DNA of 64,000 nt from Chrysomallon squamiferum (lineage: Eukaryota; Animalia; Mollusca). How positions within the stretch are numbered: position 1 is the first letter of the stretch; every line of letters begins with the position of its first letter. The stretch lies in assembly GCA_012295275.1 (NCBI GenBank), contig CM022677.1:1488001-1552000 (forward strand), in the 5' to 3' direction. Under the pieces are notes generated by a model. That model was given only the letters and a program-made list of their open reading frames with translations. It did no database searches and was not told the DNA's origin. Below are positions 1-64,000 of the stretch, piece after piece. The position numbers and the translations under genes are program-made.

Positions 1-1203
1 TGTCCGTCTGTCACACGTGTACGAAGTTGTCTGTCACTGTGTTTAGATTTGTGTGACTCAGAAAATCTACAAACAAAAGAGTCTACAAAAATTTCTGATT
101 TACCTTCACCTCCACACCATGATCCTTCTCCCTTAACAGTAACAAACAAGCTGCACTCAGTGTCTTTAGTAATCTTCACTGGACGTCTGAACACGACGTC
201 ATACACGTCAGACATAACGTTTTCATATCTCTGTGTCAGTGTAGACCCGTCCAGTATTTCGTCTGTTCTTGTGTCAGTGACGAAGGCGCTGACGTCGTAG
301 TTTCGTGGTTTACGGTGACCGTACAACTGAAATCCAAGAAGTAAAGCGTTTTTGTTGACAGAGAAAGTAATGGCGTCATCTTCTTCACCAGAACATGGCA
401 AATCCACTGAATATTCAATGTTCTACAAAAACCTGTCTTTATAATCCGTAATTTTTCATCTTGCAGTTCTCTTGTTTTGAGTTGAAAGGTGAAACATCTC
501 ATCTGGACAAAGGAAATGTTTTGTAATTTTGAGTTCTTCTGTCTCAGTGAGTATGTGAGTGTGTGTCACGTGTTTTACAAAATACCTCCAATTCAGTAAT
601 GGGTAACGCACGTGCTTCACGACCTCTCCCAGTGCTTCGCGCATGTTTTTTTCACTCGTCGTCTCTTCCCTTGCTTCCTGCACGCGCTGTCAGCCCACTT
701 CACAGCGGCTTCAAAAACATTTTTCTCGTCTGCTGTCAGTTCGTCTGATCGTACGATCTCAACCAGACATTCGTGACAAAGATCGGTGACTTCATCTGAC
801 TTCAGAACTTCGTCGCCATTTTCCAAAATGTAGTCCAGAGTTTTTTCCTTAGATCATGTTCATCAAACATGACCAGCACGACGCACGCATTCTGTGACGA
901 CAACGACGACTCAAATAGTTGACACACTGTTCTTCCAGTGTTGTGATGATGTACTTCCTCGATAGATACAGCAGACCGGTGACGTTGTCGCCTGTTAGGA
1001 CGACGTCATCCGTGTAAAGATATCTGTGTAAAAGAAGTAGAGTAAGACTTTAAAACGTGAGATAACTATGTGAGATAATTAATAAAATAATTAGATTACT
1101 AACAAAAAATGTATTATATCAACGTTTCTGTTTGTATGTATGTCTCTCTTCCTCACTGTGTTCGTACATGTGTTTCCATGTCTCTGTGTATATGTGTAAT
1201 GGG

Positions 1204-1241
<38 letters not shown>

Positions 1242-1498
1242 AACATACTTTAAAAACTCTGAAAAAAGATGTCTGCCTTCACATCAGGTATCACAATATC
1301 TGATTTTTCGCGAAGTTCTCCAGTCAACATCTGACTGAAAAAATTTGATCAGAATTAAACATCGACAGCAGTTTATGTTCCCCAAAAAAATTAAATTAAA
1401 TCTGTGTGAGTTTTTTCAAGAAACAGAAAAAAAATTCAAATGCATTGCATCAGATTCTTCCCTGTCTGCCAACTTGAGGTTCCAGCTGCAGTGGCCAT
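1..1498 (-). pseudogene. BTB-BACK-PHR gene copy 1 (exon 1249-1498, exon <1-1023); frameshifted/garbled, pseudogene or consensus error; last ~9 codons lie beyond window start
   Basis: Colinear with copy 3 (position 1 aligns to ~58864). ATG at 1498 (MATAAGTSSWQTGKNL); same GTATGT/CAG intron. PHR part is open (NIEYSVDLPCSGEEDDAITFSVNKNALLLGFQLYG...RTRVTDGQ), but there are indels near 500, 660 and 870 and scrambled sequence at 1330-1445. Confidence 0.85.
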
Positions 1499-1565
1499 GT
1501 TCAAACTGATCAAAAAAGTAAAGTAATAAAAAAATTAAATATCAATAAAATTAAAAATAGCTCAC

Positions 1566-1626
<61 letters not shown>

Positions 1627-1791
1627 GTCATACTAAATATAATTTAAAATATTTCCGTGTACATATGACCTGTACATGGACATATTCCAAAACCGAAAGA
1701 AAAATATAAAAAATTAATCAAAAAAATAATTTCTAAAAAACGACTACTTTCTGTTTAACGCCTCTACTACTAAACACTGAGATCAGAGATC

Positions 1792-1832
<41 letters not shown>

Positions 1833-2708
1833 AAAAGATAAGGAAAGAAAGAAAAACATCGGATAGATAAAGGATAAAAAAAATATCTTGTGGTTATGGT
1901 AATGATTACTATCCTGATGACGAAGACACAAATAATTATTTTTATTATTATCATTATTATTATAAACAGAGGTGAGTGGTCAGTCAGGTAAGAAATATTT
2001 CACTGTGGGAGAAAACGATTTTCATATCGCAATGTACTTGTGGTCATTTATAACAATTTACTTCTCGAAAAGTCAGCAAAATTATCCGTCAGTGACAGAT
2101 CTAAAAAGAAACACTAAAGAACAAAAAATATTAATAAAGAAAAAAAAAAATAACAGGATGCGATATTTTTGAAATAGAAAACAATTTAAAATACCTTCTA
2201 ATTTAAATTTGCTGATGGAGAATTTATTTAAGCGACTATTTTCGGTCTGTCGACTCAACTGTAGGTCACCGCTATCACTGATCTAAGAATAAATGAATTG
2301 AAATTAAGATAAAATAAAACGAAATGAAATAAAGTAAGCAATAAATAGCAAAATATATCAATAAAAATAATGGCTCTACTAGGGTAGTAACAGAAATAGT
2401 AGTACTAGTAGTAAAGATGTTGCTACTACTACTACTACTATTAACAATAACAGCATACTAAAGTCAGGATACACGTAACCTAGTTTCATTTCAATTTAAA
2501 AAACCTAACACTTAAATAATCTATTTGTTAGAGAACAAACTCTGATATATTTAGTAATAAATTAAGAACACCGGAATAGTTAAAACATAAAATAAAATAA
2601 AAAACTTTCAATCATAGCTTGTTTTATTTGTTTGTGTACTTTTGGTTCTCAAAATCCTCCACTGATAAACACGCGAGTGACGTCAGATATTTTACACGTC
2701 ATCAAGTG

Positions 2709-2930
2709 CAGTGGCGAGCAGAGGTGGGGACCGAAGGGGCTCTAGCTCCGGGCATCCAGATTTATACTTAAATCGAATAAAGTGTTTATTTTATGTTTCA
2801 TCTGTGTTTACATATTCAAAATATCTTCCTTTCTCATACTATTCCTCAGTGCTAGGCCTTGTACTTGAATCTTTGGGAATTACAATCAAGGAGTTGGCCC
2901 CGGGCTTCACCAGACCTCCACACGACACTG
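2709..2930. mobile_element. hAT-type MITE (222 bp)
   Basis: Imperfect TIRs CAGTGGCGAGCAGAGGT / ACCTCCACACGACACTG; perfect 8-bp TSD ATCAAGTG (2701-2708, 2931-2938); empty paralogous site near 6155. Confidence 0.85.
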
Positions 2931-3099
2931 ATCAAGTGTCACGTTGTTAGGTTTCAATGTCAGAATAAAATAAAGAAATCGTGCTACGAGATATATGTAT
3001 ACTCATCTTACATAAATCTTCTTTAAAATTGATTACAACAATTGAACAGATTAAGAACTACTAGATTGCATTGTTTATAGGTAAGTTATGAAATCTGTA

Positions 3100-3167
<68 letters not shown>

Positions 3168-3926
3168 TAAACAAGAGCAAAAACAACAATAAGAAGAAGA
3201 AATAAATTTTACAGTGCACTAAATATACGTGTACCTATTTTATTTCTCTGACGATGCTTGCATGACCAGTATATCAAGTTAAGCTAACACGTGACGTTTG
3301 TTTGTAATGTAGCTAAGATAAAAATAGCGTGTCACTGCTATATGAGAAACACAAAGGTATACTCGGGTGTTATTTACAACGATCTGACAAATTCATTGTT
3401 AAAAAACTGTCTGCCCATAAGTGTAGAAATAAACCCGTGAAAATTTGAAATTATTTCCATTTGTCATTATTTCAAGGAAGAAGATATAGACAACCCAATT
3501 ATTTCCAATAAACAGAACAAACTAACAAACTCGTAAATAGAAAATAATACTATTATATGAGATAATATTATCACATCTTCTATTGGCACGTACCATATCT
3601 TTGAAAAGCCTCACGCTGTAATACTGTTTATTATATGTATATCAATAGCAGTATATCAATAATAATAATAGTAATAATAATAATAAATTAAATTAAATTA
3701 AATTAAATTAACACAATATAAAATACATTGTAGTTTCAAAACAGATATTTACCAGAAACAATTTCTGATCGATAATTTCTTAGAAAGGAGTAATTTCTTT
3801 TTAACTCTACTATTCATCACAGAGATCAGGGATCTATAAATAAATACATAAACAAAATGATATAAAGTTAAACGAAGTAACCAGATACAGCATAAACTAT
3901 AAACGATTAACTGATCTCTTCAGATA

Positions 3927-4260
3927 GAGGAACCAATTATCCGGCGTCCTGAAATACCGAAAGACAAGAAAACCGGAACTTTTTCCCGACGTAATTTTCA
4001 TACTTTGCGCGCACGGGTTTTGTCCTCACCAGACCGTAACTGCTCTTTCAAGCCGCGTGCTGTTCATTCACTCGCCGCATTGTTTACGTGTCGAGTCGCC
4101 ACAGTTGTGTGTCGTCAATTTGCTTTATTTTTTTTTTTTTTTAATTTTAAAATGTTTATGCCTAAATATTTACGAATTTAGATGCCTTGGCACGAGAAAA
4201 TCGGAAAATCCCGAAATTCAGAATGCCTCAGGCCCCAAGGAGTTCCGATAATTGGTCCGG
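3927..4260. mobile_element. Tc1/mariner (pogo-like) MITE candidate
   Basis: TA|GAGGAACCAATTATCCGG ... CCGATAATTGGTCCGG|TA: imperfect TIR flanked by TA; GC-rich relative to its surroundings. Confidence 0.6.
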
Positions 4261-5899
4261 TACATGTATTTAGGTGATACTATTACAACTACTGCTACTG
4301 CAACTTCTACTACTACTACTACTAGAATAATAAGTATTATTATAATGTTGTTATATTTGTATTTCTTCTTAGTATTTTTTTATTTTATTATTGTTGTTGT
4401 TGGGGTTGTTATTATTAAATATTCTTCGATATTTCTCATAAACCAGTGTGTTATCTTTAAAAAAAAGAAAAGAAAATTTACACAAAAAATGTATAGCTTT
4501 GACAAAATAGATTACTAATTCAATATGTCTGGTCTGATTTAAGTAAAAGTACTAATAGTACAGCATATATTAAATTGCAATAAAATACAAAATACCTTCA
4601 AATTTCAAAATGTCCGCCTGCGAACAAAAGTACGTCCTTGCTTGGTGAGTGTTTTCCTGGAACTGACAACGTCCTGTTTGACAGGTCACTGAAATATCTT
4701 CTGTGTATCGCTGTTTACAATGTCATCTGCTCATAAACACGCGACTGAAATCAGATGTCACGCCACATTTAGCGGTAAATAAATGCACATATTTTATTAC
4801 ATACAATGTGTCTCATATAATTTAACTTGCCTTTGAAACCTGTTAACTGTATATATTATTTATTTTGCATGTAAATTATCTAGCTTTATTTTCCATGTTA
4901 TATTCATGAAAAACTGATTGCTAACAATTGTCTGTTTTTTAGGTCAGATAAAAATAGCGTGTTAATAGTACTGGAGAGAAGAAACGCTATACCTAGGATC
5001 GTGAAAAGTGCAAGGTTATTGTGAATCGTAAAATAGGGGACCCTCTTTTATTCGTACATGTTATGAGTCAAAGCGACCTAAGCACAGAAATGAGAAACAC
5101 CACGTTGATTATGTTTTGTACATATATATATATACACACACACAACATGAGAAAACAACAAAGAAAGAAAACTAAAAAGCATTGTTCAAATATTACTGTT
5201 TATACTCATCACTTGTTATTTAAGCTTTTGATTTAGTTATTTTTAAGTTTATTTTCTTTAAGTTATTTATTTATATTTCACTAATAACTTTTTATTTATT
5301 TAATAGTATTTGTTTGTTTGTTTCTTCCTTTCTTTATTCATTTTTATTTTTTATTTGTTATTGTTTTTATTTCACCACATAAAATACAGTATAAAATAAT
5401 ACAGTTATGACGGTAAACCGCAGTAGGGTCCTTGGCTACATCATAATAAGGACTCGATTTCTCAGCGATGTTTAAATGTACTGTTTTCTGTTGTTTAATT
5501 TAGAAAATTGGTCCTAACTTATTTACTAAGCCACGGATTGCAATTTAAGTTATACCTACTCGCAGAATCCGCTTGTAGCTATTTCTTTTTTATATTATTA
5601 CCATGCAGTTTTTGAAAGTATCTGTAATACAGTCTAACATCTCGTAATCAACCTGTATGTACACTATAGTAAGTACATATATTGCCACTTCATTTCTACA
5701 AATATTCCTAACATTAATTAAATACGAAATTATCTACATTTATGTACGATAACCAAATTAGTTCCAATAAACCAAATCAAAAGGAAATAGAAAATAATAC
5801 AAGTATATGACACAATATAATTCTTAAATTCTTCATCCACAAGTTCCAAAAACCAGAAAGATAACTATAATTTCGTTGTCGGACAATATATTTTCAAGT

Positions 5900-6321
5900 C
5901 AGGCTGTTCGTAATGTTTTTCAACTCAATTTGAAAACCAACACCTCACGATATAATGATCTATTTGTTAGAGAACTAACTCTGATATAAGTAAACGTAAT
6001 GAGACTAAAAACAGTCGAATCGTTAAAACATAATAAAGTCTAATATATCATCCATTTTCGATATGACCGACGTTTTTTACTTTTGCTTTGTTTACTTTTA
6101 ATTATCAAAATCCTCCACTGATAAACACGTGACTGATGTCAAACATCTTTACTTCATCAGGTGTCACTTCTCAGGTTTGAATCTCAGATTAAAATAAACA
6201 AATCGTGTTACGAGACATGTACACTCATCTTAGAAGCATTTTTCCTTAAAGTAGATTAAATAATTTTTTAGGTAGTCCTATTATATTGCATTGTATATAT
6301 CTGTGTTATAAAAAGTCCAAC

Positions 6322-6396
<75 letters not shown>

Positions 6397-7060
6397 TAAG
6401 TGTAACTATTAATTTGAGAAGATATCGGTGTCAAACTGGACAATTTCTTAGAAACGACTACATTCTGTTTAACGATTCTATTATAAGTCAGTGATGTTAG
6501 ATATAAATAAATAAGTAAAATAAAATAAAATGAAATAAATACATAAAACATAATAAAGTTAAATCAAATAAACAGACAAAAATATGCATAAGATGCAGCT
6601 AGCACATAGAACTATGTCAGAATGATGATGATGAATATGATGACCATGATGATATTGACGATGATGATGATGATGACGACAATTGAATTAGTTTAACACT
6701 ACTACTACTACTGCTACTGTTACAACTACTACTACGTCCGCTCCAGACATATAAACGATTATACATTGATGAACAAACCGACACTGAAATAATCGTTTAC
6801 GTTGTACCGATTCATTTAACAACTTTCAGACAGTAATCTATAGCAATGCTAAATACTTCACAGGATTAATTGTGGCTGATTTCTTTAAACAAACTAACAG
6901 AAATGCATTACATGTTAAGAAAATATCAAATACCTTCAAATGCCTTCAAATTTCAAAATGGCTGTCTTCTTGTCTCTGAGTTGTTTAGCTGGAACTGAAA
7001 ACTTCTTTTTTGTTGTTAGCAACCGTTTGCTTAGAAAACGTGACTGAAATCAAGTATCGT
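5900..7060. repeat. Older diverged duplicate of BTB-gene upstream region
   Basis: 5930-6300 resembles 2480-3100 without the MITE; 6450-6510 resembles 1735-1800; 6925-7050 resembles 4590-4750. Confidence 0.7.
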
Positions 7061-8159
7061 ACAAGTCACTCTGCAAGTGTAAGACCGCTGTATTATGTTT
7101 TCTGTTCAAATGTATTTAGCAATTCAACTAACAGGGGTAAAAAAATTTGTAACGAAAGAAATGTCTCTTCATTTATGTAAAAGTTCATTTCTTGAGAATG
7201 GGAACGTGATTATGTAGGTATAATTTGATAACTGACGTTATACGTCTCAGATTTTTAAACATCTAAAACTTTATTAAGCCTAATTAAACATCTAAACGTT
7301 TATTTGTATTTTATGAGTTCAACAAATTTATATCATCTAACAATAGTGAAATTGATATCATTTGTCATTTTACATTAATACTATATCATTTAAATTATTA
7401 CTTATTCATATTAAGAATTACTGATGACAAATTCTGATAACTGTAAGAAATTTTCAATTCCGATTCTGTTTACAAAATAATTAATTTTAAAATTCAAATT
7501 CAAAATATAGTCAATAAATAAAAAATAATAGCTGAATACCCCAAAATGTATACATTTTTTATTTCTTTATAATCCCTGGTTCACGAGTTACTGGAAAACA
7601 GATCTCTCCCAAAATATCTGCATTATATAAAACACGCTTTATCAGGAAGCAGCTAATACACACTGATCAAGGTTTAGTTGGCGGTCCTATAAACAAAACA
7701 CACTTAACTATAATGGATTCAAGTATTGACAAAAATGTAAGTCTTTACCGTTTAGATGAAAACAGAATTATTTATTATGGGTTTTCGAGGTCGTGATTCA
7801 TCATTAATTTCCACCATGTTAGAGAGAGCACCACATTCGAGCAGTATGGCAACTCACTAGACGTTCTCAATGAAATTTACAGGACTTTGACTAATCTTCT
7901 GTGCATTCATTACTACAGCAGACTATTATAAGAGTTCGTGTGAAGATAAATACAGTAATCAGAGTACTACGTACTTTGTACTATTTCTATACGAAGCAAA
8001 TGGAACACTTAAACAAATTCGAAATAATTACTTTTCTTATACTGGTTGGAACGAGTGACAGATAAAATCGAAAATTAAATAAGAAGGAAGGAACGAATGA
8101 AAGGAAGGAAAAAAGAAAGTAAGGAAAAAAGAAAGGAAAAGGGAATAGAAGGAGGAAAA

Positions 8160-8190
<31 letters not shown>

Positions 8191-8209
8191 TTATTATTAT
8201 CACTATCAC

Positions 8210-8245
<36 letters not shown>

Positions 8246-8305
8246 TACTACTACTACTACTACTACTAATACTACTACTATTGCTATTATTAATGTATAT
8301 TTGTG

Positions 8306-8361
8306 GTGAAAACATGGCCACCATCTGAAGTTGGCAGAGAGTGAAGAAATTATTTGAATGT
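8306..8361 (+). pseudogene. Relic of BTB-gene start (first ~15 codons)
   Basis: GTGAAAACATGGCCACC..GTTGGCAGAGAGTGAAGAAATTATTTGAATG resembles 22892-22955 (GTGAAAACATGGCCACC..GTTGGCAGACAGGGAAGAATCTGATAGAATG) and is likewise preceded by a (TTA)n tract. Confidence 0.65.
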
Positions 8362-9445
8362 ATTATTATTATTATTAAATTGTTTCTTATTTAAAATAAG
8401 TACGACCCATAACGGTGTACCTTTGTAAAGTCTCATAAAAAAGCCATCACGATATAAAGGAGTGATATAAAAGGCTAAGAAAAGCAGAAAAACGATAAGT
8501 TCAGTTATTCATAAAAAGGCTTTTAGAACACTCTTATTGTAATGCTTTTGAAGCAGTCTGGTTCGATGTTAAAATGTGTGTTGACAATACAGATAAAGAG
8601 AACGCTACAGGTGGGAGAAATGGTGTAGAAAACAGGTCATGACAGACATAAAGAGGGTTGTAAGATGAGGGCAAAAGAGGGTTCATAGGGTGTTGAGTTA
8701 GTTTAATGAGTGTTTCAAAATGGTTTCTCTTTCAGCATCAAATTCCACATATTTCAGAGATTGGTGAGTTGTAGAGGGTAGTGTTAATTCAGGATGGTTT
8801 TCAAACAGGATATTATTCATACATGAAAATATTTATAGGAATTACTAATTTTATCTTTATATTTAACCTTAAACCAATACTAATACTATCCCCGAATTAA
8901 CTCTAAATACAAGAACGTTTCTGATATTACTTATCTGAATGTTAGCTCTACATCTGTGCACCTAAGCCTGTGATTAAGTTTATGATTAATTTCGTCTCAC
9001 AGTCTGTCCATAGCCTAAACCCTAATCCTAACACCTCCCCCACTATCACCCTAGACTTAATACTATCCTAACACATTTCTTAACATAATCCAACCATAAC
9101 CCTGTACCCAACCAGTTTCGACAAAAAATATAAATAAATATATAAATAAATAATTTTATTAATAATAATAACAATAGTTATGACAATAACAATAAAATGT
9201 AAATATAATATATATATATAAATTATTTTCATAAATCTAACTGGTGAATGTATGAACGAATGAATGAAACTTGAGTGAAAGAATAAGAAATCAGTTGATT
9301 GAAAATTAAAAAAATCAATTAAATCAAAGTATAAAATTTGTTTCATATTATTCTTGTATTCCATCCAAATAAATGTTATGGTGTCGTAGTGAAATGAAAG
9401 TATACTTTGTTACATTTTGTTTTATCATCTAAACAGTTTTCACAT

Positions 9446-9645
9446 NNNNNNNNNNNNNNNNNNNNNNNNNNNNNNNNNNNNNNNNNNNNNNNNNNNNNNN
9501 NNNNNNNNNNNNNNNNNNNNNNNNNNNNNNNNNNNNNNNNNNNNNNNNNNNNNNNNNNNNNNNNNNNNNNNNNNNNNNNNNNNNNNNNNNNNNNNNNNNN
9601 NNNNNNNNNNNNNNNNNNNNNNNNNNNNNNNNNNNNNNNNNNNNN
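9446..9645. other. Assembly gap (200 N)
   Basis: Run of exactly 200 N. Confidence 1.
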
Positions 9646-11040
9646 ACACACACACACACACAAATATATATTTATATTAGCTTAGGTTTCACTGACACTG
9701 ATATTTAGTTAATTTTAAAAAATAAACGATAACTAAAAAATCTGTTCTAAATTGTTTCATCACAGAAACATACATACACACATTCACACACACATATACA
9801 CGCATACAAACACACAGACACACAGACACCATGCACTCGGAGAAAAAGAACCTTGGACTAACCCGATTTGTGTATAAACTAATGTAGCAGGAAATCACAA
9901 ACCCTGTAAATCACAAACCCTGTAAATCACAGACCCTTTAAATCACAAACCCCTCCTAATATACCACACATATAGCAGTAGTGATTGTGTCTGTAACTGC
10001 ATCTCACTATAAACATTCCTTCCATATGTGATTTTAATATGAACAACATCTATTTGACGTTAGAAATTTGTGCTTTTTGGCACCTATTTTTTGCCCAAAA
10101 TTAAATATGTTTCTCTTTAAGAACGGCTTTGAGTACAGTAAGTCTGTTAAATTGGAACGAAAAGTATTTCATCGCGCCGAAACCTTAAAAGTTGAGATTT
10201 TTCTGACTTTCTTTTTAGCTGCAGCTGCAAAAAGCTTTAGTGCCATACTTTTGATAGACAACTAAAAAATAAAAAGAGCGACATTCTGATTTGAAATTAT
10301 TTACAGACCAACTTCTTTCATAAAATAATTAATTAAAGTACTGATAACAGTTGCTGTAGTAGTCACAAACTGTTTATATATAAACGTTTCCTTCTGACTG
10401 AGATTCATCGTCCTACAAGGTCGTTAAGAATGGTGTCCCAGAAGATGGGAGTAGCAGGGATGTGCGATTTCCATGGGTTTGTTATTAACTGCTACATCGG
10501 CACCATTTCAGATTGCTCTCCAGGTATCGTCAAACTGTTATGAACAAAACATTGACTGAACCCGATGCTGTCTAACGGGTGTAAATACGAGAAAAAAATG
10601 ACAATTTATATAGTAATTAGCATAGTGAAAAACCGCACACAGTTTTCTCGAGTGCGATTACTTCTTAAACTCTGACTGCAATTTGCACGTAATTAGGTAA
10701 CCGCGAGCTGACGTCTTGTCTCTGTTGATATTTATAAATAAACATACACAGACAGCTATCTACCCGTCACGTCAGTCTTGAACAGAGCAGTATTCACTCT
10801 TTCTTAAACATATCCACACACAGAACGAGAGATTGAGATACAATCATAAATCTAAACAAACCTAGTTTTTGTAAATACAAATAAACCAATTCACGAAAAT
10901 ATTACACTTATATAGAAAAACAAGGAACTTGTATAATTGTGTGTGTTTGTGCGTGTGTGTGGTTTTTTTTTAAACATAACACCGTAAAAAAAAAAAAAAA
11001 AAAAAAAAAAAAGATAAGTGTCTTATCAGATATCGCCGCG
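9646..11040 (+). repeat. Diverged paralog of the BTB-gene downstream flank (25100-26770; inverted at 56340-58130)
   Basis: Shared blocks such as AAAAGAACCTTGGACTAACC..GTAGCAGGAAATCACAAACCCTGT and CTACCCGTCACGTC, in the same order. Confidence 0.9.
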
Positions 11041-11199
11041 AAACGCTTATCAAAGAAAGGTCAAAGTTTGAAATTCTCTCACGTGATCAACGGAACCACT
11101 GCGGCGGATTATCTGTCTTCGTCACAGTGTGTTTTGTGTTGTGTGTGTGTGTGTGTGTGTGTATAATAATACACAATAAGAAAATGATTGGTAAATAAT

Positions 11200-17420
<6,221 letters not shown>

Positions 17421-17875
17421 TAGGGCTTCACTCATTTTTGCTTTTGAGTCAGTTTATAGCAAAACAAAATCGTTGATATACACGAATCCCTACTGAAATA
17501 AATGTGTTAGATATACGTGTTATATGTACGTGTTACCTTCTTCCACTCAAGATAACTAAACACACTCGATCTTAGATATTTTCAGTAAAAGATATTGTTA
17601 TTTATCTTAACAACAAATAAGTAATTGGTATTATATGATATAAAATGTTCAGAGAAATTTTAATTTTGTAATGTGTCTAGTAAATTTAATGCATATGTTT
17701 TGATTATGTAAACAACTTCAGACATTCTGTAAATATACCATAACAATTTAGCGACATAAAATGCAAATAATGCAGTTTTAAATTATTTTTCTGTTTATGC
17801 ACTTTTGTATGTTTCTTACAGTAACACATATTTTAATTTATTTGACAAACATTTACTACTAGGAATGTGTAGAAC

Positions 17876-17923
<48 letters not shown>

Positions 17924-19439
17924 GATTATTGATAGTGTAGAAACTTATCTATTTAGCACATTAATTTACTTTACTTGTTTTTTATATTAAAATGGATTAG
18001 CATACAGAAACAGGGTAACCATTTGTCCCTGCTTCAGACTTAAACACGGATAAGCAAAATATATTTACCAACATAGTTGTCTAATAATGGCCGCGAACTC
18101 GACCGTCCCACGCGTTCTGTGTGTCTTTGTCTTTTCTTTGATCCCCCCCGGGCTCTTTTGTGTCTTACTTAAATAAACTTAATGCGTATCAATGGCGGAG
18201 CCGAGAAAAATTCCTTTTGTCTCTCGCTAATGATAGTTAATTTTTAAAAGATTTCATTAATTGGATTACTGTTAACTAACAATATACTGTTGATTAATAT
18301 ATACTGTTAGGAATTTTTGTAGAAATGAATGGGCAACATATTCACTTACTTTAACGATGGATACAATTCAGTTATGATATCTTAGACTGTATTAAAGTAA
18401 GCTGTTTAAGTAAATAATCATTATGTTATCGATATTATCAAAAACTGTATCTTATTGGTACAACAATATAAAATATTATAATAAGTAAAAATAGAAATGG
18501 CTACCAGCGGATTCTTCAAGTAGGTATAAAGTAAATTGCAGTCCGTGGTTTAATAAATAAGTTAGGACCAATTTTCTAAATTAAACACCACAGAAGACAG
18601 TAAATCCAGATATGGCTGAGAAATCTTTCCATAGCTTGATCGAGGCCCTATTAGCGTACAGTTAAAAACTCTACTGCGTAAGATAAAAACCAGTTTACTG
18701 CCATAGTTGTATTATTTTATATTGTATTTTATGTGATGAATAAAAATAAAATTAAAATAAAGAAATAAAGAAAGAAAACAAATACAAATAAATAAATAAC
18801 AAAAAGGAATGAGTGACAAAAATAAATAATTGAAATAAAAAATAAATAAAAATAAACGCAAATTAAAAATAAGAATTACTACCACAAGTGATGAGTATCA
18901 GTCTTAATATTTGAACAATCATTTTTATTTTTGTTTTTTGTTGTTGTTTTTTTCATGTTGTACGTTATATTTATATCCTATATATATATGTATAATCATA
19001 CGTAGTGTTTGTCATATCTGCGTTTAGGTCGCTTTGACTCATAACATGTACAAATAAAAGAGGGTCCCATATTTTCTGATTCACCATTACATTGCATTTT
19101 TCACGATCCTAGGTATAACGTTTCTTCTCTCCAGTACTATTAACACACTATTTTTATCTGACCTAAAAAACAGACAATTGTTAGCAATCAGTTTTTCATG
19201 AATATAACATGGAAAATAAAGCTAGATAATTTACATGCAAAATAAATAATATATACAGTTAACAGGTTTCAAAGGCAAGTTAAATTATATGAGACACATT
19301 GTATGTAATAAAATATGTGCATTTATTTACCGCTAAATGTGGCGTGACATCTGATTTCAGTCGCGTGTTTATGAGCAGATGACATTGTAAACAGCGATAC
19401 ACAGAAGATATTTCAGTGACCTGTCAAACAGGACGTTGT

Positions 19440-19509
19440 CAGTTCCAGGAAAACACTCACCAAGCAAGGACGTACTTTTGTTCGCAGGCGGACATTTTGA
19501 AATTTGAAG
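19440..19509 (+). promoter_or_regulatory. Candidate non-coding first exon/promoter of BTB copy 2 (mirrors ~4596-4665 and ~63184-63255)
   Basis: The ATG exon is preceded by an acceptor (TTTCTAG|TGAAAACATG), so an upstream exon is needed. This conserved CpG-containing block has TCAGTT (Inr-like) and ends GAAG|GTATTT. Assignment is inference. Confidence 0.3.
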
Positions 19510-19867
19510 GTATTTTGTATTTTATTGTAATTTAATATATGCTGTACTATTAGTACTTTTACTTAAATCAGACCAGACATACTGAATTAGTAATCTATTT
19601 TATCAAAGCTATACATTTTTTGTGTGAATTGTCTTTAACGATTTTATTTGTTTTCGATTTTTTATACCTAACACACTGGTTTATGATAAATATCGAAGAA
19701 TATTTAATAATAACAACCCCAACAACAACAATAATAAAATAAAAAAATACTAAGAAGAAATACAAATATAATGGTATCAACATTATAATAATACTTATTA
19801 TTCTAGTAGTAGTAGTAGTAGAAGTTGCAGTAGCAGTAGTTGTAATAGTATCACCTAAATACATGTA

Positions 19868-20200
19868 CCGGACCAATTATCGGAACTCCTTGGGGCCTGA
19901 GGCATTCTGAATTTCTGGATTTTCCGGTTTTCTCGTGCCAAGGCATCTAAATTCGTAAATATTTAGGCATAAACATTTTAAAATTAAAAAAAAAAAAAAT
20001 AAAGCAAATTGACGACACACAACTGTGGCGACTCGACACGTAAACAATGCGGCGAGTGAATGAACAGCACGCGGCTTGAAAGAGCAGTTACGGTCTGGTG
20101 AGGACAAAACCCGTGCGCGAAAACTATGAAAATTACGTCGGGAAAAAGTTCCGGTTTTCTTGTCTTTCGGTATTTCAGGACGCCGGATAATTGGTTCCTC
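19868..20200. mobile_element. Tc1/mariner-type MITE candidate (copy of 3927-4260)
   Basis: TA|CCGGACCAATTATCGG ... CCGGATAATTGGTTCCTC|TA. Confidence 0.6.
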
Positions 20201-20956
20201 TATCTGAAGAGATCAGTTAATCGTTTATAGTTTATGCTGTATCTGATTACTTCGTTTTACTTTATATCATTTTGTTTATGTATTTATTTATAGATCCCTG
20301 ATCTCTGTGATGAATAGTAGAGTTAAAAAGAAATTACTCCTTTCTAAGAAATTATCGATCAGAAATTGTTTCTGGTAAATATCGGTTTTGAAACTACAAT
20401 GTATTTTATATTGTGTTAATTTAATTTAATTTAATTTAATTTATTATTATTATTACTATTATTATTATTGATATACTGCTATTGATATACATATAATAAA
20501 CAGTATTACAGCGTGAGTCTTTTCAAAGATATGGTACGTGCCAATAGAAGATATGAAAATATTATCTCATATAACAGTATTATTTTCTATTTACAAGTTT
20601 GTTAGTTTGTTCTCTTTATTGGAAATAATTGGGTTGTCTATATCTTCTTCCTTGAACTAATCACAAGTGTAATTGATTTCATATTTTCAAGGCTTTATTT
20701 CTACACTGATGGGCAGAGAGTTTTTTAACAATGAATTTGTCAGATCGTTGTAAATAACACCCGAGTATACCTTTGTGTTTCTCATATAGCAGTGACACGC
20801 TATTTTTATCTTAGCTACATTACAAACAAACGTCACGTGTTAGCTTAACTTGATATACTGGTCATGCAAGCATCGTCAGAGAAATAAAATAGGTACACGT
20901 ATATTTAGTGCACTGTAAAATTTATTTCTTCTTATTGTTGTTTTTGCTCTTGTTTC

Positions 20957-21036
<80 letters not shown>

Positions 21037-21203
21037 TACAGATTTCATAATTTACGTATAAACAATGCAGTCTAGTAGTACTTAATCTATTCAATTGTTG
21101 TAATCAATTTTAAAGAAGATTTATGTAAGATGTATACATATATCTCGTATCAGGATTTCATTATTTTATTCTGACATTGAAACCTAACAACGTGACACTT
21201 GAT

Positions 21204-21425
21204 CAGTGTCGTGTGGAGGTCTGGTGAAGCCCGGGGCCAACTCCTTGATTGTAATTCCCAAAGATTCAAGTACAAGGCCTAGCACTGAGGAATAGTATGA
21301 GAAAGGAAGATATTTTGAATATGTAAACACAGATGAAACATAAAATAAATACTTTATTCGATTTAAATATAAATCTGGATGCCCGGTGCCAGAGCCCCTT
21401 CGCCCCTCACCTCTGCACGCCACTG
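21204..21425. mobile_element. hAT-type MITE (copy of 2709-2930)
   Basis: TSD CACTTGAT at 21196-21203 and 21426-21433; CAGTG...CACTG ends. Confidence 0.85.
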
Positions 21426-22522
21426 CACTTGATGACGTGTAAAATATCTGACGTCACTCGCGTGTTTATCAGTGGAGGATTTTGAGAACCAAAAGTACAC
21501 AAATTGAAAGGCTATGATATTTTTATTTTATTATGTTTTAACTATTCCGGTGTTCTTAATTTATTACTAAATATATCAGAGTTTGTTCTCTAACAAATAG
21601 AGTATTTAAGTGTGAGGTTTTTTAAATTGAAATGAAACTAGGTTACGTGTATCCTGACTTTAGTATGCTGTTATTGTTAATAGTAGTAGTAGTAGTAGCA
21701 ACATCTTTACTACTAGTACTACTATTTCTGTTACTACCCTAGTAGAGCCATTATTTCTTATTGATATATTTTGCTATTTATTGCTTACTTTATTTCATTT
21801 CGTTTTATTTTAATTTAATTTTAATTCATTTATTCTTAGATCGGTGATAGCGGTGATCTACAGCAGTTGAGTCGATAGAGAGAAAATTATCGCTTAAATA
21901 AATTCTCCATCAGCAAGTTTAAATTAGAAGGTATTTTAAATTGTTTTCTATTTCAAAAATATCGCATCCTGGTTTGTTTCTTTATTATTATTTTTTTCTT
22001 TATTAATAAATCTTGTTCTTTAGTGTTTCTTTTTAGATCTGTTACTGACGGATTATTTTGCTCACTTTTCGAGAAGTAAATTGTTATAAATGACTACAAG
22101 TACATTGCGATATGAAAATCGTTTCTCCCACAGTGAAATATTTCTTACCTGACTGACCACTCACCTCTGTTTATAATAATAATGATAATTGTAATAAAAA
22201 TTATTTGTGTCTTCGTCATCATCATAGATATCATTACCATAACCACAAGGTATTTCTTTTTTATCCTTTATCTATCCGATGTTTTTCTTTCTTTCCTTAT
22301 CTTTTATTTATTTATTTATTTATCATTTATTTATTTATTTATTTTTAGATCTCTGATCTCAGTGTTTAGTAGTAGAGGCCTTAAACAGAAAGTAGTGGGT
22401 TTTTAGAAATTATTTTGGTTTGATTAATTTTTTATATAAAAAGTGTTTGTTTCGGTTTTGGAATATGTCCATGTACAGGTCATATGTACACGGAAATATT
22501 TGTAAATTATATTTAGTATGAC

Positions 22523-22589
<67 letters not shown>

Positions 22590-22730
22590 GTGAGCTATTT
22601 TTAATTTTATTGATATTTAATTGATTCTTTTTTATTACTTTACTTTTTATATATTTTTTCCTTGAATTATTACATTTCTATGTGTGATCAGTTTGTTTTT
22701 CCATTGTTCTCCCTACTCTATTATAATAAC

Positions 22731-22771
<41 letters not shown>

Positions 22772-22788
22772 TAATAATCATAATAGTA

Positions 22789-22879
<91 letters not shown>

Positions 22880-22899
22880 CCTCTGTTTCTAGTGAAAAC

Positions 22900-24439
22900 A
22901 TGGCCACCTCATGTACAATCTCAGGTTGGCAGACAGGGAAGAATCTGATAGAATGCCTTGAGCACGTTTTTCTTACAAAAACTCTCACGGACGTCAGATT
23001 TTTAGTTGGGGAACATAGAACTGCTGTCGATGCTCACCGATTAATTCTGATCATTCGAAGCGAAGTTTTCAGTCAGATGTTGATTGGAGAACTTCGCGAA
23101 AAATCAGATATTGTGATACCTGATGTGAAGGCAGACATCTTTTCAGAGTTTTTAAAGTATGTTAAAAAACACACACACGAACACAGATACACACACACAC
23201 ACACACAGATACACACACAGACATGGAAACACACGTACGAACACAGTGAGGAAGAGAGACATACATACAGACACGAACGTTGATAACAAGTAATCTAATT
23301 ATTTTCTTAGTAATCTAATTATTTTCTAATTAATTATCTCTCGTTTTGAAGTCTTACTCTACTTCTTTTACACAGATATCTTTACACGGATGACGTCGTC
23401 ATAACAGGCGACAACGTCACCGGTCTGCTGTATCTATCGAAGAAGTACATAGTCACGACACTGGAAGATCAGTGCGTCAACTATTTGGAGTCGTCGTTGT
23501 CGTCATGGAATGCGTGCGTCGTGCTGGAACAAGCTCACCTGTTTGATGAACATCATCTAAGGGGAAAAAGTCTGGACTATATTTTGGAAAATGGCGACGA
23601 AGTTCTGAAGTCAGATGAAGTCACCGATCTTTGTCACGAATGTCTGCTTGAGATCGTACGATCAGACGAACTGGCAGCACACGAGAAAAATGTTTTTCGA
23701 AGCCGCTGTGAAGTGGGCTGACAGCGCGTGCAGGAAGCAAGGGAAGAATACGAGTGAAAAAAACATGCGCGAAGCACTGGGAGAGGTCGTGAAGCACGTG
23801 CGTTACCCATTACTGAATTGGAGGTATTTTGTAAAACACGTGACACACACTCACATACTCACTGAGACAGAAGAACTCAAAATTACAAAACATTTCCTTT
23901 GTCCAGATGAAGATGTTTCACCTTTCAACTCAAAGAAGAGAGCTGAAGTGAAAACACAGATTAAAATAGACAGGCTTCATAGACCTGATCGTGCTATTGA
24001 CTATTATATGGATTTGCCATGCACTGGTAAAGAAGATGACGCCATTACTTTCTCTGTCAACAAAAACGCTTTACTTCGCGGATTTCAGTTGTACGGTGAA
24101 AGTGTACCACGAAACTACGACGTCAGCGCCTTCGTCACTGCTACAAGAACAGACGAAATACTGGACGGGTCTACACTGACACAGAGATATGAAAACGTGT
24201 ATGACGTGTATGACGTCGTGTTCAGACGTCCAGTGAAGATTACTAAAGACACTGAGTACAGCTTGTTTGTTAATGTTAAGGGAGTCTACTCAATGTGTGG
24301 ATTTGTAGGTAAATCAAAAATTGTTGTAGACGCTTTTGTTTGTAGATTTTCTAAATCACACAAATCTAAACACAGTGACAGACGACTTCGTACAGATGTG
24401 ACACACGGACAAATACCTGCTTTGTTATTTTTAGTGTAA
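22900..24439 (+). CDS. BTB-BACK-PHR protein copy 2 (exons 22900-23156, 23376-24439); +1 frameshift at 23693-23698; ~439 aa if corrected
   Basis: BTB motif (TDVRFLVG..AHRLIL..RSEVF..ML.GEL....IVIPDV...F..FLKYLYTD), BACK motif (VFEAAVKWA..VRYPLL) and PHR motif (DAITFSVNK..LRGFQLYG..GQIPALLF). Phase-2 intron AA|GTATGT..CACAG|A restores KYLYTD. Confidence 0.9.
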
Positions 24440-25094
24440 AAAACAACATCGTTCAAACACTGTCACTTTCAGCCATCACTGGGATCATATTTTCATTTAT
24501 TTATTTATTTATGTTTGTTTGTTTACATTTTGTGTTTCTGATGACGTCAGACAGCAGTGATGACGTCATACTCACTTGATTTGAATTTTTTGTTTTCTAA
24601 TGGACTGATTTCTGTCAAACACGTGCATCGTGTATATTATACACATCTCATTTCTTCATTATTGTTATTACTGTTATTGTTTATTTATTTATTTATTATT
24701 ATTATTTTTTAAATTTCTTTTGTATATGAGTAATAATATGTTTGTATATTTTGTATGTATTTCCTTGTTAGACCTGAAAATAAGGACTGTTATTTTCTTT
24801 TACTAAGACTAGCAACTCTTTGTTTATTTACTTATTTATGAGATATAAATAAATGAAAAACAGATAAATAAATTTTTATTTTTATTTTGAATTTTCAACT
24901 TCGTTTATTTTTGTATTTAATTGGTGTTTAAAATGTAAACAGGTGAATTACAACGATATACAAATAAATGTGTCAGGTATTATTATTTACTTTTGTTATT
25001 TATTTATTTATTTATTTGTTTCTTTTCTGCAAACATTCACTAATAGTATATGTATGTGTGAATACACACACAGATAATACATACATACATACGT

Positions 25095-25136
<42 letters not shown>

Positions 25137-25366
25137 TAGCTTGTCTTAGGTTTCACCAACACTGATCATTAGTTAATTTTAAAATACAGAATAAATAAAT
25201 AAACTGTTTTAAACACACACTCATACAGACACACATGAACACACACACACACTCATACAGACACAACACACACACACACACTCATACAGACACACATGAA
25301 CACACACACACACACTCATACAGACACACATGAACACACACACACACACTCATACAGACACACATG

Positions 25367-25459
<93 letters not shown>

Positions 25460-27019
25460 TGGACTCGGCGAAAAAGAACCTTGGACTAACCAGGATTTGT
25501 GTATAAACTAGTGTAGCAGGAAATCACAAACCCTGTCAATCACAAACCCCTCCTAATATACCACACATATAGCAGTAGTAACTGTGTCTGTAACTGCATC
25601 TCACTACAAACATTCCTTCCATATGTGGTTTTGATATGAACAACAAATATTTGCACGTTAGAAATGGGTCACAATGATGTTGTTTTTTTGCCAAAAATTA
25701 TTTATGTTTCTGTTTAACAAAAGTTTCAAGTATAGTATGTCTGTTAAATTGCAACAAAACATATTTTATCCCGCCGCAATCTTAAAATTTCAGGTTTTTC
25801 TTACTTTCTTTTTTCCTGCAGCTACAAAAACCTCTACTCCCATACTTGTGATACACAACTGAAAAATATAAAAAAAGCGACAGTCTGATTTGAAATTATT
25901 TACTGACCAACTTCCTTCATAAACAATGGTTAATTAAAGTACTGATAACACCTGTTACAGTAGTCAGAAACTGTTTGTGTATAAACATTTCCCTTCTGAC
26001 TGAGATTCAAAGTCTATACCAGTGGTGTGCCAGAAGATACGATTAACAGGGATGCTATGCAGTGTGCTATTCCACGGGGTGGGGGGCATTTCTAGCAAAT
26101 TACAAACCCTGGGGTGTGCGATTTCCAGGTGTTTGTAATTAACTGTTACACCGGCACATTTCAGTTTCCCTTCCACCTACTGTTAATCTGTTGTGAACAA
26201 AACAGTGACTAATCCGGATGCTGTCTACTTCGGATACTGAATGTAAATTCCAGAACAAAAGATAAATAATTGATATAGTAATTAGCATTGTCAATAACTA
26301 CACATAATTTTTCACTGCAATTTAAACGAAACCGTTTTGTCTCTGTTTACATATATATACATATATACCTGTTTGTGTATGTTTATATATATATATAAAA
26401 ACATACACAAACAGGTATCTACCCGTCACGTCTGTTTTGGTTTGTCAGAGCATTATTCGCTCTTTCTTAAACATATCTACATACACACACACACATACAC
26501 ATACACACATACATAAAATTAGACTTACAGATACACACATTCACACACATACATACATACACACATAAACTTACACAGAGAGAGATAAAAAGTTGAAGAG
26601 AAGAACAAACCTATTTCTTGTAACAACAAATAAACCTATTCAAGAAACATAACACTTATATATAGAAACAAGGAACTTGTATAATTCTATGTATGTGTGT
26701 GTATATATTAAACCTTATACCGTTAAAAAAAGAAAAAAAAAGTTACACAAGTTTCTTACCAGATGCCGAAACTCTAGGCCAAAGTTTCTCAGTACCGGCC
26801 CTATGCCCCTCCTCTGTGGTTAGAGTGAATCAAACCCTTGCTCCAACTAACACCAGCGTGCATAGACAAGAAAAGACGAAATATGATTAGTAACATCGGG
26901 ATTTAAAACACTTGTGTACAGATATCCACTGATGTATCATATTTAATATGAACATCCTTAATATCTCTGAACAGAGAATATTATACAAAGCATGATTCGG
27001 TAATAACAACAACAACAAC

Positions 27020-27058
<39 letters not shown>

Positions 27059-27499
27059 AATAATGATTATTATAATAATAACAGTAAACAGTAATAACAA
27101 AAACATTATAGAAATAATAAGAAAAACACTACGATCATTAATAGCAACGACAAAAAAAAAAACATCTGTGATAATAACGGCTTCAGACACCATAGAGAAA
27201 TAATCTGTAAGATCACAAAAAAAGAGAGAAAAATTACACAAAAAAAAAACAACAAAAAAAACAACAACACTGGTTCTTATTAACCAAGCATGATACGCAC
27301 TGCGCATTCTGCCACTACATGAAAATCATATGTTGATATCAATAACATCATGCGCTAATGTTTATAGTTCCTCTCTATGAAATTCTGGTGGCTGTTTGGG
27401 ATTCTCTTCTCTGATTTGTTAGCCATGTTTAATTGGTAAATGACCGTTAGACCACCAGACAATGATCAAACTGATTCAATGAGGATATAGGTAAAGTAG

Positions 27500-30380
<2,881 letters not shown>

Positions 30381-30755
30381 GTTTTTAGTTCTTAATTATT
30401 TTTTTTTTTTTTTTTTTTTTATTTTTTTTTTTTTTTAAGAACGTGGAACGGTCGCAGTCCACTGAACGCACTGGGTAACTAGTTCTACACTCACACACAC
30501 ACAAACACACACATGCACCCACCCAGACACACACACACATACACATACACACACATAGTGGACTCACTTGGGATCAGCGAGATATGCCGTTTTAGACAGA
30601 GCGGCGGTTTACAAATATTAAACATGAAAGTGGAGTGTTTTATTAGAAATGTCACAGTTAAACGGCTATCGAGATTCAGCGTAGAAATAGATGTCACTTA
30701 AGACTGGTTTATTTTTTGTGTTTTTATTTATGTTTTTTATTTTAATTTTATTTAT

Positions 30756-30801
<46 letters not shown>

Positions 30802-31182
30802 TCTCTCCAAAGCAATCTCCTCTATTATTATTAACATCGGTTGCAAGAGTCTGCTTTCGGTAGCAGCACCAAAAGATTCAATTTGTGTTATCATTTCACG
30901 AACATCTGTAGAAGAAAATTCGGTAACTGATTGTTTGTGTGTGTGCTAATCCTTTCAGACTTTTCAATTTGTCGGTCGTTGTTCTCTGCTGAAATACTGG
31001 TTTCGTACAACTGCCGGTAATGGTCGCTATGTTTTAAGATGTCAAATATTGTTTGTCTTCACATTTGAAATTGCACAGTCAGCGTTCACGCGAGACTGCG
31101 ACCTGGACGAAATACTCGTCCTTTTATACTGAACTTCGCTTTACTTTTAACTCACGACAAAGCCTATGTCACCGAGAAAACA

Positions 31183-31474
31183 GGACAAATACCTGCTGTG
31201 TTATTTTTAGTGTGAAAATCAGCATCGTTCAAATATTGTCAGTTTTAGTGATATCTGTGTCATATTTTTTTTTATTTTCTTTATTTTTTTTTTTTTTCAG
31301 TTTTGTGTTTATTTATTTATTTATATATTTTTCTATTGGTATTTCTGATGACGTTAGACAGCAGTGATGACGGCATACCGTCTTTCATTTGATTTGAAAC
31401 TTACCTATCTAATGGACACTTTTCTGTCAAACAGATACATGTAAAATTTATATAAATATCTCATTTCTTGAATA

Positions 31475-31529
<55 letters not shown>

Positions 31530-31880
31530 TACTACTACTACTATTACTATTGTTATTGTTATTATTAATATTAATGTTGTTTCTACAGGAAACATAATAT
31601 GTAGATCAATTATATAAGATCTGTTATTTGATTTCTTCATCCTATTTCTTTTATTAAGATTTATATAAAATATGCAAGTGAATTATATTAAGTTTAGTAT
31701 ATACTAGATATGAAATTAGCAACTGTTTGTTTATTTATGTGTAAGATGCAAACAAATGAAAATCAGATATATAAATAAATGTGTGTTTTTTATCACGAAG
31801 CTTTATTTGTTTATTTTTGTATTTAATTTGTGAATTATATAGGTATTCAAATAAATTTATCAAGTATTAGTATTTATTTT
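31183..31880 (+). pseudogene. Relic of BTB-PHR gene 3' end (GQIPAVLFLV* at 31183-31215 plus 3' UTR)
   Basis: Aligns to 24407-24990, including CTGATGACGTTAGACAGCAGTGATGACG; sequence upstream of 31183 is unrelated to the PHR coding region. Confidence 0.85.
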
Positions 31881-31946
31881 TTTATTTTCTGGATACACTG
31901 AGTAGTACATATAACTGTAGACTGTTCACAGTCTGTGTTTTACAAC

Positions 31947-32073
<127 letters not shown>

Positions 32074-32212
32074 GTGTGTCTTTTTGTCTGTCTGCCTGTC
32101 TGACTTTCATACATTTAGTAAAAATGGACATAACAACAGGTCTGTTGAAGACCAATTAACAATATATGCGAATAGCGAACGAAATTAAAATCTTACTACA
32201 ACAACAACAACA

Positions 32213-32258
<46 letters not shown>

Positions 32259-32662
32259 ACTAATAATAATAATAATAATAATAATAATTTAAAAAAGAAA
32301 GAAACCAAGGAAGTAAAAGAAAAAAGAGAATAAAGTATAATTTTACATAAACACAAGCTGTATAATAAGTTTAAATGAGTAAATAGTATTATTGTCTGTC
32401 GTGCAACTAAATTTAATTCCCAATCTAACACAATTATAAGATGAAAAATTGTCACATTTCCAACTTTATTTATCTACAACATTTCAGGATGGTAATATTT
32501 ATTAATAGTTTTACCAAAAAAAGGGACTCAATATTATTTCAGCATTGTTAATAGCTTCATAAATATACGTGACAGAGTTGTTTTCTAAGTATTTTAATTT
32601 AACACACTTTGCCATTATCTTACATTTCTTACAATGGCGTTTCCTTTTATTATAGTATCTAA

Positions 32663-32720
<58 letters not shown>

Positions 32721-33077
32721 CACAAACACACACATTGTTTCATAAATATAACATAACGTGAAGCTATGTACGAATGCGGGACAGAAAATAAAGGTCAAAA
32801 TGACATAATGAAATCTTAGACTTTCTTTAACGGTTCAGTTATAAATGAGAATAGCCTCTCTCAATAAACCCGTCACAATTTTTTCATCGTCATAATGTGA
32901 AGCCCGCTTTACAGGTTTGTCGAACAAAAGAGAAATATAAAATATTTCTACACCAAAAATATAACTTTTTTAACGTGTATGGTTACATATAGACGCTTAT
33001 CTATCCTCTTCATAACATATCTAATTAATTAATAGCAATGAAAAACAGGATGCAGAGATAACATAATAATCGTACTC

Positions 33078-33109
<32 letters not shown>

Positions 33110-33431
33110 TTTTTTTTTTTTCTCTCTATTTTAGACACCTTTGTTTCGTAATGTTAAAACACACACACACACAGAGAGACACATTCACACATATATATTT
33201 TTTTCAAACGAATTAATTCAGTATGCTATAGCATATATTTCATTAGTTGAATAATCTAAATGCATACAATTTGTTTCTATGCGTGAATGTGAGACTGCAC
33301 ACAAGACAGGTATGATGCAAACGTTTTAAGTGTCACGTTTATTAAAACTAATACAATATCTCAAATACACGCAAACTAGAAGTATAATTGTAAATTTAAT
33401 ACATTTGCTTATTTTAATAACTGTAATTAAT

Positions 33432-33546
<115 letters not shown>

Positions 33547-33812
33547 GAGATACACCTGCATATACATGCGCACACGTCTGTCTGTGTCAAATAAGACTGT
33601 TTGAGTAAAATTATCTTCTCTCAATATAACTAAATTGATTTTCCGATATTAATTATTATATGAAATGTGTTGATAATGTGCAGCTGATTCGCCCTCTGTT
33701 TATCTACAACTTTGTCAGCAAATTTACAGAGAAGTGGAATGAATTTTATGTTAGCTTATTTAATAGCTTACAAAAATACATTTAACTTATTTTAACATGT
33801 TGCCGCTACTTT

Positions 33813-33848
<36 letters not shown>

Positions 33849-35599
33849 TATTATGCTTTCTTTTCTAGATAGATATATATATATATATATATTTGTCATT
33901 TCGAACTTTAGTTTCCTGGGGAAGATACATACGCACACATTTTTTCCCCACGAAGGAAAAGGTTGAAGAGGCAAACTGAAATCTCCCACGTTTCTTCGGT
34001 TATCCTCTAAAAAAATGAAAGACAGAAATGTTGAATTTGGCGACTGTAAGGAAACAAAGATAAGATTTTATTTTAACTGACGAACAAAGGAATGCTTTCT
34101 TTCTTTTTCTTTCTTCTTCTTTTTTTTTTTTCATTTATACAGCTTTTTTTTTCTCCATTTATCCCGTCTCCTTTCACCGCATCAACTAATTTGAATTTTT
34201 TTTTTCAAATAACATTTTATTTGTTTACTGAAGCGAAACTTACTATGCGGTTTGTCACGTACAAGGGTGATGAAGAGATGATCGTTTTTAAGATAAAGAA
34301 ATAAAGTGCATTACAATTAAACAAATACAGCACAAAAGCTACACCTACACTGTCACGTTTCTTCATATTGTATGGAAGTGTTAAACTAATTTCCCCATCT
34401 AACATATTATGATATGAATTTAATCTTTTTTTTTAAATCTAACAGTCGACAGTAAGTAGAAATATTAACATTTGTGAATGTAATTTATGAAATGATAATA
34501 TAAAAAATAAAATATTTACAGATCGCTCAGTCCATGTAAAGACTAAGAGAGAAATAATAAGAAATACAAAGACCCTTTTCATCAAAGAAAAGAAACAAAG
34601 GAACAAAACAAAAAACAGTTTTTGTTTACATGTGTGTGTGACAAATCTCAATGAATAAAAACTATTATTTTCTGTGAGGTATACTCTTAATATTATTTAT
34701 TAATTAATAAATGTATTATTATTTTTATTATTACACACACACAGAGACACACCCAACTCACACACACTCACACACACACACACTGGAAACAATAAACGCT
34801 GTCTGAAATTGAATGACTAACTCGATGATATTGGACTTTGTTAAGGTAATAGAAAGGAAAAGAAGAAAAAGAAAAGAACAACACTATTACACATAAAAAG
34901 AGGTTGGAATCTGGTCACGTTTACACACTGATACGCAAATGTTCATACCCTGTATTTAGTTTAACAGTTTACATCATATTTGTTTGCCGAGGCGGAACGC
35001 TTCATCTTGTTTAATCAAGTTTTCAATATGCGCAGTCATGAGTTTCACAAAGTTAATTTAACTCAGGTCCGCACTTGATACTGAAAAGAAACATTTTCCT
35101 CTCCTGGCAGAACGACAACAGTCAGCTGATCGCGTGATTCAGAAAGACCACGCGATTGACACAGATAAAATACTTCGTCTTCAGAAATATATCTTGTTTA
35201 AGTTAATACAGAAATGCTGGGTATCGAAATTTATAGTGGGTATAGGGGAAGGACTTGGTTTAATCGCCTCATTTAGTATAACTTAAAAATCAAGTTTAAA
35301 AAATGATAATAAAAGAAAAAAAATGTATACCTTACAGTTTAGTCGTCCTGTGAAAATCACGTGTTTTGTTTTATATTAATTTTATGATTAAAACAGTATC
35401 AGAGGGACCAGTAAATTCAACTAATTATCGTGTTGGTATAACACTAAACTTATCCTCTAGATAAATAATCAATTAACAACTTAACTTTATTAATTTTGAA
35501 ACCTATTTTGTAAATATACACAAAAACATTTAAAAGTGTTCTTATATATATAATAAATACGCTGTTAGTGACACAGATTACACTGCAAAAGTGAGAACA

Positions 35600-35935
35600 G
35601 TATTTTACCACAACCCGCTGTCAAACGCATATCGCATTTTTCAAAGCAAGGTCAAAGTTTAAAGGTCCTCTTCAGTTACCTCCCTGTTTATCAAAAGGAA
35701 TCACTGGGCCGTGCAAAAACCCGTTTATCGCTTGTTCTTCCTCACACCCGAGTTTTCCTTGCTGACGTCATACATTAGATTCCCGCAGACGTCAGTGAAA
35801 AGAGCGAGAGAAGCCAGCCCAGGCTGACACATTTTAAAACTTTGTTTACACACAAACTCGCCGCAGCTAAATATCTTAACTCTCAAATTTACAAACTACC
35901 TTTAAGAATTCGTAATCGCGTATTTTCCGGTAAAA
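35600..35935 (+). promoter_or_regulatory. CpG-rich promoter-like module (DR1-like element, CRE, possible first exon and donor); copies at ~46575-46920 and ~52370-52700 (minus)
   Basis: CAAGGTCAAAGTTTA 35647-35661; TGACGTCA 35763-35770; AGACGTCA ~35787; CCG|GTAAAA at ~35930; CpG-dense in an AT-rich background. Confidence 0.4.
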
Positions 35936-36826
35936 AGAGTATTATGTATGGTTAAAGAGAAATTCATTTCTTTTTATATATTTTATAGTTTATTTACTCT
36001 AGTGAGTAGTGTGTGTGTGTGTGTGTGTGTGTTTTAATTTTTAAGTTTTATATTTTGCTTTATATTTTCTGTTTCATATATAGAGACTATACAATGTAAA
36101 CATTTTTCTTTTATATAAAGAGTATTACGTTAGTAAAATTATCTATAGCAAGTATATAGAAGAAAAAATGTATCTATTAAAAAGAGTTTCGAAGATATCC
36201 GTGTTTAACGTTATAACAAAAGAAAATATTAAATTTCCTCGTCACAATTATTATTATTATTATTATTATTATTATTGTTGTTGTTGTTGTTGTTGCTGTT
36301 GTTGTTGATACAAAAAACGGCTTTAGTGATGTAAATAAGAACCGCTAGCATTATTTGAAAAAAGTCTTGAGAGTATATGAACAGAGAAAAACAAAAAGTA
36401 CAATGGATTTTTTCCGTGGGTGACAAAACGGGCATGTCTGTCTTCGGTATTGTAAATAGATCAAAACAAAAAAGTATTAACACTGACAAATAAAAAACCA
36501 ATGAAGATATTTATAACAGAAATTAAACTGACAAATATAGCTGTAATTATTACATTGTAATATATATGTAACTAGTCCTAAAATACATGTCTACTACTGT
36601 TGCCATGAAAACGGAATATATGTAAGTCATCTCAGTTACATGTTTTCTTTACTTTTATTGTAATTTTGGTGACATTGCTCGCACCTCGCCTTTGAGAGAC
36701 AAAGCGGCTTCACGACTAGGCTGATTATTCCGATTTCTGCCGTTTTTTTATTTACGTAGATATTTTTATTTAGATATCCATTGCTTATGACCAATCAATC
36801 TCACTCTTATCTTTCTCTCTGACACT

Positions 36827-36882
<56 letters not shown>

Positions 36883-38874
36883 CATATCTATGCTTTATAT
36901 ATTTGCCTCCTTATAAGTTTTTATTTTAATCCTAAAGACAGGCAAGTTCTCGTTGAACAGTTCCGATCCCATGAATGTTATCGCGTTGCTAGCACTAAGG
37001 AACTCAAATATTTCCAACGCAATAACAAGAGATTTTGGATGAACAATGTACGCATATATAAATAAATAAACCATAGAATTATGGTTTTATGAGCCATGAC
37101 TTTAACAGACACAACATGTGACTTAGTATTTAACATAACAATACTCCGACAGACAGACAGACAGACAAAGAGATATAAATAAACTGATAGACAGATGTGA
37201 ATAAACTATTTAAATATTATAAAAGTATCAAAATGATTTACATTTGTTTTCAAAATAGCAAATTAATATTAATATACATGTGTTCATTTGCAAGGAAATC
37301 CATAAAAAAGATCTTTGTTAAACATAAACCAGGTATAGAATACTGAAATCAGTGCAGACCTGTTTTCCTTAACCCAGTCATAATGTTAAAACATACTTAT
37401 ATCTATCTATCGGTGTAACTATTATTTGTATCACTATCTCCACAATTACATCTATAACTTCTACAATTATTTCAAAACTATGTAAATAAAAATATTCTTC
37501 ACTCTTATGAAATTGTTTCCCAAGCTGATGAAAATGTTAGCTAAAAACGTAGTAAACACAGAAAACACAATAATCGTAAAATAGAAATTTTGAAAAAACC
37601 TAGTATAAAATTTTTCGTAAGCCACTAAAGAGCTAAAAGTGCAATAGAACACAAAAATACCAAGATTTCTGTTTTGTTAATAAAAGTATATTAACAAAAT
37701 AAAATAATAATTTGTGGACATTTGGTTACAAAACAAAAATTAAATATTAAATAACAACTTGACAGCTAATGTGATCTGCAAATTATTCATTAAGAAAATT
37801 TCTTAATAATATAGCTTACAAACAAAATATCATCTTCTACTTTATGTTTAATTAGCATACTTTGTTTTTATCTTTTTAATCTTTAACAGAAATTTTCGTA
37901 TTCTTTGTTATTTTATATTTGGATTACGTGATTGAGTTGATTATTCTTTAAAATAAAAATAAATAAATAAATAAATAATCAAATGAATGAATGAATAAAT
38001 AAATAAATAAATAAATTTATCTCCCTTGAACCATAAAATTTGCAACAGTTAAGGATTTCTAGCATTAGTCATTTTTTAAATAATTTATTTTGTATAGACT
38101 TGACTGCACTTGGTGCTGTATCTGGTCCAAACATTCTGTGTACTGTCTACATCTGATTATATCTTTCATGAACAACACTGTGACTTTGAATCTAAAGTCA
38201 GTATCGCAATATTATAGATTCTTCAATAAGAACTTTCCATGATTGACACAAGTAATGTTTTTAAAATGTTATTTTGGTGTGAAACTTGCTAAAAGCTTTC
38301 AATTTTATCCAAGAATTCAATTCTTCATATTTGGTGTTGAGATGTTTCATTTTCTTAGTTTAGGGTGATCAGAAAACTTGAAGAACTTGGAGGCAAAATT
38401 GACAAGTGATTTAGAACCAGAGAACATCACTTCTCACGTGTTTTCTTTCATTCTCAAACCAAGCTCATGATAAAAGAACCTGAAGAAAATTAAAAAAGAA
38501 TAAAACTTGTGATTAAAATAAAATAATATTCAGAGTTTTATGAACAATATTAATGTGGATTATACAATTTTACATGTAAAATAAAGGTTAGGTATGATTC
38601 AAATGGGTTGTGACTTAATTATTTGACATTCTTCTGGTCAGCATGTCTAGTTTGTCCTGTAAAGTAATAAAAACAAAAGAAAAATGTATCATTAATAATC
38701 CTTTCATTCATTGGCATCAAAAGCAAATTATAATTTAAATGTTAGCTAAAGTATTGACAGGGGACATCTGACCTTAACACAAGTTTGAATAAATCAAGTT
38801 TGAAGTATGGATCAAATAATTTTACTATGTAGCATTCACATTTTTGACATTAATGTACTAAGTTAACATTTAAA

Positions 38875-39119
38875 ATGTTAACATGACTGTATGTGTGTAT
38901 TTCAGTTACTAAATCTAAATGTTAACACATGATGTTAAATGTTAACATGACTGTATGTGTGTATTTCAGTTACTAAATCTAAATGTTAACATGACTGTAT
39001 GTGTGTATTTCAGTTACTAAATGTAAATGTTAACATGACTGTATGTGTGTATTTCAGTTACTAAATCTAAATGTTAACATGACTGTATGTGTGTATTTCA
39101 GTTACTAAATCTAAATGTA
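38875..39119. repeat. 44-bp intronic minisatellite, ~5 copies (mirror 43386-43650, ~6 copies)
   Basis: ATGTTAACATGACTGTATGTGTGTATTTCAGTTACTAAATCTAA in tandem. Confidence 0.95.
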
Positions 39120-40035
39120 AGCTCTGTGTAACAAATTCACTCACTTTCTAATCAATGGCTGACTTCTCACATCTGACTGGATGTTTCACAGAAAATTCTT
39201 CCTCTGTTTTTGTTGTCAGCTCAGAGTAGTAGACTGTCTCCTGGGCTGATCTGACACTGGATTCTGAAAACACAAATTATTTATATTAATGACCCTGAAA
39301 GAATTTATAAAAAATAAAATAAGACAAAAAACTATTTTTTTCAATAAAAATAATAATAATAATAATATAATATAAAAATTAACTATGAAGAAACAGTAAA
39401 CAAATCATATCTGAAAATAATAATAAAAAATAAATATTTGCATATCTATTTATTTATATATCTACAGTTAAAGCAAAATATATAAAATAAATAATTATAA
39501 AAAAGTGAATACAACTGTCTTTTAATCTGAATGTCTCACCTGAATTTATGTTCATATCATGTTCATCTTTTCACACTCAGTGCTTGAAAAACCCACATGT
39601 AATGAATGGTCAATTAATTCTGTTGTATTAATGAAAACAGCTGAGAAAGTAAACCTGTTTTCATGTGATCAGAGAAAACATGAACTTTTTTCTCCAGCAC
39701 TGCTTCAGTACAGTCAATCTTCAGTAATAACACTGAAAACAAAAATAGCATTTTAAATATTTATTTCAAATAAATTCCATGTAATTCAAACAAATATTAA
39801 TAACCATAACAACAACAAAAATAATAAATCAAAAATATATATATATATAAAATAAAATAAATAAAAATAGTTTTAAAAAGCAAAAGCCAACAAAATATGT
39901 AAATAAATAAATAAAAATAAATAAAAAAATATAAAAAAAAATGTATGTTCTCAAAACTGTTAATCTATAAAAAAAGAACAAATGAGGTGTGTCAGTTGTG
40001 TTGTGTATGATTAACATAAAAACTGTGAAAAAAAA

Positions 40036-40277
40036 CTGACAACTGAGCAGCTTACCTCTCAGTTGTGTTGTGTATCATTAACATATTAAAACTGTGAGTA
40101 AAAATATTACCACTGACAACTGAGCAGCTTACCTCTCAGTTGTGTTGTGTATCATTAACATATTAAAACTGTGAGTAAAAATATTACCACTGACAACTGA
40201 GCAGCTTACCTCTCAGTTGTGTTGTGTATCATTAACATATTAAAACTGTGAGTAAAAATATTACCACTGACAACTGC
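40036..40277. repeat. 77-bp tandem repeat, 3 copies
   Basis: CTGACAAC starts at 40036, 40113, 40190 and 40267. Confidence 0.95.
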
Positions 40278-40977
40278 AGCTGCTGAACTCTGTTTCTGGA
40301 CTTGAATGTGCTGGAAGCAACCCACCAGAACACAGCAACATCTCTGGGGATGGATTCAAACTGGGTTCTGTCTTCGATTGGAATTTACAGCAACATTCAC
40401 CAAAGCAAATCAAATTCCTGAAACAGACTTGAACACAGTTTCAACAACTCCATTATCCACCAGGACCTTTCAAGAATCCCTGTAATAAATAAAAATATTT
40501 TTGATTAAATACCATTATTAATTGTTATGAACTCTACAACCAAAACTAAAAAAAGGATGTTTAATAAATTAAAAGGAAATAAAAAATAAAAAATATGATA
40601 ATAAAAATATATTAAACATTAATAAACAGCATTTTCACCAGTATGAACATAGTTTTCCTGCACTGTGAATTAATATAATTAATACTACATTAGTTTATTT
40701 TAATATAAAATCTAAATCATCAAAAAAAATTAAATAAATAAATAAATAAATATAAAACAAATAAAAAAGTAAATAAAAACAAAATAAATTAATTATATAC
40801 TATAATATAGTTTGATATTAGGTGTAAAATAACTGAAGACATTAAACATTTTATAGAATATATATTAATGAAAACAAACTTCAAGACTAATCTGTCAGTG
40901 TATTACTACACATTTTCTTTTACCTAATCACTAAGAACTTTAACTAGGTGCTTCTAAACTTACACTACTGTTACCAG

Positions 40978-41360
40978 AATATTCTTTGTATGACCAATAT
41001 GCTGAATCTTCCTCCAGAGAGCTTGGGCACTGCTGAAAAAAGATCTCCTTGAACTCTTTCACTGCTGCACTGGAGACATCTTTCTCAAAGTCCGTCTAGA
41101 TAATCTGTGGCTTCAGGCTGAAGTTTTTTTCTGCTTCAATCTTCAACAGTTGAAAAACTGTGACATACATAGCTTGAATCTTGTTTGGAATGAACATGTA
41201 TACAAGAGGGTATGTGATGTCCTGGAATTCTGCATGAAGAGTGTGAAACCAATGTTTCCTATCACAGATTCTTAATACCTGCTGCAGTGTGACCTGATGA
41301 ATTACCTCCCTTCCTTCTTAGTCCACCAGTCTGAGTGTACTGGTCTCCATGGAGATTGTA
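40978..41360 (-). mobile_element. Mutator/MULE transposase relic
   Basis: Translates to KHWFHTLHAEFQDITYPLVYMFIPNKIQAMYVTVFQLLK...PQII*TDFEKDVSSAAVKEF..(shift)QALWRKIQHIG, matching the MULE pattern TIH..PLVY.LLP.K...Y...F..LK..P..I.TDFE..Q.LWRKIQ..G. Confidence 0.8.
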
Positions 41361-42859
41361 CCTGTCAAATATAGAACTGCTACCTGTACAAGATATTCAT
41401 AATCTTGAAATAATTTAAAATTTATTAATTTCATCAAACAAACAAAAACATAAATAAATAAATAAATAAATATATTATAATTTCTTTGATTTTGTTTCTA
41501 GTGAGAATTAGTGCATCCATTACCATTACAAGTTAATAAAATACTTAAATAAATGTGTTTTTTTTTTCTTTTTTTTTGTTGTTTAAGAATATAAAACAGT
41601 TCATTCACAGAAGTAAAGTTTGCATTTGTATGGTTATCAAAACAACATAATGAAAGTATTCAGTAATTTTGCAATGTAATTTTCTAGTCATGATTTTAAG
41701 TCACAATCTTTTATATCATTTTATTTACATTGTCGCAAAATGACAGAAAGAATTAAAAAATATATATTTTTAATTAAAACATTAAAACTTTTATTTCTAA
41801 TTAAATGAAATATCATTCCCTGAAAGAGACGTAATACAGGGAACTATCACAACTAAATTTGCTGCAGACTTAGAAACACATAACAACATTTCTAGGAAAT
41901 CCACTCACGTTTCCATTAATGATGCCAGAGATCTTTCTGTGCCATCTCTGAAAAGACCAAGGTTTCCAGGGATGTCCATATAAGCAAGAATTCAATTTGC
42001 CTAACTTCTGAGTTCCTAGAATCCTACAAATAAAAAAGAGAATTAAAATATTAAGTATAAAAACAAATTCAGTGATAACATGGAAACATTTCAGTGGACA
42101 AATGGATTTGTTTCTTCAACATGAAATTAATTTAAACATTGGATTAAGGTATTTTATTAAACTGGAAAGGTTTCTAGGTTGTGTTGTCTTTTTTTCCCTT
42201 TGTAACTTTATGATGCTAACTTAAGTTAGAAAATGTTTATTTATCTGCAATTTACTCTTCAATTCTAATTTCAAGGAAGGATATTAATTGTAACTGAACA
42301 TAAAGAAAATACAAAATAATGTAGCTTTAATTATAAAACAAGAGCACACACATATACAAGTTAACTATTTAACTTTCACTTTTCTTATAAATGTAATAAA
42401 ATGTAAGAGTAAATTAAAATATTCAAAATAATGAATAAATTAACAAACGAATAAAGACGGAAATAAAAGAAATTCTTATATTTTAATAATTTTTTAAAAT
42501 GAAGGTTGTAGCCAGGGTAGAGGAGGGTAAGGAATAAAATAATAATGATGACTGAAGAAGAAGGAAACAAGATGCTGTTTAAAAACCAAGGAACTTTAAT
42601 AACAGACTCAGTGACACAGAAAGATTAAATATAAAACTATTGTAAGACTGACATCTCCACAGAGGACAAACTGACCCAGCTTTATGACAACAACACTAAT
42701 AACACTGAATAAACCATCGGTTAATTTACTGATATATTTTAGAAAAACAGAATCATTCTTGTGCATTTACTACTTCTTTGCTGCCATCTACATGTTGGAA
42801 GATCAACTAGTGGTGGCTCTTATTTTTCAGCTCACAGAATTCATCTGTGACACCAATAA

Positions 42860-43059
42860 NNNNNNNNNNNNNNNNNNNNNNNNNNNNNNNNNNNNNNNNN
42901 NNNNNNNNNNNNNNNNNNNNNNNNNNNNNNNNNNNNNNNNNNNNNNNNNNNNNNNNNNNNNNNNNNNNNNNNNNNNNNNNNNNNNNNNNNNNNNNNNNNN
43001 NNNNNNNNNNNNNNNNNNNNNNNNNNNNNNNNNNNNNNNNNNNNNNNNNNNNNNNNNNN
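42860..43059. other. Assembly gap (200 N)
   Basis: Run of exactly 200 N. Confidence 1.
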
Positions 43060-43065
43060 CTGTTG

Positions 43066-43091
43066 TGTACTTCGTTCAGTTACGTATTGCT
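43066..43091 (+). other. Oxford Nanopore ligation adapter contamination
   Basis: TGTACTTCGTTCAGTTACGTATTGCT, recognised as the ONT ligation-kit top-strand adapter, at the very start of the contig; genomic homology begins right after it. Confidence 0.95.
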
Positions 43092-43240
43092 GAAAATAAT
43101 TTTCAGATATTATTCGGTGCTCTTTCTTCATAATTAATTTTTATTTTTACATTAGTATTAATATTTTATTGTTTTTTGTCTTATTTTATTTTTTATGAAT
43201 TCTTTCAGGGTCATTAATATAAATAATTTGTGTTTTCCAG

Positions 43241-44460
43241 AATCCAGTGTCAGATCAGCCCAGGAGACAGTCTACTACTCTGAGCTGACAACAAAAACAG
43301 AGGAAGAATTTTCTGTGAAACATCCAGTCAGATGTGAGAAGTCAGCCATTGATTAGAAAGTGAGTGAATTTGTTACACAGAGCTTACATTTAGATTTAGT
43401 AACTGAAATACACACATACAGTCATGTTAACATTTAGATTTAGTAACTGAAATACACACATACAGTCATGTTAACATTTAGATTTGGTAACTGAAATACA
43501 CACATAGTCATGTTAACATTTAGATTTAGAAACTGAAATACACACATAGTCATGTTAACATTTAGATTTGGTAACTGAAATACACACATACAGTCATGTT
43601 AACATTTAGATATAGAAACTGTAATACACACATACAGTCATGTTAACATTTTAAATGTTGACTTAGTACATTAATATCAAGAAAGTGAATGATACTTTGT
43701 AGAGTTATTTCATCCATACTTCAAACTTGATCTATTCAAACTTGTGTGTTAAGGTCAGATGTCCGCTGTCAATACTTTAGCTAACATTTAAGTTATAATT
43801 TGCTTTTGATTCCACTGAATGAAAGGATTAGTAATTTTGTTTTGGTTATATTACTTTACAGGAGAAACTAGACATGCTGACCAGAAAAATGTCAAATAAT
43901 TAAGTCGGAACCCATTTGAATCATATCTAACCTTCATTTTACATGTAAAATTGTATAATCCAGATTAATATTGTTCATAAAACTCTGAATATTATTTTAT
44001 TTTAATCATAAGTTTTACTACTTTTTAATTTTCTTCAGGTTCTTTTATCATGAGCTTAGTTTGAGAATGAAAGAAAACACGTGAGAAGTGATGTCCTCTG
44101 ATTCTAAATCACTTGTCAATTTTGCCTCCAAGTCCTTCAAGTTTTCTGATCACCCTAAACTAAGAAAATGAAACATCTCAACAACAAATATGAACAACTG
44201 AATTGTTGGATAAAATTGAAAGCTTTCAGAAAGTTTCACACCAAAATAACATATTAAAAACATTACTAGTGTGAATCATGGACAGTTCTTATTGAAGAAT
44301 CTATAACATTGCGATACTGAATTTAGATTCAATGTCACAGTGTTGTTCATGAAAGATATAATCAGATGTAGACAGTACACAGAATGTTTGTACCAGACAC
44401 AGCACCAAGTGCAGTCAAGTCTATAAAAACAAAATTATTTAACAAAATCACTAATGCTAG
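43241..44460 (+). pseudogene. Mirror copy of the last three exons of the decayed spliced transcript (43241-43359, 43862-?, 44039-~44460)
   Basis: TTTTCCAG|AATCC...GAAA|GTGAGT (119 nt, same as 39145-39263); TTTACAG| and TTCTTCAG| acceptors. Confidence 0.55.
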
Positions 44461-45660
44461 AAATCCGTAACTGTTGCAAATTTTAATGTTCGAGGGAGAT
44501 AATTTTATTTATTTATTTATTTATTCATTCATACATTCATTCATTCGATTTTTTATTTATTTATTTTTATTTTAAAGAATAATGAACTCAATCATGTAAT
44601 CCAAATATAAAATAACAAAGAATGCGAAAATTTCTGTTAAAGATTAAAAAGAAAAAAACAAAGTATGTTAATAAAACATAAAGTGGAAGATGATATGTTG
44701 TCTGTAAGTTATATCATTAAGAAATTTTCTTAATGAATAATTTGCAGATCACATTAGCTGTCAAGTTGTTATTTAATATTTAATTTGTTTTGTAACCAAA
44801 TGTCCACAAATTATTATTTTATTTTGTTAATATAATTTTATTAACAAAACAGAAATCTTGGTATTTTTGTGTTCTATAGCACTTTTAGCTCTTCAGTGGC
44901 TTACAAAACATTTTATACCAGGTTTTTTCAAAATTTCTATTTTACGATTATTGTGTTTTCTGTGTTTACTACGTTTTTAGCTAACATTTTCATCAGTTTG
45001 GGAAACAGTTTCATAAGAGTGAAGAATATTTTTATTTACATAGTTTTGAAATAATTGTAGAAGTTATAGATGTAATTGTGGAGATAGTGATACAAATAAT
45101 AGTTACACCGATAGATAGATGTAAGTATGTTTTAACATTATGACTGGGTTAATGAAAACAGGTCTGCACTGATTTCAGTATTCTATACCTGGTTTATGCT
45201 TATCAAAGATCTTTGTTTATGGATTTCCTTGCAAACGAACACATGTATATTAATATTAATTTGCTATTTTGAAAACAAATGTAAATCATTTTGATACTTT
45301 TATAATATTTAAATAGTTTATTCACATCTGTCTATCAGTTTATTTATATCTCTGTTTGTCTGTCTGTCTGTCTGTCGGAGTATTGTTATGTTAAATACTA
45401 AGTCACATGTTGTGTCTGTTAAAGTCATGGCTCATAAAACCATAATTCTATGGTTTATTTATTTATATATGCGTACATTGTTCATCCAAAATCTCTTGTT
45501 ATTGCGTTGGAAATATTTGAGTTCCTTAGTGCTAGCAACGCGATAACATTCATGGGATCGGAACTGTTCAACGAGAACTTGACTGTCTTTATGATTAAAA
45601 TAAAAACTTATAAGGAGGCAAATATATAAAGCATAGATATGTGTGTGCGTGTGTGTGTGC

Positions 45661-45691
<31 letters not shown>

Positions 45692-46244
45692 AGAGTGTCA
45701 GAGAGAAAGATAAGAGTGAGATTGATTGGTCATAAGCAATGGATATCTAAATAAAAATATCTACGTAAATAAAAAAACGGCAGAACTCGGAATAATCAGC
45801 CTAGTCGTGAAGCCGCTTTGTCTCTCAAAGGCGAGGTGCGAGCAATGTTACCAAAATTACAATAAAAGTAAAGAAAACATGTAACTGAGATGACTTACAT
45901 ATATTCCGTTTTTATGGCAACAGTAGTAGACATGTATTTTAGGACTAGTTACATATATATTACAATGTAATAATTACAGCTATATTTGTCAGTTTAATTT
46001 CTGTTATAAATATCATCATTGGTTTTTTATTTGTCAGTGTTAATACTTTTTTGTTTTGATCTATTTACAATACCGAAGACAGACATGCCCGTTTTGTCAC
46101 CCACGGAAAAAATCCATTGTACTTTTTGTTTTTCTCTGTTCATATACTCTCAAGACTTTTTTCAAATAATGCTAGCGGTTCTTATTTACATCACTAAACG
46201 TATTTTGTATCAACAACAACAGCAACAACAACAACAACAACAAC

Positions 46245-46277
<33 letters not shown>

Positions 46278-48883
46278 TGTAACGATGAAATTTAATATTT
46301 TCTTTTGTTATAACGTTAAACACGGATATCTTCGAAACTCTTTTTAATAGATACATTTTTTCTTCTATATACTTGCTATAGATAATTTTACTAACGTAAT
46401 ACTCTTTATATAAAAGAAAAATGTTTACATTGTATAGTCTCTATCTATGAAACAGAAAATATAAAGCAACTTTAAATATTAAAACACACACACACACACT
46501 CACTCACTAGAGTAAATAAACTAGAAATATATGTAAAGAAATGAATTTCTCTTTAACCATACATAATACTCTTTTTACCGGAAAATACGCGATTACGAAT
46601 TCTTAAAGGTAGTTTGTAAATTTGAGAGTTAAGATATTTAGCTGCGGCGAGTTTTGTGTGTAAAAAAGTTTTAAAATGTGTCAGCCTGGGCTGGCTTCTC
46701 TCGCTCTTTTCACTGACGTCTGCGGGAATCTAATGTATGACGTCAGCAAGGAAAACTCGGGTGTGAGGAAGAACAAGCGATAAACGGGTTTTTGCACGGC
46801 CCAGTGATTCCTTTTGATAAACAGGGAGGTAACTGAAGAGGACCTTTAAACTTTGACCTTGCTTTGAAAAATGCGATATGCGTTTGACAGCGGGTTGTAG
46901 TAAAATACTGTTCTCACTTTTGCAGTGTAATCTGTGTCACCAACAGCGTATTTATTATATATATAAGAACACTTTTAAATGCTTTTGTGTATATTTACAA
47001 AATAGGTTTCAAAATTAATAAAGTTAAGTTGTTAATTGATTATTTATCTAGAGGATAAGTTTAGTGTTATACCAACACGATAATTAGTTGAATTTACTGC
47101 TCCCTCTGATACTGTTTTAATCATAAAATTAATATAAAACAAAACACGTGATTTTCACAGGACGACTAAACTGTAAGGTATACATTTTTTTTCTTTTATT
47201 ATCATTTTTTAAACTTGATTTTTAAGTTATACTAAATGAGGCGATTAAACCAAGTCCTTCCCCTATACCCACTATAAATTTCGATACCCAGCATTTCTGT
47301 ATTAACTTAAACAAGATATATTTCTGAAGACGAAGTATTTTATCTGTGTCAATCGCGTGGTCTTTCTGAATCACGCGATCAGCTGACTGTTGTCGTTCTG
47401 CCAGGAGAGGAAAATGTTTCTTTTCAGTATCAAGTGCGGACCTGAGTTAAATTAACTTTGTGAAACTCATGACTGCGCATATTGAAAACTTGACTAAACA
47501 AGATGAAGCGTTCCGCCTCGGCAAACAAATATGATGTAAACTGTTAAACTAAATACAGGGTATAAACATTTGCGTATCAGTGTGTAAACGTGACCAGATT
47601 CCAACCTCTTTTTATGTGTAATAGTTTTTCTTTTTTTCTTCTTTTCCTTTCTATTACCTTAAGAAGGTCCAATATCATCGAGTTAGTCATTCAATTTCAG
47701 ACAGCATTTATTGTTTCCAGTGTGTGTGTGTGTGAGTGTGTGTGAGTTGGGTGTGTCTCTGTGTGTGTGTAATAATAAAAATAATAATACATTTATTAAT
47801 TAATAAATTATATTAAGAGTATACCTCACAGAAAATAATAGTTTTTATTCATTGAGATTTGTCACACACACATGTAAACAAAAACTGTTTTTTTTTTGTT
47901 CCTTTGTTTCTTTTCTTTGATGAAAAGGGTCTTTGTATTTCTTATTATTTCTCTCTTAGTCTTTACATGGACTGAGCGATCTGTAAATATTTTATTTTTT
48001 ATATTATCATTTCATAAATTACATTCACAAATGTTAATATTTCTACTTACTGTCGACTGTAGGATTTAAAAAAAAAGGATTAAATTCATATCATAATATG
48101 TTAGATGGGGAAATTAGTTTAACACTTCCATACAGTATGAAGAAACGTGACACTGTAGGTATAGGTTTTGTTCTGTATTTGTTTAATTGTAATGCACTTT
48201 ATTTCTTTATCTTAAAAACGATCATCTCTTCATCATCCTTGTGCCTGACAAACCGCATAGTAAGTTTCGCTTCAGTAAACAAATAAAATGTTATTTGAAA
48301 ACAAAAATTCAAATTAGTTGATGCGGTGAATGGAGACGGGATAAATGGAGAAAAAAAAAAAGCTGTATAAATGAAAAAAAAAAAAAAAAGAAGAAAGAAA
48401 AAGAAAGAAAGCATTCCTTTGTTCGTCAGTTAAAATAAAATCTTATCTTTGTTTTCTTACAGTCGCCAAATTCAACATTTCTGTCTTTCATTTTTTTAGA
48501 GGATAACCGAAGAAACGTGGGAGATTTCAGTTTGTCTCTTCAACCTTTTCCTTCGTGGGGAAAAAATGTCTGTGTATGTATCTTTCCCAGGAAACTAAAG
48601 TTCGAAATGACAAATATATATATATATATATCTAGAAAAGAAAGCATAATATTTTTGTCAAAAAAAAAAAAAAAAAAAAAAAAAAAGTAGCGGCAACATG
48701 TTAAAATAAGTTAAGTGTATTTTTGTAAGCTATTAAATAAGCTAACATAAAATTCATTCCACCACTTTTACTCAAAGCTGTAAAACAGAGGGCGAATCAG
48801 CTGACAAAGCTGTAGATAATTTTACTCAAACAGTCTTATTTGACACAGACAGACGTGTGCGCATGTATATGCAGGTGTATCTC

Positions 48884-48991
<108 letters not shown>

Positions 48992-49694
48992 ATCACAGTT
49001 ATTAAAATAATCAAATGTACTAAATTTACAATTATACTTCTAGTTTGCGTGTATTTGTGATATTGTATTAGTTTTAATAAACGTGACACTTAAAACGTTT
49101 GCATCATACCTGTCTTGTGTGCAGTCTCTCATTCACGCATAGAAACAAACTGTATGTATTTAGATTATTCAACTAATGAAATATATGCTATAGTATATTG
49201 AATTAATTAGTTTAAAAATAATATATATGTGAGCATGTGTCTGTGTGTGTGTGTGTGTGTTTTAACATTACGAAACAAAGGTGTCTAAAATAGAGAGAAA
49301 AAATATTAATATTATTATTACTATTATTATTATTATTATTATTATTATTATGAGTACGATTATTATGTTATCTCTGCATCCTGTTTTTCATTGCTATTAA
49401 TTAATTATATATCTTATGAAGAGGATAGATAAGCGTCTGTATGTAACTATACACGTTAAAAAAGTTATATTTTTGGTGTAGAAATATTTTATATTTCTCT
49501 TTTGTTCGACAAACCTGTAAAGCGGGCTTCACATTATGACGATGAAAAAATTGTGACGGGTTTATTCAGAGAGGCTATTCTCATTTATAACTGAACCGTT
49601 AACGAAAGTCTAAGATTTCATTATGTCATTTTGACCTTTATTTTCTGTCCCGCATTCGTACATAGCTTCACGTTATGTTATATTTATGAAATAA

Positions 49695-49749
<55 letters not shown>

Positions 49750-50151
49750 ATTAGATACTATAATAAAAGGAAACGCCATTGTAAGAAATGTAAGATAATG
49801 GCAAAGTGTGTTAAATTAAAATACTTAGAAAACAACTCTGTCACGTATATTTATGAAGCTATTAACAATGCTGAAATAATATTGAGTCCCTTTTTTTGGT
49901 AAAACTATTAATAAATATTACCATCCTGAAATGTTGTAGATAAATAAAGTTGGAAATGTGACAATTTTTCATCTTATAATTGTGTTAGATTGGGAATTAA
50001 ATTTAGTTGCACGACAGACAATAGTACTATTTACTCATTTAAACTTATTATACAGCTTGTGTTTATGTAAAATTATACTTTATTCTCTTTTTCTTTTTTT
50101 ACTCCTTGGTTTCTTTCTTTTTTAAATTATTATTATTATTATTATTATTAT

Positions 50152-50200
<49 letters not shown>

Positions 50201-50336
50201 TGTTGTTGTTGTAGTAAGATTTTAATTTCGTTCGCTATTCGCATATATTGTTAATTGGTCTTCAACAGACCTGTTGTTATGTCCATTTTTACTAAATGTA
50301 TGAAAGTCAGACAGGCAGACAGACAAAAAGACACAC

Positions 50337-50423
<87 letters not shown>

Positions 50424-50499
50424 CTTGTTGTAAAACACAGACTGTTAACAGTCTACAGTTATATGTACTACTCAGTGTATCCAGAAAATAAAAAAAAAA

Positions 50500-50852
50500 T
50501 AAATACTAATACTTGATAAATTTATTTGAATACCTATATAATTCACAAATTAAATACAAAAATAAACAAATAAAGCTTCGTGATAAAAAACACACATTTA
50601 TTTATATATCTGATTTTCATTTGTTTGCATCTTACACATAAATAAACAAACAGTTGCTAATTTCATATCTAGTATATACTAAACTTAATATAATTCACTT
50701 GCATATTTTATATAAATCTTAATAAAAGAAATAGGATGAAGAAATCAAATAACAGATCTCATATAATTGATCTACATATTATGTTTCATGTAGAAACAAC
50801 ATTAATATTAATAATAACAATAACAATAGTGATAGTAGTAGTAGTAGTAGTA

Positions 50853-50889
<37 letters not shown>

Positions 50890-51182
50890 CAATATTCAAG
50901 AAATGAGATATTTATATAAATTTTACACGTATCTGTTTGACAGAAAACAGTCCATTAGAAAAGTAAGTTTCAAATCAAATGAAAGACGGTATGCCGTCAT
51001 GACTGCTGTCTAAGGTCATCAGAAATACCAATAGAAAAATATGCAAATAAATAAATAAACACAAAACTGAAAAATAAATAAATAAGAAAATAAAAAAAAA
51101 TATGACACAGATATCACTAAAACTGACAATAATTGAACGATGCTGATTTTCACACTAAAAATAACAAAGCAGGTATTTGTCC
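50500..51182 (-). pseudogene. Mirror relic of BTB-PHR gene 3' end (GQIPALLFLV* at 51150-51182 plus 3' UTR)
   Basis: Reverse complement of 31183-31880; the last ten codons give the same peptide as the intact gene. Confidence 0.85.
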
Positions 51183-51801
51183 TGTTTTCTGGGTGACATA
51201 GGCTTTGTCGTGAGTTAAAAGTAAAGCGAAGTTCAGTATAAAAGGACGAGTATTTCGTCCAGGTCGCAATCTCGCGTGAACGCTGACTGTGGAATTTCAA
51301 ATGTGAAGACAAACAATATTTGACATCTTAAAACATAGCGACCATTACCGGCAGTTGTACGAAACCAGTATTTCAGCAGAGAACAACGACCGACAAATTG
51401 AAAAGTCTGAAAGGATTAGCACACACACAAACAATCAGATACCGAATTTTCTTCTACAGATGTTCGTGAAATGGTAACACAAATTGAATCTTTTGGTGCT
51501 GCTACCGAAAGCAGACTCTTGCAACCGATGTTAATAATAATAGAGGAGATTGCTTTGGAGAAAAATATATATATAAAAAATAATAATAAATAAAATTAAA
51601 ATAAAAAACATAAATAAAAACACAACAAAATAAACCAGTCTTAAGTGATATCTATTTCTACGCTGAAACTCGATAGCCGTTTAACTGTAACATTTGTAAT
51701 AAACATTCCACTTTCATGTTTAATATTTGTAAACAGCCGATCTCTCTAAAACAGCATATCTCGCTGATCCCAAGTGAGTCCACTATGTCTATGTGTGTGG
51801 A

Positions 51802-51870
<69 letters not shown>

Positions 51871-52217
51871 TTTGTGTGTATCCAGTAACCCAGTGCGTTC
51901 AGTGGACTGCGACCGTTCCACCGTTCTTAAAAAAAAAAAAAAATTAAGAAAAAACATATCGGTTCTTTTATAGAAATAGAAAAGAAATTTGCATTTGTTG
52001 ACAATGTTTTACGAGCCTTGCCGCTAGAGTCTGTCGCCAGATCGTTCTGCGTGACAAAAGTCCATAACACCAACCACTCCCGAGGTGAAAACTAATCCCG
52101 CAATTCCTCGGTCTGCGAATCAACAATCATGATAAAAGTGACATTTTATAGATAAAACATAAAATACAAAAAAATTCACACACACGAAACACATTCACAC
52201 GGACACAAATTCATACA

Positions 52218-52286
<69 letters not shown>

Positions 52287-52713
52287 ATATTTATGTAACT
52301 ATAATAAGTAAGTAAACTGCCAATATAAGTAAATAATTAATATTCTCTTTAATTATCCATAATACACATTCACGGGAAAATACGCGATGACGAATTCTTA
52401 AAGTTAACAAAGTTTTAAAATGTGTCAGCCTGGGATGGATTCTCTCGCTCTTTTCACTGACGTCTGCGGGAATCTAACATATGACGTCAGCAAGGAAAAC
52501 TTGGGTCTGAGGAAGAACAAGCGATAAACAGGTTTTTGCACGGCCCAGCGGCTCCTTATGATGATCAGGAAGGTCACTGGAGAGGAAATTCGAACTTTGA
52601 CCTTGTTTTGAAAACTGCGATAAGCGTTTGATAGCGGTTTATGATGAAATACGTTTCTCACTTTTGATATCGTCATCATGCTGTGTAATGTGTGTCATTA
52701 ACAGCGTATATCT

Positions 52714-52744
<31 letters not shown>

Positions 52745-55500
52745 TTATTTATTTATTTACATACACATACGTACACATTTTAGGTATTATCACAATATAT
52801 GTTTCTAAATTAAAAAAACTTAAGCTGTAAATCGATTAATTATCTAGTATATAATTGTGGTATTACACCATCACGATAATCAGTTTTACTTTACTAATCC
52901 CTGTCATATTGTTTTAAACAGGTCCTAGACAGTGTCAACAACAGCAACAGAAACACCAGCAGAAGCAGCAGCAACATAAACAACAACAGCAGCAGCAACA
53001 ACAACAACAACAACAATAATAATAATAATAATAATCATCATCATTACAATAATAAACACAACTAAAACACAAACTATTATTGTTATAAAGTTTGCAAAAT
53101 CTGATCTTCTTTTGTTTGGATTGTTTTGTTTGTGCAACACACATTTTATTAGCAGCTGAATTAACATAAAACAAAACACCTGTTTTCACAGGACGACTAA
53201 ATTGTAAGGTGTAGTTTTTCTTCTTCTTTTATTATCATTTTGAAATTTGTACTAAACGAGGCGATTAAACCAAGTTGATGCTCTCTGCACACTGTAACAT
53301 TCGATATCCAGTATTAAATTAAACAAGATGTATTTCTCATGACGAAGTATTTTATATGTGTCAGTCACGCGGTCCTGCTGAATCACGCGATCAGCTGACT
53401 GTTGTCGTTCTGCCAGAAGATGTAAATATTTTTTATCAGTGTCAGGAGCGGACCTGAATTAAATAATATATGCGGTTCGCTAGTGTTTTGTAAATATGTA
53501 TATACCTGTGTTTATTATTTTTTCTAAAGTAATGACATGATATATATTAGACAAAAATCACACAGTGGTTTGACCCGAACTGAACAAACATCATTTTCTA
53601 ACGTATGTTTCTAGTTTATCTTGCGAAATTAAAATATTTTTAAAAAGATAAAAAAAAAAAAAAATGTACAGCAAAGACAACTACTACTACCATTACTACT
53701 ACTATTATTACTTATATAAATACTACTCACTCCTCCACTACTACTAATACCTATCATTATCACCAAACATATAATAGTACTACTTCTAATAATAGATATG
53801 TTCATTCCTTTTGCTATTTTATTTTTATTATATTTATATATTTAGTTATTTTCTTTGCTGCCTACCCTCTTTTGGGCTGTACCTGAATTAATTTTCTGAA
53901 ACTCGTATGACAGCGCGTATTCAAAACCCGACTGAACAGGATGAAGCGTTTCGCCTCGGTAAACATATATAATGTAAAGTGTTAAACTATACACAGGGGA
54001 TCAACACTGGCGTGTCACTGGGCATACGAGACGAAATTCCAACCTCTTTCTATGTCTGATAGTTGTATTATCTTGTCTTTTCTAAACCAGATCCAGTATC
54101 ATCCAGTTCGACGTTCAGTTTCAGATAGGATTTTTTGTTCGATTGCGTGTGTCTGTTAAAACATGTTCATTTTCAAATGAGTATGTTATTCGTGGCAAAT
54201 GATATCTATCAAGGACCCGATGCCAGATAGTTTATTATTCACATTTAAAAAATAAATAAATAAATAATAATAAATAAATAAACGGAATAATAGTAATAGT
54301 ATCTCTGACATAAAATAATAGTTTTTAAGCATTAAAATCTCTCTTTCTCTCTCTCTCTCTGTCATGTATATGTTAAAAAGGTTTCTTTCTTGCTTTCCTT
54401 CTTTTCTTTGATGAAAAGAGTCTGTATATTTTATTATTTCTGAGTTAGTGTTGTATGGACTGAGCGATCAGTAAATATTTTATCCTTATATTGTTATTTG
54501 TTAGACAGCGACACAGATTACATTCAGAAATATCAGTATTTGTATATACCGTTAGATCTGGAAATAAGTTTGATTAAATTCATATCATAATATGTTAAAT
54601 CGGGAAATTAGTCTAATACTGACAGAAAATATGAAGAAATTTAGGTGTGGGATTGTGATGTATTAGTTTAATTGCGATGTGCTTTATTGCTTTATTTAAC
54701 GAGACGATCATCTCTTCATCATCATTGGGTGTGGACTGTTTTCTTTATAATACTCCTGAATAAATATGTCATTATAAAACACTTGTAACTTTTTTATTAT
54801 TCACACTTGCAAACAAACTACATAGTAAGTTTCGCTTCAGTAAACAAAAAAAATACTGTTTGAACAAATTTCAAATTCGTTTATGCGGTGAATGGAAACG
54901 TGAAAAACTATATAAATGAAAAAGAAAAAAAAAAAAGAAAGAGAGACGCAGAAGAAGAAAACATTCCTTTGTTCGTCACTGGAAACAAAATTTTATCTTT
55001 ATCGTCTTACAGTCGCGATATTCAAGATTTCTATCTTTTTTTAGAGGTTAATTGAACAAACGTGGGAGACTTCACTTTGTCTCTTTAACCTTTTCTTTCG
55101 TGGGAAAAACATACGTGTGTATGTATCTTCCCCACAAAACTAAAGTTCGAAATGACAAATATATATATGTATGTATATATATATAGGAAAGAAAACATAA
55201 TGTTTTGTCAAAAAAAGAAAGAAAAAAGAATGAAAGTATCGTTAACATCTGTTAAAATAAGTTAAGTTTACTTTTGTAAGCAATTGAATAAGCTAACGTT
55301 CGAATCAGTCCACTTCTCTGTAAATTTACTGACAAAGGTGTCGATAAACAGCGGGCGAATCAGCGGCACATTATCAACACATTTCATATAATAATTAATA
55401 TCGGGAAATCAATTAAGTTATATTGAAAGAAGATAATTTTACTTAATCAGTCTTCTTTGACACAGACTCACGTATGCGCATTTATATGCAGCTGTATCTC

Positions 55501-55590
<90 letters not shown>

Positions 55591-55792
55591 CCTGCATGAA
55601 CTAATGAGTGAGTGAATAACAGCACTTTCTGTGTTTTATACGTGACAAAAATTCTGTAATGATTAGAATGTAGCTTACACGTGCACTACGCTTTACACAT
55701 CAGAAACACAAAGAATGTCTTTATTTTTACACTGTGTGGATAAAAAACACACAATAATAATAATAGTAATAATAATAATAATAATAATAGTA

Positions 55793-55823
<31 letters not shown>

Positions 55824-56208
55824 TATTTATTATTAAAACTATTTGATATTCAAAAAAGGATGTTTGTACTGTATAGTTTAAACCATCACGATATGAACGA
55901 GTAAACTGGAAGATTATGAAAACAAGCGAAGCGATAACTTGTATTACTCATACTGGCCTGTAGGATATTTGTATAGTCATGATTTTCAGATAGACTGGTT
56001 CGACAAAACATTCATTTAAGATTTCGAGAAACGGTGTAAATCTACAGAAAACAAAATAATATTAAGATAATAAAAGAAAAAGTTCTATATTTTTTTCCAA
56101 GGGCTCCCTTTAGATTTACAAATATTAGATTTACACGATATGTATTCTCATTTTAGAGTACACACAAACACACACACACACACAGACAGACACACATAGA
56201 CACACACA

Positions 56209-56261
<53 letters not shown>

Positions 56262-56431
56262 ACACAGACACACACACACAAACACAGACACACAAACACA
56301 CACACACACAGTCACACACACAGACACATAGAATAATACATGTTCCTTCTTTTTATATATAAGTGTTATGTTTTCGTGAATTGGTTTATTTGGTTTTACA
56401 AAAAATAGGTTTGTTTATCTTTACAGCTTTG

Positions 56432-56527
<96 letters not shown>

Positions 56528-56729
56528 CGTTTTCTTGTATGTATGTCTGTATGCCAATGTGTATGTGTATATGTGCATCTATAATTGTGTGTATGTGTGT
56601 ATATGTGTATGTGTGTGTATGTATGTGTGTCTGTGTTTGTGTGTATAGATATGTTTAAGAAAGAGTGAATACTGCTCTGACTGTGGAAAACAGACGTGAC
56701 GGGTAGATACCTGTCTGTGAAGGTTTATA

Positions 56730-56786
<57 letters not shown>

Positions 56787-57538
56787 TATGTAGTTATTGA
56801 CAATGCTAATTACTATATAAATTATTTGTCTTTTCTTCTGGAATTTACATTCGGTATCCGAAGTAGAAAGCATCCGGATTAGTCACTGTTTTGTTCACAA
56901 CAGATTAACAGTAGCTGGAAGGGAAACTGAAATGTGCCGGTGTAGCAGTTAAATACAAACCCCTGGAAATCGCACATCCAAGGGTTTGTAATTTGCTAGA
57001 AATGCCCCCCATCCCGTGGAATAGCACAGTGCATAGCGTCCCTGTTACTCCTATCTTCTGGCACACCACTGGCATAGCCAGTTAAATCTCAGTAAGAAGG
57101 GAAATGTTTATATACAAACAGTTTCTGACTACTACAGCAGGTGTTATCAATAGTTTAATTAATCATTGTTTATGAAGGAAGCTGGTGTGTAAATAATTTC
57201 AAATCAGACTGTCGCTCTTTTTATTTTTCAGTTGTGTGTCTCAAGTATGAGACTAGAGCTTTTTGTAGCTGCAGCTAAAAAGAAAGTCAGAAAAACCTGA
57301 CATTTTAAGGTTGCGGAGTGATAAAATATGTTTTGTTGCAATTTAACAGACATACTGTACTTGAAACTGTTGTTAAACACAAACATAAATAATTTTGGGC
57401 AAAAAACCCCAACAGTTTGACCCATTTCTAATGTGGAAATATTTGTTATTCATATCAAAACCACAAATAGAAGGAATGTTTATAGTGAGATGCAGTTATT
57501 ACTATTACTACTGCTATATGTGTGTGGTATATTAGGAG

Positions 57539-57662
57539 GGGTTTGTGATTTACAGGGTCTGTGATTTACAGGGTTTGTGATTTACAGGGTCTGTGATTTA
57601 CAGGGTTTGTGATTTACAGGGTTTGTGATTTACAGGGTTTGTGATTTACAGGGTTTGTGATT
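57539..57662. repeat. 17-bp minisatellite, ~7 copies
   Basis: GTTTGTGATTTACAGGG in tandem; ~4 copies at 9891-9952 and ~2 at 25521-25548 in the paralogous flanks. Confidence 0.9.
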
Positions 57663-57725
57663 TCCTGCTACACTAGTTTATACACAAATCTCGGTTAGTC
57701 CAAGGTTCTTTTTTCCCGAGTGCAC

Positions 57726-57726
<1 letters not shown>

Positions 57727-57783
<57 letters not shown>

Positions 57784-57882
57784 TGTGTGTGTGTGTGTGT
57801 GTGTGTGTCTGTCTGTGTGTGTGTGTGTGTGTCTCTGTGTGTGTGTGTGTGTGTGTGTGTGTCTGTGTGTGTGTGTGTGTGT

Positions 57883-57919
<37 letters not shown>

Positions 57920-58046
57920 TGTCTCTGTGTGTGTGTGTGTGTCTGTCTCTGTGTGTGTGTGTGTGTGTCTGTCTGTCTCTGTGTGTGTGTGTGTGTGTGT
58001 GTCTGTGTGTCTGTCTCTGTGTGTGTGTATATGTGTGTGTGTATGT
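57727..58046. repeat. Long compound (GT)n/(GTCT) microsatellite; representative of dozens of (AAT)n, (GA)n, (CA)n and (TA)n tracts in the window
   Basis: Directly visible; other examples are (CT)n 17056-17198, (GA)n 29071-29173 and (CA)n 25367-25457. Confidence 0.95.
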
Positions 58047-58835
58047 GATGAAATAATTTAAAACAGATTATTTGTTTATTTTTTAAAGTTAACTTATTAT
58101 CAGTGTTAGTGAAATCAAGGGCAAGCTAATATGCATGTGTGTACGTATATATGTATGCATGTTTTTTTGGTTGCATACGTACACACACAAATAATATTTC
58201 TCACTCTGAACAGAATAGAAACAAATAAATACATAAATAACAAAAAGTAAATAATAATACCTGACACATTTATTTCTATATCTTTGTAATTCACCTGTTT
58301 ACAAATATAAACACAAATTAAATACAAAAATAATTCATAATAAAAAAAATACAAATTTATTTATCTGCTTTTCGTGTATTTATATCTCATCTATAAATAA
58401 ATAAACAAAGAGTTGCTAGTCTTAGTAAAAGAAAATGGATAAATAAATGAAGTAACAGTTCTTATTTTCATGTCTAACAACCAGGAAATACATACATAAT
58501 GTATCTATAAATTATATTTCATATACAAAAAACAAAATAAAAATAAAATAAACCAAAAAGAAAAATGCATAAATAAATAAGTAAATAAATAAATAATAAC
58601 AGTAACATAATAATGAAGAAATGAGATGTTCATATACATGATGCACGTGTTTGACAGAAATCAGTTCATAAGAAATCAAAAATTTCAAATAAAGTGTGTA
58701 TGACGTCATCAGAAATACAAAACGTAAACAAACATAAATAAATAAATAATCAAACTAAATAAATAAATAAATAAATAAATAAAAATATGAGCCCAGTGAT
58801 GACTAAAAGTGACAGTGTTTGAACGATGTTGTTTT

Positions 58836-60355
58836 TTACACTAAAAATAACAAAGCAGGTATTTGTCCGTGTGTCACATCTGTACGAAGTTCTCTGTGAC
58901 TGTGTTTAGATTTGTGTGACTCAGAAAATCTACAAACAAAAGAGTCTACAACAATTTCTGATTTACCTTCATCTCCACACCATGAGTTGTCTCCCTTAAC
59001 ATTAACAAACAAGCTGTACTCAGTGTCTTTAGTAATCTTCACTGGACGACTGAACACGACGTCATACACGTCAGACGCGACGTATTCATATCTCTGTGTC
59101 AGTGTAGACCCGTCCAGTATTTCGTCTGTTCTTGTGTCAGTGACGAAGGCGCTGACGTCGTAGTTGTGTGGTTCAAACTGACCGTACAACTGAAATCCGC
59201 GAAGTAAAGCGTTTTTGTTGACAGAAAAAGTAATGGCTTCATCTTCTTTACCAGAACATGACAACCAGTAACAATACCAACGAAACCTGTTTATTGTAAT
59301 CTGTGTTTTACGAATCATTGCAGTTCTCATGTTTGAGTTGAAAGGTGAAACATCTTCATCACTGCTCACCAAGTGTCTCCAAATCTTGTTTTCTTCTGTG
59401 TCAGTGAGTATGTGAGTGGGTGTCACGTGTTCTACAAAATACGTCTGATCGAGTAATGGATAACGCACGTGCTTCACGACCTCTCCCAGTGCATCGCGCA
59501 TGTTTTCTTCACTCGTCTTCTTCCCTTGCTTCCTGCACGCGCTGTCAGCCCACTTCACAGCGGCTTCAAAAACATTTTTCTCTTCTGCTGCCAGTTCGTC
59601 TGATCGTACGATCTCAACCAGATATTCGTGACAAAGATCGGTGACTTCATCCGACTTCAAAACTTCGTCGCCATTTTCCAAAATGAAGTCCAGAGTTTTT
59701 TTCCTTAGATCATGTTTATCAAACAGGTGAGCTTGTTCCAGCACGACGCACGCATTCTGTGACGACAACGACGACTCCAAATAATGTGTGCATTCATCTT
59801 CCAGTGTCGTGACTATGTACTTCTTCGATAGATACAGCAGACCGGTGACGTTGTCGCCTGTTAGGACGACGTCATCCGTATAAAGATATCTGTATAAAAG
59901 AAGTAGAGTAAGACTTTAAAACGTGAGATAATTATGTGAGATTAATTAATTAGAAAATAATTAGATTACTAACAAAAACTGTATTGTTATCAACGTTTCT
60001 GTCTGTCTGTATGTCTCACTTCCTCACTGTGTTCGTAGGTGTGTTTCCATGTTTGTTTGTGTGTGTGTGTGTGTGTGTGTCTGTGTGTTTTAACATACTT
60101 TAAAAACTCTGAAAAGATGTCTGCCTTCACTTCCGGTATCACAATATCTGATTTTTCGCGAAGTTCTCCAGTCAACATCTGACAGAAAACTTCGCTTCGA
60201 ATGATCAGAATTAAACGATGCGCATCGACAGTAGTTTTATGTTCCCCAACTAAAAATCTGACGTCCGTGTGAGTTTTTGTAAGAAAAACGTGTTCAAGGC
60301 ATTCTTTCAGATTCTTCCCTGTCTGCCAACCTGAGACTGAAGTTGAGATGGCCAT
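58836..60355 (-). CDS. BTB-BACK-PHR protein copy 3 (BTBD1/2/3/6-like CUL3 adaptor), intact; exons 60099-60355 and 58836-59889, 436 aa
   Basis: 257+1054 nt = 1311 nt open frame; 209-nt GTATGT..ATACAG intron; BTB, BACK and PHR motifs ending TDVTHGQIPALLFLV*. Confidence 0.95.
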
Positions 60356-60375
60356 GTTCTCACTAGAAACAGAAG

Positions 60376-60437
<62 letters not shown>

Positions 60438-60606
60438 CATACTAAATATAATTTACAAATATTTCCGTGTACATATGACATGTACATGGACATATTCCAA
60501 AACCGAAACAACCACTTTTTATATAAAAAAATTAATCAAAATCATTTCTAAAAACCGACTACTTTCTGTTTAACGCCTCTACTGCTGAACACTGAGATCA
60601 GAGATC

Positions 60607-60637
<31 letters not shown>

Positions 60638-61430
60638 AAAAGATAAGGAAAGAAAGAAAAACATCGGATAGATAAAGGATAAAAAAGAAATATCTTGTGG
60701 TTATGGTAATGATTACTATCCTGATGACGAAGACACAAAGAATTATTTTTATTATCAGTATTATTATAAACAGAGGTGTGTGGTCAGTCAGGTAAGAAAT
60801 ATTTCACTGTGGGAGAAACGATTTTCATATCGCAATGTACTTGTGGTCATTTATAACAATTTACCTCTCGAAAAGACAGCAAAATTATCCGTCAGTGACA
60901 GATCTAAAAAGAAACACTAAAGAACAAGAAATATTAATAAAGAAACAAAAAAATAATAATAAAGAAACAAACCAGGATGCGATATTTTTGAAATAGAAAA
61001 CAATTTAAAATACCTTCTAATTTAAACTTGATGATGGACAATTTATTTAAGCGACTATTTTCTCTCTGTCGACTCAACTGCTGTAGATCACCGCTATCAC
61101 AGATCTAAGAATAAATGAATACAAATTAAAATAAAATAAAACGAAATGAAATAAAGTAAGCAATAAATAGCAAAATATATCAATAAGAAATAATGGCTCT
61201 ACTAGGGTAGTAACAGAAATGGTAGTACTAGTATTAAAGATATTACTACTACTACTACTACTAGTAATAAATTAAGAACACTGGAATAGTTAAAACATAA
61301 TAAAATAAAAATATTATAGACTTTCAATATGGCCGACTTGTTTTATTTCTGCTTTGTGTACTTTTCGTTCTTAAAATCCTCCACTGATAAACACGCGAGT
61401 GACGTCAGATATTTTACACGTCATCAAGTG

Positions 61431-61647
61431 CAGTGGCGTGCAGAGGTGAGGGCCGAAGGGGCTCTGGCACCGTGCATCCAGATTTATATTTAAATCGAAT
61501 AAAGTGTTTATGTTTTATCTGTGTTTACGTATTCAAAATATCTTCCTTTCTCATACTATTCCTCAGTGCTAGGCCTTGTACTTGAATCTTTGGGAATTAC
61601 AATCAAGGAGTTGGCCCCGGGCTTCACCAGACCTTCACACGACACTG
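61431..61647. mobile_element. hAT-type MITE (third copy)
   Basis: TSD ATCAAGTG at 61423-61430 and 61648-61655. Confidence 0.85.
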
Positions 61648-61814
61648 ATCAAGTGTCACGTTGTTAGGTTTCAATGTCAGAATAAAATAAAGAAATCGTC
61701 CTACCAGATATTTGTGTACTCATCTTACATAAATCTTCTTTAAAATTGATTACAACAATTGAACAGATTAAGAACTACTAGATTGCATTGTTTATAGGTA
61801 AGTTATGAAATCTG

Positions 61815-61869
<55 letters not shown>

Positions 61870-62532
61870 TAATAATAAAAACAAGAGCAAAAACAACAAT
61901 AAGAAGAAGAAATAAATTTTACAGTGCACTAAATATACGTGTACCTATTTTATTTCTCTGACGATGCTTGCATGACCAGTATATCAAGTTAAGCTAACAC
62001 GTGACGTTTGTTTGTAATGTAGCTAAAATAAAAATAGGGTGCCACAGCTTCATGAGAATCACAAAGGTATACTCGGGTGTTATTTACAACGATCTGACAA
62101 ATTCATTGTTAAAAAACTGTCTGCCCATAAGTGTAGAAATAAACCCGTGAAAATTTGAAATTATTTCCATTTGTCATTATTCCAAGGAAGAAGATATAGA
62201 CCTCCCAATTATTTCCAATAAACAGAACAAACTAACAAACTCGTAAAGAGAAAACAATACTATGATATAAGATAATATTATCACATCTTCTATTGGCACG
62301 TTCCATATCTTTGAAAAGCCTCACGCTGTAATACTGTTTATTATATGTATATCAATAGCAGTATATCAATAATAATAATAGTAATAATAATAATAAATTA
62401 AATTAACACAATATAAAATACATTGTAGTTTCAAAACAGATACTTACCTGAACAAATTTCTTATCGATAATTTTTTTAGAAAGGAGTAATTTCTTTCTAA
62501 GTCTACTATTGATCACAGAGATCAGGGATCTG

Positions 62533-62583
<51 letters not shown>

Positions 62584-62658
62584 ACAAAATGATATAAAGT
62601 AAAACGAAGTAATCAGATACAGCATAAACTATAAACGATTAACTGACCTCTTCAGATA

Positions 62659-62853
62659 GAGGAACCAATTATCCGGCGTCCTGAAATACCGAAAGACCAG
62701 AAAACCAGAACTTTTTCCCGACGTAATTTTCATACTTTGCGCGCATCGGTTTTGTCCTCACCAGACCGTAACTGCTCTTTCAAGCCGCGTGCTGTTCATT
62801 CACTCGCCGCATTGTTTACGTGTCGAGTCGCCACAGTTGTGCGTCGTCAAATT
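62659..62853. mobile_element. Truncated Tc1/mariner-type MITE candidate
   Basis: Left end identical to 3927; right ~40% including the TIR is deleted. Confidence 0.55.
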
Positions 62854-63553
62854 TCTTTATTGCTACTGCAACTGTTACTACTACTACTAATAGAATAATA
62901 ATAATTATTATAATGACGACACCATTATTATTTTTATTTCTTCTTAGTATTTTTTATTTTATTATTGGTGTTGTTGGTGTTGTTATTATTAAATATTCTT
63001 CGATATTTCTCATAAAGCAGTGTGTTATCTTTAAAAAAAAAAAAAAATACATCGTTTAAGAAAATTCACACAAAAAATGTATAGCTTTGACAAAATGGAT
63101 TACTAATTCAATATGTCTGGTCTGATTTAAGTAAAAGTACTAATAGTACAGCATATATTAAATTGCAATAAAATACAAAATACCTTCAAATTTCAAAATG
63201 TCGGCCTGCGAAAAAAAGTACGTCCTTGTTTGGTGAGTGTTTTCCTGGAACTGACAACGTCCTGTTTGACAGGTCACTGAAATATCTTCTGTGTATCGCT
63301 GTTTACAATGTCGTCTGCTCATAAACACGTGACTGAAAGCAGATTTCACGCCACCTTTAGCGGTAAATAAATGCACATATTTTATTACATGCAATGTGTG
63401 CCGTATGATGTAACTTGCCTTTGAAACCTGTTAACTATATATATTATTTATTTTGCCTGTAAATTACCTATCTTTATTTCCAGTGTTATATTCATGAAAA
63501 ACTGATCGCTAACAATTCTCTGTTTATATATATCACTACTGGAAAGAAGAAAC

Positions 63554-63598
<45 letters not shown>

Positions 63599-64000
63599 AC
63601 ATGAAAAAACAACAAAGAAAGAAAACTAAAAGCATTGTTCAAATATTACTACATATACTCATCACTTGTTTATATGTTTATTTTCTTTAAATTATTTATT
63701 TATAATTCACTTATTACTTTTTATTTATTTAATAGTATTTGTTTATTTGTTTCTTCCTTTCTTTATTCATTTTTATTTTTTATTGATTTCATTTCATCAC
63801 ATAAAATACAGTATAAAATAATACAGTTATGACGGTAAACCGCAGTAGGGCCCTTGGCTACACCCTAATAAGGACTCGATTTCTCAGCGAGGTTTAAATG
63901 TACTGTTTTGTATGGTTGTTTAATTTAGAAAATTGGTCCTAACTTATTTACTAAGCAACGAATTGCAATTTACGTTATACCTACTTGCAGAATCCGCTTG

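What the first reader, a model, noticed from the sequence alone, without database searches (positions are those of the whole stretch)
23810..24439. Hypervariable BTB-BACK-PHR family: clustered replacement changes in the substrate-binding domain
Seen: from EDD/EDE to the stop (~135 codons), copies 2 and 3 differ by my count at 19 amino acids plus one codon indel but only 2 purely synonymous codons (TTC/TTT, GTG/GTC); BTB exon 1 has ~11 replacements and ~5 synonymous changes. Variation recurs at the same spots in all three copies (copy1/2/3): NIEYSVDLPCS/AIDYYMDLPCT/RWYCYWLSCS; YG-HRKPR/ESVPR/QFEPH; ENVMS/ENVY/EYVAS; KG-EGSWCGGE/VYSMCGFV/DNSWCGDE; DRQLRTRVTD/DRRLRTDVTH/HRELRTDVTH. These are separated by nucleotide-identical framework, like CDRs in a scaffold, and the distal BACK and linker are also variable. 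Known: BTB-BACK proteins are CUL3 adaptors, PHR is a beta-sandwich C-terminal interaction domain, and F-box and MATH-BTB adaptors of nematodes and plants show expansion with positive selection on substrate-binding domains. Inference: an arms-race intracellular recognition system (anti-pathogen, anti-transposon or self/non-self) that ubiquitinates variable targets, diversified by duplication and conversion. I cannot verify novelty from here.
Basis: partly seen in the sequence, partly recalled or inferred. Interest (0 to 1): 0.85.

Follow-up and report, generated by a model that had tools for sequence, protein, structure and literature searches.

The report
Snail ubiquitin adaptors with hypervariable face
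This snail DNA holds one intact and two broken copies of a much-duplicated protein-destruction adaptor gene whose differences concentrate in loops predicted to form its target-binding face, and the same loops vary in related vent-snail and abalone gene clusters, so the family likely works as a changing set of target detectors, possibly in defence, rather than as the nervous-system gene it was published as.

Summary
Observation confirmed. The window holds three BTB-BACK-PHR copies. Copies 2 and 3 differ by 19 residues, one codon indel and 1-2 silent codons from EDD/EDE to the stop. The finding does not mention that copy 2 (its coordinates) has a +1 frameshift before the PHR domain or that copy 1 is a pseudogene; only copy 3 is intact. 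The 19:2 count alone is not significant (dN/dS 1.6-2.0, P 0.09-0.18). Stronger support came from outside the window. The same loops vary in Gigantopelta and abalone paralog clusters and in reads from other animals. Four of the five loops are conserved in canonical PHR domains, so the usual pattern is inverted. dN/dS above 1 at these loops is only marginal once a free mutation rate is allowed (P about 0.03). The expansion itself is published ('BTBD6', 56 and 35 copies in two vent snails, read as neural or immune). The tree rejects orthology to BTBD3/6. [quoted passage not shown] Targets and an immune role are untested.

The parts
22900..24439 (+). Copy 2: BTB-BACK-PHR gene, exon 1 22900-23156, intron 23157-23375, exon 2 23376-24439; broken by a +1 frameshift
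23693..23721 (+). Extra base (about 23698) in copy 2 and the resulting premature stop at 23719-23721, upstream of the PHR domain
   Evidence: listed RNA depth at 23698 lacks the base in both RNA runs (844.4 of 844.4, 595.5 of 595.5)
23960..24436 (+). PHR domain of copy 2
   Evidence: Pfam PF08005 E 6e-20
23975..24037 (+). Variable loop 1 (codons 288-302), the most variable, with length differences
24095..24112 (+). Variable loop 2 (codons 322-327)
24191..24208 (+). Variable loop 3 (codons 354-360); the weakest: not conserved in canonical PHR and little variable in G. aegis
24278..24313 (+). Variable loop 4 (codons 384-395)
24353..24412 (+). Variable loop 5 (codons 409-428)
23810..23959 (+). 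Distal BACK and linker (codons about 232-282): divergent between copies 2 and 3 with dN 0.22 and dS 0.26, largely identical between copies 1 and 2; likely a conversion or recombination tract
58836..60355 (-). Copy 3: the only intact copy, 436 aa, exon 1 60355-60099, exon 2 59889-58836
1..1498 (-). Copy 1: pseudogene with many indels and stops; its last codons run off the window
31175..31213 (+). Remnant of a further copy: last PHR codons, followed by a 3' flank about 72% like that of copy 2
51151..51189 (-). Mirror remnant of the PHR C-terminus
8315..8360 (+). Remnant of the first codons of exon 1 (weak: nhmmer E 0.05; blastn 76% over 8210-8348, partly repeat)
18604..18702 (-). Possible older BTB exon-1 remnant (tblastn E 0.001 to a G. 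aegis paralog)

Best explanation
These are one intact and two broken members of a rapidly duplicating gastropod BTB-BACK-PHR family whose products are predicted to be CUL3 ubiquitin-ligase substrate receptors, and whose predicted target-binding PHR face is likely diversified by positive selection, most likely against foreign intracellular proteins. Steps: (1) shown: BTB-BACK-PHR architecture, duplication, pseudogenes, remnants and mosaic tracts; (2) shown: amino-acid variation concentrates in the same PHR segments in the window, in G. aegis and in three abalone sets, and four of the five segments are conserved in canonical PHR domains; (3) inferred from strand order: the segments form one face, opposite the BACK attachment; (4) inferred from family knowledge: BTB-BACK docks on CUL3 and the PHR face binds the target, which is ubiquitinated and degraded; (5) likely but only marginally shown: dN/dS above 1 on that face; (6) inferred by analogy: the targets are pathogen, symbiont or transposon proteins that change faster than host proteins.
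For: Loop codons: pN 0.17-0.20 in all three pairs, against 0.025-0.038 elsewhere in PHR and 0.040-0.051 in upstream flanks. Changes at codon positions 1/2/3 are 14/12/6 in loops and 14/9/14 in BTB-BACK. 0 of 28 loop codons with an unchanged residue carry a silent change. With a free local rate, dN/dS is 4.0 (P 0.027) for the loop set and 13 (P 0.032) for 16 codons picked from G. aegis alone; 8 of those 16 vary in the window against 19 of the other 120 (P 0.004). Diversity at the variable vs the opposite end: G. aegis 0.42 vs 0.12, canonical BTBD1/2-type 0.29 vs 0.48, MYCBP2 PHR1 0.19 vs 0.47; block-wise rho -0.79 between G. aegis and MYCBP2 (22 blocks). Abalone sets tested with the segments already fixed: 0.44 vs 0.28, 0.57 vs 0.47, 0.53 vs 0.31 (P 0.007, 0.024, 7e-5). 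Four other runs: 32 of the 36 displayed PHR variant rows fall in the loops (60 of 154 codons), and depth falls at the loops (rho -0.88, -0.87, -0.63, -0.50 over 20 bins). Confident model matching BTBD2 and MYCBP2 PHR and KLHL11-CUL3 structures. PHR1 has a flat conserved surface thought to bind proteins (PMC4806438, passage); Btbd6 binds CUL3 through BTB-BACK (10.1101/575910, passages).
Against: Only three nucleotide sequences, two of them broken. Pairwise tests are not significant at kappa 1 and reach P 0.04 in one of three pairs at kappa 2.5. A neutral fast-site mixture fits as well as positive selection. Background dN/dS is about 1, so purifying selection on the framework is not shown here. 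Multi-base codon changes and conversion can inflate site tests (own knowledge). The distal BACK/linker also gives a positive M1a/M2a test (P 0.0015) yet has dS as high as dN. The loop set was drawn after seeing the window and G. aegis data. The anticorrelation with canonical BTBD1/2 alone is not significant (rho -0.32, P 0.14). Btbd6 recruits Plzf through BTB, not PHR. Several private letters of copies 2 and 3 are absent from the listed RNA depth, so expression of these particular copies is not shown. No tissue, infection or substrate data.
Confidence: 0.62

Rival explanations
1. Neutral birth-and-death. After duplication the ancestral binding function was lost or relaxed, the loops simply tolerate change, and conversion tracts or local mutation hotspots make the differences look concentrated.
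For: 2 of 3 copies are broken and up to four remnants lie in the window. Whole-gene dN/dS for copies 2 and 3 is 1.03. The hotspot mixture ties with the selection mixture. Mosaic tracts are significant.
Against: Loop pN is about four times upstream flank divergence, more than relaxation alone gives. Loops at the opposite end, which are the tolerant ones in canonical PHR, are nearly invariant in G. aegis. The same codons vary in lineages at 30-54% identity, where a DNA hotspot is unlikely to persist. No silent change in 28 unchanged loop codons.
Confidence: 0.2
2. Diversifying selection is real, but the targets are the animal's own fast-evolving proteins (gamete, shell, other expanded families) or its chemosynthetic symbiont, not pathogens.
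For: All sequence evidence above is blind to the target. Known partners of vertebrate BTB-BACK-PHR proteins are host proteins: topoisomerase 1 (PMC1257465, passage) and Plzf. Peltospirid snails carry intracellular symbionts (PMC7895826, section 8).
Against: Shallow-water abalones, which are not chemosymbiotic (own knowledge), have the same kind of cluster with the same variable loops, against a vent- or symbiosis-specific cause. Fast gene death fits moving external targets better (inference).
Confidence: 0.12
3. Published reading: an expansion of BTBD6 that serves neural differentiation in deep-sea snails.
For: PMC7736800 (passages) speculates this from the BTBD6 label; database names are 'BTBD2/3/6-like'.
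Against: The snail clade is far from the canonical BTBD1/2 and BTBD3/6-type clade; forcing it together with the BTBD3/6-type row is rejected (p-AU 8e-5, 19 rows). The canonical conserved PHR loops are the ones that are scrambled. Abalones share the expansion.
Confidence: 0.04
4. Assembly or sequencing artefact: the differences are errors.
For: Copy 2's extra base sits beside a T run and may be an error; each copy lies on a different gap-bounded contig, so copies 2 and 3 could be two haplotypes of one locus.
Against: Variants recur at the same loops in four other runs and in RefSeq proteins of other species; loop differences are multi-base and in frame between copies 2 and 3. If the copies are alleles the differences are still real.
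Confidence: 0.02

Closest known systems
Peltospirid 'BTBD6' expansion (56 copies in Chrysomallon squamiferum, 35 in Gigantopelta aegis; PMC7736800; listed among immune families in PMC7895826)
   Same: Same architecture; 18 of 27 hits are G. aegis proteins, the best at 51-54% identity; window copies and G. aegis paralogs form one well-supported clade; duplicated clusters.
   Different: The passages read report copy number and speculate on neural or immune roles; they mention no hypervariable loops, site selection, pseudogenes or non-orthology to BTBD6. Their supplements were not read.
Vertebrate BTBD1/2/3/6 (BTB-BACK-PHR, 'BBP' family; PDB 3NO8)
   Same: Domain order, PHR fold (Foldseek E 9e-14, TM 0.83 on the target), predicted CUL3 docking.
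   Different: Four to seven conserved genes per genome (PMC1257465) against dozens of fast-turning copies; the conserved loops (RWGYSG, GPDSHYG, NNGTS..GQIP in 3NO8) are hypervariable here; separate clade.
Nematode F-box and MATH-BTB adaptor families (Thomas 2006, as summarised in PMC4334554; the original was not read)
   Same: Cullin adaptors with birth-death evolution and rapid change in the substrate-binding domain, proposed to destroy foreign proteins.
   Different: Different recognition fold (PHR) and phylum; here selection is only marginally shown and constraint on the cullin-binding part is shown only at protein level in G. aegis and abalone (diversity 0.13-0.28 vs 0.41-0.57 in loops).
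TRIM5alpha / PRYSPRY variable loops (recalled, not tested)
   Same: E3 ligase with a beta-sandwich whose loops on one face evolve fast.
   Different: Unrelated fold family and ligase type; antiviral function is proven there and unknown here.

Membership tests
BTB-BACK-PHR (BBP) proteins | BTB, BACK and PHR domains in that order in one reading frame | tested here: met
   Copy 3: PF00651, PF07707, PF08005 above cut-off; open 436-aa frame over a GT-AG intron. Copies 1 and 2 are broken.
BTB-BACK-PHR (BBP) proteins | PHR beta-sandwich fold | tested here: met
   Model pLDDT 90.6; best matches 3NO8, 3GBW, 3HWJ.
CUL3 substrate adaptors | BTB-BACK binds CUL3 | not tested
   Only indirect: fold matches to KLHL11-CUL3 and KBTBD2-CUL3; a hydrophobic-x-Glu motif (recalled as the CUL3 contact) is present as L-R-E.
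BTBD3/BTBD6 orthologs | Groups with canonical BTBD3/6 in a tree | tested here: not met
   p-AU 7.7e-5 against a clade of six snail rows plus the one BTBD3/6-type row, whose label is recalled from its motif.
Peltospirid 'BTBD6' expansion | Sister to or within the G. aegis paralogs | tested here: met
   Clade support 100 (SH-aLRT, quick tree, 56 rows) and 97/96. C. squamiferum proteins were not among the hits, so identity with its 56 genes was not tested.
F-box/MATH-BTB-like diversifying adaptor families (works like) | Birth-and-death evolution | tested here: met
   1 intact, 2 broken, up to 4 remnants in 64 kb; window copies group apart from all 15 G. aegis rows.
F-box/MATH-BTB-like diversifying adaptor families (works like) | Positive selection in the substrate-binding domain | tested here: inconclusive
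   M1a vs M2a P 2e-7 but P about 0.03 once local rate is free, and a hotspot mixture ties.
F-box/MATH-BTB-like diversifying adaptor families (works like) | Purifying selection on the cullin-binding part | tested here: inconclusive
   dN/dS 0.5-1.1 among window copies, M0 1.02; low protein diversity in G. aegis and abalone.
F-box/MATH-BTB-like diversifying adaptor families (works like) | Recognises and degrades foreign proteins | not testable with these tools
   Needs pull-downs and infection experiments.

The most novel reading that the evidence does not exclude
Gastropods run an intracellular immune repertoire on CUL3: dozens of PHR receptors per genome whose conserved ancestral binding face has become a set of CDR-like loops, reshuffled by gene conversion between inverted copies, polymorphic between individuals, and in some clusters combined further by splicing one BTB exon onto alternative BACK-PHR exons (as RefSeq annotates in red abalone), each receptor marking a different pathogen or transposon protein for destruction.
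Probability: 0.3. Interest if true: 0.8.

Novelty: new variant of a known kind. Interest (0 to 1): 0.52.

Why it matters
It would recast a published 'deep-sea nervous-system' gene expansion as a gastropod-wide, fast-diversifying family of ubiquitin-ligase receptors, and add PHR to the folds that animals use as variable detectors on cullin ligases. The variable sites also point to the binding surface of the PHR domain, whose ligands are poorly known even in human BTBD1/2/3/6. Abalones are farmed and can be infected in the laboratory, so the immune hypothesis is testable there.

Tried and rejected
No whole genome is held for this window, so paralogs could not be collected. The metagenome scan found no relative (59 pattern matches, none confirmed). 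A PHR-only protein search gave no hit among 16 candidates. Copy 3's exon-2 peptide is not in the protein collection by exact match. M1a vs M2a was rejected as proof by itself because a neutral fast-site model ties. Contig depth was not used as copy number or expression level; exon 2 is several-fold deeper than exon 1 in all four runs, which may reflect graph overlap. The best run holds only 46% of copy 3's sampled words: a hint of polymorphism, not evidence. No contig joint across the intron was listed; intron depth is lower relative to exon 1 in RNA (4.5 and 1.7 vs about 260-290) than in DNA (2469 vs 17083; 101 vs 571), a weak sign of splicing. The PHR crystal-structure paper (PMID 20156452) was not held; only a review's sentence on it was seen. 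No complex prediction was sent. Literature searches for a prior report of variable PHR loops found none: 'PHR domain+BTBD2+degron' 0 papers; 'BTB-BACK-PHR' 4, none on molluscs by title and abstract; 'BTBD6+positive selection+tandem duplication' 1, on chickens; 'Chrysomallon+BTB+expanded' 2; 'BTBD6+expanded+snail' 3; two broader searches listed nothing on this family. The library lacks most subscription journals, and supplements of PMC7736800 and PMC7895826, which may bear on novelty, were not opened. Earlier scan notes held nothing on this family.

Full report
WHAT IS THERE. The window is AT-rich animal DNA (GC about 0.30) with two 200-base gaps at 9446-9645 and 42860-43059. It holds three two-exon BTB-BACK-PHR genes, one on each gap-bounded contig: copy 1 (1498 to 1, minus), copy 2 (22900-24439, plus) and copy 3 (60355-58836, minus). 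Copy 3 is intact (436 aa). Copy 2, where the finding lies, has one extra base near 23698 that ends the frame at 23721, before the PHR domain. Copy 1 has about a dozen indels and stops. Up to four short remnants lie at about 8315, 18650, 31190 and 51170; the first two are weak. Copies 2 and 3 are mirror points of a colinear inverted duplication of at least 21 kb (18.5-39.4 kb against 64-43.1 kb, 82-95% identical) whose right arm starts just after a gap. They may therefore be paralogs in a palindrome or two haplotypes; I could not tell.

CHECK OF THE COUNTS. From codon 301 to the stop, copies 2 and 3 differ at 19 residues in 134 compared codons, with one codon indel and 1-2 purely silent codons; exon 1 has 11 and 5. 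Counted per site, however, dN/dS is 1.6-2.0 with P 0.18-0.09; the other two pairs give 1.9-2.5, with P 0.04 at best. Whole-gene dN/dS for copies 2 and 3 is 1.03. Variable codons are not clustered along the chain beyond chance (P 0.34), but 7 of 25 carry three different residues. The distal BACK/linker is divergent with dS as high as dN (0.26, 0.22) and is largely identical in copies 1 and 2; informative sites fall in runs (54 vs 84 expected, below all 10000 shuffles), which points to conversion or recombination.

RELATIVES. Of 27 hits, 18 are Gigantopelta aegis proteins (best 51-54% identical), 8 abalone, 1 unnamed. The organism is thus likely a neomphaline snail other than G. aegis (inference; C. 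squamiferum is the obvious candidate, not tested). The expansion is in print: PMC7736800 (passages) reports 56 'BTBD6' copies in C. squamiferum and 35 in G. aegis, with tandem clusters, and speculates on the nervous system; PMC7895826 (passage and section 8) lists it among immunity-related families in a figure legend; a preprint cites it as a vent adaptation (10.1101/2025.10.31.685756, passage). A search with an abalone relative returned 68 proteins, 63 named from four Haliotis species, so such clusters are not vent-specific. A search of 50%-identity representatives gave 119 hits; of 42 scanned, all had PHR and 34 also listed BACK. In trees the window copies are sister to all 15 G. aegis rows included (quick tree, 56 rows), and the snail clade is apart from the canonical BTBD1/2 and BTBD3/6-type rows; forcing it with the single BTBD3/6-type row is rejected (p-AU 7.7e-5, 19 rows; that row's label is recalled from its motif). 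'BTBD6' is therefore a best-hit name, not orthology.

WHERE THE VARIATION SITS. The model of copy 3's exon 2 is confident (pLDDT 90.6) and matches the PHR structures of BTBD2 and MYCBP2 and the BTB-BACK of KLHL11-CUL3. I drew the segments after seeing the window and G. aegis data. In 8 closely related G. aegis paralogs (8 of the 15 aligned), diversity is 0.42 at that end and 0.12 at the other; in 5 canonical BTBD1/2-type and 14 MYCBP2-type PHR domains (19 of 26 motif-bearing rows) it is the reverse, 0.29 vs 0.48 and 0.19 vs 0.47. Without my segments, 7-residue blocks give rho -0.79 between G. aegis and MYCBP2 (P 1e-5) but only -0.32 against BTBD1/2 (P 0.14). Loop 3 does not fit: it is not conserved in canonical domains. 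A review states that PHR1 has a flat conserved surface likely to bind proteins (PMC4806438, passage); that this surface is these loops is my inference and recollection of the structure paper, which I could not read.

INDEPENDENT READS. Ten runs hold part of copy 3, at most 46% of its sampled words. Four were laid as contigs (two DNA, two RNA; two studies). Depth falls at the loops in all four (rho -0.88 to -0.50, 20 bins), and 32 of the 36 PHR rows among the 40 displayed (of 136) lie in the loops, 31 of them non-silent when read as single changes (the rows are the best-supported ones relative to copy 3, so not a random sample). The family is present in both RNA runs, with the intron depleted; this is weak, contig-level evidence. 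Several private letters of copies 2 and 3 are absent from the RNA rows, so these particular copies are not shown to be expressed. RNA depth at 23698 lacks copy 2's extra base.

SELECTION. Loop codons have pN 0.17-0.20, against 0.025-0.038 in the rest of PHR and 0.040-0.051 in upstream flanks (0.16 in the repeat-rich downstream flank of copies 2 and 3). My codon models on three sequences give M1a vs M2a 2dL 30.5 in PHR, 4.4 in BTB-BACK (P 0.11) and 13.0 in the distal tract. A neutral mixture with a 35-fold fast class fits PHR equally well; freeing both rate and dN/dS improves it only at P 0.04; with fixed site sets dN/dS is 4.0 (P 0.027) or 13 (P 0.032). Background dN/dS is about 1, as expected when two of three sequences are dead. 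So positive selection is likely, not proven. What tips the balance is that the same codons vary in distant lineages and that the normally tolerant loops do not.

MECHANISM. By family knowledge BTB-BACK binds CUL3 (shown for Btbd6, 10.1101/575910, passages) and PHR is the expected substrate module, shown to bind topoisomerase 1 (PMC1257465, passages); against this, Btbd6 takes Plzf through BTB. A virus protein can hijack CUL3-BTBD1 (PMC13769053, passages and part of the reference list), which shows contact with pathogens but not defence. The pattern matches nematode F-box and MATH-BTB adaptors as summarised in PMC4334554 (passage). I commit to a repertoire of CUL3 receptors with a diversifying PHR face, most likely aimed at foreign proteins (0.62); neutral birth-death 0.20; host or symbiont targets 0.12; neural BTBD6 role 0.04; artefact 0.02.

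NOVELTY. The family expansion is known and so is the kind of system. My searches found no report of hypervariable PHR loops, of the inversion against canonical PHR, or of the abalone parallel; the library is incomplete and supplements were not read. Verdict: new variant of a known kind, interest 0.52.

Noticed in passing
Proteins P0164/P0168 (XP_048245028.1, XP_048245031.1) and P0186/P0190, Haliotis rufescens: RefSeq isoforms that are identical over the last 75 residues of the BTB exon, up to the conserved intron, but only 67% and 50% identical in the BACK-PHR exon: one BTB exon annotated as spliced to alternative BACK-PHR exons. May be real exon swapping between tandem copies or an annotation merge.
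   Followed up: partly
window 18478-39421 vs 64000-43096: Colinear inverted duplication of at least 21 kb, 82-95% identical, with the right arm starting beside the gap at 42860-43059; a true palindrome or two haplotypes joined by scaffolding.
   Followed up: partly
window 22850-24500: Summed contig depth over exon 2 is several-fold to 20-fold above exon 1 in all four runs; could mean more exon-2 than exon-1 copies in the genome, or graph overlap.
   Followed up: no
window 27546-30383 vs 32911-35849 and their mirrors at 46.7-49.5 kb and 52.4-55.6 kb: Older tandem units, 72-81% identical, next to the PHR C-terminal remnants; likely decayed earlier rounds of the same array.
   Followed up: no
window 11729-17417: A dense nest of short mutual repeats (70-91% identical), also matching 26787-27209; no long reading frame.
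   Followed up: no
window 59402 (loose ends in runs X1, X3): Contig ends reading TAACCC repeats join a family copy here, like a telomere repeat; single contigs.
   Followed up: no
Protein P0029 (610 aa, unnamed): BTB-BACK protein with two PHR domains in tandem.
   Followed up: no
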